A stretch of DNA of 64,000 nt, taken from positions 380,719 through 444,718 of the forward strand of contig CAVYGB010000006.1 in the NCBI GenBank assembly GCA_963767925.1, read 5' to 3'. Positions 1 to 64,000 of this stretch are shown here, in pieces. How positions within the stretch are numbered: position 1 is the stretch's first letter; each line of letters begins with the position of its first letter. Position numbers and translations under genes: made by a program. A model generated the notes under the pieces. That model saw only the letters and a program-made list of their open reading frames with translations, did no database searches and was not told the origin of the DNA. The DNA comes from an uncultured delta proteobacterium. GTDB taxonomy: Bacteria; Myxococcota_A; Polyangia; Fen-1088.

Positions 1-127
1 GCGCAGCCAGGGAACCCGGCTACTTTCTCACTCACTTTCCCGGCCGGGCCTGCACGTCACGAGGAAACCAGGCTATTTTTCTGCGACAGTCTCCCCTGTA
101 CCGTTGTCCAAGCCAGGAGCCGACCCC

Positions 128-2116
128 ATGACCCAGACACCCGAACGACGAGAGTTCCAGGCCGAGGTGAAGCAGCTCCTCGACCTGATGGTCCATTCGC
201 TCTACTCGGACAAGGACATCTTCCTGCGCGAGCTGATCTCGAACGCCTCGGACGCCCTCGACAAGCTGCGCTTCGAGCAGCTCACCCGCACCGAGCTGGC
301 CGGCGGTGGCGAGCTGCACATCCGCCTCGAGGCCGACCGGGAGCGACGGACGCTCTCCATCCTCGACAACGGCATCGGGATGACCCGGGACGAGGTGGTC
401 CGGAACATCGGCACCATCGCCAAGTCGGGCACCAAGGAGTTCCTGGCGGCGGTGAAGGAGGCGGAGAAGAAAGAGGTGCCGCCCGAGCTGATCGGTCAGT
501 TCGGGGTCGGCTTCTATTCCGCCTTCATGGTGGCGGAGAAGGTCGTCCTGGTCACCCGGCGGGCGGGCGAGAGCCTGGCCACCCTCTGGGAGTCGACCGG
601 CGACGGCTCCTACAGCATCGGCACCGGCGAGCGCGAGCAGGCCGGCACCACCGTCACCCTCCACCTCAAGCCCGCTGACAGCGAGCAGGGCCTGCGCGAC
701 TACACCGACGAACACGCCGTCCGCGACATCATCAAGCGCTACTCGGACTTCGTGGCCTACCCGATCCGCATGAAGGTCTGGCGCAGCGAGGCCCCCGGAG
801 GAGGCAAGGGAGCAGACGAGGGGGAAGGCGCGGGCGAAGGTCAAGCCCCCGGCGCCGCCCCCCCGACCGCGGGGGCCAAGGTCCTGCAGGACGAGACCCT
901 GAACTCGATGAAGGCCATCTGGGACCGCCCCAAGGGGGAGGTGTCGGAGGCCGAATACCGGGAGTTCTACCGCCACATCTCCCACGACTGGACCGACCCC
1001 CTGCGCACCATCCCGGTGAAGATGGAGGGCACGCTCGAGGCCTACGCCCTGCTCTACCTCCCGGCCCGGGCGCCCTTCGACCTGTACAGCGCCGAGATGA
1101 AGCGGGGCGTGCAGCTCTACGTCAAGCGCGTCTTCGTGATGGACGAGTGCAAGGATCTGCTGCCGCCGCACCTGCGCTTCGTCAAGGGGGTGGTCGACGC
1201 CCACGACCTGTCGCTCAACGTCTCCCGGGAGATGCTGCAAAAAGATCGCCAGATCCAGGTCATCCGCAAGCAGCTCGTCAAGAAGGTCTACGCCACCCTC
1301 GAGGAGATGAAGCGCGACGCCGCCAAGGACTACCTGCAGTTCTGGGCCGAGCTGGGGCCGGTGCTCAAGGAGGGGCTGCTGGCCTACGACGTGGGGGACA
1401 AGGACAAGCTGCTCGACCTGCTGCTGGCCCGCTCGACCGCCCACGCCAGCGAGCCGACCTCGCTCGAGCACTACGTCGGCCGCATGAAGGAGGGCCAGGA
1501 CGCCATCTACTTTCTCACCGGCTCCTCGCCCGAGGCGGTGGCCCGCTCCCCCCTGCTGGAGGCCTTCGTCGACAAGGGCCAGGAGGTGCTGCTCTTCTCC
1601 GACGCCATCGACGAGCTGTGGCTCGAGCGGGCGCCGCGCTTCCGGGACAAACCCCTGCGCTCGATCGCCCGGGGCGAGGTCAAGCTCGGCTCCGAGGAGG
1701 AGCGCAAGCAGGCCGCCGAGGCGCTCGAGGAGAAGCAGAAGCAATACGTCGACCTGTTCGGGGCCTTCCGCGCGCACCTGCAGGACGACGTCAAGGAGGT
1801 GCGCCTGTCGAGCCGCCTGACCTCCTCGCCGGTCTGCCTGGTGGGCGACGAGCACGACCCCACCCCCCGCATGCTGAAGATCATGGAGCAGCTCGGACAG
1901 AAGCCGGAGAAGGTCCGGCGCATCCTCGAGCTGAACCCCAGCCACCCCCTCATCCCCAAGCTGCAGGCCATCTTCCAGGAGAACAGGGCCGACCCCCGGC
2001 TCGAGCTGTACGCCCACCTGCTGCTGGGACAGGCCCACCTCGCCGACTCGGGCCAGGTCCCCGACCCCGCCGCCTTCAGCAAGGTCCTCGCCGACGTCAT
2101 GAACCGCGGCCTCTGA
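128..2116 (+). CDS. htpG: Molecular chaperone HtpG (Hsp90)
   Basis: FQAEVKQLL, FLRELISNASDA, DNGIGM, IGQFGVGFYSAF and LNVSREMLQ motifs; ATG at 128. Confidence 0.97.
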   Translation: MTQTPERREFQAEVKQLLDLMVHSLYSDKDIFLRELISNASDALDKLRFEQLTRTELAGGGELHIRLEADRERRTLSILDNGIGMTRDEVVRNIGTIAKSGTKEFLAAVKEAEKKEVPPELIGQFGVGFYSAFMVAEKVVLVTRRAGESLATLWESTGDGSYSIGTGEREQAGTTVTLHLKPADSEQGLRDYTDEHAVRDIIKRYSDFVAYPIRMKVWRSEAPGGGKGADEGEGAGEGQAPGAAPPTAGAKVLQDETLNSMKAIWDRPKGEVSEAEYREFYRHISHDWTDPLRTIPVKMEGTLEAYALLYLPARAPFDLYSAEMKRGVQLYVKRVFVMDECKDLLPPHLRFVKGVVDAHDLSLNVSREMLQKDRQIQVIRKQLVKKVYATLEEMKRDAAKDYLQFWAELGPVLKEGLLAYDVGDKDKLLDLLLARSTAHASEPTSLEHYVGRMKEGQDAIYFLTGSSPEAVARSPLLEAFVDKGQEVLLFSDAIDELWLERAPRFRDKPLRSIARGEVKLGSEEERKQAAEALEEKQKQYVDLFGAFRAHLQDDVKEVRLSSRLTSSPVCLVGDEHDPTPRMLKIMEQLGQKPEKVRRILELNPSHPLIPKLQAIFQENRADPRLELYAHLLLGQAHLADSGQVPDPAAFSKVLADVMNRGL

Positions 2117-2144
2117 GGCGGCGGTGGTTGCTTCACCACCGGAG

Positions 2145-2273
2145 GGAGAGGCGGGCGCCGGGCTGGCGACCGCCCCTCACCCGGCGGGCAGACGCGCCAA
2201 CACCTCTCCCCACGGCAGACCGCGGGGAGGTGTTGGCCTGGAGGCGCGCCCCGAGGGGTGAGGTGACCTCTCC
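2145..2273. repeat. Nested inverted repeats (structured intergenic element or terminator) between convergent genes
   Basis: GGAGAGG(2145-2151)/CCTCTCC(2267-2273), CCTCACCC(2175-2182)/GGGTGAGG(2256-2263), GCCAACACCTC(2196-2206)/GAGGTGTTGGC(2227-2237). Confidence 0.65.
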
Positions 2274-2293
2274 GGGTCGATCCAGGCGGCCGG

Positions 2294-3082
2294 TCAGCGC
2301 TCGAAGAACGAGGCTTGCTGGAAGCGCAGGCCGGCGAGGATCTGCTCGACCCTCGTGGCGGAGAGGGAGCCGATCCGTTCGCCCAGGCGGGTCTTCTCGA
2401 CCGAGTCGATCTGCGACACCACCACCACGCTCTGGCGGGGCAGGTTCCCCTCGCCCACCTCGAGCAGGACGTTGCCCGGCTCGGTCGCTCGCTGCAGGTT
2501 CGTCGTCAGGGCGCACACCACCACCGTCGGGATGCGGGCGTGGTTGAAGACGTCGTCCTGGACCACCACGTGGGGGTGGGCGGGGCCGGCGGGCGACCCT
2601 CCCGTCTCCACCGGAGGGATCCAGTACAGGTCCCCGCGGTCGATCCGCGCGGCAGCAAGCGCAACCAGCGCGACCGGGCCCGCCGGCAGGGGCCGGAGGG
2701 GCGCGGGCGGATCGCCCCCGGTCAGCAACGAGGCGAGCAGGTCGGCCTGCAGCCGCAGCCGGGCGGCCTCCTCGGCCTTGCCGAGCGCCGTGTAGGTCGC
2801 CGCCGCCGCCAGCCGCGCCTCCAGCTCACCCTCGACGATGGTGGTGACCGCCGCCGGGCTCAGCACCCGGCGGGGGACCTCCCCTGCCCCCAGGCCCACC
2901 ACGCCACCGGCGATGCGCCCCGACTGCCCCGCTGGCGGCGCCGCGCTGACCTCGACCGCCTCGGCGTTGTCGATCGCGGCCAGCGTCTCGCGCATCACCG
3001 CCACCACGGCCGCGTCCTGGCCCAGGAGCGCCTGGCGCAGCGCCGCCCGCAAGACGCCCTTCCACGCCTCGACGCCTCTCAC
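2294..3082 (-). CDS. Fusion of a GatB/YqeY-like helical domain and a PemK/MazF-family endoribonuclease toxin
   Basis: N-terminal LRAALRQAL...RETLAAIDNAEAV...GAGEVPRRVL...AARLRLQADLL (YqeY-like). C-terminal IDRGDLYW...HPHVVVQDDVFN...VVVCALTT...QSVVVVSQIDSVEKTRLGERIG (PemK/MazF). GTG start at 3082 is inferred. Confidence 0.8.
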   Translation of the reverse strand: MRGVEAWKGVLRAALRQALLGQDAAVVAVMRETLAAIDNAEAVEVSAAPPAGQSGRIAGGVVGLGAGEVPRRVLSPAAVTTIVEGELEARLAAAATYTALGKAEEAARLRLQADLLASLLTGGDPPAPLRPLPAGPVALVALAAARIDRGDLYWIPPVETGGSPAGPAHPHVVVQDDVFNHARIPTVVVCALTTNLQRATEPGNVLLEVGEGNLPRQSVVVVSQIDSVEKTRLGERIGSLSATRVEQILAGLRFQQASFFER

Positions 3083-3129
3083 ACTGTCACCGCCGCGGCC
3101 TGGCCTGCTCGGGAAACCGCGGTTGCGCC

Positions 3130-5413
<2,284 letters not shown>

Positions 5414-5415
5414 CG

Positions 5416-5650
5416 ATGAAGCGCAGCCACCCGTTCACGCTTCGGCGGCTGCGGCACGTGGTCGCTGTCGCGGAGGGGGGCTGGTGGGGAGACCTCGAGC
5501 GCGAGGCGTCCGAGCTTGGCGGCCAGGACGTGCTCGCCTCGACGAGCGGCCTGCTTCCGCGAGCAAGCCCTCGAGGTCTGCTCGACGGCGAGAGCGCGCG
5601 AGGGAGCATTCCGGGCGACCAGCTCGACGGCGCTCGTACCGATGGCTTCG
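5416..5650 (+). pseudogene. oxyR: Collapsed oxyR-like LysR regulator remnant
   Basis: MKRSHPFTLRRLRHVVAVAE (start of a LysR HTH), then after a large deletion and frameshift CFREQALEVC...FRATSS (OxyR C-X8-C redox motif and FRATS). Confidence 0.8.
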
Positions 5651-5758
5651 ACGAGGGCCCGGGGAAAGTCCAGCACCTCGGGCGCTATGCGGCGAAATCT
5701 CACCTCGCATGGGGCCTGATAACTCCGATCCAGGTCGCGGGATCGTAGAGTCAACGGG

Positions 5759-7198
5759 ATGGATGCCATGGATCGGATGAGACCACTCCTGCTCGCCGCG
5801 CAGGTGGGCGCTCTGCTGACCTCGACGGCGATGGCCCAGGAGCCGGGAGGGAAGGAGAGGGAAGAGCGGGAGGCCGCGTCCGACCGCGAGCTGTCTGCGC
5901 CCGCGCGGGTGGACGTGACCCCGGTCGCCCGGGACGAGGAGATCCGCCAGCGCCTGCAAAGCGTGCTCGAAGCGACGGACTGGTTCGTCGGCCCCCGGGT
6001 ACGGGTCGAGCAAGGCGTGGTCTTCCTCGGTGGGCGGGTGGAGACCACAGAGCTCAAGAGGTGGGCCGGCGACCTGGCCGGCAACACCCAGGACGTCGTC
6101 GCCGTGGCCAACCAGATGCAGGTCATCGAGCCACCGACTTGGGACTTCCAGCCGGCGTGGAACGGGTTGCGCGGGCTGTGGCGCGACCTCATCCGCTCGC
6201 TCCCGCTCCTGGTCCTGGCGCTGCTCATCCTGCTGCTGTCGGGCGGGATCGGCTTGCTGGCCACCCGGGCGGCCCGGTCGCTTCTCCGGCGGCGGCTGCG
6301 GGCCAATCTGCTGCGCAACGTGATCGCTCGCGCCGCCGGCCTGCTGGTCGTGCTGGCCGGCGTCTACCTGGTTCTGAGAGTCTCCGGCCTGACTCAGCTG
6401 GCCTTGACGGTGGTGGGCGGTACCGGCCTGATCGGCCTGATCCTGGGCATCGCCTTCCGGGAGATCACCGAGAACTTCCTGTCGAGCATCTTTCTCAGCA
6501 TGCAGCGGCCGTTCGAGACCGGCGACCTGGTCGAGGTGTCCGGGGTGACCGGGTACGTACAGCAGCTCAACATGCGCACGACTGTCGTCATGACCCTGGA
6601 AGGTAACCTCGTGCAGATCCCCAACGCCACGGTGTACAAGAGCACCCTTCGCAACTTCACCACCAACTCGAACCGGCGCGAGGACTTCGTGGTGGGCATC
6701 GGCTACGAAAACTCCATCAACGAAGCGCAGGAGGTTGCCCGCCGGGTCCTGACCGACCACCCCGCAATCCTGAAAGAGCCCGCGGCCTCGGTGCTGGCCG
6801 ACAGCTTGGGGCCGGCCACCATCAACCTGCGCGTGTACTTCTGGCTCAACGGCCGGGAGCACAGCTGGCTGAAGGTCCGCTCCTCGGTGATCCGCCTCGT
6901 CAAGCGGGCGTTCCAGAGACACGGCATCTCGATGCCGGACGACGCCCGCGAGGTCGTCTTCCCCGACGGGGTCCCGGTCAGAATGATCGAAGGCGGCGTG
7001 AGAGCCGGGCCAGGGGAGCCCGAGCGACGGATCCCGGCCGATCTGTCGCGCGAGGATGTCGCCGCCGCCTCCACCCCGGCCGAAGAAGGTCTCTACAGCG
7101 AGGCAGGGACCATCGAGGAGCAGGCCCGCCAGGTGCAGCCGCTCAGGAACCAGGAAAACCTGCTCGACACCGCTGGCTCGACCGATCGCCCTTCTTGA
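5759..7198 (+). CDS. Small-conductance mechanosensitive channel with N-terminal BON domain
   Basis: Signal-like N-terminus; VRVEQGVVFLGG...VVAVANQM (BON); TM helices; GIAFREITENF...RPFETGDLV...IPNATV (MscS). Start among 5759/5768/5777 is uncertain. Confidence 0.9.
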   Translation: MDAMDRMRPLLLAAQVGALLTSTAMAQEPGGKEREEREAASDRELSAPARVDVTPVARDEEIRQRLQSVLEATDWFVGPRVRVEQGVVFLGGRVETTELKRWAGDLAGNTQDVVAVANQMQVIEPPTWDFQPAWNGLRGLWRDLIRSLPLLVLALLILLLSGGIGLLATRAARSLLRRRLRANLLRNVIARAAGLLVVLAGVYLVLRVSGLTQLALTVVGGTGLIGLILGIAFREITENFLSSIFLSMQRPFETGDLVEVSGVTGYVQQLNMRTTVVMTLEGNLVQIPNATVYKSTLRNFTTNSNRREDFVVGIGYENSINEAQEVARRVLTDHPAILKEPAASVLADSLGPATINLRVYFWLNGREHSWLKVRSSVIRLVKRAFQRHGISMPDDAREVVFPDGVPVRMIEGGVRAGPGEPERRIPADLSREDVAAASTPAEEGLYSEAGTIEEQARQVQPLRNQENLLDTAGSTDRPS

Positions 7199-7318
7199 AG
7201 AACGACCTCATGGCTTCCCGGGAGGAACGAGAACGCAAATTAAAGCGCCGGCGGGGGGCGCGCGGACACCTCGTAAGACCAGGACTTTGGCCGCTCACCG
7301 CCAAGTTCTTCCAGTGTC

Positions 7319-7386
7319 CGAATTTCGTCATCGGCGAAGAGGACGAAGGAGAGGAGAAGAAGAGGACGAAGAAGAGGACGAATTTC
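7319..7386. repeat. Purine-rich repeat (GAAGAGGACGAA x3) flanked by an 8-bp direct repeat CGAATTTC
   Basis: Copies at 7336, 7359 and 7371; CGAATTTC at 7319-7326 and 7379-7386. Confidence 0.7.
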
Positions 7387-7408
7387 CCTGGTACACCTTC
7401 GCGTGTAC

Positions 7409-9721
7409 TCATGCCTCGCTCCCACCCGTGACGGCCACCGGATGCTCACGCTCACCCTTGCGAGCAGCGCCCCGAGCGTCGGCGCGATCCTGGAGCATCC
7501 TGCGGAGCACGTCCGGGTCGGCCGGCTTGGTGAGGTGAAGGTCGAAGCCGGCCTCTTGCGTGCGCTTCTTGTCCTGAGCCTGGCCCCAGCCGGTCATCGC
7601 GACCAGCAGCACGTCCGAGCCGCGTTCGAGCCCGCGGATCTCCTTCGCGACCTGGTAACCGTCTAGCTTCGGCAGGCCGAGGTCCAGGAGCACCGCGTCC
7701 GGAAGCTCCCCGTGGACGAGCCGCACGGCCTCTTCGCCGTCGGACGCGGTCCGGACCTCATGGCCCAGCGCCTCCACCAACTCGGCGAGCATTTCCAATG
7801 CGTCGGCGTAGTCATCCACCACGAGCACCCGGAGGCCTGCGGAGGGCACGGCGGTTTCGCGTTCCCGCTGAGGTCGGGCGCTCGCTGGGAGCGCCTCGTC
7901 GGAGAGCGGCAGCTGAAGCGTGAAGACGCTCCCCTTTCCGAGGCCGTCGCTCGCGGCGGTGAGGGTTCCGCCGTGCAGCTCTGCCAGAGAGCGCGCCAAG
8001 GACAAACCAATGCCCAGCCCTCCAGGCGCGCGCGAGGTGGCCGACTCCACCTGCACGAACATCTCGAAGATGTGCTCCAGCTGAGCTGGCTCTATTCCGA
8101 TTCCTTGGTCGAGGATGTGAATCTTCGCGAAGCCGTCTTTCTCCTCGAGCTCCGCCCGGATTTCGCCGCCGTCCCGGTTGTACTTGCAGGCGTTGTGGAG
8201 AAGGTTCCCGATGATCTGCGCAACCCGCACGAGATCCCCCTGGACCACGAGAGGGCGGGCAGGTCGATGCAGGTTGAGCTTGATCCGCCTGGCGTCGCAC
8301 ATTGGCCGCACGCTCTCGCTGGCTTGCTCCAGGACCCCGAACAGGTTCAGCCGCTCCCGTCGCAGCTCCAGCTTGCCGCGGGTAATGCGGCTCACGTCCA
8401 AGAGGTCGTCGATCAACCGCGTGAGGTGCGCTGCCTGCCGATCGATGACAGCGGCGGCAGACTCCACCTTCGCCCGTTCACCCTGGCTCATCTTGATGAG
8501 CGCGACCGCGGTCCGGATGGGCGCGAGCGGGTTGCGCAGCTCATGGGACAGCGTGGCGAGAAACTCGTCCTTCCGCCGCTCGCCCTCGCGCAACAGTTCC
8601 GTGAGCTCTTGGCTCCTGGCGAGCTCGCGGTTCGCTTGCTGGAACAGTCGGCCGTTCTCCAGCGCCACAGCCGCCTGCGCGGCGATCCCTACCGCAATGC
8701 GCTCTGCCCGCTCGTTGAAGACGCCCGGCTCCGGGTGGCCAAGGAACAGCCCGCCAAAGACCTCGCCCGTCCGCGACTTGACCGGCACTGCGAGGTAGCT
8801 CACCACGGGCAGCTGCCCGGGAGGCAGGCCGTGATGTGGCGGCACCTGGCCGAAGCGCGGATCCTTCCTGACGTCGTCGAGCCGCAGGGGACCCGCGCCG
8901 CGGAAGGTGCGCTCGAACAGCGGCGTGTTCCTCAGCATGCCGGGTTTCGAGAAGGCCTCCCACGGCGCGCCGGACAGCGTGTACAGGCTGTAGGCCTCCC
9001 CGGAATCGTCCACCACGTTGTGGAAGAACGCGCCGAAGTGCGCCTGGGTCAGGCGGGTGGCAGCGTCGGTCGTGCGCTGCAGGACCTCCTGGAGATTGAG
9101 CTCTCCGGCAAGCGCGGCGGCGACTTCGTAGAGGGCTTGCGCCTCGTCCCTCGCCGCTTCGGTCTGAAGTTGCAGCCCGACGTTGTGACACGCGGTGAGC
9201 GCCTGATTGGCCGCGACGTTGAGCAACGCGCGCTGCAGCGGCGACAATGAGTGTAGATCTTCGCCTGGAAAGCCGGCTGCGAGCACGCCGCCGCCCTGAC
9301 GAGTCCCCAACGGATATACGCAGACCCGCGCCAACCGGCCGTGCGGCAGCGACCAGCTCAGAAACTCGTCCGGATCGTGGGCGCGCGCCCAGTCGCGGGC
9401 GGCCTCGCCCAGGCGCGCAGTCTCGTCGATGCCGGCGGCGCGCCCGCCAATGAACGCGCGCTCCACCGCCCGCGCCCCCGTATCGGGCAGGGCGGGGATG
9501 CCGATGTACGAGACGACAGGCTGGACCGTGGTCTCGAGGACCGCTAGCAGGCTCTCTGCGATGCGATCCGGCTGCGCGCCTATCCACATGGCCGGTAGCG
9601 TGGACAGGGCGATGATGTCGCGGATGAAGGCCTGCGCCTCGGCGAGGGACTGCGGGGCGCTGGCCGGCTCCACGAGCCGTGGCGTGTCCGCAATTTGACC
9701 GTCGCGCGCAGCAGGGGGCAT
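7409..9721 (-). CDS. Hybrid sensor histidine kinase (N-terminal sensor-GAF-HisKA-HATPase-REC)
   Basis: H-box LSHELRNPL, NLLHNACKY, GGLGIGL; C-terminal VLVVDD...LLDLGLP...HLTKP. Confidence 0.92.
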   Translation of the reverse strand: MPPAARDGQIADTPRLVEPASAPQSLAEAQAFIRDIIALSTLPAMWIGAQPDRIAESLLAVLETTVQPVVSYIGIPALPDTGARAVERAFIGGRAAGIDETARLGEAARDWARAHDPDEFLSWSLPHGRLARVCVYPLGTRQGGGVLAAGFPGEDLHSLSPLQRALLNVAANQALTACHNVGLQLQTEAARDEAQALYEVAAALAGELNLQEVLQRTTDAATRLTQAHFGAFFHNVVDDSGEAYSLYTLSGAPWEAFSKPGMLRNTPLFERTFRGAGPLRLDDVRKDPRFGQVPPHHGLPPGQLPVVSYLAVPVKSRTGEVFGGLFLGHPEPGVFNERAERIAVGIAAQAAVALENGRLFQQANRELARSQELTELLREGERRKDEFLATLSHELRNPLAPIRTAVALIKMSQGERAKVESAAAVIDRQAAHLTRLIDDLLDVSRITRGKLELRRERLNLFGVLEQASESVRPMCDARRIKLNLHRPARPLVVQGDLVRVAQIIGNLLHNACKYNRDGGEIRAELEEKDGFAKIHILDQGIGIEPAQLEHIFEMFVQVESATSRAPGGLGIGLSLARSLAELHGGTLTAASDGLGKGSVFTLQLPLSDEALPASARPQRERETAVPSAGLRVLVVDDYADALEMLAELVEALGHEVRTASDGEEAVRLVHGELPDAVLLDLGLPKLDGYQVAKEIRGLERGSDVLLVAMTGWGQAQDKKRTQEAGFDLHLTKPADPDVLRRMLQDRADARGAARKGEREHPVAVTGGSEA

Positions 9722-9732
9722 TCGCGCCCCGC

Positions 9733-10380
9733 TCAGACTGCCGCCCTGGCCGCGGGCCTCGACCGGCGGCTTAGCTCTTCGAGGAACTTCTCCGGGGGCA
9801 CGTACAGCGGGTTCTCTTGGAGAACCCCTCCGACGATGACCATCGGGTGCGTGCGAAGAATGTCCATCACCACGCTCGCGCTGTGGCGATTGAGGTCATA
9901 AACGCAGACAACGGGATCCGAATACTCTTTGAGGACATCGTTCAGCTTGGCCTCGTACATGACGATGTCATTGACGCCCGGAAGGGCTTCGAGCGCCCAC
10001 TCCATGTTGCCCATCGCGCGCACAATGGGGAAGCGCTCGCGCATGATGTCGAGCTCGCCCGCCAGGACCTTCGACATGCGGTCGCCGTCGAAGTAGCCGT
10101 CCTTCAGGTAGGCGTCCTCCCACGAGCAGACGGTGAGTTGCCCGCTCTTCTCGGCATCTTCGACATCGATGCCGGCGGAGCGGCAGTGCTCGACGTGCTC
10201 GGCTCTCCGCTGCTTGTCGACAATGTGGAAGAGGCGTTCACCGCGGTCATATCCCTCCTTGAAGAAGGGCATCATCACTTCGTTCTGCTCCTCGACGGAG
10301 CGGAAGAAGGCGCAGATGTGCCGGTGTTCCTTCAGCGTGCGGCCGCCGAGACGAATGGGTTTCTCACTCTTGATGGTCAT
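9733..10380 (-). CDS. Stand-alone MEDS-domain protein
   Basis: HICAFF, DAYLKDGYFD, RAMGNMEWAL, YEAKLN, CVYDL and DILRTHP motifs. Confidence 0.88.
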   Translation of the reverse strand: MTIKSEKPIRLGGRTLKEHRHICAFFRSVEEQNEVMMPFFKEGYDRGERLFHIVDKQRRAEHVEHCRSAGIDVEDAEKSGQLTVCSWEDAYLKDGYFDGDRMSKVLAGELDIMRERFPIVRAMGNMEWALEALPGVNDIVMYEAKLNDVLKEYSDPVVCVYDLNRHSASVVMDILRTHPMVIVGGVLQENPLYVPPEKFLEELSRRSRPAARAAV

Positions 10381-10478
10381 CTATTCCTCCGGATGTCGTT
10401 GTTTGTGATTCGCCACCGATGCACCCTGAACTTTTCCGCGCGGCAATGACGAGTCTTCGTGGACCTCCGCCCGTGAGG

Positions 10479-10853
10479 TCATGGAGCGCTCCTTCGCGCG
10501 ACGATCCTGAGGAGCGCCTTTAGGTCGACAGGTTTCTTCAGCCAGGCGAGCGCGCCGAGCTGATCTGCCGCGTTTCGCGCGTCGACGTGCGCCGAGAGAA
10601 GAACTATCGGGATGCGGGAGAGCGCGGGCTCCGTCTTCTGGGCCGCTCTGAACTGCCAACCGTCCATCACCGGCATCATGAGGTCGAGGAGGATGAGGCG
10701 CGGCGGCGCGGCCGATGCCCGAAGCTTGTCGAGAGCATCTTGACCATTCGCGGCGACCAGTACCCCATATCCATGGTCGTCGAGCGTCGCGGCAATCGCG
10801 TCGGAGATGTCGGCGTCGTCTTCGACGACCATGATGACTCCTGGTTCGCTCAT
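10479..10853 (-). CDS. Single-domain response regulator
   Basis: MVVEDD, LILLDLMMPVMDG, LLSA, KKP. Confidence 0.93.
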   Translation of the reverse strand: MSEPGVIMVVEDDADISDAIAATLDDHGYGVLVAANGQDALDKLRASAAPPRLILLDLMMPVMDGWQFRAAQKTEPALSRIPIVLLSAHVDARNAADQLGALAWLKKPVDLKALLRIVARRSAP

Positions 10854-12127
10854 TCGAGCTCCGCAGGGCGAACTGGCAGGGTCACGGTGAACGCGCAGCC
10901 ATGGCCAGGCTCGCTCTCGAATCGGATGGTCCCTCCATGGGCCTCGACGGCCTCACGGCAGAGATACAGCCCGAGACCGAGGCCACCGTAGTGGGAGATG
11001 GGACCAGCCCGCCCGAACCGCTCGAAGATTCTTCCGGCGCTCGTGGGATCGATGCCCGGCCCATGGTCACGAACCTCCAGCCGAGCACCACCGGCGGCCG
11101 CTCGGACCGAGACATCGATGGGCTTGCCCGCGCCGTACTTCAACGCGTTGGAGAGGAGGTTCGTGAGGACCTGCTCGACGCGGATTCGGTCCCATTCGCC
11201 CGAGACCGGACCTGCTGCAACGAGGCGCAGCTCGCACCCGGCGCGTGTGGCGGCCGTCGCGAATCGCTCGACGACCTCTCGGGTGGCCTCCGCGAGATCG
11301 AAAGACTCGAGGTTCAGGCGGATGTGACCGTGAGTGAGCCGAGAGGCATCGAGCAGTCCGTCTACGAGCGCCGCCAGTCGCCTGGCCGCCGTCCCGGATC
11401 GAGCAGCGCAGTCGGAGAACTTCGGGTGGCTGCGAGCAACGTCCTCTGTCTCGGTCAGCTCCTCGAGCCTTTGGAGTTGTAGCAACATCGCGGTGAGCGG
11501 CGTACGAAGCTCGTGGGCCGCCACGGAGATGAATTCGTCGCGGACGCGAACCGCGCCCTCGACCTCGCGAATCTTCGCCTGCAGCTCAACGTAGAGCTGC
11601 ACGTTCTCCATCGCCACCGACGTGAGGTCCGCGAGCGCGCGCAAGAGTCTGACCTCGCCCTCCGTCGCGCGGTGGAGCGTGGCCCAGTAGTTGCCGATGG
11701 CTCCCACGGGCGCCGAGGTGCGGATGGGCACCATCGCGAGGCTCCTCACGAACGTGGGCCGGTACGCGTCCTGCGGGATTCTCGAATCGGCGTAGATGTC
11801 CTCGATGACCGCGGCCTCCCTGTTGAGCATGGCCCAACCGCTGATGCAGGCCGACATCGGGAATCGATGGCCCTTCCAGAGGGGACTGATCGCGTCCTCG
11901 TCCGCGTAGAAGCACAGATCGCCGTCTCGCAAGACGAAGGTCGCACCGTCGGCGCCGGTGAGCTCGCGCGCCGCGTGTCGGACGATCGCCATGATGCCGT
12001 CGAGGTCACGAGTGGTCGATAGCGCCTGAGCAACCTCGACGAGCCGCTCGGTCGCTGAAAGCTGGGCGCGAACGGCCACGGGCGACCGCCCTTCCACCCC
12101 GGGTTGCTGACTGGCACGTTCGGTCAT
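10850..12127 (-). CDS. GAF-domain sensor histidine kinase
   Basis: GAF (CFYADEDAISPLWKG...YRPTFVRSL), AAHELRTPL, NLLSNALKY, GGLGLGL. Confidence 0.93.
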   Translation of the reverse strand: MTERASQQPGVEGRSPVAVRAQLSATERLVEVAQALSTTRDLDGIMAIVRHAARELTGADGATFVLRDGDLCFYADEDAISPLWKGHRFPMSACISGWAMLNREAAVIEDIYADSRIPQDAYRPTFVRSLAMVPIRTSAPVGAIGNYWATLHRATEGEVRLLRALADLTSVAMENVQLYVELQAKIREVEGAVRVRDEFISVAAHELRTPLTAMLLQLQRLEELTETEDVARSHPKFSDCAARSGTAARRLAALVDGLLDASRLTHGHIRLNLESFDLAEATREVVERFATAATRAGCELRLVAAGPVSGEWDRIRVEQVLTNLLSNALKYGAGKPIDVSVRAAAGGARLEVRDHGPGIDPTSAGRIFERFGRAGPISHYGGLGLGLYLCREAVEAHGGTIRFESEPGHGCAFTVTLPVRPAELE

Positions 12128-15100
12128 GCGGTCCCCCCGGACGACTGCGCCTCGCGCTCGGCCTTTCGCGGCGCGCGGCGCGGGAGTCGAACGACGAAGC
12201 TGGTGCCGTCTGGCTCCGTCGATGCAACGTCGACCGAGCCGCCGTGACCGCGAACGACCTCGCGCACGATGAAGAGGCCAAGCCCAAGCCCCCGAGATTG
12301 ATCTCGCCGATGACGGGTGCTGCGAAAAGGATCGAAGAGATACTGCAAGAGAGCCGCCGGGATGGCTCCTCGGTTCCGGACCAGGATGTCGACCCAGTCC
12401 CCACCTGTTCCATCAAGCTTGACCAGCACCGGCGAGCCAGCCACGCCGTGTTGGCAGGCGTTGGCCAGGAGATTGGAGAACACTTGAAGCAGTCGGTCGG
12501 AGTCCCACGAGCCGCGTAGATCTCCGCTCGCCTCCCGCTGGATGCGCCACTCGGGATGGGCGAGCTCGAGCTCGCCGACGGCTTGACCGCACAGGTCGAG
12601 GAGATTGGTCTCGTGCGGTTCGATGGGGATCCCACCACCCGAACGGATTCGCGTGAAGTCCAGGAGCTGCTCGATCATGGTGGTCATTCGCTGCCCGCTG
12701 GCGACGATGCGGCTCAGGGGTTTCGTCTCTCGATCGCCGAGCGTCCTTTCGCCCTCCCGGCGCATGAGGACCAGCTGCGCCGCCGTCATCATCGCGCCGA
12801 GTGGGTTGCGCAGGTCATGGGCGAGGACGCCGGCGAAGAGCTCGTTGTAGCGGATGGTCTCTTCGAGCCTCGCCACCGCCGAGAAGCGGCTGATCACCGA
12901 AGCCAGGTGGTTGGCGATCGCCCTCGCCATGTCGAGCTCACTCTCGGCGAACGCGTGCGGGGCCAGGTAATACAGGGTGAACTTTCCGAGGAGACGGTTA
13001 CCGGAGACCAACGGAATGAAGGCCAGCGCCCCGATGTGTTCTCTTTGGAAGAGGGCCTGATAGGCGGCGAGCGCAGGGTCCCGATCGACATCAGGGACGA
13101 GCACGGGCTGAGGATTCTCGGCGTCGCGGGACCAGGGCGAGTGGCCCTCCATGGCGCGGCGACACGCGTCGGAGACCTCTCGCCAGGCACGGAAGCGCAT
13201 GACGCCCTCGTCGTCGAACGTCAGCACCGCCGACCGGCCCACCCCGAGCGAACCCTCGACGGCCACGATGGCTGCCTCGAAGACGTCCTCCAGGCGCTCT
13301 GCCGAGACGACGGCCTGGGCGAACCGATATAGCTCCTCCGCTCGCTTCCGTGCCGCAACGGACTCTTCGTACAGGCGGCTGTTCTCGATGGCGACCGCGG
13401 CCCGCTCCGCGAGCTCTTCGAGCAGCCGCAGGTCCTCCTGCGTATACGTCTCGCCTTCTCGACAGCGCGTCGCCATCGCCGTCCCGATGATTCGCCCCTG
13501 TACGCGAAGCGCTGCCCCCATCAGGGCGTAGGCCGGGTAGCGCTCGAGGAACGCGCGATAAGGTCCCGGCGCGCGGGACTCGAGGGACTCACGATCGATG
13601 ACAGGAAGAAGAACGCTCTCCCCGGTTGCCGCGATCGAACCCGTGATTCCCTCGCCCTTCCTGAGGGGCGCGGAGGCAGCGAGCTGCTCCAGCGCGGCCT
13701 GAGCCTCTGCGTTCGGATGTTTCACCGCCGTCAGGCGAACGAGAGCATCCTGCTCGATGAGCGCGATGTTGATGCAGCTGTCGAGCGTTCGCGCGAGCTC
13801 GGAGGTGACCTTGCGTAGCCTCGAGCCGAGGGGGAGCTCTGACTCGCCGAACACCCGCGAAGCGCCACTCAGGACTCCGAGGCGTCCGGCGGCGGCGTCA
13901 GCATCCGCGCGACTTCGTCGCTCGGCGTCGAGCAGGCGCAGCCGTTCGATGGCCTGGGTCGCGTAGCGAGCGACGAGGAGCAGGAGCTCGCGCTCCTCCG
14001 CACTCTCCTCTTTTGCTTCTTCGATGGTCACGGCCAGCGTGCCGAGCACGCTGGCGTTGGCCACGAGCGGGAGACAGGCGACGCGGTAGGAACGTCCCGG
14101 TGTCGCGACCGAAGCGAGGTGAGGGTATCGATCGAACAGGTCAGCCTGGGACGTGATCCAGACGGGCTGGGAGGACCGAATGCAGTCGAGCGCCGGCATG
14201 CTCGGCGACAGATCGAGCGGCAAGCTCTCGATCCGCAGCCTCGCCGTCTCCGAGTACCCACGGGACCTCACGAGCCGCGCCCGGCCGGCCGCTTGGTCGA
14301 TGAGCCAGAGACCCGCCGAGGACGCGCCGACGGCATCCGCGACCCGATCGACGAGCGCGGCGAACACCTCTTCCGAGGACACCGCACCCGCGATCGCCTC
14401 GGTTATCCGCAGCAGCCGCTCGGCGCGGGCTGCCGCCGCCGCTCGGAAGCGTTCGAAGATCTTCTTCTCGGTGACATCGGCGACGAGCGCGACGAAGCCG
14501 GTGACGGCCCCTGCATTCCCTCGCTCCGGGATGTAGGCCGCCTCGATCCAGCGCGCCCCACCGTCGCGATGCGGGACCTCGGCCTCGAACCTCACCTGAT
14601 CGCCAGCAAGGGCCCGGCGTGTGTAAGGCGCGATGGCTTGGTACGCATCGGAGCCAAGTACGGCCCGGAGGTTTCGGCCCACGATCTTCGCCTTCGGATC
14701 GCCGAGCCATCGTTCGTAGGCCGCGTTGGCGAACTGGTAGCGCTCCTCGGCGTCGACGAAGGCGACCAGGACGGGCAACGCGTCGGTGATGACTTCGAGC
14801 TGCCGGTGACTCTCTCGGAGCGCGTCTTCGGCCCTCCTTCGTTCGGTGATGTCGCGCGTGAAGCAGCGCGTGTGGATGAAGCGGCCTTCCTCGACGTAGA
14901 CGTTCGAGCTGATCAGGACGTGCCTGACGGACCCGTCCTTCGCGCGCAGGCGCGCTTCGTAGCTGTGGAGCGCCTCGCCGCGCGTGAGTCGAGCGAGGAT
15001 ATCGGCGATGACATCCGCGTCGGCGTGAAAGTCGGCGATCGGTCGGCCGACGTACTCGTGCTCGTCAAACCCGAGGAGCTCGAGCTCTGCGCGGTTGGCC

Positions 15101-15948
15101 CAAAGGATCGTCCCGTCGGGCCCGACCCGATGGAGCCCCAGCGTCGCGTTTTCGAGGAAGTCGCGGAGCTGTTCCTCGCTCCGCCGCAGCTTCTCCTCCT
15201 TCATGCGAAGCTCGCGCAGCGCCGTCCGCAGCCCATTCTCGAGCTCGGTCCGGCGCGCGATCTCGAGCTCGAGACGACGAGCGTGGTGCGACGGGGTCGC
15301 GGTCGGGTGGAGAGACGGAGTGCCGTCTTGTTCCCGCCTGCCACCGTTCCCCGCGACGACGTGCGAGTGTGTCGCGCAGACCCGCTGAACGTCGGCGGGG
15401 TGCCTCAGGAAGCTGGCCATTGCGTACGCGCACAACAGAGTGAACGGGTGGCGCGCCTGAAAATCGTTCCAGAGCTCCTCGAGGTGGATCGCGGCCGTCC
15501 GCTGGCCGTCGCGCCATAGCACATCGACCATCTCTCCGTAGGCTCGCAGGCGGCCCGGAGCACTCACCGTGCGGGCCTTTGCGGCGACGAGGCCGCCTAC
15601 CGTGGCTTCGAACAGGTCACGCTTCGGCGCCCCGTCGCGTACGAAGGAGGAGAGCGTCTCGTGAGCATCGAGAAACGTGAGTCGTCCAGCGCCCATTTCC
15701 GCCGAGACGTCTACCCCGAGCTCGGAGAGGCGCTGCTCGAAGGCTTCACGATGCGCCGGTGTGGCAATGACAACGGCCGCGTCGTCGCCCTTCAAGCCCT
15801 CCGCGAGAAATTGCGAGACCTCGATCGAAAGCTGCGCGTCGTCTTCGTAGAACTGCACCAAGTGGCCAGAGGTCGGACCCCCGCCGAGCGGTCTTTTGTC
15901 CGCCAGTAGGGCGCCAGCACGCTCATCCAGGGCTCCGCCATCGCTCAT
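12124..15948 (-). CDS. Multi-sensor histidine kinase (MEDS-PAS-PAS-GAFx3-HisKA-HATPase)
   Basis: HLVQFYED...LRAYGEMVD...LLCAY (MEDS); two PAS/PAC regions (RDITE, DVTE); three GAF-like repeats; LAHDLRNPL; GLGLGL. Confidence 0.9.
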   Translation of the reverse strand: MSDGGALDERAGALLADKRPLGGGPTSGHLVQFYEDDAQLSIEVSQFLAEGLKGDDAAVVIATPAHREAFEQRLSELGVDVSAEMGAGRLTFLDAHETLSSFVRDGAPKRDLFEATVGGLVAAKARTVSAPGRLRAYGEMVDVLWRDGQRTAAIHLEELWNDFQARHPFTLLCAYAMASFLRHPADVQRVCATHSHVVAGNGGRREQDGTPSLHPTATPSHHARRLELEIARRTELENGLRTALRELRMKEEKLRRSEEQLRDFLENATLGLHRVGPDGTILWANRAELELLGFDEHEYVGRPIADFHADADVIADILARLTRGEALHSYEARLRAKDGSVRHVLISSNVYVEEGRFIHTRCFTRDITERRRAEDALRESHRQLEVITDALPVLVAFVDAEERYQFANAAYERWLGDPKAKIVGRNLRAVLGSDAYQAIAPYTRRALAGDQVRFEAEVPHRDGGARWIEAAYIPERGNAGAVTGFVALVADVTEKKIFERFRAAAAARAERLLRITEAIAGAVSSEEVFAALVDRVADAVGASSAGLWLIDQAAGRARLVRSRGYSETARLRIESLPLDLSPSMPALDCIRSSQPVWITSQADLFDRYPHLASVATPGRSYRVACLPLVANASVLGTLAVTIEEAKEESAEERELLLLVARYATQAIERLRLLDAERRSRADADAAAGRLGVLSGASRVFGESELPLGSRLRKVTSELARTLDSCINIALIEQDALVRLTAVKHPNAEAQAALEQLAASAPLRKGEGITGSIAATGESVLLPVIDRESLESRAPGPYRAFLERYPAYALMGAALRVQGRIIGTAMATRCREGETYTQEDLRLLEELAERAAVAIENSRLYEESVAARKRAEELYRFAQAVVSAERLEDVFEAAIVAVEGSLGVGRSAVLTFDDEGVMRFRAWREVSDACRRAMEGHSPWSRDAENPQPVLVPDVDRDPALAAYQALFQREHIGALAFIPLVSGNRLLGKFTLYYLAPHAFAESELDMARAIANHLASVISRFSAVARLEETIRYNELFAGVLAHDLRNPLGAMMTAAQLVLMRREGERTLGDRETKPLSRIVASGQRMTTMIEQLLDFTRIRSGGGIPIEPHETNLLDLCGQAVGELELAHPEWRIQREASGDLRGSWDSDRLLQVFSNLLANACQHGVAGSPVLVKLDGTGGDWVDILVRNRGAIPAALLQYLFDPFRSTRHRRDQSRGLGLGLFIVREVVRGHGGSVDVASTEPDGTSFVVRLPRRAPRKAEREAQSSGGTA

Positions 15949-18900
15949 GACGAGCCCTCCGCTTCGCGCCCTGCCGAGCCAGCCCCTGTCGAGGTTCGTG
16001 GCAGCTCGACGACAAAGACGGTCCCTTCGGCTTCTGACGATCGCGCCTCGATACGCCCACCATGGGCGTGCACGATCTGCTGCACGATGTAGAGGCCGAG
16101 CCCCAGCCCCTTGGACTTTCGCGCCTTGCTCTCGGAAGCGGCACGACGAAACGGGTCGAAGAGCGCCGGCAAATCCGGGGCGGCGATCGCCCCCGAGCTC
16201 TTCACGGAAACGCGAACCATCCCCGAGGCGGTCCCATCGAGGTCGAGGCGAACCGGGTTCCCCGCGTCGCCATGTTCAATGGCGTTGCCGAGCAGGTTCG
16301 AGATCACCTGGGCCAGGCGATCTCCGTCCCACTCCCCACCGAGGCTGCCACGAGCGTCGAGGAGAACTTGCTGCGGGGCCGCTCCCTCGAGCTCCTCGAC
16401 GAGCTCCGTGGCGAGACGGTGCAGGTCGACCTCCGCGGGCTTGATGGGAATGCCACCGCCGATGCGTGCACGCGTGAAGTCGAGGATCTGCTCGATCATC
16501 CGTTCCATCCTTCCCGCGCTCGTGCGAATCCGCTCGATCGGCCTAGCCACGCGCTCGTTAATCTCGCGGCGAAGCAACAGATCAGCCGCGGCCGTGATCG
16601 CGCCGAGCGGATTGCGGAGGTCGTGGCCCAGGATGCCCACGAACGTCTCGCTGAACTGGACGGCCTGCTGGAGATCCTTGAGGAGACGCGCCCGGTGCTC
16701 GTCGGCCCGCGTACGCTCGATGCCGATCGCGATGGTCCGAGCGACGGACTCGAGTGCCTCGAAGGTGTCCGCCGGCAGCTTTCGGCGGGCGAACATGGCA
16801 AAGACGCCGACGAGCTTGTCCTCCACAATCAGCGGATAGCCCGCGAAGGCGACGAGTCCCTCTCTCCGCGCCCACTCGGGGTCGCTCCCGCGCGGGTCAC
16901 TGGCCACGTCATTGGTCAAGTGCGCCTGGCGTTCCTGAGCCACGACACCAACCAGGAGTCGCCCGAGCGGCACGCGCCCGTGCGCGTCATGGCTATCATC
17001 GCAGGTCCCGGCGCTGGCTTGAAGCTCGAGCGTCGAGGTCCCGTCGTTCAAGGTCCAAACGCCTGCGAGCGCGACGTCGAGGTGCTGTGCCGCGAGCTCG
17101 CAGGATGTCTCGAGGATGGTCCTGAGCGATCCCCCGCGCGCGAACGCTGCGCCGACCTCGCTCGCGAACGTCGCCTGACGAGCTCGACGGGCCTGAAGCT
17201 CCTCCGCCTCGCGGCTTGCCTTGAGGAGCTGGGCGTTCTCGATGGCCACGGCAGCATTGGTCGCGATGGCGCGGACGAGCCGCTCGTGGGCCTCCGTGAA
17301 TTGGGCTGGCTGGGAGTGGCCGAAGAACAAGCCTCCGAGCACCTTGCCCGAGCGCGCGACAACCGGGACCGCAAGATAGCTCGTCACGGGCAGGTGCCCT
17401 TTTGGCATGCCAAGGTGAGGGGTCAGCTTACCGTAGCGAGGGTCCCTGGTGACGTCGTCGAGCCGGACGATGCCTTCCCCGCGGAAGGTCGGGCCAAAAA
17501 GTGGAGTGTTCCTCGGAAGCCCGAACCTGGCGAAGGCCTCCTTGGGCGCTCCTGACAACGTGTACAGCACGTATGACTCGCCCACGGGATTGGTGGTGTT
17601 GTAAAAGAGCGCGCCAAAATTTGCACCGATGAGCGCTGTCGCCTCATCGGTGACGCGCTGGACGAGAAGGTCGAGGTCACTTTGACTCGTGCCGAGCGAT
17701 TCGGCGATGCGAAGCAGGGTCTCCGCCTCCAGGCGCGAGCACTGCTCCGCGCGATAGAGACGCACCCGCTCCGCGGCGACGACGCATTGGGCAGCGAGGC
17801 TCGTCAGCCAGTGCCGCTCCTCGTCGTCGAACCGACGCGGCTGCTCGAAGCTCATCGCGATCCCGCCCAGCACACGCTCGCCGTGAACGAGCGGAATGGC
17901 GGCGATCGCCTGGTGCTTCACACCAGGTGCCTGCGCGGAGCAGAGGCCGGGATACGACGAAAGCAACTGCGCGTGCGTCTCGATCCAGATCGGCTCGCGA
18001 GCGGCCATCGCCCTGGAAAGAAGGAGCGGCGGATCGAGCGGCAAGACGTGGAGCTGTCCGCGCGCGTGCTCGGGGACGCCACGAGCCCCTGTCAGCTTTA
18101 CCTCGCCGGTGAGCGGGTCCGAGAAATGGACGACGGTGCTCGCGGAGCCGACGATGGTCTCGCTGACGCCGATGAACACCTCGGCTACTTCGTCCAGGCT
18201 GAGCGTGGAGGCGAGCTTTTCAGTGGCCTCCTGCAACCGGACGACGCGGGCGGCTATCTGCTTCGCGCGCTCCTCGCTCTCTCGCAACGCTCGCTCGGCG
18301 AACTTCCGTTGGGTCGTGTCGATGGCCGCCAGCGCGACGCCGCGAGGGCGACCCTGGTCGTCCTCCACCCGCGCGTAGCTCTTCTGGACCCAGACGATGG
18401 AGCCATCCGGCCTCAGGTAGCGCTTTTCGATGAAGAACCGTGAACCTCGCTCGACGACGCGCTGGAGACCGTTCAGCGTGGCCTCGAGATCGTCGGGATG
18501 GGTGATGTCCTGAACCCGGGACTGGAGAAGCTCCTGGGTCGAGCGTCCGACGAGGTCACGGAAGCGGTCGTTGACGAACGTGAACCGGCCAGTGAGGTCA
18601 ACCTCGGCGATGCCCGCTTCGACTTGCTCGACGAGGGCCCGGAATCGAGCCTCGTTCTCATGAAGCTGGCGCCTCGCGAGGACCTGCTCGGTTACATCGT
18701 GTCCCACGACGACGACGCGCGGCTGTCCATCGAGGCCCTGAAGCGGCGCGTAGACGAAGTTCCAATACGTGTCTTCGATGTGACCCTTGCCGGTCCTATC
18801 CAGACGGACGTGGCGCTCGGTACCGACGTGCGCCTGGCCGGTTCGCATGACACCGCCCAAGAGCTCGTCGAGCCCTTGCCCCACGAGCTCAGGGAGCGCC

Positions 18901-21758
18901 TCGAGCAATGACTTCCCGACGATGTCCCTTCCGCCGACGACTCGACGGTACAGGTCATTGGCCATCTCGCAGACCAGCTCGGCACCGCGGATCACGCAGA
19001 TGATCGCCGGAGCCTGCATGAGCACCGAGAACAGCTGCTGCTGCCTGGACTGCACCTCCTTGCGCAATCGAACCAGCTCGAGCTGCGCGCGCACTCGCGC
19101 CACGAGCTCGCGAGCCGAAAATGGCTTCGTCAGGTAGTCATCGGCTCCGGCGGACAATCCTTCGATCAGCGCCTCTTCGCCAGCCCGCGCCGACAGCATG
19201 ACGACGGGAATGGTCCTGGTGCGCTCATCCGCCCGCAGGGCGCGAAGCAAGCCAAAGCCATCCAGGCGGGGCATCATCACGTCGGTAAGGACCAGATCCG
19301 GTGTATGTGCGAGGGCCGCCTCGAGCCCCCTTTGGCCATCCTCCGCGGTCTCTACGGTCCATTGCGGCTCGAGGAGCCGGCGGACATAGTCGCGCATGTC
19401 AGCGTTGTCGTCAGCGAGGAGAACGCGCGCGGCCTTCGGGGCGGGGGCAGCGGTCGGCGCAAACGACGCGGCCGTTGATTCGGCGGCCGTTGGGACGTTC
19501 GCGGCCACGACGTCCGGAAGCCAACGCAGCGCCTCTCCGACGAAGGGAGCCGCGCCGAGGCGCGAGGCGGTTACCTCTTGGCGCATTCCGATCCGCTCCG
19601 CGGGAAGGTGGGCGGAGCCGCGGGGGATCGTGACGGCAAACGTCGTCCCGGCTCCGAGTCGGCTCTCCACGTCTACGGAGCCACCATGTAGCTTCGCAAG
19701 CTCCTGAACCAGCGCGAGGCCGATTCCGGATCCCTCGTGAGTCCTGGCCCTGGTCCCCTCGATCCGGTGGAAGCGCTCGAACACCCGGGGCAAGTCCTCC
19801 GCGGCGATCCCCACACCGGTGTCGCTCACGCGCAACACGGCGTGCGCACCCTCGTGCCGAAGCGAAACTTCGATTCGGCCCTCGAAGGTAAACTTGAAGG
19901 CGTTCGAGAGCAGGTTGAGGAGGATCTTCTCCCACATGTCACGGTCGACGAAGACCGGCTCGCCGAAGGACTCACAGTGGACGCGCAGCTCGAGGCCCGC
20001 GCGATCGATTGCCGAGCGAAACGTGCTTGCCAGATTCCGCGTTAGTTCCGCGAGGTCTACCGGTTCGTAGCTGGCCTGGATTCGGCCAGCCTCGATCCGC
20101 GAGAAATCAAGGAGCGCGTTGACCAGCTTCTGAAGGCGAAGCTCATTACGGTGAACGAGGGCCAGTTGCTCGCGAATGCTCTCACCGAGGTCACCATGCG
20201 CCCCAGCAAGCAGGTCCTCCGTCGGACCGACCATGAGCGTGAGCGGGGTACGAAACTCGTGGCTGATGTTGCTGAAGAATGCCGTCTTGGCGCGATCGAG
20301 CTGCGCCAGTGCTTCGGCACGTCGTCTCTCCTGCTCGTAGGCTTGAGCGTTGGCGATTCCTGCGGTCAGTTGGCCGACGAACAGCGACGCGAAGCTCCGG
20401 ACCCCTTCATCTACCGGACGGTGAGGGTTGAGCCCGGCGATGAAAAAGCCTGCGGGGCCGGCCTGCCCTTGCTGTGCGATCGGAACGACGATCGCGTGTC
20501 TGGGTGGCCGCTGCCATGGGCCACGCGGCCATGGGTGGGCGCTGGACAGCTCGAAGACATACGCCTCTCCCGAGGCGACCGCGGCGATGAATGGCCATGG
20601 GCTCTCGGGATGAGCGACTTCGATAAAGTCGGGCGCGCCCGGATGTCCCTCGTCGATGGTGGTTCGCGACACCAGCCTCGCTCGTGCGCCGCCCTCCTCA
20701 AGCATGTAGGTCAGGGAGAACGGAAAGTCGTGGGTAGCCTGGGTAAGGGTTCCTTCGAGTGCGCTCGTCACCTCTTCGATCGACTGGGAGGAGGCCAGGC
20801 TGCTGGCGAGGTCGCGTAGCCGCTTGATGCGTCGTTCGCCGATCACTCTATCGGTCTCTTCGATGACAACACAGAACAGCCCGGCGATCTCCCCTCCGTC
20901 ACCAGGGGCCGGGCTATACGAGAACGTGTGGTACGTCTCCTCGGGATAGCCACTGCGCTCGAGAAAGAGCAGCAGACCTGAATCCCAGGTGGCCTTCCCG
21001 GTGGCCATGACGTGCTCGATTCGGGGACCGATATCGTTCCAGATTTCGGCCCAGACTTCGCGTGTCGGGCGCCCCAGCGCCCACGGATGCTTTTTGCCGA
21101 GGGTCTGCTGCGCGTATGCGTCGTTGTAGAAGAACTGCAGCTCGGGCCCCCACCCGAGCCACATCGCATAGCGTGACGTGAGCATCACGCGAAGCATCGT
21201 CAGGAGGCTCTGGGGCCACGTGTCGACCGACCCGAGTGACGTCTCGGTCCAATCGCGCGCGCGGATGAGCCGCGTCAGCTCGCTGTTCCCGGGTAGCAGC
21301 GACTCGAGCATCGGACGTCGAGTTGGAGGCCGAATGGGACCGAGGCCCGCATTGGCGGGTACAGGCGGTTCCGAGCGGACGTTTTCCTGGACCGCCTTTC
21401 CGTTTCCAGCTCTGCGCCTCACAACCTCGAGCAGCCGATCCAGCTTGAGCGGCTTGTACACGACCTCGTCTGCAGAGATGTTTCGGAGGTCGCGCGACGC
21501 CGTCATGACGATGACGGGAATGCCGGAGAGCGCCGGGTCCTTGAGCTGCTCGTCGCGAAACTGCCAGCCATTCAAGCCCGGCATCATCAGATCGAGCAGG
21601 ATGAGCGCCGGCTTGTCGGCGGCGGCTCGAAGACGCTCGAGCGCGACGCGGCCGTTCTCGAAGCAGATCGCCGTGTACCCGACATCCTCGAGGAGCTCAC
21701 AGACGCTCTCGCGAAGGGCTTCGTCGTCCTCGACGATCATGACCGTCGCGGCCCTCAT
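15945..21758 (-). CDS. Giant dual-kinase hybrid (REC-PAS-GAF-HK-REC-PAS-PAS-GAFx3-HK), about 1937 aa
   Basis: ATG at 21758 overlaps the upstream TGA; two receivers; two H-boxes (ISHEFRTPL, LGHDLRNPL), each with N and G boxes. Confidence 0.9.
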   Translation of the reverse strand: MRAATVMIVEDDEALRESVCELLEDVGYTAICFENGRVALERLRAAADKPALILLDLMMPGLNGWQFRDEQLKDPALSGIPVIVMTASRDLRNISADEVVYKPLKLDRLLEVVRRRAGNGKAVQENVRSEPPVPANAGLGPIRPPTRRPMLESLLPGNSELTRLIRARDWTETSLGSVDTWPQSLLTMLRVMLTSRYAMWLGWGPELQFFYNDAYAQQTLGKKHPWALGRPTREVWAEIWNDIGPRIEHVMATGKATWDSGLLLFLERSGYPEETYHTFSYSPAPGDGGEIAGLFCVVIEETDRVIGERRIKRLRDLASSLASSQSIEEVTSALEGTLTQATHDFPFSLTYMLEEGGARARLVSRTTIDEGHPGAPDFIEVAHPESPWPFIAAVASGEAYVFELSSAHPWPRGPWQRPPRHAIVVPIAQQGQAGPAGFFIAGLNPHRPVDEGVRSFASLFVGQLTAGIANAQAYEQERRRAEALAQLDRAKTAFFSNISHEFRTPLTLMVGPTEDLLAGAHGDLGESIREQLALVHRNELRLQKLVNALLDFSRIEAGRIQASYEPVDLAELTRNLASTFRSAIDRAGLELRVHCESFGEPVFVDRDMWEKILLNLLSNAFKFTFEGRIEVSLRHEGAHAVLRVSDTGVGIAAEDLPRVFERFHRIEGTRARTHEGSGIGLALVQELAKLHGGSVDVESRLGAGTTFAVTIPRGSAHLPAERIGMRQEVTASRLGAAPFVGEALRWLPDVVAANVPTAAESTAASFAPTAAPAPKAARVLLADDNADMRDYVRRLLEPQWTVETAEDGQRGLEAALAHTPDLVLTDVMMPRLDGFGLLRALRADERTRTIPVVMLSARAGEEALIEGLSAGADDYLTKPFSARELVARVRAQLELVRLRKEVQSRQQQLFSVLMQAPAIICVIRGAELVCEMANDLYRRVVGGRDIVGKSLLEALPELVGQGLDELLGGVMRTGQAHVGTERHVRLDRTGKGHIEDTYWNFVYAPLQGLDGQPRVVVVGHDVTEQVLARRQLHENEARFRALVEQVEAGIAEVDLTGRFTFVNDRFRDLVGRSTQELLQSRVQDITHPDDLEATLNGLQRVVERGSRFFIEKRYLRPDGSIVWVQKSYARVEDDQGRPRGVALAAIDTTQRKFAERALRESEERAKQIAARVVRLQEATEKLASTLSLDEVAEVFIGVSETIVGSASTVVHFSDPLTGEVKLTGARGVPEHARGQLHVLPLDPPLLLSRAMAAREPIWIETHAQLLSSYPGLCSAQAPGVKHQAIAAIPLVHGERVLGGIAMSFEQPRRFDDEERHWLTSLAAQCVVAAERVRLYRAEQCSRLEAETLLRIAESLGTSQSDLDLLVQRVTDEATALIGANFGALFYNTTNPVGESYVLYTLSGAPKEAFARFGLPRNTPLFGPTFRGEGIVRLDDVTRDPRYGKLTPHLGMPKGHLPVTSYLAVPVVARSGKVLGGLFFGHSQPAQFTEAHERLVRAIATNAAVAIENAQLLKASREAEELQARRARQATFASEVGAAFARGGSLRTILETSCELAAQHLDVALAGVWTLNDGTSTLELQASAGTCDDSHDAHGRVPLGRLLVGVVAQERQAHLTNDVASDPRGSDPEWARREGLVAFAGYPLIVEDKLVGVFAMFARRKLPADTFEALESVARTIAIGIERTRADEHRARLLKDLQQAVQFSETFVGILGHDLRNPLGAITAAADLLLRREINERVARPIERIRTSAGRMERMIEQILDFTRARIGGGIPIKPAEVDLHRLATELVEELEGAAPQQVLLDARGSLGGEWDGDRLAQVISNLLGNAIEHGDAGNPVRLDLDGTASGMVRVSVKSSGAIAAPDLPALFDPFRRAASESKARKSKGLGLGLYIVQQIVHAHGGRIEARSSEAEGTVFVVELPRTSTGAGSAGREAEGSS

Positions 21759-24700
21759 GCGTTCCTCGGAAGGCTGACGACGAACGTTGCGCCGTCTCCC
21801 GGGCTGCTGTCGACGCGGACCGTACCTCCCATCACCTTTGCCAGCTGGCCGGCGATCCAGAGACCCACGCCGAGGCCCCCGAAGTGCTCGCTGGGGACAG
21901 CACGCTCGAAGCGTCCAAAGATCCGTTCGTGGTCCTCCTCGGCGACACCCATGCCGTGATCGCGAACCGAGATGCGCGCGCCGCCCTCCACCATGCCCAC
22001 GGCGATCTCGATAGGCTTGTCGCCACCGAACTTGAGGGCATTCGAGACAAGCTGCGTCGTGAGCTGATCGAGGCGCTTCGGGTCCCAGCGTCCCGGAGCC
22101 GGCTCGGCGCGGAGCTGGAGCAGGCGGTGCGCTTGCTTCGACTCGCCACGGAAGCGCTCGACGACCGCGGCGACCACGCGCGCCAGATCGCAGTCCTCCA
22201 GCTGGAGCCGAAATCCGGCGCCCTCCAGGCCCGCCACGTCGAGCATCCCCTCGATGAGCTGCTCCAGACGAGCCGCCTGCGAGCAAAGCCTCTCTGCTTT
22301 ACGTGCCCACCGTTCAACGGGTGGATCATCGGGCGGCGCCTCCTGAATAGACCGCAGGAGCGCCTCGACTTGGAGTCCCAGCGTCGTCAGCGGAGTCCGC
22401 AGCTCGTGTGATGCAACGGTGAGAAACTCTTCCCGCAGGGCGACCGCCCGGCGAAGGGCAGCTTCGGAGCGCGTGACCTGCTCGTTGATCTCCTGCGCAC
22501 GCTGGCGGGCGAGGACTTGGTCGGTGATGTCGACCGAGAGCCCGATGATCCCTCGTTTGGTGCCGTCCGAAGCGAACCAGGGACGAGCCGCCGCGCTGTA
22601 ATAGCGCGTCGTACCGTCGGGAGCTTGCCAGGGGAAATCAGGCAGGAGGGCCGTACCTTCGCTGGAGAAGATCTCGTCTTGACGGCGGCGAAGCGACTCG
22701 AGCTGGGCGGGCGAGCTCGTGGCGAAGGCTTCATCCAACGTCAGCCCGGTGACGTCTCGCCCGGTCATCCGTACATGGACCTCGTTGACGAGCTCGTAGC
22801 GGCGCTCGGGCATGCGGATCAGCGAGATCGCGAAGGGAGCCTGTCGCAGGATCGTCATGCACTCTTGCCACTGGCGGTCGAGGGCTGCCTGAGCGCGGGC
22901 CAGCTTGAGGTGGGTTCGCACCCGCGCGACGAGCTCCCGAGCGGAGAACGGTTTCACCAGATAGTCGTCCGCCCCCACCTCGATGCCAATCGCGCGCGAC
23001 TCTTCACCTGCGCGTGCCGAGAGCATCACGACCGGAATCGCCTTCAAGCTCGGTTCGGCACGAAGCTCGCGGAGCAGGCCGAATCCGTCGAGCACGGACA
23101 TCATGACATCGGTCACGATGATGTCCGGGCGTTGGCGACGGGCCGAATCAAGCGCGGCCTGGCCGTCGGCGACGGCCTCGACGCGCCAGTGTTCGCCAAG
23201 AATGCGACGGAGATATTCGCGCATGTCGGCGTTGTCGTCGGCGATGAGGATCCGCGCCTCGTCGCCGACGGTCGCGAAAGCATGGCCCTCCGGCACTTGC
23301 TCCGCCGCAGCCCCTTCACTGGAGACCGACTTCACCTGCTCGTCGTCCGGTAGCCACCTGAGCGCCTCCTCGACGAACGTCGCCGCCCTTCCAGGCATCA
23401 TCTCTCGCGAGGGACGCGAACCGACCCGGTCTCGAGGCAGGTGCGCGTGGCCTTTCGGTATGGTGACGACAAAGGTCGTGCCCTCTCCGAAGGTGCTTCG
23501 CGCTGAAATCGTGCCGCCATGGAGGCGCACGAGATCGTGAACCAGAGCCAGCCCAATCCCGGAGCCCTCGTGCGTCCGCGCGCGCGTGCCTTCGATGCGA
23601 TGAAAGCGCTCGAAGAGCCGCGGCACATCCTCAGCACGGACGCCCACGCCGGAGTCACTGACCTCGAGCCGAACGTCCTCCGCCATGCAGCGCAGGGCGA
23701 CGGCGATGCTCCCTTCGAACGTGAATTTGAACGCGTTCGACAGGAGGTTGAGGACGACCTGCTCCCACATGTCCAGGTCGACGTAGGTCGGATCGCCGAC
23801 CGACGGGCAGTCGACCCTGAACTCGAGGCCCGCGCGCTCGATCGCGGACTGGAATGCGCTCGCGATCTGTCGCGTCAGCTCGCCGAGGTCGACAGGCTCG
23901 AACCACGCCTGAATTCGTCCGGCCTCGATCCGCGAGAACTCGAGGAGAGCGTTGACCAGACGTTGAAGACGAAGCTCGTTTCGTCGCAAGAGCTCGAGCT
24001 GCGCGCGTTGCGCCTGTGAGAGCTCGCCGTGCGCCCCGGCGAGCAGGTCCTCGGTGGGTCCAAGCATCAACGTGAGGGGAGTGCGAAACTCGTGGCTCAC
24101 GTTCGAGAAGAACGCCGTCTTGGCGCGGTCGAGCTCGGCGAGGGCCTGGGCGCGCCTCCTGATCTCCTCGTGCGTGATCGCGTTGGCGATCGCGTTGGCG
24201 ACCTGGCCCGCGACGAGGCGAAAAAACTCCACGTGCCGCTCGTCGAGCCCACGGCGGGGATTCACCCCGCACACGAGCACTCCGATCGGTTGGGTCTCGG
24301 CCGGCCGCGGAATCGGCAGCAATACCGCCTTCGTCGGTCTATCGGACCATATTCCGCCGGGCAGGGGCCCGAGTGCCTCGTTGGCCTCGACCACGATGGG
24401 CTCGCGGGTCCGCAGGACGTGCGCGATGGGCCACGGCTCGGCCCGCCCTTCTTCCGCGGGCATGCTCGTTGGAGCTGAGCGGTCACCAGGCGCGAGTCCC
24501 GTGGCGGCGGCAAGGCGCGCGCCTCGATCCGAAGCATCGACCATGTAAAGAAGCGAGAAGGGCACGTCCGCCACGTGCTTTGCCAGGATGGCTCCCGCCC
24601 GGTCGGTGGCCTCCGCGATCGTCCGCACGCTTCCCGCGGCGTCACCGAGCTCTCTCACCAGTCGAAGTCGGCGCTCGGCAAGAAATCGATTCGTCGTCTC

Positions 24701-25177
24701 CGTGACCGTCACGAAGATGCCAGCCGGACGATTTGATTCTCCGCGAATCGCGCTATACGAGACCGTGAAGTATGCCTCCTCGAGATATCCGTGACGGAGC
24801 ATCGGCAGCATGAGGTCGTCGGACCAGGTCGCCTCGCCCGTGGTGATGACTCCCTCGAACATCGGACGCACGATGTGCGCGAGCTCCTCCCAGACCTCGA
24901 ACGTCGGCCGCCCCATCGCCCACGGGTGCTTGTCCCCCAGGATGGGCCGGTACGCGTCGTTGTAGAGGATGACGAATTCGGCGCCCCAGCAGACGGCCAT
25001 CGGAAACCGCGAAAGGAGGCAGATGCTCAGCGCCGTTCGAAGACTCGTCGGCCAGGTCTCGACTGGGCCGAGCGGCGTGGTGGACCAGTCGATCGACCGC
25101 ATGAGGTTCGCCATCTCCCCGCTGCCCGCGAAGAGATCGCCCGCCTCCGACACTTGGCCCTGCCGCTCGCACGTCAC
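21755..25177 (-). CDS. Dual-kinase hybrid (PAS-GAF-HK-REC-PAS-HK)
   Basis: H-boxes VSHEFRTPL and ASHELRTPL; central receiver ILIADDN...TDVMM...KPFS. Confidence 0.9.
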   Translation of the reverse strand: MTCERQGQVSEAGDLFAGSGEMANLMRSIDWSTTPLGPVETWPTSLRTALSICLLSRFPMAVCWGAEFVILYNDAYRPILGDKHPWAMGRPTFEVWEELAHIVRPMFEGVITTGEATWSDDLMLPMLRHGYLEEAYFTVSYSAIRGESNRPAGIFVTVTETTNRFLAERRLRLVRELGDAAGSVRTIAEATDRAGAILAKHVADVPFSLLYMVDASDRGARLAAATGLAPGDRSAPTSMPAEEGRAEPWPIAHVLRTREPIVVEANEALGPLPGGIWSDRPTKAVLLPIPRPAETQPIGVLVCGVNPRRGLDERHVEFFRLVAGQVANAIANAITHEEIRRRAQALAELDRAKTAFFSNVSHEFRTPLTLMLGPTEDLLAGAHGELSQAQRAQLELLRRNELRLQRLVNALLEFSRIEAGRIQAWFEPVDLGELTRQIASAFQSAIERAGLEFRVDCPSVGDPTYVDLDMWEQVVLNLLSNAFKFTFEGSIAVALRCMAEDVRLEVSDSGVGVRAEDVPRLFERFHRIEGTRARTHEGSGIGLALVHDLVRLHGGTISARSTFGEGTTFVVTIPKGHAHLPRDRVGSRPSREMMPGRAATFVEEALRWLPDDEQVKSVSSEGAAAEQVPEGHAFATVGDEARILIADDNADMREYLRRILGEHWRVEAVADGQAALDSARRQRPDIIVTDVMMSVLDGFGLLRELRAEPSLKAIPVVMLSARAGEESRAIGIEVGADDYLVKPFSARELVARVRTHLKLARAQAALDRQWQECMTILRQAPFAISLIRMPERRYELVNEVHVRMTGRDVTGLTLDEAFATSSPAQLESLRRRQDEIFSSEGTALLPDFPWQAPDGTTRYYSAAARPWFASDGTKRGIIGLSVDITDQVLARQRAQEINEQVTRSEAALRRAVALREEFLTVASHELRTPLTTLGLQVEALLRSIQEAPPDDPPVERWARKAERLCSQAARLEQLIEGMLDVAGLEGAGFRLQLEDCDLARVVAAVVERFRGESKQAHRLLQLRAEPAPGRWDPKRLDQLTTQLVSNALKFGGDKPIEIAVGMVEGGARISVRDHGMGVAEEDHERIFGRFERAVPSEHFGGLGVGLWIAGQLAKVMGGTVRVDSSPGDGATFVVSLPRNA

Positions 25178-25425
25178 CGAGAGGCCTCATTTCTGCTCAC
25201 CAGTACTTTTTCCATCGCTCTCGCGAGCGCGTCGAGGGGCGGAGGCTTCTTTGGGAGGACTACACCAACGACGCTGGCCTCCGGGGCACCCACGCCTCGG
25301 GCAGAGCGGCGACCAGCTCCGAGCTTTTCGCCTGTACACCCATGGCCAACGGTGGTACCGCGGCCGGAAAACCCGATCAATAGTAAAAGAAGATCGGGGA
25401 TAGTCGGTTTACCTTCGAGGGTCAT
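25174..25425 (-). pseudogene. Possible degenerate C-terminal half of a receiver domain
   Basis: PTIPDLLLLLIGFSG...VLPKKPPPLDALARAMEKVL resembles REC beta4 to alpha5; its TGA overlaps the next GTG (GTGA). Confidence 0.4.
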
Positions 25426-25593
25426 CGAACCGCCTCGGACTCTTCGGCTTGGTCGACACCGCGGTGCTTGGCCCAGCAGCGATCATTGGCCGTGCGTGCC
25501 CGCCATGCCGTACCTCTGTCGTTCCTCTCGCTCATCCGCCCACCGTCTTCGTGGTGCCGTCGTGATGGGTCAAGCCCCGCATCCCGTCCAGTC

Positions 25594-26646
25594 TCAACTG
25601 CTCGCGAGAATCGTCATCGCCGCGACTTCCTCTTTCGCGATGGCGTGGCACAGCTCGGATGCGGCCATCAGATGCTGGACGCGCCCATCCACTGCGCATC
25701 GCCCCAGCAATTCCGCGATCACGGTCCAGTGATCGGCGGAGCGCGCGAATCCGTCGCGGGCTGCGACGAGAGCCTTCGCCTTCGAGGGCACTGACGCGGC
25801 CACCTCGGCGAGGAAGTCTCGGTAGAGGTTCCGGAAGAGCGCGCCACCCGTTCCTGCCCGCTCCATGAGGTCGGCCGCGAGCTGAAGGTCTTCGGTCGGC
25901 GACTTCGCCTTGGAGAGCCAGGTCGGAAGGGAGCGCGCAAGCTTCGAGAGTCCCGGAGGGCCCATGCCGCCAAAGTCTGGCGTGAGATAGCGCTCGGCGT
26001 TGTTTCGTATTGCGGTCATGGCCGCACCCGCGAGGTCGAGACCCTCGCCCGCCTGGGTCTTGTAGGAGCGCGCTCTTGCGGACATCGGGCCTCGCGCGTG
26101 CCGTGCGGCCTCGAGCGCTCGCCGCGAAACTCGCTGGACGGAGCCCTGTTGAACCGTGTCGGCGACCTCGATGTCGTCGTCCACCAGTCGGAGCGCCGCG
26201 ACGAAGTGCCCCGCGAAGTGCGGCGGCTGCTCGAAGTACGGCAGGTAGAAGCAGTCGAGCTGAAGCCCAACCGGTCGCGCTTCGCGTAGGTGCTCCTCGA
26301 GCTGAGCCCAGGCCCTCGTCTTCGAGCTGGTCTGCTCCTCGTGAAGGACGATTCCAAGATTGGCGCATGCGGCCTGTGTCAACGCGAAAGGCTTGCTCCT
26401 GCCGCCGACGAACGGCAAGGGCAAGCTCGCGAGGTTGAGGAACACGAAGCCGAGCGCCTCCCCCAGTCCGAACAGCATGGGCTCGGAGAGCTCGCATCCC
26501 ATCGCGCGCAGCAGCGTGCCGGTCGCCACCGTTTCGCAGTGGACGCCAAGGAACGGCCCGGGTCTGGCAGTCGGCGCGGTCGAGGTTGCGGTCGCACCTT
26601 CGCTCCGATTCCGGCGGGCACGGTCTCCGCCGGCGCTGCGCGTCAC
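25594..26646 (-). CDS. BtrH-like N-terminal domain / DUF4872 protein (papain-like fold)
   Basis: HCET...ELSEPMLFGLG, LDCFYLPY...HFAGHFVA, GTGGALFRNLYRDFL. Confidence 0.8.
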   Translation of the reverse strand: MTRSAGGDRARRNRSEGATATSTAPTARPGPFLGVHCETVATGTLLRAMGCELSEPMLFGLGEALGFVFLNLASLPLPFVGGRSKPFALTQAACANLGIVLHEEQTSSKTRAWAQLEEHLREARPVGLQLDCFYLPYFEQPPHFAGHFVAALRLVDDDIEVADTVQQGSVQRVSRRALEAARHARGPMSARARSYKTQAGEGLDLAGAAMTAIRNNAERYLTPDFGGMGPPGLSKLARSLPTWLSKAKSPTEDLQLAADLMERAGTGGALFRNLYRDFLAEVAASVPSKAKALVAARDGFARSADHWTVIAELLGRCAVDGRVQHLMAASELCHAIAKEEVAAMTILASS

Positions 26647-27293
26647 GGCCGAGCCCGGGCCAGAGAATACGCGACGGTGTACTGCTGCCTGTCCACGATA
26701 TCGATGCGCATCGCTCCGGTAGCTCCTTCAGCCCCTGGAGTTCAACCCCGGTGGGCTCATCCGCACCGTCGAATTGGGCGGTCTACCCATCGTCCCACCA
26801 GCACGAGCGCGATACAAGGATTCGCGCGCAGGTTACCGGCCTTCGCGAGGTGCCGAGCGTGTCGATTCACCGTCGTCCAGATCCTCGAGAACGTCATCGA
26901 CGCCATCTGGGACGCCCACCGCGAAGGTCCAGCGAAGACGACGGCCTCTTCTGATCGCCGTTGGACTCGCCGCGCCCCGCAAACTGCGTGATCGACGTCC
27001 CCTCAGAAAACACGCGCAGGCTCATCCAGGAGGCCCGGTTCTTCCGGACGAAGCTCGTGGAGGGCCTTCGCAGCGGGGCACCGGGTGGCCAGGCCTTCCT
27101 GCGACCGGTCTTCGAGAAGTACGGCGCCCCGGAGGACGTGGCGAAGCGGTTCGTGGAGCGGGTGGCGAAGCTCCTCGGGGGCGATTCGGCAGGTAAAGCG
27201 CTCTGCTCGGAATCGCCCAGCAGCTCGAGACTCCGCGGTCGGAAGGGTACGGGGAAAGGTGATATCCTTCCTGAGGTTTTTCAGGACGAGAGC

Positions 27294-28460
27294 ATGACGC
27301 AGACAGCCGCCGTATACACGGACCGGACCGACAGCGCGGAGGCCGGTCGCCATCTTGGCGAGCAAGTGAATCAGGATCTCGGGGGCGCGCCCCCCGACGC
27401 CGTGATCGTCTTCGCCTCGTCCCGTTTTGACTTCGAGGAGCTCCTCGAGGCGCTCTCCTCCACCTGCAAGCCGAAGCTTCTTGTGGGATCGTCGTCGGCG
27501 GGCGAGTTCACCAGCGGCCATCGGGGGGAAGGAACGGCCTGCGCCTTGGCCCTCCGGTCGACGTACCTGCACGTCTCGGCTGGGCTCGGCCTTCAGGTGA
27601 GCACGGACCGCGCCAAGGCGGCGCGCGACCTCCTGTTCGGCTTCAAGGGCCTCGACGCGTACGAGTACCGGTATCGGTCCGCACTCATCATGACGGATGC
27701 CCTGGCGGGGCACGCGGAAGACCTGGTCGAGCAGCTCACGATGCTCACCTCGGGCAAGTACCAGTTTGCAGGAGGTGGCGCCGGCGACGATGCAAAGTTT
27801 TCGCGTACCCACGTCTTTCTGGGAACGAAGGCGTACTCCGATGCCGTCGTCGGGCTCGAGTTCCTGTCCGACAAGCCTCTCGGCATCGGCGTTGGACACG
27901 GCTGGACGCCCGCCAGCAAGCCTCTCCGCGTCACCGAGGCGGAAGGGATGCGCGTGACGAGCTTGAACGGCACGCCCGCCGTCGAGGCGTTCGAGGAGCA
28001 CGCAAAGGCGACGAACCAGAAGTTCGATCGCGCGAAGCCCCTCCCGTTCTTTCTTCACAACATCCTCGGCATCGACACCGGCAACGGTCATCGGTTGCGC
28101 GTCCCGCTGACCGTGAACGACGACGGATCCGTGAACTGCGCCGCCGAGATCACCGCCGGAGCGCGTGTCTACATCATGAAGGCGACCGCCGACTCCGCCG
28201 TGACAGCTGCCGCGAACGCCACGGCTGCCGCCGTCAAGGCCCTCAACGGCGAGAAGCCTGGTGCGGCCTTGTTCTTCGATTGCGTGGCGACTCGCCTCCG
28301 GATGGGTGAGGTGTTCGGGTTCGAGCTCGAGTCCGTGGCCCGGATGCTCGGTGGTGCGGAGCTCGTGGGATGCAATACGTACGGGCAGATCGCGCGCGCA
28401 GAAGGGCAGTTCGGGGGCTTTCATAACTGCACTGCGGTTGTGATGGTGCTGCCGACCTAG
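27294..28460 (+). CDS. FIST signal-transduction protein (NosP-like)
   Basis: VFASS, GSSSAGEF, GGGAGDD, HGWTP, FFDCVATR, TYGQI...FHNCT; AGGA upstream of ATG at 27294. Confidence 0.9.
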   Translation: MTQTAAVYTDRTDSAEAGRHLGEQVNQDLGGAPPDAVIVFASSRFDFEELLEALSSTCKPKLLVGSSSAGEFTSGHRGEGTACALALRSTYLHVSAGLGLQVSTDRAKAARDLLFGFKGLDAYEYRYRSALIMTDALAGHAEDLVEQLTMLTSGKYQFAGGGAGDDAKFSRTHVFLGTKAYSDAVVGLEFLSDKPLGIGVGHGWTPASKPLRVTEAEGMRVTSLNGTPAVEAFEEHAKATNQKFDRAKPLPFFLHNILGIDTGNGHRLRVPLTVNDDGSVNCAAEITAGARVYIMKATADSAVTAAANATAAAVKALNGEKPGAALFFDCVATRLRMGEVFGFELESVARMLGGAELVGCNTYGQIARAEGQFGGFHNCTAVVMVLPT

Positions 28461-28464
28461 GGGC

Positions 28465-30123
28465 ATGTTCGATCGTGAGACGATTCAGCTTGTAGCGGCC
28501 CTCGCCGAAGCCCCCTCACGGACGGCGGCTGCTGCCGCTTTGGCCGTCCAACTCGGGGTCGACGCCCTTCTGCTCTTCGTCGAGGATCCGGACGTCGAGG
28601 CCCTTCTCCCGGCCGCGGGGCTTCCTCAGACAATCGCTGGCGGTTCGGCATGGCGCACGTTCTTGAGCCAGTGCCGTGTCCCAGGCGTGCATCATGGGAC
28701 CGTCGGCTATCCGAGTGCCGAAGCGGCTGTCCCCGCGCTTGCCTGCAGCGGGTCTGGGGTGGCGCTTGTGTTTGTTGGACGCCAGTGCGATCGGGCACGC
28801 ATCGAACCGATCTGCCTGATGCTCCCGCTTCTCGGATCAACCCTGCGGGCCGAGCACGCAGCGGCCTCCGCTTCGGGCGAGCTGACCGTCGCGCGCGAGG
28901 ATGCGCGCCACGCGGGTGCGCTCGCACGATCACTTGACGCCGCTCGTGCCGACCTCGAGCACCAGGCGAAATCGCTCACCGAGGCTCGTATACGTGCAGA
29001 GGAAGCCACCCGCGCGAAGGACGAGTTTCTGGCGATGCTCGGACACGAGCTGCGCAACCCGCTCGCGCCCATGATGACGGCTCTGCAGCTCCTACGCATG
29101 CAGGGGAGCACATCGCGTGTTCACGAGGTACTCGAACGTCAAGTCACCCAGCTGATGCGGCTCGTTGACGACCTCCTCGACGTCTCTCGCATCGCTCGTG
29201 GGAAGGTGGAGCTTCGGAAAGAACGCTTCGAGCTTGCCGCCGTTACCGCGCGCGCGGTCGAGATGGCGAGCCCGCTCCTCGAGCGGAAGCTGCAGGTGCT
29301 CACCGTCCAGGTTCCGTCCGAGGGAATACCGATGGAAGGCGATTCGGATCGCCTGGCGCAGGTCTTCTCGAACCTCCTCACGAACGCAGCGAAATACAGC
29401 GCTGCCAACACGCGTGTGGTGCTCTGCGCCGAGCGCAACGGCAACCGTGCCATCGTGCGCGTCAAGGATGAAGGATTCGGCATCGAGCCGGACATGTTGA
29501 ACGCCGTCTTCGAGCTCTTCACCCAGCAGCAGCAATCCGCCGATCGGTCGCAGGGAGGACTGGGACTCGGCCTTGCGATCGTGAAGAACCTCGTGACGCT
29601 CCACGGAGGAACCGTCCGAGCCATGAGCGAGGGACGCGGCAAAGGCAGCGAGTTCGTCGTGGAACTTCCTACGAGCAGTGCGAATGCGCACGCGGTGCAG
29701 ACCCGTCCGGACAAAGAGGCTCCAGCCACGAGAAAGGCTCAGACATCCGAACGCGTCCTCTTGGTCGATGACAACGAGGACGCGGCCGAGATGATGTCCG
29801 AGGCCTTGGCCGACCTTGGCTATGACGTTCGAACCGCTCCCGATGGTCCGTCGGCTCTTCGTGTCGCCGCGGAGTTTCGTCCCCAGATCGCGCTGCTCGA
29901 CATCGGGCTCCCCGTCATGGATGGCTACGAACTCTGTCGCAGGATGCGCGACGCATACCCGTCGAAGTCGATGCGCCTCGTGGCGCTGACGGGGTATGGC
30001 CAAGCGTCGGACAAGGCGCGATCACAGGGAGCGGGGTTCGACGCACATCTGGTAAAGCCCGTCGATATCCAAAAGCTTCAGCGCCTTCTCGACGGACTGC
30101 AGACTACCTCGCCGTCCGCCTGA
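28465..30123 (+). CDS. Hybrid histidine kinase/response regulator, partner of the FIST protein
   Basis: LGHELRNPL, NLLTNAAKY, GGLGLGL, C-terminal REC; starts 4 bp after the FIST stop. Confidence 0.92.
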   Translation: MFDRETIQLVAALAEAPSRTAAAAALAVQLGVDALLLFVEDPDVEALLPAAGLPQTIAGGSAWRTFLSQCRVPGVHHGTVGYPSAEAAVPALACSGSGVALVFVGRQCDRARIEPICLMLPLLGSTLRAEHAAASASGELTVAREDARHAGALARSLDAARADLEHQAKSLTEARIRAEEATRAKDEFLAMLGHELRNPLAPMMTALQLLRMQGSTSRVHEVLERQVTQLMRLVDDLLDVSRIARGKVELRKERFELAAVTARAVEMASPLLERKLQVLTVQVPSEGIPMEGDSDRLAQVFSNLLTNAAKYSAANTRVVLCAERNGNRAIVRVKDEGFGIEPDMLNAVFELFTQQQQSADRSQGGLGLGLAIVKNLVTLHGGTVRAMSEGRGKGSEFVVELPTSSANAHAVQTRPDKEAPATRKAQTSERVLLVDDNEDAAEMMSEALADLGYDVRTAPDGPSALRVAAEFRPQIALLDIGLPVMDGYELCRRMRDAYPSKSMRLVALTGYGQASDKARSQGAGFDAHLVKPVDIQKLQRLLDGLQTTSPSA

Positions 30124-30387
30124 GCGCGATCTGCTCGGGCTTGACCGCTACCTGGACATTCGCTCCCCCTCCCGGAGTCGGCGGCCGCGATCCCGACCGC
30201 ACGACCTCGAGATGCTCGGCCCGCGTCGAGCAGGTCATCGCGCCGCCCTGTTCATGGTGCGTGCAGCTCGCGGGAATGCGAGCAGGGCCGGCCATGATCC
30301 TCATTCCTACCTGAACCCGGGCGACCGGCCAAGCAGGCCCGGGCGACGGCCATTCGTCACGGTCGCGCCGTGGTCACCGGGTTCCGG

Positions 30388-30606
30388 TCATCTCACGAGA
30401 GCCCACCGGTTGTAAGCGTCGATCCATTCGGCACCGGCGGGTCGTGGCCTGGGCAGGGGAAGGTCGACCAGGGGTATCGACTGTCGGAACCGGCCACGTG
30501 TGCAGATCGCGACTATGACCCCATAGTCGCTGAGCTCGACGCCTTCCACCGTGACATCCACCCCGAACATCTTCACCGAGAACGGGAGGGTGAGGTGCTC
30601 CTCGAG
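30388..30606 (-). pseudogene. N-terminally truncated fragment of a conserved hypothetical protein (SH3-like/'calcium-binding' family resemblance)
   Basis: LEEHLTLPFSVKMFGVDVTV...RQSIPLVDLPLP...GAEWIDAYNRW looks like a C-terminal portion, and no N-terminus is present. Confidence 0.5.
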
Positions 30607-30623
30607 CGGTTCAAGAAGCCTAC

Positions 30624-31128
30624 GTGCTGCTCGGAATCGTCCTGTGGGAAGAGACGGACCTCATCCGGACGTTTGTCGCCGACAACCCTGCCGCCCTGAG
30701 CCCCGACCTCCTCGAGCTGGTCGCGAGCTGGCAGCACCGCCGCCCGGGGAAATACGTCGTCTGGAAGCACTACAAGCGGCACACGCTGCTGATGGAGGGT
30801 CCCGGTAGGGGCTTCGGCGTGCTCGGCCTGTACAGCACCTGGGACGAGATCCTGCCCCAGGCGCCGCCCGTGATGGTGAAGGCGGGTTCTCCTTCCCTTC
30901 GGGGATCGCATCATCCACGACGGCCTGGTGGCCGCTCACAACGTCTACCTCGGCCCCGGAATCCGACGCGACTACCGGGAGATGGTCCGTGACCTCAAGG
31001 CGCAGGGCGGCCCGACGCTCTCGCTTCTCCCAACCACGCAGTCGCGCAGCCACACCCCCGCGCGTGCTCGCCAGCCCGACCTCCGCCCTCGCGGTTCGCA
31101 CCCGTCACGAATGGTCGGCCGAAGGTAA
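30624..31128 (+). pseudogene. Truncated, frameshifted conserved hypothetical protein
   Basis: FVADNPAALS...SWQHRRPG...GVLGL...PVMVKA continues in another frame near 30890 as LLPFGDRIIHDGL...LGPGIRR. Confidence 0.55.
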
Positions 31129-31199
31129 CGGACACGAACCAGCCACTGACCCGCGAATTCGCGTGGTTGCGAACCTTGGTCCGCCAGCTGTGGCTCTTG

Positions 31200-31272
31200 C
31201 TCCGAAGGAGGGACTCGAACCCCCGACCCGGCGGTTAACAGCCGCCTGCTCTGCCAACTGAGCTACTTCGGA
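31200..31272 (-). tRNA. tRNA-Asn (GTT)
   Basis: TCCGAAG/CTTCGGA acceptor stem, GCTC/GAGC D-arm, GGCGG-CTGTTAA-CCGCC anticodon arm, TTCGAGT T-loop; CCA is not encoded (followed by CAA). Confidence 0.97.
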
Positions 31273-31287
31273 ATGTTTGGACGGGCC

Positions 31288-31315
31288 ATTATGGGGGCGA
31301 GCGGCCAGCAGTCAA
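31288..31315 (-). promoter_or_regulatory. Putative sigma70 promoter of tRNA-Asn
   Basis: TTGACT-N16-CATAAT, 15 nt upstream of the tRNA. Confidence 0.6.
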
Positions 31316-32487
31316 GGGGGCGGGTGGCTGGAAGGTCGGGTGGCCGCCTGCGGCGCGGAGCGGGGCTTGAACCGGAGCAGGCGGGCGGCGTTGTCGTAGT
31401 AGATCTTGCGCAGGACCGCCTCGGACAGCCCGACGCCGTCGATCGACCAGCGGCCCTGGATGGGGGTGGGGTGGGGAAACTGCCGGTCGCGGGTCTCGAA
31501 ATAGCGGTAGGTGGCCGAGAAGAACAGCTCCTCGTCCTTCGCGGTGGGGGGATCGGCGCCGTTCGAACCGTACATCATCTCTTCCTGGCTGCCGCCCACC
31601 CCGGTGTCGGTGCCGAAGAGGACCCGATCCTGGTATTTCTCGTAAAAGCGCCGCATCTTGTCGGCGTCGTGGCGCCCGATCTCGGGCACCCGGGCCGCCG
31701 TGTCGACGTAGAGGTTCGGGTACTTGTCGAGCATGCGGGCGACCTGGTCGGGGTCTTCGGGCGCGTTGCCGAAGTGCACGCCGATGAAGGTCGTCTTCGG
31801 GTGGCGGGCCACCCGGTGCTCGAAGGCCTGGTAGAGCTGCTCCCAGGACGGCACCGACGGCTCGCCGTAGAACGACCACTCGGGGTGGGCCTTCAGCTCG
31901 TCGTAGCGTTCGTTCTCGGGGCCGGGCGGCTGCCAGAACGCCTTGGGATCGCCGGTGTGGATGGCGACGGGCATACCCAGGGCGCCCGCCTTCTCGAACA
32001 GGGGGTCCAGGCCGGGATCGTCGACGGGCAGCGGGCGCGACAGGTCGGGGGTGGGGTAGCCCAGGCCGAGGCCCTTGGAGATCTTCAGGCCGACCGCCCC
32101 CTCCTTCTTCGCCTCCTCGAGCTGGCCGGCCAGGAAGCTGCCGTAGTCCTTGTGCAGGCGCACGGCCCGCACGAAGTCCACGTTGGCGAACACGGCGATC
32201 CGGCCCCGCGCGCGCGCCGCCGCCTGCAGCTGGGTCTCCAGCATCCGCCGGGGCGGGCCCGGATACATGCCCGACAGGTTCACCACTCCGTCGATCCCCC
32301 AGCGGTCCATGAGGGCCAGGGCGCGGTCGATGCCGTCGGGCCCGATGTGGGTGTGCACGTCGATGCGGCGAAAGCGGGCCCCCGGGGGCGGCGGGCCGTC
32401 GCTCTTGCGGCAGGCGGGCGCGCCCAGCGCCGCGAGGCCAGCGGCCGCGGCCAGCAACCAACCGCCTGGCGCCGATCTGCGACCCAC
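31312..32487 (-). CDS. Amidohydrolase-2 family protein, probable lipoprotein
   Basis: IDVHTH, GLKISK, IHTGDP, VHFG, YVDTAAR and LFGTD motifs; hydrophobic leader ending GAPAC. Start is inferred. Confidence 0.85.
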   Translation of the reverse strand: MGRRSAPGGWLLAAAAGLAALGAPACRKSDGPPPPGARFRRIDVHTHIGPDGIDRALALMDRWGIDGVVNLSGMYPGPPRRMLETQLQAAARARGRIAVFANVDFVRAVRLHKDYGSFLAGQLEEAKKEGAVGLKISKGLGLGYPTPDLSRPLPVDDPGLDPLFEKAGALGMPVAIHTGDPKAFWQPPGPENERYDELKAHPEWSFYGEPSVPSWEQLYQAFEHRVARHPKTTFIGVHFGNAPEDPDQVARMLDKYPNLYVDTAARVPEIGRHDADKMRRFYEKYQDRVLFGTDTGVGGSQEEMMYGSNGADPPTAKDEELFFSATYRYFETRDRQFPHPTPIQGRWSIDGVGLSEAVLRKIYYDNAARLLRFKPRSAPQAATRPSSHPPP

Positions 32488-32495
32488 CAAGGGTC

Positions 32496-35213
32496 CTACT
32501 GCGGAGAGGTGGAGCCGCCCGCGGACGGCTCGGCGAAGGGGTTCGTCTTGCGATCGGGCTCGATCGGCGGGGGACCGACGGCTGGAGGATCCGAGGTCGG
32601 CACCGAGGGATCGGCGCCCCGGGTCGGCGACACCGGGCCGGGCACTTCGGGCGCGGTGGGCGGCCCCGCGGCCGGGGTCAGCTTCGCCACCACGGTCAAG
32701 GTGCGCACGTTGCCCCGCTTGGTCCACACGTCGGAGGTGCTCAAGGTGCGATCGTGCGGCTCGAACCCGGCCCGGCGCACGGTCAACGCGTAGCTGCGGG
32801 TGGGATCGAAGATCCGCCGCACGAAGGGCGTCTGCCCCTCCACCTGACCGTCGATCAGCACGTCGGCGCCCGACGGGATGGACCGCACCGTGAGCCAGAA
32901 GACGTCCTCCGCCCCCTCCCCCTGGACAGCGGCCGGCGGGCTGGCCGGGGCAGCGGCCTTGGGCTCGACCTCGGCGGGCGGCGCGGGGGCGGGCGCCGCC
33001 GCAGCCGGCTCGGCCCGCTCACGGGCGTCGGCGGCCGCGATGACCTCGCGCACCGAGCGCCCCCGGAGGGGTCGGCCCCCGGGGCCCCTGGCGCCCGGGC
33101 GCAGCCCGGGACCCTTCTCCGCCGCGGCAGCCGCCGGGGCTGGCGCCGCCTCTTTCACTGCTCCTGCTGCTGCCGCTGCCGGGGCGCTGCCGGGGGCAGT
33201 CGCCGGGGGCGGGGTGGCCGGAGCGGCGGCCGGCGGCGTCGCGGCCTGCTTGGCGGCCTCGGCGGCGGGCGGCGGGGTCTCCTTGGCCGTCTCCTTTACC
33301 GACTCTATTGCCGCCTCGGCGGGGCTCGCCGCCTGGGCACTCTCGGCCGCGGGCGCGCTGGACGGCTCGGTCGGAGCCGCTGCCTGGGGAGTGGGGGCCG
33401 TGGCGGGGCGCAGCAGCGCCGGCAGCAGCAGCAGCGCCGCGGCGACGATGCCGCCGGCCGCCAAGGTGAGGGCCACCCACATCTTGACCGAGGCGAAGCG
33501 GCCGCCCGCCCCCTCTTCCTCGGGCGGCTCGGCCATTTTCCGGGCGGCAGGATCGCCCGACGGCACCGGCCAGGCCGGCGTCATCGGCTGGCCCGGATGG
33601 GAATCGAGCGCCCCCACGGCGGGCAGCGCGGGCGCCGTCGACATGCTCTCCAGCGTCCCGGGGCCCCAGCGGCCGTCACCCGTGATCGGCGGAGTGGGCG
33701 CCCGCGACGGGAAGGGCTCGCGCGGGAAGGGGTCCCGGTCGGGCGTCGCCAGCGACGGGGCCGACGGGAAGGGCGAGGGGACCCCATATGGGGTGGAGGT
33801 GGCCCCGGGCAGGGGCGGCGGGCGCCAGCCCGCGTTCGGGTCGGACGGCATCCGCTCGGTGTTCGTCGTCGACAGGATGAGCGGGTTGGCGTCGGTCAGG
33901 CGGTTGTCGCCGGTCGCCTGGGGTGGCGGCGCCTTGATCTCGCGCGTCGCCCCCAGGGGCTGGCCCCCATAGCTGTACTGGGTCGGGGGCGTACGGCGCT
34001 CGGGGCGGTTGGTCCGGGAAGGGGGAGGAACCGTCCAGTCGTTGCTGGGCGCCGCGGCGGGCGGCATGGTCGGGAACTGGCTGGGGGTCTGGGCGGGCGT
34101 GAAACCCCGCAGCGGCGGCGTCGGCTCGGGCGCCCGGGGCTGGGTGGTGCGGGCGGCAGCCCCGCTGTACAGGGAGGCCGACGCGCGCACGTTGGTGACG
34201 TCGTCGTCGTCGCCGTAGTCGCCGCCCCCGTTGGTCCCCAGGTTGGACGCCTCGGTGTCGTCGACGGCGATCTCCTCGCTGACCGCGGCCTCGTCGTCTT
34301 CGTGCTCGACATCGTCGTAGGCCTCGGCCTCGATCTCCGCTTCGTCCGCGGCGACGGCGTCCTGGAGATCCTGGTCGTCGTCCCCGTCGTCCTCCTCGAG
34401 GTCCGCGTCGTCGAGGAGCTGCTGCTGCTGCAGCAGGGCCGCGCTGGCCCGGGGATCCTGCAGCCGCGTCTGCTCCTGATCCGACTCCCCGCCGCCCTCG
34501 TAAAAGAAGCTCGGCGGCAGGCTGGCCAGCTCGGTCGGCTCGGCGTCCTCCTCGACGAAGGCGTTGCGCATCGACCGCACCGGAGTGCCCGGGCTGGTGG
34601 GCGCGCTGGCCAGCGCCGAGGGGGCGGGGGCCGGCAGCCGCGCGGCGGGCGCGGTCGGCACCGCCGCCGCCGGCACCGTCGGCACTGGCATGGTGCCCGA
34701 GACGCGGCTCGACCGGGGCGCCGCCGCCTTCTCGGGCGGGCTGGCGATCGCCACCGGCCTGGACTCCTGCCGCGCGCGCGGCGGCTCCCGCACCTCCACC
34801 CGCGACTCGGATCGCGGCTCGGGCAGCGGAGGGCCGCGATCGGCCGTCGCGTGGGGGAAGGCGGGCTGGTGATTCGCCAGGCGCGCCTTGGCCTCGAGGA
34901 TGCGGGCGAGCATCGTCCGGCTGGGGGCGTTGAGCGCCTCGAAGCGGATGCCCATGCCCGAGGGCGCCTCGCGCGTCAGCTCAGGCCCACGGGTCCAGGC
35001 CACCGACCCACGCCCGACGATGAGCACGCTCCCGTCGTTCAGGCTCAGATCGAGGGCGAGCATCGTCCCGACCGGGAGCGGGTCTCGCGTCCGGATGAAG
35101 ATCTCGTTTTGAGTCAGGTCGGCGGCATAACGTTCGGTAAATTTCTCGAGCGTCTCGCTCTTGAATCTGATCCGAAGAGTTATGACGTCTTCCGTGCTTG
35201 ACGCCTCTGCCAT
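32496..35213 (-). CDS. TIGR02266/PilZ-like N-terminal domain, Pro/acidic linker, TM helix, C-terminal PEGA domain
   Basis: LRIRFK...DLTQNEIFIRTRDPLPVGT...VAW...GMGIRF; TM segment WVALTLAAGGIVAAALLLL; VRSIPSGADVLIDG...GQTP. Confidence 0.75.
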   Translation of the reverse strand: MAEASSTEDVITLRIRFKSETLEKFTERYAADLTQNEIFIRTRDPLPVGTMLALDLSLNDGSVLIVGRGSVAWTRGPELTREAPSGMGIRFEALNAPSRTMLARILEAKARLANHQPAFPHATADRGPPLPEPRSESRVEVREPPRARQESRPVAIASPPEKAAAPRSSRVSGTMPVPTVPAAAVPTAPAARLPAPAPSALASAPTSPGTPVRSMRNAFVEEDAEPTELASLPPSFFYEGGGESDQEQTRLQDPRASAALLQQQQLLDDADLEEDDGDDDQDLQDAVAADEAEIEAEAYDDVEHEDDEAAVSEEIAVDDTEASNLGTNGGGDYGDDDDVTNVRASASLYSGAAARTTQPRAPEPTPPLRGFTPAQTPSQFPTMPPAAAPSNDWTVPPPSRTNRPERRTPPTQYSYGGQPLGATREIKAPPPQATGDNRLTDANPLILSTTNTERMPSDPNAGWRPPPLPGATSTPYGVPSPFPSAPSLATPDRDPFPREPFPSRAPTPPITGDGRWGPGTLESMSTAPALPAVGALDSHPGQPMTPAWPVPSGDPAARKMAEPPEEEGAGGRFASVKMWVALTLAAGGIVAAALLLLPALLRPATAPTPQAAAPTEPSSAPAAESAQAASPAEAAIESVKETAKETPPPAAEAAKQAATPPAAAPATPPPATAPGSAPAAAAAGAVKEAAPAPAAAAAEKGPGLRPGARGPGGRPLRGRSVREVIAAADARERAEPAAAAPAPAPPAEVEPKAAAPASPPAAVQGEGAEDVFWLTVRSIPSGADVLIDGQVEGQTPFVRRIFDPTRSYALTVRRAGFEPHDRTLSTSDVWTKRGNVRTLTVVAKLTPAAGPPTAPEVPGPVSPTRGADPSVPTSDPPAVGPPPIEPDRKTNPFAEPSAGGSTSPQ

Positions 35214-35254
35214 CTCGGTTTTCCCTAAAGGCCTCAAAGGCTCCGGACGCAATC

Positions 35255-37030
35255 GTGAGATATACGCCCTGCTCCCCGCGACTTCAATTAATCTCGTCAC
35301 AGGGAGACGCACACGCCGGAGGGCGTGCGCGTCCGGGACGGGTTCTCGCGCTCGCGCTTGTCGCGGCGCTCCTAACCGCCCGGGCCCCCGTCGCTGGCGC
35401 GGCGACCCCACCTCCGCTGCGCGCACAGCACGCCGCCGTGGCCTCGGATCACACCGCCGCCTCCGCCGCGGGCGTCGAGCTCCTGCGCGCCGGCGGTAAC
35501 GCCGTTGACGCCGCCTGCGCCACCGCGCTGGCCCTCGGGGTGGTCAACCCGCACGCCTCGGGGATCGGCGGCGGCGGCTTCGCCATCGTCTACCTGGCGA
35601 AGGAGAAAAAGACCCACGTCCTCGACTTCCGCGAGCAGGCCCCCGCCGCCATCCGCAGCGAGCTGTACTTCAAGGACGGCAAGCCGGCGCGCGAGCTCAT
35701 CCAGCGCGGCGGGCTCGCCGTCGGCGTGCCCGGAGAGGTGCGAGGCCTGGCCGAGCTGGTGCGTCGCCACGGCCGCCGGCCGTTTTCGGCCTGTGTGCGC
35801 CCGGCCGAGCGGCTGGCCCACCGCTTTTCCGCCTCGTCCCGGCTGGCCCAGGTTGTCGCGGCGCCCGAAAATCAGGCGCCCGACCGGCAGGCCTTCCTCC
35901 ACCAAATCTTCACGTTCAAGCAGCCGCTGCGCGCCGGCGACACCGTCCGCCGCCCGGCCCTGGCCGCCACCCTGCGACAGCTCCGCACCTCCGGCCCCGA
36001 GGCGTTCTATCGGGGCCCGATCGCCCGCGAGATCCTCGCCGCCGTGAAGGCGAGCGGCGGCGTGTTGAGCGCCGACGACCTCGAGCACTACACCGTCATC
36101 GATCGCCAGGCCATCGAGACCGACTACCGCGGCTACCGCGTGCTGTCGATGCCCCCGCCCTCCTCGGGCGGGATCGTGATCGCCGAGGCGCTGGGCGTCC
36201 TGTCGCAGCGGGTGCCCGACCCCAAGCAATTCGCGCGTGGGTCGAGCGCGTACATCCACCTCCTGGCCGAGACGCTGAAACACGGGTTCGCCGATCGGGC
36301 GCGCCTGCTGGGCGACGCCGACTACGTGAAGGTGCCGCTCGACAAGCTGCTCGATCCCGCCTACCACCGCGAGCTGGCCGGGCGGATCGACGCCGAGAAG
36401 GTCCTGCCCGCCGAGAAGTACGGTATGGGGGGCGGCAGCCCACCTCCTCCGAGGCCCGGCGGCACCGCCCACCTCTCGGTGATCGACGCCGAGGGGAACG
36501 CGGTGGCGCTGACCACCACGGTCAACACCTGGTTCGGGGCCCACCTGCTCGCCGGCCGCACCGGCATCGTCCTCAACAACCAGATGGACGACTTTTCCAT
36601 CGCCGCCAACACCCCCAACGCGTTCGGGCTCGTCGGCAGCGCCCAGAACGCGGTGGCCCCCGGCAAGCGGCCGCTGTCGTCGATGTCCCCCACCGTGGTC
36701 CTGCGCGACGGCGCCGTGAAGATGGTGGTGGGGGGCGCCGGCGGGCCCACCATCATCACCGGCACCCTGCAGGTGCTGCTCAACGTGCTCGACCATGGCC
36801 TCGACGCGCAAGCGGCCAGCGCCGCCCCCCGCATGCACCACCAGTGGGTGCCGGAGGTCCTGGCGCTCGAGCGCGACATCCCCCGCGACGTGGTCGAGGC
36901 CCTCGAGGGCCGGGGCCACAAGGTCGAGGCCCGCGACACCCTCGCCACCGTGAACGTCATCGTGCGGACCGATCAGGGCCTGGAGGCGGCCGCCGAATTC
37001 CGCAGCGGCGGCGGCCCCGCCGGCTACTGA
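35255..37030 (+). CDS. ggt: Gamma-glutamyltransferase
   Basis: GGNAVDAA, SGIGGGGF, DFRE, PPPSSGG, catalytic TAHLSVID, LNNQMDDF, PGKRPLSSMSP. Start is uncertain. Confidence 0.93.
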   Translation: MRYTPCSPRLQLISSQGDAHAGGRARPGRVLALALVAALLTARAPVAGAATPPPLRAQHAAVASDHTAASAAGVELLRAGGNAVDAACATALALGVVNPHASGIGGGGFAIVYLAKEKKTHVLDFREQAPAAIRSELYFKDGKPARELIQRGGLAVGVPGEVRGLAELVRRHGRRPFSACVRPAERLAHRFSASSRLAQVVAAPENQAPDRQAFLHQIFTFKQPLRAGDTVRRPALAATLRQLRTSGPEAFYRGPIAREILAAVKASGGVLSADDLEHYTVIDRQAIETDYRGYRVLSMPPPSSGGIVIAEALGVLSQRVPDPKQFARGSSAYIHLLAETLKHGFADRARLLGDADYVKVPLDKLLDPAYHRELAGRIDAEKVLPAEKYGMGGGSPPPPRPGGTAHLSVIDAEGNAVALTTTVNTWFGAHLLAGRTGIVLNNQMDDFSIAANTPNAFGLVGSAQNAVAPGKRPLSSMSPTVVLRDGAVKMVVGGAGGPTIITGTLQVLLNVLDHGLDAQAASAAPRMHHQWVPEVLALERDIPRDVVEALEGRGHKVEARDTLATVNVIVRTDQGLEAAAEFRSGGGPAGY

Positions 37031-37048
37031 GCGCGGTACTCTGGGACG

Positions 37049-38566
37049 ATGTCCGGAAGACCGATCCGCAAGATCCTCATCGCCAACCGGGGCGAGATCG
37101 CCTGCCGGGTGATCCGGGCCTGCCGGGAGATGCAGATCGCCACGGTGGCGGTGTTCTCGGAGGCCGACCGGGACGGGCTGCACGTGCGCCTGGCCGACGA
37201 GGCCATCCCCATCGGCCCGCCCCCGGCGCGCGACAGCTACCTGCGGGCCGAGAAGATCCTCGAGGCCGCCGCCCGCACGGGGGCCGACGCCGTCCACCCC
37301 GGCTACGGCTTCCTCTCGGAGAACGCCGAGTTCGCCGAGGCCTGCGCGGCCGCCGGCCTGACCTTCATCGGCCCTCCGCCGAGCGCCATCCGGGCCATGG
37401 GCGGCAAGACCTCGGCCCGCGCGCTGATGCAGGCCGCTGGCGTCCCGGTGGTGCCCGGAGACAACGGCAAGGACGGCAAGGGCTTCGCCTCGCTGGCCGA
37501 GGCCCGGACGGCCGCCGCCCGCATCGGTTACCCGGTCATGCTGAAGGCGGCCGCCGGCGGCGGCGGGCGCGGCATGCGCCTGGTCGACGAGGAGACCAAG
37601 CTGGAGGCCGCCCTGACCGGCGCCCAGCGCGAGTCCAAGGCCGCCTTCGGCGACGACACCATCTACCTGGAGAAGGCGGTGGTACGCGCGCGCCACATCG
37701 AGATCCAGGTGTTCGGCGACCAGCAGGGCAACGTCGTCCACCTCTTCGAGCGGGACTGCTCGGTCCAGCGCCGCAACCAGAAGGTGATCGAGGAGGCCCC
37801 CTCGCCCGCCATCGACGAGGGCCTGCGCGCGGCGATGGGCGAGGTGGCGGTGCGCGCCGCCCGCTCGGTCGGCTACGTGGGGGCCGGCACCATCGAGATG
37901 CTGTTCGACCAGGCCTCGAAGAGCTTTTACTTCCTGGAGATGAACACCCGCCTGCAGGTCGAGCACCCGGTGACCGAGCTCATCACCGGGGTCGACCTCG
38001 TGCGCTGGCAGATCCTGGTGGCGGGCGGCGCGCCCCTGCCGCTGACCCAGGAGCAGCTCTCCCGGCGGGGCGCGGCCATCGAGTGCCGGGTGTACGCCGA
38101 AGACGCGGTGAAGTTCCTCCCCTCGCCCGGCACCATCACCAGCTTGCGGGTGCCGGCGGGCCCGGGGGTGCGCGACGACTCGGGCGTCTTCGCGGGCAGC
38201 GTGATCTCGGTCTACTACGACCCGATGATCTCCAAGCTGTGCGTCTGGGCGGCGGATCGGCCGGCGGCCATCGATCGCATGCGCCGCGCGCTCGACGAGT
38301 ACCATGTCGGTGGCATCCGCACCAACCTCGCCTTCCACCGGCGGGTCATGCGCCACCCCGCCTTCCTGGCGGGCGACTACGACACCGGCTACATCGAGCG
38401 CCACAAGGCCGACCTCCTGCAGCCCGCCGCCCCTTCTGCCCAGACCCTCGACGACGCCGCCATCGCCGCCGCCATCCACGCCAGCCGCTCGGCCCCGGCG
38501 CCGGCCCGCTCCGGGTCGGGTGGACAAGAGATCTCCGCCTGGCGCCGCGAGCTGCTATATCGCTAG
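37049..38566 (+). CDS. accC: Biotin carboxylase subunit of an acyl-CoA carboxylase
   Basis: ILIANRGEIA, HPGYGFLSEN, GGGGRGM, ERDCSVQRR, EMNTRLQVEH, YYDPMISK. Confidence 0.93.
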   Translation: MSGRPIRKILIANRGEIACRVIRACREMQIATVAVFSEADRDGLHVRLADEAIPIGPPPARDSYLRAEKILEAAARTGADAVHPGYGFLSENAEFAEACAAAGLTFIGPPPSAIRAMGGKTSARALMQAAGVPVVPGDNGKDGKGFASLAEARTAAARIGYPVMLKAAAGGGGRGMRLVDEETKLEAALTGAQRESKAAFGDDTIYLEKAVVRARHIEIQVFGDQQGNVVHLFERDCSVQRRNQKVIEEAPSPAIDEGLRAAMGEVAVRAARSVGYVGAGTIEMLFDQASKSFYFLEMNTRLQVEHPVTELITGVDLVRWQILVAGGAPLPLTQEQLSRRGAAIECRVYAEDAVKFLPSPGTITSLRVPAGPGVRDDSGVFAGSVISVYYDPMISKLCVWAADRPAAIDRMRRALDEYHVGGIRTNLAFHRRVMRHPAFLAGDYDTGYIERHKADLLQPAAPSAQTLDDAAIAAAIHASRSAPAPARSGSGGQEISAWRRELLYR

Positions 38567-38590
38567 CCGCGGGGAGCACCCCGCTTCCCG

Positions 38591-38869
38591 ATGTCCGACG
38601 TCGAACCACCTCTGCCGGAATCGTCCCCGCCGGCGCCACCCCCCCCACCTCCGGCCGAGCTCGAGCCGGCGCTGGCGCTGTTCGAGCGCGGTGACTTTCT
38701 GGCAACCCGCCGGACCCTCCAGGCGCTCCTCGGTGAAAACCCGCGGCCCGAGGTCGCAGCGGCGGCGCGCGCGCTGCTGGGTCGCCTCGAGCCCGACCCC
38801 TGGGCGGTCCGGGCGGGCGTGATCGCGCTCGCCCTGCTGGCGCTCATGACTGGTATTTACGTATTCTAA
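38591..38869 (+). CDS. Small hypothetical protein with C-terminal TM helix
   Basis: ORF between accC and the atp operon; FERGDF helix and hydrophobic C-terminus. Confidence 0.6.
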   Translation: MSDVEPPLPESSPPAPPPPPPAELEPALALFERGDFLATRRTLQALLGENPRPEVAAAARALLGRLEPDPWAVRAGVIALALLALMTGIYVF

Positions 38870-38983
38870 GCGCGTGGTGGGCGGGGCGACCTTGCAGGTT
38901 CCGGGCCGCATGGGCTCCGATGTCGGTGCGCTTGGCTTGACGCCCGCCCGGCAATTTGGTACGCGAACGCCGGGCCGATCCTC

Positions 38984-39484
38984 ATGATGAATGCAACGTC
39001 CATGTACCTGGCGCTCGCGCAGGCGACCGCCCCGCAATCCGAGGAGCAGCAGCTCCTGGACGTCGATGGCACGTTGTTCGTCCAGTTCGGGCTGTTCCTC
39101 CTGTGCATGTTCGTGCTGACCCAGTTCCTCTGGAAGCCGTACCTCGAGGTGCGGTCCGAGCGGGTCGGCCGGGTCGAGGGCTACAAGGAAGAGGCCCGCC
39201 GTCTGGAGAACGAGGCCGCCGCCCGCCTGACCCGGGTGGAGGCCGAGCTGGCCGAGGCCCGCCGGGCCGGCAGCCAGGAGCGCGCCCGCGTCCGCAGCGA
39301 GGCGGTCGCCCGCGAGCAGAAGATCCTGGCCGGGGCCCAGGCCCAGGCCCAGGCGAGCCTCGGCGAGGCCCGCGCCCGCATCGAGGCGGCGATGGCCAAG
39401 GAACGGACCTCGATGGCCACCCGGGCCGAGGCCCTCGGGCTCGAGGCGGCGGAACGGGTCCTGGGCCGGAGGATCGCAGCATGA
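38984..39484 (+). CDS. atpF: ATP synthase F0 subunit b'
   Basis: DGTLFVQFGLF...FLWKP TM followed by a coiled coil; first gene of the atp operon. Confidence 0.88.
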   Translation: MMNATSMYLALAQATAPQSEEQQLLDVDGTLFVQFGLFLLCMFVLTQFLWKPYLEVRSERVGRVEGYKEEARRLENEAAARLTRVEAELAEARRAGSQERARVRSEAVAREQKILAGAQAQAQASLGEARARIEAAMAKERTSMATRAEALGLEAAERVLGRRIAA

Positions 39485-40167
39485 ACCTCATCAAGCGAAG
39501 CGCGCGGCACCTGATGCTCGTCGTCTGCCTGCAGGGCGCGCCGGTGGCGCTGGCCGCCGAGCCGGGCGGGGAGCACGGCGCCTCGGGGGAGCACGACCCC
39601 CACCACGCCCCGTTCGACCCCAAGCGGTTCGCCTTCCAGCTCATCAACTTCGGCCTGCTGGTGGCCATCCTCGGCTTCTTCGGGGGCAAGGCCATAAACC
39701 GCGCCCTGGCCGCCCGCCACGAGCAGCTCAAGCGCGACCTGGAGGAGGCCCTGCAGTCCCGCGCCGCGGCCGAGGCCCGCCTCAAGCAGCAGGAGCGGCG
39801 GCTGGGCAACCTGGAGAAGGAAGTCTCGGCCCTGCGCGCTTCAATAAAGGAAGAGGCCATCATCGAGGAGACCCGCCTGGTGGCGGCCGCCGAGGAGAAG
39901 GCCAAGCGCATCCAGGAAGAGACGAAGTTCCTCATGGACCAGGAGGTCAAGCAGGCCGAGATCCGCTTCCGCGAGGAGGTGGCGGCCCAGGCCGTGCGCA
40001 TCGCCGAGGAGGTGGTGCTCCGCTCGGTGATGCCCGAGGACGACAAGCGGCTCAACCAGACCTTCGTCGCCGACGTCGAGGGCGGGGGCAAGGTGGTCAC
40101 CACCCCGGGCAGCGGCGGCGGCAGCAAGGTGCTGACCGACCGGCCCAGCAACGAGGCGATCTCCTGA
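39481..40167 (+). CDS. atpF: ATP synthase F0 subunit b
   Basis: ATG at 39481; QLINFGLLVAIL TM followed by a coiled coil. Confidence 0.88.
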   Translation: MNLIKRSARHLMLVVCLQGAPVALAAEPGGEHGASGEHDPHHAPFDPKRFAFQLINFGLLVAILGFFGGKAINRALAARHEQLKRDLEEALQSRAAAEARLKQQERRLGNLEKEVSALRASIKEEAIIEETRLVAAAEEKAKRIQEETKFLMDQEVKQAEIRFREEVAAQAVRIAEEVVLRSVMPEDDKRLNQTFVADVEGGGKVVTTPGSGGGSKVLTDRPSNEAIS

Positions 40168-40712
40168 TGGCCGCCTCCGACGGCGCCGTCGCCACCCGCT
40201 ACGCCCGGGCCCTGTTCGAGCTGGCCACCGAGAAGAAGCTCTCGGACGGCCTGGGGGCCGAGCTCGAGGCCCTGGCCGACGTGTACGCCGGCTCGCCCGA
40301 GCTGCGGCAGACCCTGGAGAACCCGGTGTTCAGGCTCAGCGAGCGGCGGGCGGTGCTCGAGAAGCTGCTGCCTCGCCTGGCCCCCAGCGGCCAGCTGCGC
40401 GGCTTCGCCCTGCTGCTGCTCGAGCGGGGGCGCATCGGCACCCTCCCTGCCATCGCCCGGGCCTACCGGCTGATGGGCGACGAGGCGGCCGGACGGGTGC
40501 GGGCGGTCGTGACCTCCGCCCGCCCCCTCGACCCCGCCACCCAGGCCGCCGTGCAGCGGGCCCTGGAGAAGCGGGTCGGCAAGAAGGTCCTCATCTCCGC
40601 CACCGTCGACCCCAGCCTCATCGGCGGCATCGTCGCCCGGGTGGGGGATCTGGTGTTCGACGGCAGCCTGCGCTCGCGGCTCGATACGCTGCGGGCCCGC
40701 GTGCTCAACTGA
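40167..40712 (+). CDS. atpH: ATP synthase F1 delta subunit
   Basis: VATRYARALF, VDPSLIGG...DGSL. Confidence 0.95.
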   Translation: MAASDGAVATRYARALFELATEKKLSDGLGAELEALADVYAGSPELRQTLENPVFRLSERRAVLEKLLPRLAPSGQLRGFALLLLERGRIGTLPAIARAYRLMGDEAAGRVRAVVTSARPLDPATQAAVQRALEKRVGKKVLISATVDPSLIGGIVARVGDLVFDGSLRSRLDTLRARVLN

Positions 40713-40756
40713 GCTTCTGAGCTTTCAGTCCCCCCGGACCCATCGAGGAAACCAAG

Positions 40757-42288
<1,532 letters not shown>

Positions 42289-42311
42289 CCGATCCCTAGC
42301 CGAGCCCCCGC

Positions 42312-43178
42312 ATGCCCTCACTCAAGGCAGTTCGCCTCCGGATCGCGTCGGTCAAGTCGACGCAGAAGATCACCCGCGCCATGAAGCTGGTGGCGGCGGC
42401 CAAGCTGCGCCGGGCCCAGGACGCCATCCTGGCCGCCCGGCCCTACTCCGACGCCCTCGGTGAGGCGGTGGCCGAGCTGGCCGCCCGGGCGGGCGACACC
42501 GCCCACCCGATGCTGCACCACCGGGAGATCAAGCGCATCGAGCTCATCACCCTCACCTCCGACCGGGGGCTGTGCGGCGGCTTCAACGCCAACGTCGGCC
42601 GCGCTGCCGAACGTTTCCTGACCGAGCACAAGGCCGGCGATGTCAGCGTGCGGATGGTGACGGTGGGGCGCAAGGGTCGGGAATATGCCCGCCGGCGCAA
42701 GATGGACATCGCCCACGAGCTGACCGGCCCCAGCGGGCCCACCGCCCAGGCCCGAGCCCGGGAGGTCGCCCTCACGGCGACCGACGACTTCGGGGAGGGG
42801 CGCTGCGACGCGGTCTACCTGGCCTACAACGAGTTCAAGTCGGCGGTCTCGCAGAAGGTGGTGATCGTGCCCCTGCTGCCCATCGCCGCCGCGCCCGTGA
42901 CCCCCGAGTCGGGGGCCATCGACTTCCTCTACGAGCCCAGCAAGAAGGATCTGCTGTCGCTCCTGCTGCCCCTCTACATCGAAAATCGCATCTACCGCGC
43001 CATGCTCGAATCGATCGCCTCGGAGTTCGGGGCCAAGATGAGCGCGATGGAGAACGCCACCCGGTCGGCGAGCGAGATGATCGATCGCCTCACGTTGCAA
43101 TACAACCGCGCCCGCCAGGCCTCCATCACCAAGGAGCTGATGGAGATCGTGGGCGGCGCCGAAGCCCTCAAGGGCTGA
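42312..43178 (+). CDS. atpG: ATP synthase F1 gamma subunit
   Basis: KITRAMKLVAAAK, SDRGLCG, YNRARQASITKEL. Confidence 0.97.
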   Translation: MPSLKAVRLRIASVKSTQKITRAMKLVAAAKLRRAQDAILAARPYSDALGEAVAELAARAGDTAHPMLHHREIKRIELITLTSDRGLCGGFNANVGRAAERFLTEHKAGDVSVRMVTVGRKGREYARRRKMDIAHELTGPSGPTAQARAREVALTATDDFGEGRCDAVYLAYNEFKSAVSQKVVIVPLLPIAAAPVTPESGAIDFLYEPSKKDLLSLLLPLYIENRIYRAMLESIASEFGAKMSAMENATRSASEMIDRLTLQYNRARQASITKELMEIVGGAEALKG

Positions 43179-44683
<1,505 letters not shown>

Positions 44684-44684
<1 letters not shown>

Positions 44685-45103
44685 TGCGACTGTCGGTCAC
44701 CACCCCCCAGGGGGCTCTCGTCGAGGCCGAGGTCGACGAGGTCACGGCGCCGGGCGCGCTCGGCGAGTTCGGGGTCCTGCCCGGGCACGTCCCCTTCCTG
44801 TCGGCCCTGCAGCCCGGCGTCTTCGTCTTCCGCAGCAAGAACGAGAGCCGGGTGCTGGCGGTCAGCGAGGGGGTGCTCGAGGTGGCGCGCGCCGAGGGGG
44901 GCGACAAGGTGATCGTCCTCGTCTCCGATGCCACCCAGGCCGAGGAGATCGACCGGGAGGCCGCCGAGAAGGAGGTCGCCCGCGCCGACAGCGAGCTGGC
45001 GAGCTGGAGCAAGGAGCTCGGCGGCGAATACAAGGCGCTGCTCACCCAGCGGGCCTGGGCCGCCGCCCGCATCGCCGCCGCCACCCGCGTCTCGGTCCAC
45101 TGA
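44684..45103 (+). CDS. atpC: ATP synthase F1 epsilon subunit
   Basis: VTTP...GEFGVLPGH; directly follows atpD. Confidence 0.93.
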
Positions 45104-45104
45104 G

Positions 45105-46232
45105 CTGCGCTTCTTCGTCACCTGTGCCCGGGGGACCGAGGGGCCGCTGCGCCGCGAGCTGGTCGACCTGCGCCTGCGCGGTCCCCGGGGCGACGCCGGG
45201 GGGGTCAGCTTCGAGGGGCAGCTCGAGCACGCCCTGCGGGTCTGCCTCTGGTCGCGGGTGGGCATGCGGGTGCTGCTCGAGCTCGCGAGCTTCGAGGCGG
45301 CCGACGCCGACGCCCTCTACCACGGGACGGCGGCCATCGACTGGCGGGCCCACCTCGACCAGCGCCACACCCTGGCGGTCAGCGCCACCGTGCGCGACAA
45401 CCCGGCGCTGTCACACTCGGGCTTCGCCGCGCTGAAGGTCAAGGACGCGGTGGTCGACGCCCTCCGGGACCGGCTGGGCGCCCGCCCCGACGTCCATCCG
45501 ACCGATCCCGATGTGCGGATCGTCCTGCACCTCGAGGGGAGCCGGGCCCAGCTCTACCTCGATCTGTCGGGCGAGCCGTTGCACCGCCGGGGCTACCGGG
45601 TGGCCATGACCGAGGCGCCGCTCAAGGAGAATCTGGCCGCCGCGGTGCTGGCGCTGAGCGGGGCCGACCCCCAGGCGCCCTTCTGCGATCCCATGGCCGG
45701 GTCGGGCACGCTGGCGATCGAGCAGGCGCTGCGGGCGCGGGGGATCGCCCCCGGGGCCAACCGCCGCTTCGGTTTCGAGCGCTGGCCCGGCAAGGCCGCC
45801 TACCTGCCCGCCTGGCAGGAGCTGCTCGCCAAGGCCCGCGCCGCCGTCCTGCCGCAGGCCCCCGCCCCCATCTTCGCCCGCGACGTCTCGCCGGCCGCGG
45901 TCGAGGTCACCCGCCAGAACGCCGCCGCCGCCGGGGTGGCGGGCGACATCCAGATCGAGGCCGGCGCCCTGGCCCAGCAGCGCCTGCCGGCGGGAGGAGG
46001 CACGATCTGCACCAACCCGCCCTACGGTGAACGGGTCGGCAGCGACGATCGGGCCCTGCAGCCGGTGTACGAAGCGCTGACCGGCCTGTTCACCCGCCAT
46101 CCGGGCTGGCGGGCGGCCGTCCTCTCGGGCAACCCGCTCTTCTCGCGGGTGTTCCTGCGCAAGCCGGACATCACCCACCGCCTCTGGAACGGCCCGCTCG
46201 AGACCCGCCTGCTGGTCTACCCGGCCCGCTGA
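45105..46232 (+). CDS. THUMP-domain class I SAM-dependent RNA methyltransferase (RlmL-like)
   Basis: FFVTCARGTE, LHRRGYR, APLKENLAA, DPMAGSGT, TNPPYGER. No canonical start codon near the homology start. Confidence 0.88.
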   Translation: MRFFVTCARGTEGPLRRELVDLRLRGPRGDAGGVSFEGQLEHALRVCLWSRVGMRVLLELASFEAADADALYHGTAAIDWRAHLDQRHTLAVSATVRDNPALSHSGFAALKVKDAVVDALRDRLGARPDVHPTDPDVRIVLHLEGSRAQLYLDLSGEPLHRRGYRVAMTEAPLKENLAAAVLALSGADPQAPFCDPMAGSGTLAIEQALRARGIAPGANRRFGFERWPGKAAYLPAWQELLAKARAAVLPQAPAPIFARDVSPAAVEVTRQNAAAAGVAGDIQIEAGALAQQRLPAGGGTICTNPPYGERVGSDDRALQPVYEALTGLFTRHPGWRAAVLSGNPLFSRVFLRKPDITHRLWNGPLETRLLVYPAR

Positions 46233-46468
46233 CCGCGGGCCGCGGCGGCAGGGCGCGTGAGAAGACCCTCTCCGGACCGGAGGGACGGAACTTCTCCCGT
46301 TGCTTGCCCGAGCCAACCTGAGGTTGTTCCCGCCCGGCGCGCAGTGCTAGAGATCGACCGGGGTCCGGGGATCCGGCCCTGGCTCCGCCGCTCGCAGGGC
46401 GCTCTCATGTGACCAGACGCACGCAGTGGCGGCCCCAGCTCGAGCAGTCCAACGGAGGAGTCGCGTCC

Positions 46469-48132
<1,664 letters not shown>

Positions 48133-48136
<4 letters not shown>

Positions 48137-48993
48137 CCGGCGGCCGATCGACCGGCCGGATCGCGCGCGCGCTGCTCCTCCTGCTGGCGGTGTCGGTCGG
48201 ACGAGCGGGGCGAGCCGCAGCGGCCGAGCCGGCAGCGGAGGATCGCCCGGCCCCGCAGGAGGATCGCCGCGCGCTCGAGGCGCGGCGGGCGTGCGCCGCC
48301 GGCCGGGTCGAGCAGGGGATCGAGCTGCTGGCGCAGATCATCGCCGAGACCGGCGACGCCAACGCCGTCTACAACCAGGCCCGCTGCTACCAGGGCAACG
48401 GCCGGGCCGAGCAAGCGCTCACCCGGTTTCGCGAGTACCTGCGCATCGCCGGCCCCCTGCTGCCGCGCGAGCGCCAGCGCATACGGCGCTACCTCTTCGA
48501 GCTCGAGCGCGAGGTCGAGGTCCGCGGCAGCCGCCGGGAGGCGTTCCCGCCGCTGCCCGCCCCGCCGGCCCCGGCGCCCGCGCTGCAGCTCCCCGCGGTG
48601 GTCACCGAGACGGCGCCCCCGGTCGTGGTCGCCTCGGGCGCCCCGCGCATGTTGCGGATCGCCGCGGTGACGACCGCCGTCCTCGGCCTGGTGCCCCTCG
48701 GCGGCGCCGTCTACTTCGGCCTGCAGGCCCGGCGCATCGAGGACGAGCTGGAGCAGCGGCGCGCGACGGTCTCCCCCGAAGACTTCGATCGCCAGTTTCG
48801 GGAGGGCCAGCGGGCCACCACCCTGCAGTGGGTCGGCTGCGCCCTCGGCGGCACGATGTTCGCGAGCGCCGGCGTGATGTACCTCCTGTCCCGCCGCGCC
48901 CGCGAGCCCCAGGGGGCCGAGTCGGCAGCGGTGACGATGGCGCCGCTGCTCTCCGCCCGCGGGGCTGGCGCCCTCGTGCGGGGCCGCTTCTGA
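48133..48993 (+). CDS. Exported TPR-containing protein with C-terminal hydrophobic segments
   Basis: Signal peptide; YNQARCY...AEQALTRFREYL TPR; GTGA overlap with the kinase stop. Confidence 0.75.
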
Positions 48994-49038
48994 CCCGCCC
49001 GCTGGCCAGCCCGGCGGCGCAGGCTGTCCGGCTGAAAG

Positions 49039-50226
49039 TTATTCGCCCTGGAGGCGGACGGAGAAGCTGAAGGTCTGGGTGGCGCGCTGGAACTGGGGGA
49101 AGTGAGCTTTGCGGACGGCGTCGAGCAGGCACCGGGCGACCTCGGTGCCGCCGAGCTGGCCGCGGGCGCGCACGGCCTGGGGGGCGCCGCCGTGGCCGGG
49201 GACGTCGAACTCGAGGTCGACCGAGCCGCGGGTCCGGAAGCGGGTGTCGCAGACCCGGAGGCTGGGCTGCACCGGCCGGAGCGCCTGCGTGATCTCGGAG
49301 AAGCCGAGCTTCTCGGGGCGGCCGTCGAGGCCTTCCTTGTCGCGGCCACCCGATGCGGTCCCCGCCGTCATGGGGTCGGGCGCCGCGGTCGCCGCGCCTT
49401 CCTTGCCGGGCTTACCGGGCTTGCCGGCGATCATGCCCGCGGGCTTGCCGTCGCTTTTTCCGTTCTGGGCGACCTGGACGACCGGCTTGCCCTCCGGACC
49501 TGCGGCCTGGCTGGCGGTCGCGGGTCCTGGCTTGCAACCGTCGACGTCCTCGGGCACCTCCACCTTGGCGGTCGAGCGAGGAGAGGAGTAGATGACCTCC
49601 CCCGTGCAGCGGTCGAAGATGCGCGAGGCGACCGGGACGAAGGCGACACCCTTGTGCGCCTTGTAGCTCCAGGACCGGGCGGTCGGCCTGAACACGAACT
49701 CGGCCCGGAGCTGCGGCCGCACCTTGGCCTCCCAGGCCCGCGCCTCGGGGACGCTGTCGAAGCTGACGGTCGCGTCGGCCAGCCGCGAGGCGTTCCCGAA
49801 GCTGGTGGCGTGGGTATCGGGCACCTTGAGCGTGACGAAGCGCTTCTGGCCGCCCGGGACGGCCAGCGGCTTCTCGCAGGTGAGGCAGCCCATCAGGTGG
49901 ACGCGGAAGCCCTTGATGGCGGCGTCGTAGCTCGACACGTTCACCACGTTGGGGCTGTCGACGACGGTCACGTAAGTGCGGCGGGGCAGCTTGTCCTGGA
50001 CGGCCTGCATGCCCCGACAGCGGGCGCGGTCGATCTCCCGCCGGGCCTTGGCGCAGTCGTCGAGGTAGGGCGCCACCAGGGCGTCCAGCTCGGGGGCGGC
50101 CGCCGCGGTCCGGGTCGCCTCCTCGAAGCTGTCGGCGGCGCGGGCCGGCGACGCCTGAACACCCTGCAGCACGCCGAGCCCGCTGCCCAGGACCATCGCA
50201 AACCAACCTCGCACTGCACCCGACAT
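49039..50226 (-). CDS. Exported hypothetical protein with a C-terminal TonB-C/AgmX-like domain
   Basis: Signal peptide, paired Cys, low-complexity linker, C-terminal ...LRVC...GSVDLEFDV...RCLLDAVRKAHFP. Confidence 0.6.
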   Translation of the reverse strand: MSGAVRGWFAMVLGSGLGVLQGVQASPARAADSFEEATRTAAAAPELDALVAPYLDDCAKARREIDRARCRGMQAVQDKLPRRTYVTVVDSPNVVNVSSYDAAIKGFRVHLMGCLTCEKPLAVPGGQKRFVTLKVPDTHATSFGNASRLADATVSFDSVPEARAWEAKVRPQLRAEFVFRPTARSWSYKAHKGVAFVPVASRIFDRCTGEVIYSSPRSTAKVEVPEDVDGCKPGPATASQAAGPEGKPVVQVAQNGKSDGKPAGMIAGKPGKPGKEGAATAAPDPMTAGTASGGRDKEGLDGRPEKLGFSEITQALRPVQPSLRVCDTRFRTRGSVDLEFDVPGHGGAPQAVRARGQLGGTEVARCLLDAVRKAHFPQFQRATQTFSFSVRLQGE

Positions 50227-50304
50227 CGTTTTCCCCCTGCTGAAAAGGGATACTTCATCCGACCTGCGCCGGCCACTTTCCGACGCACTCCGTACCGCCC
50301 GGGC

Positions 50305-51096
50305 TCAGGGCGTGGGTGACGCTGGCGCCGCTGGCGCGGCCGGGGCCGCTGGCTCCGGCGCGGGCGCAGTGGGCGGCGCCGGCTCCGACGCGGGCGCCGC
50401 CGGGGCCGCCGCCGCAGGCGGTCCCGTGTTGCCGCCGCCAGGCGTCAGCGCGAGCCCGTCGAGCAGGTTCTGGAGCTGGACCTGCATGTTGCTGAGGTTG
50501 TGGCAGTAGCGCCCGATGTCCTGCTCGTAAGGGACGCGGGCCACCACGCCCAGCAAGACATCCTGCTTCTTGCCGCCCACCAGGATGGTGCGCCAGCCGG
50601 GCCGGCTCACGATATCGAAGGGCTCCTCGGCGGCGCCGGCGATCGTGTACTTCTTCCGGAGCGTGTCGCACTCGGGTGGCTGCTCGGGCACGCGCAGGTG
50701 GCGCGCCAGCTCCAGCGTGGCCTCGTTCTGGAGGAGCTGGGCCGCCGTCTCGCTGGCGTTGCCCGCGCCGGGTGGCTCGGGCCAGGCGTAGATCCGGACC
50801 TCGACGTCGGCCTGGACCGCCTCGTAGTTCTCCTGCCGCCCCTGCATGGCGCCCGAGCCCTCGTCGATGATGGCCTCGCCGTAGTTCTTGATGATGACCG
50901 TCGTGGGCTCGCCATCTTTGAGCCCCACCGACTTCACTTCCCAGTAGTCGGGGTGCGAGAGCGTGTAGTGGCTCGTCCGCACCTGCTTCTGGGCGGCGAC
51001 ACAGCCGATCGAGCCGACGCCGAGCGCGAGGACGACGAGAACACCCAGCGCGCGAAGGACCTGACTAGCGAACGACGATCCGGGCGGAAGAGTCAT
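50305..51096 (-). CDS. Hypothetical lipoprotein
   Basis: Hydrophobic leader ending SIGC; core-like codon usage; Pro/Ala tail. Confidence 0.65.
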   Translation of the reverse strand: MTLPPGSSFASQVLRALGVLVVLALGVGSIGCVAAQKQVRTSHYTLSHPDYWEVKSVGLKDGEPTTVIIKNYGEAIIDEGSGAMQGRQENYEAVQADVEVRIYAWPEPPGAGNASETAAQLLQNEATLELARHLRVPEQPPECDTLRKKYTIAGAAEEPFDIVSRPGWRTILVGGKKQDVLLGVVARVPYEQDIGRYCHNLSNMQVQLQNLLDGLALTPGGGNTGPPAAAAPAAPASEPAPPTAPAPEPAAPAAPAAPASPTP

Positions 51097-51120
51097 GGGA
51101 GCTCCTTGCGCGCCCCATAC

Positions 51121-51600
51121 TCACATCCCGCTGAGAAATTTCCACTTGTCTTTTCCGTTCCGCTCGAGCACGAACCGGTGGTAGTCCCCGACCCGCCGGT
51201 AACGATCGCCCGACTCGGCGATGAGCTCGAAGGCGCCGCTCAGGTAGACCTCGACCTCGGCCCGGGTGCCGTCGACCCGCACCGAGCGGTACTGCACGTC
51301 GTAGCGGACCGACTTGAGCCGGGCCAGCGACTTGCTGAGCACGTATTTCAGGCCGTCGTATCCGTAGTCGTCCTCGGCGGTGGGCGTCCCCGAGTCCTCG
51401 AAGTACCGATCGGAGGCCAGGAACAGCAGGCCCTCGACGTTCCGCTCGATGAGCCGCAGGCGGTACTGCTCGATGACCTCGAGCACGGCGCGGTTGTCCG
51501 GACTGTCGGTGACGGTGGTGCCGGCCAGCGTGCTCTGGTGAGCACAGCTAGCCGGGAGCAGCAGGAACAGCAGAGCGAAGCCGAGCGCGGTATCTCGCAT
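51121..51600 (-). CDS. Lipoprotein with NTF2/DUF4440-like domain
   Basis: MRDTALGFALLFLLLPASC lipobox; YRLRLIERNVEGLLFLASDRY...WKFLSGM. Confidence 0.7.
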   Translation of the reverse strand: MRDTALGFALLFLLLPASCAHQSTLAGTTVTDSPDNRAVLEVIEQYRLRLIERNVEGLLFLASDRYFEDSGTPTAEDDYGYDGLKYVLSKSLARLKSVRYDVQYRSVRVDGTRAEVEVYLSGAFELIAESGDRYRRVGDYHRFVLERNGKDKWKFLSGM

Positions 51601-51734
51601 GACCGATCCGTAGGCCTTAGCATCAATCGTTCCAGGGAAAAAGGGGCAGCGCCCGGCCACCCTGACGACCACCTGCGACGCGACGGCGGCGGGGACCGCG
51701 ACCCCCTGCCAATTTGGCAAGTGCCCCCCGCTGC

Positions 51735-51845
51735 GTCGAGCGCACCCAGCGCAACGCTCCTGGCCGGACCGACGCCCACGAGCCGCCGGTGTTCTACCGG
51801 GCCTTCAAGAGATGGACAGGGACGACGCCGCAGGGCTGGCGGGGC
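51735..51845 (+). pseudogene. AraC-family HTH remnant
   Basis: EPPVFYRAFKRWTGTTPQGWR matches the last helix region of AraC; upstream VERTQR resembles the first HTH. Confidence 0.6.
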
Positions 51846-52009
51846 CGGCGAGGCGTCGAAGTCGGTGTGTTCGTCCATGGCCCGAGCGTGCCCCAAATGC
51901 CGCCCGGCGCTGGTGATCGCGGGCGCCGTCTCGACTGACTTTCGGTGCCAGCCCTAGATCCTTCCCCTCGTCGGCCCCGCCCTGGCGCCGCACGGCCGGC
52001 CGGCTTCAG

Positions 52010-52430
52010 TCGATGGAGTTTCTCATCGGGCGCAGCCTGACCAACAACATCGTCAACATGGGGCTGGAGACGTTCGTGCGCGACGACCTGCAGTCCGACC
52101 GGCAGGACTGGCGGACCCTGGCCGAGGAGGAGCCCGACGCCGGGCTGGGCAACGGCGGCCTGGGCCGGCTGGCCGCCTGCTTCGTCGACTCGCTGGCCAC
52201 CCTGGAGATCCCCGCGGTCGGCTACGGCCTGCGCTACGAGCACGGCATGTTTCGCCAGATCATCGAGGGCGGACGCCAGCAGGAGCGGCCCGACAACTGG
52301 CTCCGCCACCCCGACCCCTGGGAGGTCCCTCGCCCGCGCAAGGGCCAGGAGGTCGAGCTGGCCATCGGCGTGCTCCAGCGCGGCGGCGAGCTCTTCCTGA
52401 CCCCCGGCCGGCGCACCACCTTGCTCGGAC
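52010..52430 (+). pseudogene. glgP: Internal fragment of glycogen/alpha-glucan phosphorylase
   Basis: [46 protein letters not shown]; only about 140 aa of a roughly 800-aa enzyme. Confidence 0.88.
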
Positions 52431-52490
52431 CTCCACCCCGATGAGCACGAAGAAGGCCGGGATGGCGAGCACCACCGGACCGAGCGCCAT
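52425..52490 (-). pseudogene. N-terminal stub resembling a sterol desaturase/fatty acid hydroxylase family protein
   Basis: [20 protein letters not shown], cut off at the glgP fragment. Confidence 0.45.
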
Positions 52491-52521
52491 CTCCGGAGGT
52501 CAGCGCCCGGGCGGGCCGGGG

Positions 52522-53256
52522 TCAGGGACAACCGGGCGAACGGCCGTCGCTCGGGCCGCCCCGACCATCGACGAGGACGAGCGCCGGGCGCTCGAGCAGC
52601 AGGCTGCGGACGAAGCGCCACTGCAGGAAGATCCCGGCCATGACCGCGAGGTGGAAGACCTCGTGGGGGCCCACCCAGTTTGGGATGACCACGGGGACGC
52701 CGAGGGGTTGCCCCAGGGCCCCGGCGGTGAAGAGGACGCCGCACCCGATCAGGGGGCGGACCGCCGTGAAGCCGAGGTCACGCCCGAGCTTCATGATGGA
52801 GGCGATACCGATCCAGCCCATCCCGAGGTAGAGGGCCAGCCCCGGCCAGCGGCTGAAGACGTCGAACCACAGCACCTGCAGGGCCACCCCCACCAGGGCG
52901 TAGGTCCACACGATGGCGAGGATGCCCCAGCGCCAGAACCCCCGACAGGCGATGAAATGGACGACGGTGAAGGCGGCGGCGATGAGGAACCAGATCGCGT
53001 AGTGGTCCAGCCGCTGCAGCAGGAGGCGGGTGGCGCCCCCGTGCTCCTGCGCGTGGAAGATGCCGCTGATGCCGAGGCAGGCGACGACCCCGAAGGCGTA
53101 GAGGGTCAGGACCGCCGTCCGGAGCCGGTCGCGCCCGAGGGCCACCAGCGGGGCGGCGCCGAAGAGGGCCGCCACCGAGGCGCCGAGATGGGTCATCGAG
53201 CTGACGGGCTCGCAGGGGGCGCGCAACCCATCCACCAACGCCTGAAGGACACCCAT
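52522..53256 (-). CDS. Hemolysin III / PAQR (TrhA-like) membrane protein
   Basis: EPVSSMTH, SGIFH, LDHYAIWFLIA, YLGMGW, HEVFHL. Confidence 0.9.
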   Translation of the reverse strand: MGVLQALVDGLRAPCEPVSSMTHLGASVAALFGAAPLVALGRDRLRTAVLTLYAFGVVACLGISGIFHAQEHGGATRLLLQRLDHYAIWFLIAAAFTVVHFIACRGFWRWGILAIVWTYALVGVALQVLWFDVFSRWPGLALYLGMGWIGIASIMKLGRDLGFTAVRPLIGCGVLFTAGALGQPLGVPVVIPNWVGPHEVFHLAVMAGIFLQWRFVRSLLLERPALVLVDGRGGPSDGRSPGCP

Positions 53257-53409
53257 GCCAGCCCTGGTCCTTCGGCCGGTTCCCCTCCCGGCTTTACCGA
53301 GGGCGGGGGTCCGATTCCGGAGGCCGGGCGCCGGAAATTCAGCCGCGGGAGGACGGCGGGCAGAGGGCGCGGGCCGACGGCCCGGCGGAGGCGGGCGGGC
53401 GAGCCGGGG

Positions 53410-54309
53410 TCAGGCGCCGAGGAGGCGGTCCATGTTGGCGCGCTCCCAGCCGGCGGCGCGCTCGTAGTCGCGGAAGGTGCGCTCCTCGGCCAGGAACTCC
53501 TTGGAGTGGAAGCAGCGCCGGTCGCCCTTCCGCACCACGGCGTGTTTGCCGTGCAGCATCTCGTGAAAGACGATCCAGGCGACGAAGTACTCCGGCACCG
53601 AGGGGTGGTCGAGCACGGGATGGATGCGGATGATCCGGTCCTCGACCGCGAAGCTGCCCATCTTGATCGACCGTCGGGGCAGGCGGCGGCGGGGGGCGGC
53701 CCCCCAGGTGATGCGGGCGTCGAGGCGGCCGGCGAAGTACTCGACCCTGAGGCGCTCGAAGATGGCTTGCAGGTCGTGGGCCCGGCCGGCGGTGCGCATG
53801 ACCACCCGGCGCGCCCGGCGTGGCCGCCGCGGGATGACGTGCTGGTTCTTCTCGATGAACGCGCCGATGACGGCCGAGGCGCGGGGGTCGTTGTGGACCA
53901 CGTAGCGGGCCAGGGCCCGCACCAGGGTGGGGTCGGCCCCGGCGAACATCCGGTGGACCCGGACGGCGTAGGCGGCGGAGCCCCGGCGCACGGTCACCAT
54001 GGTGTACCGGTTGTCGGTCAGCTTGAGCCGGAGGCCCCGGCCGGGGGGGAGCTGGGCGGCCAGGGAGCGCTCGAGCCGCAGCTCCTCGCCGGGCCGCTCG
54101 ACCGCGGCCACCGACACGCGAGGGGCGGAGGCGCGTCGCAGGCCCCGCCGGGACTCCCGGGTTCCGGCCGCGCGGGCGCCGGGCGGCCGGGCGAAGGGGA
54201 AGGCGAGCTGATCGTCTGCGACCCCGGTCACGACCCCCGGTTCGGCGGGAGCGACCTGGGGGGAGTCGTGGACGCGCTGGGCGGCCGAACCGCGCTTCCT
54301 CCCATCCAT
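53410..54309 (-). CDS. SprT-like / M48-like zinc metallopeptidase-domain protein
   Basis: ITWG, IRIHPVLD, FHEMLH (HEXXH), FHSKEF. Start is uncertain. Confidence 0.8.
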   Translation of the reverse strand: MDGRKRGSAAQRVHDSPQVAPAEPGVVTGVADDQLAFPFARPPGARAAGTRESRRGLRRASAPRVSVAAVERPGEELRLERSLAAQLPPGRGLRLKLTDNRYTMVTVRRGSAAYAVRVHRMFAGADPTLVRALARYVVHNDPRASAVIGAFIEKNQHVIPRRPRRARRVVMRTAGRAHDLQAIFERLRVEYFAGRLDARITWGAAPRRRLPRRSIKMGSFAVEDRIIRIHPVLDHPSVPEYFVAWIVFHEMLHGKHAVVRKGDRRCFHSKEFLAEERTFRDYERAAGWERANMDRLLGA

Positions 54310-54482
54310 GAGGATTTCAGTTTCTAACACCGTGAGGTTCTTGCCGGCAGGTTTGTGAGGGGAAGCTTGCATGGGTAGGTGGGCTCTGAGGGGCGTTTCT
54401 CTTCGCTCTGCGGCGTAAATGCTATCAACCCTGTCGCAAGGTGGGCAAGTTCCCTAGGGCTTCGCAGATATTTGACTTTTCC

Positions 54483-54491
54483 TGTGGATAA
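54483..54491 (-). promoter_or_regulatory. Consensus DnaA box
   Basis: TGTGGATAA (TTATCCACA on the minus strand) in an AT-richer divergent intergenic region, just after TTGACT. Confidence 0.4.
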
Positions 54492-54686
54492 AACGCCCGT
54501 CGAGAACCGGGCGGCGACGGGGGCGCCGCATCGACTTACGTAAACTTACATGTAGGAGATCGTAGGAGACCCAGCACGGTTCGTGGGTCGAAGCAAGAAG
54601 TCGTCTCCCGGCCGATGGCCAGCCTGCGGAGGCCGGAGGCGCCTGGGGACTGGGCAGTCGGGCCGCCCGGGACTAGAACCGCTGCC

Positions 54687-55352
54687 GTGCAGGTGGATGT
54701 GCTCTTCTTCGCGGTGCTGCGCGAGCGCTCCGGGCGCGAGCGCGAGACGCTGGATCTCCCGGACGGCGCGACGGTGGCGGCCTTGCTCGCGCATCTGGGC
54801 GCCCGGCAGGCGGCCCTGGCCGGCCTCGAGGGGCGCATCCAGGTCGCGGTCAACCGGCAGATCGTGCCCCGCACCCACGTGCTGGCGGCGGGCGACGAGG
54901 TGGCGCTGATCCCCCCGGTGTCGGGGGGAGGTGAGCCCCGGCGGATCGCGGTGACCGACGAGCGGCTGTCGCTCGACGAGGTCGCGCGGGCGGTGGAGGG
55001 GGCCAGCCAGGGTGGCATCGTGACCTTCACCGGGCAGGTCCGCCGCCAGGGGGCGGTACCCGACGTGACCCGCCTGGAGTACGAGGCTTACGTGCCGATG
55101 GCCGAGGAGGTGCTGGCCGCCATCGCCCGCGAGATCCAGGTCGAGTACCCGGGCGTGCAGGTGGCCATCCACCACCGCATCGGCACCCTCGCGGTCGGCG
55201 AGACCGCCGTGATCATCGCCGCCTCCGCCCCCCACCGGGCCGAGGCCTTCGCCGCCTGCCGGGTCGCCATCGAGCGCCTCAAGCAGCGCGCCCCGATCTG
55301 GAAAAAGGAGATCGGCGAGAGCGGCGCCGAGTGGGTGGGGATGGGGCCCTAG
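54687..55352 (+). CDS. moaE: Fused molybdopterin synthase MoaD-MoaE
   Basis: VLFFAVLRE...VALIPPVSGG (MoaD) followed by LEYEAY...HRIG...SAPHR...APIWKKE (MoaE); equivalent to moaX. Confidence 0.92.
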   Translation: MQVDVLFFAVLRERSGRERETLDLPDGATVAALLAHLGARQAALAGLEGRIQVAVNRQIVPRTHVLAAGDEVALIPPVSGGGEPRRIAVTDERLSLDEVARAVEGASQGGIVTFTGQVRRQGAVPDVTRLEYEAYVPMAEEVLAAIAREIQVEYPGVQVAIHHRIGTLAVGETAVIIAASAPHRAEAFAACRVAIERLKQRAPIWKKEIGESGAEWVGMGP

Positions 55353-55382
55353 CCCCCTGAAACGGAGCCAGCGGGCCGGCGA

Positions 55383-57320
<1,938 letters not shown>

Positions 57321-57330
57321 CGGCGACTAT

Positions 57331-57663
57331 GAAAAAAGAACGCGTCGGCGCCCCTGAGGCTGACGCGAATGTCAGAGTGCATGGGATAGGTTTGTTAGAT
57401 GCCCGACCACCTGTAACACGGAAACATCAGGATTTCAAAGAGATTGGCCCGAAACCGGGTCCCCCTGAAGGTGGGCACGCCGCTTGCTGATGTGGAGAGT
57501 AGCGGCGACGAACGGCAGTTATCACCGGACGTTGCTCCTCCTCCCACTTGAAAAAGCTTACAGGCCCCACGAATTTTCCATAGCCCAGCCTATCCTTTCC
57601 TTAGCTTGACGTGTAATTGACGAAGCCTCCCCGACCACTGGTCGCGGAGGCTTCGTCGTTTTT
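57331..57663. ncRNA. Candidate structured RNA (rng leader or divergent sRNA)
   Basis: At least five stems including a long-range GGATAGG/CCTATCC helix; terminator-like hairpins at both ends. Confidence 0.55.
57619..57663 (+). terminator. Intrinsic terminator-like hairpin
   Basis: GACGAAGCCTCC/GGAGGCTTCGTC 12-bp stem with inner CGACC/GGTCG, followed by TTTTT. Confidence 0.75.
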
Positions 57664-57854
57664 GTCCTGGTTGTAGTGCGGACTACAGGAAAATCGACCA
57701 GGGCTGCTCCCGAGGCCGGAAGATTTGCGCAAGATCGGCGCAAGATCGAGGGAAGACCGGCGCGAGACCGGCGGATGATCGCGGTCGGCCGGCCTCGCGG
57801 ACGCTGCGACCGGCGCCCGCGCAGGTGATCCGGGCGGCCGCGGCGGCCCCGGCG

Positions 57855-58676
57855 CTAGCGCAGGTGAACGGCGTAGGCGTAGACGAAGGCGCCCACGAAG
57901 AGGACGGCGTCGATCCGGTCGAGGATGCCGCCGTGGCCGGGGATGAGGCGGCCCGAGTCCTTGGCGCCGGCGGCCCGCTTGATCATCGACTCGAGGAGGT
58001 CGCCCGCCGGGCCGAGGATGCCGGCGGCACCACCTATGACAATGGCGTCAGTGGCGCTGAGGGCGGGAAAAAACGTAGCCCGGGCCACGAACATGAAGGC
58101 GACACCGGTCACCAGCCCACCTACCGCCCCCTCGATGGTCTTGCCCGGGGAGATGGCGGGGGCGAGCTTGTGGCGGCCGAGGGCCCGGCCGGTGAAGTAG
58201 GCCCCGGTGTCGTTGGCGAAGGTGACCGCCACCGCGGTTGTCACCCAGAGCGAGCCGTCGGCGAGATCGCGGTGCATGAGCGGCAGGCCCACCAGCAGGC
58301 CCCCTACATAGAAGATACCGAAGCCGGTAAGGGCCAGGCGCTGGATGGCGGAGGGCAGGTCTCCGCCGGCCGCGCGCTGGGAGAGCAGGACCGCCAGGGC
58401 GACGACCACCAGGGCGGCCATCGCCCACAGCAAGGCGTGCTGGGGGCGGAGGTAGACCGCGGCGGCGAAGGCGGTCCCCACCACCACCAGGAGGGCCCGG
58501 GCGCCGGCCCGGTCGGGGCCCAGGGTCAGGTTGCCGTATTCGGTGAGGGCCACCGCCACCGCGAGCAGGGCCAGCGCGCCGAACCCCCAGGGCTGGCGCC
58601 AGAAGACCAGCAAGGCCAGGAGCGGGAGCCCCACGACCGCCGACAGGACGCGGAGGAGGAAGTTGCTGGAGGCCAC
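57855..58676 (-). CDS. cdsA: Phosphatidate cytidylyltransferase
   Basis: DTGAYFTGR, ISPGKTIEG, DLLESMIKR...KDSG...PGHGGILDRID. Confidence 0.95.
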   Translation of the reverse strand: MASSNFLLRVLSAVVGLPLLALLVFWRQPWGFGALALLAVAVALTEYGNLTLGPDRAGARALLVVVGTAFAAAVYLRPQHALLWAMAALVVVALAVLLSQRAAGGDLPSAIQRLALTGFGIFYVGGLLVGLPLMHRDLADGSLWVTTAVAVTFANDTGAYFTGRALGRHKLAPAISPGKTIEGAVGGLVTGVAFMFVARATFFPALSATDAIVIGGAAGILGPAGDLLESMIKRAAGAKDSGRLIPGHGGILDRIDAVLFVGAFVYAYAVHLR

Positions 58677-58687
58677 GGGGGACGGTT

Positions 58688-59437
58688 CTAACCGTGGGTC
58701 CGGATCTGCTCGCGGGTGCGCCCGTAGCGGCGTTCGCGGCCGCGGTAGGACTCGAGCGCGGTCAGGAACTCCTGCTTTCCGAACTCGGGCCAGAGCGTCT
58801 CGGTGAAATACAGCTCGGCGTAGGCCGCCTCCCAGAGCAGGAAGTTCGAGAGGCGCACCTCGCCCGAGGTGCGGATGAGCAGGTCGAGCTGGGGCATGCC
58901 CCCGGTCTGGAGCATGGCCGAGAAGCGCTCCTCGCTGACGTCTTCGGGCTTGAGCGCCCCCCGGGAGGCCAGCTCGCACAGGGCCTGGGTTGTCGAGACG
59001 ATCGACTCGCGGCCCCCGTAAGACAGGGCCAGACAGAGGGTCATCGACCGGTTGGCGGCCGAGTCGCGCATCAGGGCCTCGAGGGGGTCGCGCACGAACT
59101 CGGGCAGGCGCTCGGCGTCGCCGATGGTGGTGAGGCGGATGGCGTTGTCCATGATCTCGGCGCGCTCCTCGATGAGAAAGTCGCGCAGGAGCTGCATCAG
59201 GGTGCCGACCTCGTCGGTGGGGCGCTGCCAGTTCTGGGCCGAGAAGGCGTAAAGGGTGAGGGCCCGCAGCCCCGCCTCCCGGGCGGCGCGGACGATGTGG
59301 CGGACCGACTTGGCCCCCTGGCGGTGGCCCTCCACCCGCGGCAGCCCTTTCCGCTGCGCCCAGCGACCGTTGCCGTCCATGATGATCGCAACGTGGCGCG
59401 GCAAGATCGCGGGCAAGCTCGCGGGATCTAGGGACAT
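58688..59437 (-). CDS. uppS: Undecaprenyl diphosphate synthase
   Basis: HVAIIMDGNGRWA, YAFSAQNW, SYGGR, LLIRTSGEVRLSNFLLW. Confidence 0.96.
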   Translation of the reverse strand: MSLDPASLPAILPRHVAIIMDGNGRWAQRKGLPRVEGHRQGAKSVRHIVRAAREAGLRALTLYAFSAQNWQRPTDEVGTLMQLLRDFLIEERAEIMDNAIRLTTIGDAERLPEFVRDPLEALMRDSAANRSMTLCLALSYGGRESIVSTTQALCELASRGALKPEDVSEERFSAMLQTGGMPQLDLLIRTSGEVRLSNFLLWEAAYAELYFTETLWPEFGKQEFLTALESYRGRERRYGRTREQIRTHG

Positions 59438-59680
59438 GCGGCGTCTTCCGGTATCACAGCTCGCTGCTGCGGGCAACTGCGCGCTCGGCCCGCGGGCGGT
59501 CACCCGTGGGCGCCCAGCGCCTACCAGGCGGCCGCACCAGCGGGGGATACCACCCGGTAGGCCGGCGGCGGTTCCCCTGCGCGCGCCCCCCCGACCGGGA
59601 CCGAGACCGAGACCACCCGCACGCTAGCCGGGTTTACCCGCGTTGAGCGCGGCCACAGAATCGACTACGCTGCCAGGGCC

Positions 59681-60064
59681 ATGAAAGGGCAAGACGACAT
59701 CGAGTCCTACCTCCTCAAGATCGGCCTGCCCTTCGAGGCCATCGGCGAGGGGATGTGGAACATCAAGGCCGATCACGAGAACCTCGTGGTCTCCATCGCG
59801 GGTCCGGTGGTGGTTTTCCGCACCAAGGTGATGGACGTGCCGCCTCACAACCGGGAGCTGCTCTACGAGGCCCTGCTGCGCCTCAACACCACCGACCTGG
59901 TGCACGGCGCGTTCGGCATCGAAGACGCCGCCATCGTCATCGTGAACGCGCTGGAGCTCGAGAACATGGACTTCAACGAGTTCTCGGCGGTGGTCGACGA
60001 CTTTACCTTGGCGGTAACCAAACACTATCCCACACTTTCCAAGTTCAGGCCGGCGGCAGCCTAG
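59681..60064 (+). CDS. CesT/YbjN-like (type III secretion chaperone fold) protein
   Basis: Small acidic protein with LLRLNTTDLVHGAFGI...LELENMD; upstream of pspA. Confidence 0.75.
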   Translation: MKGQDDIESYLLKIGLPFEAIGEGMWNIKADHENLVVSIAGPVVVFRTKVMDVPPHNRELLYEALLRLNTTDLVHGAFGIEDAAIVIVNALELENMDFNEFSAVVDDFTLAVTKHYPTLSKFRPAAA

Positions 60065-60092
60065 GCCGGCCATCCAGTCCTGGGGACAGCAC

Positions 60093-60893
<801 letters not shown>

Positions 60894-60962
60894 CGGGTAG
60901 CTGGCCGTACATACCTCGGGGTGATCGGGGGTTTCGGTCGGGGGGGGAGGCGTGTTGTTACA

Positions 60963-62664
60963 ATGACTGGTCGTACGCGCAGCGTCGCGGATCTGCTCCT
61001 GGAGCATGCGGAGGCGAGGTCGAGCGGCGTGCTGACGCTGCTGCGCGGCCAGGTGAAGAAGTATCTCTACCTGCGCGAGGGGGTGCTGGTCTCGGCCGAC
61101 TCCAACCTGCGCGAGGAAGCCCTGGGCGCCGTGCTGGTGGCGCTGGGGCTGCTGCCGGCGTCGCGGCTGAACGAGCTGCTGGGAGAGGTCAAGCGGCGCG
61201 GCCAGAAGATGGGCAAGGTGCTCACCGACCTCGGCTGGGTCACCCCCGACGACGTGCTGGTGGCCCTGGCCGAGCAGGTGCGCGGTCGGGCGGTGAGCTG
61301 CCTGCGCTGGGCCGAGAGCGAGGCGAGCTACGAGTCGACGAACGCCTTCGTCGGCGGGCTGATCGAGCACCGCTTCGCCCTGGCGCCCCTGGTGTTCGCC
61401 GGGCTGCGGGACACCTGCACCCTCGACCTGCTGGCGGCGACGCTGGACCAGGAGAGCGGGCGGGTGCTGCGGCTGAGCCCCCGCTTCGAGCAGTACCGGG
61501 CCGACTTCGTGGCGGCGTTCGGCGAGCACGTGGCCGAGGTGCTCGACAGCGGGCTGGAGGTCTCGCAGCTCGTGCTGCGGCCGGACGCCAGCGTGCTGGC
61601 CTACGGGCTCGACGCTCTCATCGTGGCCAACCTGACCGAGCCCGAGGAGAGCAAGGCCGAGACGTTCGTGTCGGAGTCGACGGCGCGCGATCTCGACGCC
61701 GCTGCCGCTGGACGCCCTCGCCGAGCTGGCGCGGTCGCCCACCACCGGCGCGAGCAACCGCCCCCCCGGCCGCCCCGCGGGAGGCACCGGCGCAGGCGAG
61801 CCGGAGCTGCCCGACGATCTGAAGCGGGAGTACCTGGAGGTCCACGGCCGCTCGCCCGAGGAGGTGCTCGGGGTGGAGCCGGGGGCGAGCCAGGAGGCGA
61901 CTTCGAAGGCCTACGAGGCCAAGCGCGCCCGCATCGTCGAGCTGGCCACGGTGGCCCCGCACCGGAAGATGCTCGAGGAGATGCTGGAGGCGTATGCCCG
62001 GGCCCGGGCGGCGCTGGCCCGGCGGGCGATGGCCGAGACGGCGGAGTCGCCGGAGCCGGCCGAGACCTGGTCGGCAGGCGCGAGCGCGCCGCCCGGCACC
62101 GCCGACGGGCACATGGATCCGCTGGGGGCCGAGCTGGCCTTCGGCGAGGGTCAGGCGCTGCTGGCGGAGGGCAAGATGGCCGAGGCGGTCGAGCGGCTGC
62201 AGCTCGCCGTCGACTCGCGGCCCGACCAGGCCGCCTACCAGGCTTGGCTGGGCTGGGCCCTGTGGCAGGCGCAGGGCGACGGCGCCGCCGACCAGGTGCG
62301 GGAGCGCCTGGGACACGCGCTGGCCCTCGACCCGGATTCGATGGAGGCGCACGCCCTGCTGGGGACCTTCCTGTGCGCGATCCGGGCGGGAGCAGAGGCC
62401 CGGCCCCACCTGGAGCGGGCGCTGACCCTGCGGCCGGAGCAGCCGGAGGTGATCGACAAGCTGGCCGGCCTGTACATAGACGCGGGAGAGGCGGACCAGG
62501 CGGAGAAGCTATACCGCCGGGTGATCGCCGCCCTCGGCGACCGCGAGCCGGCGGTCCGGGCGATCCTCTGGGAGAAGCTCGGGCACCTGTACGAGGCCAA
62601 GCTGGGCGACCCCGCCGCCGCCGCCCTCGCCTTCCGGAGCGCCGCCGGGATCACCCCGGGCTGA
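60963..62664 (+). CDS. DUF4388-like / J-like / TPR protein, frameshift near 61690
   Basis: SGVLTL...KYLYLREG...SNLREEALG (DUF4388-like); second frame has EVLGVEPGAS (J-like, no HPD seen) and TPR repeats. Confidence 0.7.
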
Positions 62665-62684
62665 CGAGCTCGAGCGGCCGTCCA

Positions 62685-62768
62685 TTTTGCGGATAACTTC
62701 CGTAAGAAAGTTAACGCAAAAATACTTCGCCGTGATGGTTGACTGGCACCAGATCGCGGTAATATAAA
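62685..62768 (+). promoter_or_regulatory. AT-rich inverted repeat followed by a putative sigma70 promoter
   Basis: TTTTGCG..TAACTT / AAGTTA.CGCAAAA (62685-62721); TTGACT(62739)-N18-TATAAA(62763). Confidence 0.45.
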
Positions 62769-63054
62769 AAGCCGCCAAGAAGCAGAGCGCAAGGCCCAGT
62801 TCTTCGGAGGAAAAGGGGATGGTCGGCGAGATGGAGGAGGGAGCGAACGCGGTCGAGGCGCTCACCGTTTGCTCCCTGAGCCGCACAGGCAGCGGGTCCC
62901 GTCTGGCCCCCCTGGGCGGGGGGATTGCCCGCAGGCGGGAAAGATTGTTATAGGGAGAACATCAAACACCGGCGGGGAAACCACGCCGACCCTCGGGTCG
63001 CGGGGCAGTGAGCCGACAGAACCGGTTCACAGCCGGGAGGAAGAGCAAGCGACG

Positions 63055-63279
63055 ATGTCACAGCATCAGAACCACACCACGTCCAAGTTCAACGGGATCA
63101 AGGTCTTCTCGGCGACCATGGCCCAGGAACGCGAGAACCTCGGCGAGAAGGTGACGGCCTGGATCCGCGAGCATCCAGCCCACCAGGTCGTGGACACGAT
63201 CGTGACGCAATCTTCGGACGAGGCCTTCCACTGTCTGGCGATCACGCTGTTCTTCTGGGAAGAGCGCCCGGCCAAGTAG
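63055..63279 (+). CDS. Small hypothetical protein (resembles a conserved myxobacterial family)
   Basis: FNGIKVFSATMAQERENLGE...TQSSDEAFHCLAITLF; purine-rich region upstream of the ATG. Confidence 0.75.
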   Translation: MSQHQNHTTSKFNGIKVFSATMAQERENLGEKVTAWIREHPAHQVVDTIVTQSSDEAFHCLAITLFFWEERPAK

Positions 63280-63346
63280 TTTTTCTCAGTGGCACGCCGG
63301 AGCCCGCTTGATGCGTGCCCCGGCGTGCATAGATTAGTAGATCAAA

Positions 63347-63704
63347 GGGGGCGAAATAGGTTCGACGGGGGACGCAAAGTTCATGTCGCGTGCCGAGGTG
63401 TCCGAGGCCTCGTATAAAAACGGACAAAACCATATCTGCGAACGACAACGCGTTCGCTCTGGCCGCCTAAACAGCGATAGCTAGACCACGACCCGGGGAG
63501 GCGCCCGTGGCCTCGGGAAGTGGGGACCTCGCGGGCTGGTGATCGCGCAACGTCTTTCGGCGCGGTCATGAGAAACAGGAAGGGCTGGTGTTCGGGACGC
63601 CTCGCCGGTGGGCCAACCCAAACACGAGACCAAAATCGCCGGATACGCACGTAGTGGCATGCTCCTAGCGCTTCCGGACCCGGGGGCAGTACCCGGCGCC
63701 TCCA
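63347..63704 (+). ncRNA. ssrA: tmRNA, tag ANDNAFALAA
   Basis: 5' GGGGGCG pairs with 3' CGCCTCC-A (G3.U70); TCGAC in the D-loop region; tag ORF at 63438-63470; upstream TTGATG-N16-TAGATT promoter. Confidence 0.96.
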
Positions 63705-63707
63705 CAG

Positions 63708-64000
63708 TTAAGTTAGGTAGTTACGGTTCGTTCTGACGTCGTTGCCGTCAGGTTGTCGTAGATCCGCGTCAGACGTCGGATCCCGGTGCGCGGCGGGGCT
63801 TACCCCGCCTGGGCTGGCAGCCAGGCCCAGCAGGCCGACCGCGTCCCGACGGGCGTCGGGCGACAGGTGCGCGTACCGCATCGTCATCTCGATCGAAGCG
63901 TGGCCCAGTAGCTCCTGCACAGCCTTGATCGGAGCGCCCCGCATGACGAGGTGGCTCGCGAACGTGTGCCGGAGCATGTGGAACCCCACCTGCCGAAGAC
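63708..64000 (-). mobile_element. C-terminus of a tyrosine recombinase/integrase (partial, runs off the window); edge of an element integrated at ssrA
   Basis: [11 protein letters not shown]...QELLGH...MTMRYAHL catalytic motifs; its stop is 3 bp from the tmRNA 3' end. Confidence 0.92.

Follow-up and report, generated by a model that had tools for sequence, protein, structure and literature searches.

A single-chain protein combining a YqeY-like N-terminal domain with a MazF-mx-type endoribonuclease domain

The minus strand of the window, the whole stretch of 64,000 nucleotides that was analysed, encodes at positions 2294–3082 a protein in which a short YqeY-like domain precedes a PemK/MazF endoribonuclease domain. 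It is almost certain that two normally separate proteins are joined here in one polypeptide. We propose, with a probability of about 0.45, that the fusion is derived from an operon, and that its YqeY-like part, YqeY-N, serves the RNase as a built-in partner or brake. The conserved fusion, together with a translationally coupled two-gene form, names a concrete and previously unlinked candidate partner for MazF-mx. According to passages of PMC4803016, MazF-mx is the textbook 'orphan' toxin, which has no adjacent antitoxin gene and whose reported trans-acting antitoxin MrpC is contested. If the proposal is true, a MazF protein joins the small number of known single-chain toxin-antitoxin proteins, and the large family of short YqeY-like proteins (1124 representatives), which has no known role, receives a first link to a function. 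A full-text literature search found no reports linking YqeY with antitoxins, only incidental co-mentions.

Organization of the gene and its locus

The gene is a single uninterrupted open reading frame of 262 codons followed by a stop. The GTG start is located at 3082 and the stop codon at 2294–2296, and the MRTVEAWK-type N-termini of homologous proteins are consistent with this start. The protein is divided into a four-helix N-domain (residues 1–122, positions 2717–3082), a proline-rich linker (residues 123–148, positions 2639–2716), and the PemK/MazF domain (residues 149–262, positions 2297–2638). In the AF2 model, both domains are predicted with confidence and the linker is disordered (pLDDT 47–73), with a pTM of only 0.53. 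The model was calculated from a 62-row alignment; a 7-row alignment gave a pLDDT of 48.6 and was set aside. The linker has the sequence GGDPPAPLRPLPAGP. Its length is variable among homologues (about 26 residues here, a few residues in the fused relative P0003), and it exceeds the linkers of most homologues by about 20–30 residues. There is no in-frame ATG, GTG, or TTG between codons 119 and 158, and the PemK domain therefore cannot be made alone from an internal start. The frame is open and GC3 is 0.85–0.96 along all three parts.

The gene begins 47 nt downstream of katG, a same-strand gene for catalase-peroxidase (3130–5382; Pfam peroxidase, E = 9e-75, in two stretches). The spacer (3083–3129) contains neither an open reading frame nor a terminator-like site, and it folds no better than shuffled sequences (z = −1.3). 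The neighbour on the other side is the convergent gene htpG on the plus strand (Hsp90, 104–2116; Pfam HSP90, E = 1e-118). Between the two convergent genes lies a strong hairpin (2196–2238, minus strand), which is terminator-like but without a U-run. A 76-nt stretch 3' of the fusion gene folds at −47.4 kcal/mol (z = −3.3), and one of 200 shuffled sequences was equally stable. No antitoxin gene of the MazE, RHH, or AbrB type is present on either side: neither the 47 nt to katG nor the 177 nt with the hairpin to htpG contain an open reading frame. The initial annotation had described one frame with a helical N-domain, a proline-rich linker, and a full PemK/MazF domain, and a distance of 47 bp to katG that leaves no room for an antitoxin gene. 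The open reading frame call, the AF2 model, and Pfam bear out the former, and the coordinates the latter.

The fusion gene may be co-transcribed with katG, as the initial annotation suggested. The katG neighbourhood was not seen next to the N-domain or PemK genes of relatives on the contigs that were examined. The contig of a same-genus relative stops 16 nt beyond the match and is thus uninformative about the katG context. PADLOC assigned the whole protein and either half to none of its families, and 63 pattern matches among IMG/VR viral contigs included no relatives.

The N-domain corresponds to the N-terminal half of YqeY

The N-domain is formed of helices spanning residues 4–20, 24–42, 76–99, and 103–120 of the AF2 model. 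Its likeness to YqeY is visible by profile only. The N-domain of the window's protein scores 12.1 bits (E = 0.21) against the Pfam family YqeY (PF09424), below the cut-off of 27. PF09424 is matched by 65 of 68 aligned N-domain relatives (best E = 3e-13), and the family profile matches solved YqeY chains with E-values from 5e-10 (8xjg) to 7e-5. The N-domain aligns to the N-terminal half of YqeY (PF09424; 1ng6, 8xje, 8xjg): the alignment covers YqeY residues of about 6–44 and 46–97, out of 148–153. The matches stop at YqeY residue 97 or so, and the C-terminal GatB-tail-like half (YqeY-C, residues of about 92–146) is missing. In the fusion, the PemK domain stands where this half would follow. The initial annotation of a YqeY/GatB-like domain holds for the N-terminal half of YqeY, as seen by profile, and fails for the GatB-like tail. 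The host genome also encodes a separate, full-length YqeY (73.5 bits, profile positions 3–143).

Unlike YqeY and the helical and tail domains of GatB, the N-domain has a glycine-rich insertion of about 30 residues between helices 2 and 3. The insertion loop (residues 43–75, positions 2858–2956) contains the conserved motif ..IAGGVxGLGAGEVPRR.. and has no counterpart in canonical YqeY. The fused set shows no variation at residues I57, A58, G59, G63, L64, G65, A66, and R71. Conservation among the 68 relatives reaches 90% or more at G63 and G65, and R71 does not vary. The loop is modelled with low confidence, with pLDDT values below 50 at residues 55–62 and 64–66.

A phmmer search identified 1124 relatives of the N-domain at E ≤ 1e-3, counted as representatives at 50% clustering. 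Nearly all of them are stand-alone proteins of 117–135 residues. The family is mildly acidic, not basic, with a mean net charge of −3.1 (range −10 to +3). Profile searches with the N-domain gave no RHH, AbrB, or HTH match, the folds typical of type II antitoxins. PemK is the sole recurrent partner of the domain, present in five of 44 longer N-domain proteins; arginase and amidohydrolase were found once each. The stand-alone genes have no conserved neighbour at ten Myxococcales loci, and none was seen by eye among the open reading frames listed for the metagenome loci. Because the family is large and almost always stands alone without a toxin, it has a function of its own.

The PemK/MazF domain belongs to a subfamily with an HPH motif

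The Pfam family PemK_toxin (PF02452) matches residues 149–253 of the protein (E = 1.3e-21, 77.2 bits against a cut-off of 23.1, profile positions 2–106 of 109). The profile comparison with the PDB gave an E-value of 7e-22 for MazF6/MazF-mt3. The best Foldseek matches are MazF chains, with target-normalised TM-scores of 0.81–0.93 and 33–37% identity to MazF-mt3, and the AF2 model has the beta-barrel fold of MazF and CcdB (pLDDT 81–96 over residues 160–250). The closest solved structure is that of MazF-mt3/MazF6 from M. tuberculosis (5hk0, 5hkc, 8zws, 9ikd). It differs from the window's protein in having an RRP loop instead of HPH, in pairing with a MazE-type antitoxin (title of 8zws), and in lacking an N-terminal domain. 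NCBIfam gave only a sub-threshold match to the MazF equivalog (15.7 bits against 120).

The arginine of the MazF RP motif, in the beta1-beta2 region, is catalytic. In the window's protein, this catalytic-loop arginine of the PemK/MazF family is replaced by His169. The motif H169-P170-H171 (positions 2570–2578) begins the stretch HPHVVVQ, which the initial annotation had set against the usual RP; the profile alignment to solved MazFs indeed places H169 at the position of the arginine in RRP of MazF6 and VRP of S. aureus MazF. A set of 62 subfamily sequences shows no variation at H169 and P170, and the window's protein keeps all 24 residues that are invariant in this alignment. HPH is present at 78 of 80 genome loci, and the proteins end 94–102 residues after it (95 in most). 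None of 78 subfamily loci has an adjacent antitoxin gene, and no family of neighbouring open reading frames occurs at more than five of the 78. The whole subfamily (78 of 80 loci) has histidine in place of arginine and no antitoxin gene alongside. The lack of an adjacent MazE-type gene, correctly recorded in the initial annotation, is not special to the fusion gene.

The HPH subfamily is very conserved: the toxin domain shares 75–83% identity with the best 120 of thousands of stand-alone proteins, which are mostly from Myxococcota. Its identity to three Myxococcus loci (L052, L053, L064) is 74–75%, and 72% to a further locus, L078. Since PF02452 matches no gene other than the HPH-type one in three of three Myxococcus genomes, the HPH subfamily is very probably, judging from these sequence matches, the 'solitary' MazF-mx group. 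In passages of PMC4803016 and PMC5408214, MazF-mx of Myxococcus xanthus is presented as a solitary MazF, for which the report of MrpC as its antitoxin is disputed; PMC5408214 describes MazF-mx as an RNase that cuts GU^UGC. By analogy with these accounts of MazF-mx, the MazF domain of the window's protein is presumably an active RNase. It would belong to the same PemK subfamily as MazF-mx, as judged by comparison with the Myxococcus loci. In contrast to the stand-alone MazF-mx, the window's protein has 148 additional N-terminal residues, which include a folded YqeY-N domain.

Other proteins join this toxin domain to Arr (Arr-ms), GNAT (on either side), glyoxalase/VOC, and a region with a weak match to a P-loop. 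We considered and rejected the possibility that an antitoxin or RNA is hidden upstream of the stand-alone members. Outside near-identical Sorangium genomes, shared DNA extends upstream of the conserved core for only about 50–120 nt (about 145 nt in one pair), and it corresponds to codons of the N-terminal tail and a short leader.

Fused relatives and a two-gene form

Five metagenomic clusters (P0003, P0004, P0005, P0006, and P0008) have the full architecture, with 58–69% identity and 97–100% query coverage, and both halves are conserved across them. The search for full-length homologues suggested by the initial annotation was thus successful. Because five clusters have the full architecture, the fusion is, on this comparison of sequences, very unlikely to be an assembly accident. 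The fused form is rare: it was found in six clusters, one of them a truncated call, and in the window's own, versus 5349 clusters of short stand-alone proteins (E ≤ 1e-3).

The metagenome contig L099 contains the two halves as separate, overlapping genes. The N-domain gene (636/660..1019) overlaps mazF, which starts at 1016, by a four-nucleotide ATGA stop/start. The N-domain gene ends with ...CTGCTATGA, and the mazF reading frame begins at the ATG inside that end. It starts with MTKTNPGEPAATRPARIHRGD..., as stand-alone members usually do. The fused protein P0004 retains ..PTATRSARIDRGD of the L099 N-domain tail. The split form was found at one of 23 metagenome loci, on a contig that covers only the first 58 codons of mazF. 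The other 22 loci have no PemK gene, including those closest to L099 (L105, L097, and L103). The order of partner and toxin with a four-nucleotide overlap is the arrangement of a type II toxin-antitoxin operon, as in canonical mazEF and pemIK. The host genome has such a canonical pair on contig 8, where an RHH gene is located upstream of an RRP-type PemK gene. In contrast to the canonical systems, the partner does not belong to the DNA-binding RHH or AbrB proteins, and the window has a single reading frame for both parts.

The eight PemK-linked rows of the N-domain tree require four label changes, versus 7.7 in shuffled trees, none of which (0 of 500) had a number as low. The tree forces at least two origins or losses, indicating that the association with PemK is recurrent. 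A second, well-separated PemK-linked case is formed by P0008 and P0271 with L098 (SH-aLRT 98). In the PemK-domain tree, 56 of 78 inner branches are open, so that a single origin of the fusion is neither shown nor excluded from the toxin half.

Proposed mechanism and alternative explanations

The fusion gene would have originated when a translationally coupled operon, in which the YqeY-N gene was followed by mazF with an ATGA overlap, lost its stop/start junction. The N-domain would be the dedicated partner of the RNase and function as an antitoxin-like built-in brake. The MazF domain may dimerise and cut single-stranded RNA, with His169 in the role of the arginine of other MazFs. Attached by a flexible, protease-accessible linker, the N-domain would keep the RNase inactive until its release. 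The release may be caused by the cleavage of the linker or of the disordered glycine-rich loop, or by the binding of a ligand or partner to the N-domain. We infer the contact between the domains, the direction of the regulation, and its trigger. A built-in antitoxin had already been suggested in the initial annotation, and the overlap in L099 and the clustering of PemK-linked N-domains in the tree lend the idea indirect support. According to excerpts from the literature, EzeT and CapRel also carry a toxin and a proposed cis-control domain in one chain and have two-gene relatives. However, EzeT is a zeta kinase and CapRel a toxSAS; the toxin type and control domain differ, and cis-inhibition in the window's protein is hypothetical.

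The prediction of a complex of two PemK domains with the N-domain gave a score of 0.01 (mark 0.32), which argues neither for nor against binding. Several observations speak against a brake: the N-domain family is large and nearly always found without a toxin, the N-domain does not have a fold typical of type II antitoxins, the toxin domain is also fused to enzymes that are not antitoxin-like (Arr, GNAT, VOC), and a single split locus was found. The N-domain had no matches in the toxin-carrying Sorangium cellulosum So ce56, Singulisphaera acidiphila, and Labilithrix luteola, where 119–150 first-look candidates were scored. Thousands of MazF-mx-type genes stand alone, and 14 of 121 Myxococcales genomes that are negative for the N-domain carry the toxin, indicating that the toxin needs no such brake.

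It is conceivable, if somewhat unlikely, that YqeY-N is a targeting module, which docks the nuclease on the translation apparatus, be it the ribosome, tRNA, or a protein, for example in the surroundings of bS21. The module would then choose the RNA to be cut rather than inhibit the enzyme, and the appended domain of the fusion would direct a MazF nuclease to its target. The homology of the N-domain to YqeY favours this explanation, as do the conserved glycine-rich loop, which resembles a putative binding site, and the relationship of the toxin half to MazF-mt3/MazF6, its closest solved relative. Moreover, the stand-alone family has its own function, and the fusion would bring the RNase to the place of that function. 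A section of PMC13374519 reports that YqeY genes are located together with rpsU (bS21) and co-regulated with it in several bacteria, and parts of PMC2811023 and PMC1865053 state that YqeY-like appendages aid tRNA binding by GatB and by the GlnRS of D. radiodurans, respectively. However, the same part of PMC2811023 assigns the tRNA contact of GatB to its tail domain, equivalent to YqeY-C residues 92–146, and the N-domain family is mildly acidic, unlike a usual RNA binder. YqeY itself, moreover, is not known to have any function. The steering of the toxin to tRNA by the N-domain, raised in the initial annotation, is weakened by this acidity and because the GatB-like tRNA-contacting tail is absent.

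The lack of any functional coupling is less probable. A small deletion would have joined unrelated neighbours, and the halves would work separately, or the toxin half would be barely active. The promiscuity of the toxin domain in fusions fits such an origin, and so do the single N-domain fusions with arginase and amidohydrolase, the rarity of the fused form, and the occurrence of both families as context-free singletons in most genomes. Nevertheless, both halves are conserved in the fused form, which is kept at 58–69% identity. The link to PemK recurs within one N-domain subclade, including P0008 and P0271 with L098, and the coupled operon of L099 is an existing intermediate. It is very improbable that the gene is an artefact, a mis-assembled or frameshifted two-gene operon. 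The long linker could be taken as a sign of one, and a soil metagenome (0.10 share of words) contains an identical 151-nt contig piece at 2948–3098 but nothing over 2639–2716. However, independent assemblies from other samples have the same continuous architecture, the frame is open with high GC3 throughout, and there is no start codon for a separate PemK gene.

A possible partner of solitary MazF-mx proteins in trans

An extension of the proposed brake, which we regard as unlikely, is that the whole 'solitary' MazF-mx family has its missing cognate partner in the short YqeY-N protein, which would be an antitoxin or a switch of activity and, in most Myxococcales, would be unlinked and act in trans. 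The YqeY-N/MazF-mx partnership would then be revealed by Rosetta-stone forms, namely the fusion in the window and the operon of L099. The toxin also occurs without YqeY-N. Among 151 genomes of the order to which a Myxococcus genome belongs, a MazF-mx-type gene is present in 29 of 30 with a YqeY-N gene versus 14 of 121 without (genome G191 among the 14), a count that overstates the co-occurrence because the genomes are kin. In this set, the YqeY-N and MazF-mx-type genes are never close neighbours: they lie on different contigs or are separated by more than 100 kb. The YqeY-N proteins of these genomes share 58–79% identity with the operon-linked one.

Organization of the fusion gene and its surroundings

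The fusion gene (window 2294..3082, minus strand) encodes 262 amino acids in a single open frame, in agreement with the uninterrupted ORF of the initial annotation; it runs from a GTG start at position 3082 to a stop at 2294–2296. The GTG start agrees with the N-termini of homologues, which are MRTVEAWK-like. The full PemK/MazF domain recognized there corresponds to a Pfam PemK_toxin match at residues 149–253 (E 1.3e-21, 77.2 bits versus a cut-off of 23.1); its description of the linker and of the HPHVVVQ motif also holds. Because codons 119–158 contain no in-frame ATG, GTG, or TTG, the toxin domain can be obtained solely within the fusion.

The katG gene, located on the same strand, ends at 3130, 47 nt upstream of the fusion gene, and the convergent htpG ends at 2116 on the opposite flank. 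Neither flank has space for an additional ORF, which upholds the earlier claim that a MazE-type antitoxin gene is absent. The 47-nt spacer contains no terminator-like site and folds no better than shuffled sequences. Between the convergent htpG and the fusion gene, a long, nearly perfect hairpin at 2196–2238 (−47.4 kcal/mol for a 76-nt stretch, z −3.3) resembles a bidirectional terminator but lacks a U-run. The G+C content is 74.9% in the fusion gene and 69.0% in the window; locally it reaches 72–78% over the fusion gene (window 2000–3200), compared to 65–70% in htpG and katG. Such a rise would be compatible with a foreign origin of the gene or with its Ala/Gly/Pro-rich composition. Divergent from katG, the gene at 5759–7198 (plus strand) encodes an MscS-type mechanosensitive channel of 479 aa that carries a BON domain at its N-terminus; together with htpG and katG it forms a run of stress-related genes.

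The fused form is conserved

The fusion joins, in one conserved chain, a short YqeY-N protein and a domain of the MazF-mx type, named after the solitary MazF of Myxococcus xanthus. When the whole fusion protein was searched by word index against 5.8 billion proteins, 259 of the 8000 scored candidates reached E ≤ 0.001. The initial annotation had suggested a search for homologues with the same architecture; five further metagenomic protein clusters (P0003, P0004, P0005, P0006, and P0008; 239–248 aa) cover 97–100% of the query with 58–69% identity, and P0007, likewise fused, was called shorter. Both halves are conserved in the seven-row alignment of the window's protein and P0003–P0008, and the linker varies in length from about 26 residues in the window's protein to a few in P0003. 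The full-length fused form occurs in just one of 41 genomes of the lineage, the window's own. The N-domain is a separate protein of 146 aa in G001, a genome of the same genus, and of 128 aa in G023, and the toxin type occurs alone in G034. The sole identical contig piece in public runs spans 151 nt (window 2948–3098).

The N-terminal half resembles one half of YqeY

The N-half alone scores below Pfam's YqeY cut-off. An exhaustive phmmer search of 1.84 billion representatives identified 1124 relatives at E ≤ 1e-3, 248 of them at E ≤ 1e-10. The 150 listed are, with few exceptions, 117–135 aa long and filled by the N-domain, and P0006 is the only PemK-fused entry among them. PF09424 is matched by 65 of the 68 rows of an alignment of the window's N-domain with 67 short stand-alone proteins chosen from the 150. 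The corresponding profile matches solved YqeY chains (8xjg, 5e-10; 8xje, 1e-6; 1ng6, 7e-5). Since the matches cover only YqeY residues ~6–44 and ~46–97, the N-half corresponds, by profile comparison, to YqeY's N-terminal half, into which a Gly-rich stretch of about 30 residues is inserted. The insertion, IAGGVxGLGAGEVxRR, is conserved in the family and disordered in the AlphaFold model. Of the YqeY/GatB-like assignment made initially, the YqeY part thus stands for the N-terminal half, whereas the GatB-tail-like half is absent: the C-terminal half of YqeY, which superposes on the GatB tail domain implicated in tRNA D-loop/variable-loop contact (PMC2811023), is missing from the N-half. A separate full-length YqeY is encoded in the window's genome. 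The N-domain family is mildly acidic, with a mean net charge of −3.1.

The nearest Atlas clusters are 'YqeY-like' and most frequent in Actinomycetota, which is no more than a lead. The 'GatB/YqeY superfamily' hypothetical protein MAB_2956 of M. abscessus is named among direct WhiB7 targets, a group induced by ribosome-targeting antibiotics (PMC10727445).

The toxin half belongs to a uniform subfamily

A toxin-subfamily profile of 62 sequences (the window's protein, the six remaining fused proteins, and 55 further relatives from the list of 120) matches solved MazF6/MazF-mt3 at E 7e-22. In the profile alignment, His169 of the HPH motif (H169-P170-H171) aligns with the Arg of 'RRP' in MazF6/MazF-mt3 and of 'VRP' in S. 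aureus MazF. AlphaFold with the 62-row alignment predicts a confident MazF barrel (mean pLDDT 83.2, pTM 0.53), the top Foldseek matches of which are MazF-mt3 chains (target-normalised TM 0.81–0.93, identity 33–37%). All 24 subfamily-invariant residues are retained in the window's toxin half. Among proteins shorter than 144 aa, 5349 of 5354 candidates match it at E ≤ 0.001; the best 120 have 117–139 aa and 75–83% identity, and named members among them are annotated as PemK/MazF toxins of Archangium, Stigmatella, Sorangium, Polyangium, and Kofleriaceae. Judged by these matches, the toxin half sits in a strikingly uniform subfamily.

The HPH motif is present in 78 of 80 species-representative loci, mainly from Myxococcota with additions from Singulisphaera, Lysobacter, Luteimonas, Rhizobacter, and a Rubrobacteraceae MAG, and the proteins end 94–102 residues, mostly 95, past it. 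Neighbouring ORF families recur in at most five of the 78 HPH loci, both for ORFs of ≥60 aa within 2.5 kb and for those of ≥35 aa within 500 nt, and none of the 80 loci encodes the N-domain. The upstream DNA common to the loci comprises the codons of the N-terminal tail and a short leader, nothing more. Long open frames upstream of stand-alone HPH genes were rejected as extra domains; they are Arg-rich high-GC read-through.

The HPH gene is the sole PF02452 match in three of three Myxococcus genomes, and M. xanthus is described in reviews as having one mazF, the product of which cuts GU^UGC, and no mazE; the role of MrpC as its antitoxin is disputed (PMC4803016, PMC5408214). On these grounds the window's toxin half is taken to be a MazF-mx-type domain, so that the His-for-Arg motif and the absent antitoxin gene would be traits of the subfamily, not of this gene.

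The Singulisphaera acidiphila locus L009 shares 77–87% DNA identity with Archangium and Sorangium loci over the first codons and up to about 90 nt upstream, which suggests that the solitary gene spread horizontally with its leader. In other metagenomic fusions (P0016, P0078, P0095, P0106, and P0033), the MazF-mx-type domain is joined to the rifampin ADP-ribosyltransferase Arr-ms (E 4e-41), to GNAT acetyltransferases at either end, or to a glyoxalase/bleomycin-resistance (VOC) domain; one has a weak P-loop AAA_18 match. Precomputed Pfam annotation places GNAT in five and VOC in three of the 120 clusters listed for the whole protein. All of these partners are enzymes of the resistance type that modify small molecules, a possible hint of a common theme.

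Link between the two halves

A metagenome scan with the N-domain alignment identified at least 23 loci. A stand-alone N-domain protein is encoded in 22 of the 23 listed, and the PemK profile matches nothing there. The N-domain gene of L099, a contig of 1189 nt, has the end ...CTGCTATGA, and an ORF that begins at the ATG inside CTGCTATGA reads MTKTNPGEPAATRPARIHRGDVFWIGPDDSRGPVPSYSHPHVVVQ... up to the contig end. Because this mazF N-terminus is normal for stand-alone members, a frameshifted fusion is ruled out, and L099 is, as read from its sequence, a true two-gene, translationally coupled operon. The fused P0004 retains '..PTATRSARIDRGD', which together with the L099 junction points to an origin of the fusion from a coupled operon, partner gene first, through loss of the stop/start junction.

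The N-domain tree has 57 rows, with the near-duplicates L102 and L109 (of L101 and L103), L113 (internal deletion), and the truncated L119 omitted. Its eight PemK-linked rows require four label changes, whereas shuffles require 7.7 (none of 500 is as low), and two or more separate events follow from the starred branches: P0008/P0271 join the stand-alone L098 (98), and the main PemK-linked group is interleaved with the stand-alone L105, L097, and L103. The toxin-half tree (45 of the best 120 short proteins, 15 full-search relatives, 12 other fusions, eight fused forms, L099, and an outgroup) branches without resolution. The 44 N-domain proteins of 144–459 aa comprise five PemK fusions, one fusion to an arginase (PF00491), one to an amidohydrolase (PF04909), and otherwise single-domain proteins. 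The latter two fusions, and a 355-aa protein with the N-domain C-terminal to a hydrophobic, membrane-like part, are among P0417, P0419, and P0225.

Of 151 genomes sampled at order level around a Myxococcus genome (G041), 30 carry the short YqeY-N gene and 43, including the unpublished G191, carry the MazF-mx-type gene (E ≤ 1e-58). The latter gene occurs in 29 of the 30 YqeY-N-positive genomes versus 14 of the 121 negative ones (G191 among the 14), figures that are overstated because the genomes are kin. The two genes are never adjacent in co-occurring genomes. YqeY-N proteins from 10 of these genomes are 58–79% identical to that of L099, and their genes have no conserved neighbours in the 10. 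Together, co-occurrence, the L099 operon, and the fusion mark out the YqeY-N protein as a candidate, amenable to testing, for the partner of solitary MazF-mx that has long been debated.

Possible function of the fusion

The fusion is real and conserved, and its mechanism is a proposal. The MazF half would be, by analogy with MazF-mx, an active dimeric endoribonuclease, and the N-half would control it. It is possible, with a probability of about 0.45, that the N-half acts as a built-in, antitoxin-like brake. This reading is favoured because the gene order and coupling are as in type II modules, because the HPH subfamily otherwise has no linked antitoxin, and because the N-domain is not basic. 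The leading alternative, docking of the nuclease on the translation machinery by the N-half, is rather doubtful: YqeY is reported to be co-regulated with bS21 in Francisella (PMC13374519), but the known tRNA-contacting part is absent from the N-half. A neutral fusion would suit the many other fusions of the toxin domain and the usual occurrence of each family without the other; nevertheless, it is improbable, because the link is recurrent and conserved. An assembly artefact is very unlikely.

Single-chain toxin-antitoxins such as EzeT and CapRel are already described. A full-text literature search found no paper that links YqeY with antitoxins, and none was found for the locus tag MXAN_1659. 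The fusion protein belongs to the PemK/MazF family by its sequence and fold but is without the family's usual Arg; it is related to YqeY by profile only and is without YqeY's second domain. A canonical type II pair is encoded on contig 8 of the same genome (L001, 1489..2093, minus strand), where an 87-aa RHH protein (CopG-type; PF01402, E 2e-4) directly precedes, and its ORF overlaps, that of a 115-aa PemK, which has the usual 'RRP' motif in contrast to the HPH of the fusion.

Follow-up and report, generated by a model that had tools for sequence, protein, structure and literature searches.

Our analysis of the spacer between rne and cdsA in an uncultured member of the Polyangia points, with good probability, to a stand-alone, sigma-54-driven small RNA (sRNA) gene accompanied by a palindromic enhancer and by the DNA of a probable divergent rne promoter. 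The initial annotation, drawn up from this sequence alone, had described a single structured plus-strand RNA of approximately 330 nt (57331-57663). That RNA is real, new, and on the right strand, but it was drawn about twice too long. In comparison with relatives, the 333 nt appear to consist of two parts, of which the 3' half is a conserved non-coding RNA and the 5' half (57327-57490) a control sequence operating at the DNA level. The proposed gene would occupy approximately 57499-57663 of the plus strand and would be transcribed from the sigma-54 promoter GGCAC-N5-TTGC at 57474-57487, activated from a palindromic enhancer site (57360-57375) inside the DNA of a short rne leader. Its RNA would comprise a 5' stem-loop, an exposed CU-rich tract, a loose domain with YUAGC/GCUUA words, and an intrinsic terminator. 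What is conserved from the sRNA promoter to the start codon of rne would then be signals in the DNA, with the enhancer site joined by a divergent promoter that probably serves rne. Divergent promoter DNA can thus pass for a large structured RNA when a single sequence is read.

The cdsA-rne spacer and its predicted RNA

The source genome assembly (9.3 Mb, 13 contigs, completeness 84%) contains the window, i.e., the whole 64,000-nt stretch of DNA that was analyzed, with a G+C content of 69%. The RNase E/G gene rne (55383-57320, minus strand) encodes 645 aa with matches to Pfam RNase_E_G (E 8e-104) and RNase_E_G_Thio, and its upstream neighbor cdsA (57855-58979, minus strand) encodes a phosphatidate cytidylyltransferase (Pfam CTP_transf_1, E 9e-57); the spacer between these two minus-strand genes spans 57321-57854. 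Of 61 genomes belonging to the family, 57 yielded rne; 30 family loci were retrieved for comparison, and 28 of these kept the gene order cdsA to rne. Alignment A1, covering the 290 nt upstream of rne in 29 sequences, revealed sharp conserved blocks separated by variable sequence. On the plus strand, these are, in order, CTATGAAAAA; CTGAC-N6-GTCAG followed by GGTTCATGGG; GTAACACGGAA; TTCAA; GGCAC-N4-CTTGCT; and CTCCTCCTCCC. A hairpin, P0 (CACACCGG-loop-CCGGTGTG), comes next in most genera and is missing from the genus of the source genome.

The predicted sRNA of about 165 nt (57499-57663, plus strand) opens with stem-loop SL1 (57504-57536), in which a GGCGACG/CGUUGCU helix and an inner CGG/CCG stem were indicated by folding and by pairing among relatives. 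The adjoining CU-rich tract CUCCUCCUCCC (57535-57545), the candidate seed, contains TCCTCCC, which was invariant in the 17 sequences of alignment A2, and resembles an anti-Shine-Dalgarno sequence. It was present in 58 of 63 distinct loci and absent in five. A weakly structured 3' domain (57546-57618), recognized by 5-mer enrichment, carries GCUUA (57556-57560) and UAGCUUGACG (57602-57611). The intrinsic terminator (57619-57663), found by RNAfold and in relatives, is a GC-rich hairpin, GACGAAGCC...GGCUUCGUC, directly before G UUUUU. The initial annotation had already noted this terminator with TTTTT on the plus strand, and RNAfold confirmed it (stem 57619-57657, then G TTTTT to 57663); a simple terminator scan did not include it in its plus-strand list. 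What was right in the earlier description is thus a novel sRNA divergent from the RNase E/G gene and ending at this T-run; its length and 5' boundary required revision, with the start likely at approximately 57499, i.e., 12 +/- 3 nt after the -12 GC of the promoter, rather than at 57331. The RNA of the source genus (57497-57663) folded at -57.2 kcal/mol (z -3.93), with SL1 and the terminator separated by a long stretch of weak pairing; the CU tract was partly paired. In the 54 distinct 3' domains, the words TAGCC, GCTTA, CTTAG, AGCTT, and CCTAG occurred seven to nine times as often as expected (e.g., TAGCC 51 vs 5.7, GCTTA 48 vs 5.3), although these rows are related and their z-scores accordingly inflated. 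Each RNA carries two to four copies of such YUAGC/GCUUA words in the unstructured 3' domain. Five rne-linked loci (L103, L143, L145, L079, and L014) retained the palindrome, promoter, and terminator and lacked the CCUCC tract; their RNA bodies had diverged while the control region was unchanged.

A covariance model, R1, was built from A2 and a hand-drawn structure (77 positions, 17 pairs). It yielded 68 matches in 95 sources, including the window at 57499-57559 on the plus strand (31.4 bits, E 1.6e-4). In alignment A3, which comprises 49 distinct rows taken from the R1 matches and, being fitted to R1, favors its own pairing and covariation figures, 96.2% of cells were paired, 12 of the 17 pairs had changed on both sides, and the covariation score reached 0.274, compared with 0.120 in shuffles (0 of 500 attaining 0.274) and at most 0.059 in slid controls; for SL1, helices 1 and 2 were paired in 92.8% and 95.7% of cells, and seven of eight pairs had changed on both sides. 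RNAalifold applied to the rne strand of A1 returned seven invariant pairs and no covariation. R1 matches occurred in 10 of 17 family genomes, with none in the remaining seven under stricter filters, and R1 found nothing in the 133 genomes that represented 29 further families of this class or in a phylum sample of 150. Each genome had one match, lying a few hundred bases from the rne match on the same contig. A search of the whole source genome returned nothing at E <= 1e-3; its own copy scores only 31 bits, in a genus without P0. By these matches, the sRNA family appears to be confined to one uncultured Polyangia family.

Base pairs, loops, and tails all bear on the strand. The first eight pairs of P0 (36 distinct sequences, 50 loci), read on the plus strand, comprised 269 Watson-Crick, 12 G.U, and 0 A.C pairs, and among 50 distinct terminator hairpins the ratio of G.U to A.C was 36:11 on the same strand; the earlier remark that non-Watson-Crick pairs are G.U on the plus strand therefore holds among relatives. 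P0 tetraloops were of the GNRA or UNCG type in 12 of 20 cases on the plus strand and in 1 of 20 on the other. In 27 of 28 loci, a GC-rich hairpin occurred at a distance of 280-445 nt from the rne ATG, its T-rich tail confined to the plus strand, and at least four T in the 9 nt after the terminator stem were counted in 35 of 50 cases on the plus strand vs 1 of 50 on the other. The G.U pairs, GNRA/UNCG loops, and T-tails indicate that the RNA is read from the plus strand, and the region 57499-57663 accordingly has the properties expected of a conserved non-coding RNA on that strand. By minimum free energy (MFE) over the whole region, the rne strand came out ahead in the distal part (the sRNA body) at 21 of 28 loci, and the plus strand in the rne-proximal part at 25 of 28; this comparison was set aside as a strand test because the strand richer in G and U wins regardless. 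No conserved open reading frame was found inside the sRNA among 28 relatives. A small plus-strand reading frame starting from ATGAAAAA (57329-57490) was rejected, as the palindrome falls in different frames in the source locus and in L037 and the frame has no Pfam match.

Downstream of the terminator, the source genus has an extra, very GC-rich spacer of about 190 nt before the cdsA stop codon (57664-57854), which includes a near-tandem repeat of GCGCAAGATCG at about 57727-57750. The terminator and the cdsA stop adjoin each other directly in most other genera.

Predicted promoter and enhancer DNA upstream of the RNA

The sigma-54 promoter consensus resembles TGGCAC-N5-TTGCW, with GG and GC 10 bp apart; an activator site in helical phase lies some 80-150 bp upstream, and transcription begins roughly 12 nt past the GC. 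The core GGCAC-N5-TTGC at 57474-57487 on the plus strand, with the -24 GG at 57474-57475 and the -12 GC at 57486-57487, has exactly this GG-N10-GC spacing. GGCA[CT]-N4-NTTGC was matched in 28 of 28 loci, and GGCA and TTGCT were invariant in the 28 sequences of alignment A4; the base before GG was C or G in most rne-linked loci, vs T in the consensus. The source genome encodes rpoN (PF04552, 143.8 bits) and has 68 matches to Sigma54_activat (PF00158), none of which lies inside the window. The DNA-binding domain of rpoN (G000:C8:278763-279240) was matched in two pieces (model positions 2-120 and 115-160) that overlap but lie in different frames, which could reflect a frameshift or an assembly error. 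Genome-wide, GGCAC-N5-TTGC showed no enrichment, with 61 matches vs 105 for the N4 spacing, a count that we regard as uninformative. A search across the phylum with GGCAY-N5-TTGC-N35-65-TCCTCCC was abandoned as unspecific, since it hit 97 of 401 genomes, many of the hits being promoters before Leu-rich reading frames.

The palindrome CTGACGCGAATGTCAG (57360-57375), lying about 125-140 bp upstream of the sRNA start, is the candidate site for a bacterial enhancer-binding protein (bEBP). Its stem bases (CTGAC-N6-GTCAG) never covary. In the 23 of 28 loci that could be parsed, the palindrome lay 102-106, 114-117, or 125 bp from the GG, and TTCAA lay 30-31 bp from it in 13 loci and 40-42 bp in 10. 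The distance from the palindrome to TA was 52-56 nt in 22 loci and 64 nt in one, and that from TA to TTCAA was 20 nt in 22 of the 23 parsed loci, with no gaps between the two blocks in A1 or A4; a gap block of 10-12 columns is visible in A4. Because the spacers change in steps of about 10 bp, or one helical turn, they point to a face-of-helix constraint on DNA rather than to RNA helices. The GG/GC spacing, the presence of rpoN and activators in the genome, and a candidate upstream site 102-125 bp before the GG in helical phase are all features of sigma-54 promoters, and the sRNA is apparently driven by one.

The same arrangement was sought in one genome per species across 185,579 species with the pattern CTGACNNNAATGTCAG-N86-110-GGCAY-N5-TTGC, for which about three chance matches were estimated. 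Of the 75 loci recovered, 56 had an rne N-terminus divergently upstream and 19 had no rne; in 13 of these 19, GGCA was preceded by the canonical T, which the pattern did not demand. Four non-rne loci (L095, L099, L118, and L121) shared the arrangement and a near-identical downstream coding sequence, and the gene behind the promoter of L118 belongs to the Crp/Fnr family (cNMP_binding and HTH_Crp_2; L159:8019-8921). These four loci, from Polyangia metagenome-assembled genomes (MAGs), have the same palindrome and a canonical TGGCAC-N5-TTGC before a gene; in the genome of L118 (L159), the Crp/Fnr-family gene is followed by DUF924 and alanine racemase. No activator gene was found within +/-8 kb of the Crp-family locus that shares the enhancer. 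In three other loci, L144 (=L147:1501-1800), L138 (=L148), and L131, the palindrome and promoter precede short non-coding stretches, which end in strong terminators in L144 and L131 and in a T-run without a clear hairpin in L138. The stretch in L138, a Kofleriaceae MAG, is CU-rich with UAGC/CUUAGC repeats, and none of the three had an Rfam match. They are possibly further sRNA genes, unrelated or distantly related, under the same activator. L144, from an 'Archangium sp.' MAG, was considered as a pxr locus and rejected, its upstream gene encoding an NAD-dependent epimerase and not an activator. A looser form of the palindrome had three occurrences only in the source genome. Since it recurs before sigma-54 cores at several loci, the palindrome behaves as an activator site in Myxococcota, presumably one used at several sigma-54 promoters of the phylum. 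These four loci with the coding sequence shared by L118 point to a wider regulon of one enhancer-binding protein, and the enhancer word CTGAC-N3-AATGTCAG would mark this regulon in several Myxococcota lineages.

On the rne side of the spacer, a candidate rne promoter occupies 57410-57438 of the minus strand, with a -35 TTGAAA (57438-57433), a 17-nt spacer, and TGn with TACAGG (57415-57410), i.e., the geometry of a -35/extended -10 promoter. Its blocks were absent from the non-rne loci that share the palindrome. A sigma-70 scan called no site at this position, and the last -10 base was never T in the sequences read. We consider 57410-57438 a probable divergent rne promoter; alternatively, TTCAA could be an IHF-like site serving the sigma-54 promoter. 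The short rne leader that would result (57408-57321, minus strand; about 85 nt) showed no folding beyond that of shuffles (z -0.61). Immediately ahead of the rne AUG, the terminator scan flagged a terminator-like hairpin with a U-run (UUCUUUUUUCAUAG) at 57327-57367 on the minus strand. This hairpin was only 58% paired across the family, and the hairpin before the U-run gave z between -1.8 and +0.8 in seven loci. The U-run itself (UUUUUCAUAG) lay 5-30 nt before the rne AUG in 23 of 29 family loci, at a near-constant distance from the palindrome and a varying distance from the ATG (A4), and it may serve as an attenuator, an RNase E site, or enhancer DNA. In 28 of 29 family loci, rne had no Shine-Dalgarno-like core. 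Duplex prediction between the sRNA and the rne leader in 28 loci gave a mean z of 0.13, i.e., no signal.

Rival readings and possible function

Transcript data came from one soil metatranscriptome, in which 0.04 of the words recurred; it gave six contigs, only one of them from a close relative. This contig (316 nt, depth 3, strandless) begins within rne, covers the two proposed promoters, and extends as far as about 57602. It fits a longer transcript or DNA carry-over rather than two separate short transcripts, and it would allow the rne strand to be transcribed at greater length, in which case the sRNA would be antisense to that transcript.

The continuous plus-strand RNA of the initial annotation, spanning 57331-57663, closed by GGAUAGGUU/AGCCUAUCC, and viewed as an antisense or divergent sRNA, now appears highly improbable. 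All of the helices named for it were found where they had been placed, and the plus strand of 57331-57663 folded at -131.7 kcal/mol (z -5.38, an energy matched by none of 100 shuffles; z -3.12 for the minus strand), which is more than chance would give. G.U polarity likewise indicates the plus strand, the contig covers the region, and the rne-proximal part folds better on the plus strand in 25 of 28 loci, a preference confounded by base composition. The single fold of about 330 nt did not stand, as its inner helices are not conserved: TGCCC/GGGCA, ACCT/AGGT, TCAGG/CCTGA, GGCCCG/CGGGTC, and the hairpin at 57341-57367 were paired in 49.4% of cells in 28 family sequences (A4), compared with 46.6% in shuffles and 34-43% in slid controls, a count that excludes the closing helix as a whole, the 3' arm of which lies outside A4. 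By eye, a same-genus relative loses two of the five TCAGG/CCTGA pairs without compensation, and in its closing helix a U-to-C change is uncompensated unless one base bulges. The enclosing helices lie over the promoter and enhancer DNA, the inner ones show no covariation, and the blocks beneath them match sigma-54 and extended -10 geometries with spacers stepping by about 10 bp. Moreover, the same palindrome and sigma-54 core occur where there is no such RNA, and the promoter of a 330-nt transcript would have to sit within the rne coding sequence. Another reading, which we regard as very unlikely, takes the conserved region for a long minus-strand leader that controls the rne mRNA in cis, by attenuation or by RNase E autoregulation. 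The spacer is indeed conserved and long, the distance of its blocks from the rne ATG varies little (216-251 nt), the hairpin and the U-run lie on the rne strand before the AUG, and the contig bridges leader and coding sequence. However, the covarying helices give G.U and not A.C only on the opposite strand (12:0 and 36:11), as do the GNRA/UNCG loops and T-tails; RNAalifold on the rne strand gave only its seven pairs without covariation, the short putative leader did not outperform shuffles, and Rfam rne5 and rne-II had no match at E <= 10. The suggestion of an autoregulatory leader analogous to the E. coli rne 5' UTR found no support, the conserved structure being on the strand opposite to rne. 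Antisense action on the rne leader, proposed alongside it, would need an rne transcript starting upstream of about 57499, which the strandless, low-depth contig permits and does not prove.

For the stand-alone sigma-54-driven sRNA, the position of the invariant CU tract between SL1 and P0 suggests a natural seed for ribosome-binding-site pairing. The RNA would act in trans, switched on by an enhancer-binding protein, and the tract would pair with purine-rich, GGAGG-like Shine-Dalgarno sites in mRNAs. Alternatively, the same RNA might serve through its YUAGC/GCUUA words as a protein sponge or decoy, with RNase E as a conceivable partner, rather than through pairing of the CU tract. The two to four word copies per RNA and their excess over expectation (TAGCC 51 vs 5.7, GCTTA 48 vs 5.3) speak for this, as do the constant adjacency of the RNA to rne and the CU-rich sequence and UAGC repeats at the unrelated locus L138, which has the same enhancer and promoter. 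On the other hand, the word enrichment was counted on related sequences, and the CU tract is partly paired in the fold of the source genus, so that neither element is clearly the active one; we judge a sponge unlikely. An equally unlikely proposal is that the sRNA and rne form one coupled switch, in which an activator bound at the enhancer within transcribed rne leader DNA would turn on the sRNA while obstructing or remodeling rne transcription, and the sRNA words would titrate RNase E or another RNA-binding protein, or the sRNA would act antisense on read-through cdsA-rne transcripts. If true, this switch would constitute a sigma-54-controlled regulator of the cell's main RNA-decay enzyme.

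Relation to known regulatory RNAs

Sigma-54-dependent sRNAs are exemplified by CrcZ in Pseudomonas, GlmY in Enterobacteria, and Qrr1-4 in Vibrio, whose -24/-12 promoters need an enhancer-binding protein bound approximately 100-150 bp upstream (CbrB, GlrR, and LuxO, respectively). CrcZ carries repeated short motifs. Sponges of the CsrB/CrcZ type have several copies of a short protein-binding motif in unpaired regions, and the rne-adjacent sRNA would resemble them if its repeated words bound a protein. CrcZ, GlmY, and Qrr1-4 differ from it in phylum, sequence, activator, and motif, and none of them was matched in Rfam searches. Two known elements, the 5' UTR of E. coli rne (Rfam rne5, RF00040) and the rne-II motif of Pseudomonas, share with the rne-adjacent sRNA a conserved sequence immediately in front of an RNase E gene. 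Both, however, act in cis and are formed by the rne strand, whereas the structure conserved here belongs to the other strand; neither was matched by cmscan at E <= 10.

The earlier statement that the RNA matches no known family was borne out by Rfam. At gathering scores, a scan of the whole window returned a tmRNA and one tRNA only; at E <= 10, the sole cmscan matches in 57200-57900 were chance ones to narK and sR53, and a scan of eight related loci gave nothing relevant. No RNA related to Pxr, which is recognized by its three-stem fold and by conservation of the SL1 and SL2 sequences, was found in any of these three scans.

Within the same phylum, Pxr of Myxococcus xanthus and other Cystobacterineae offers the closest precedent. 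According to two papers, Pxr is an sRNA for which a sigma-54 promoter has been predicted, together with an enhancer region upstream of it; it lies directly downstream of the NtrC-like regulator gene pxrR/nla19, and is reported there only from the suborder Cystobacterineae (PMC5684412, PMC5568312). It is also the sole functionally studied myxobacterial sRNA described in those texts (PMC5684412, PMC5568312). As far as these descriptions go, both RNAs are stand-alone, combine a predicted sigma-54 promoter with a region for enhancer binding upstream of it, and contain several stem-loops as well as an intrinsic terminator. As described, they are set apart by context and distribution: Pxr adjoins pxrR/nla19 and occurs in Cystobacterineae, whereas the rne-adjacent sRNA is flanked by cdsA and rne, in a window that lacks an activator gene, and occurs in an uncultured Polyangia family. 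Our literature search found no report of an sRNA beside rne in Polyangia, or of any Polyangia sRNA. The rne-adjacent RNA is a previously undescribed sRNA without an Rfam family and, by its promoter, apparently a second sigma-54-dependent sRNA family in the phylum. It gives Rfam-style annotation a new family in which the layout of promoter and enhancer is readable, the candidate seed is conserved, and the location next to the RNase E gene is strictly maintained. Elsewhere in the window, the tmRNA gene is a standard one (63347-63707, plus strand, 132.9 bits), overlapped by a weaker 'permuted tmRNA' match at 63186-63470, and the tRNA gene lies at 31200-31272 on the minus strand.
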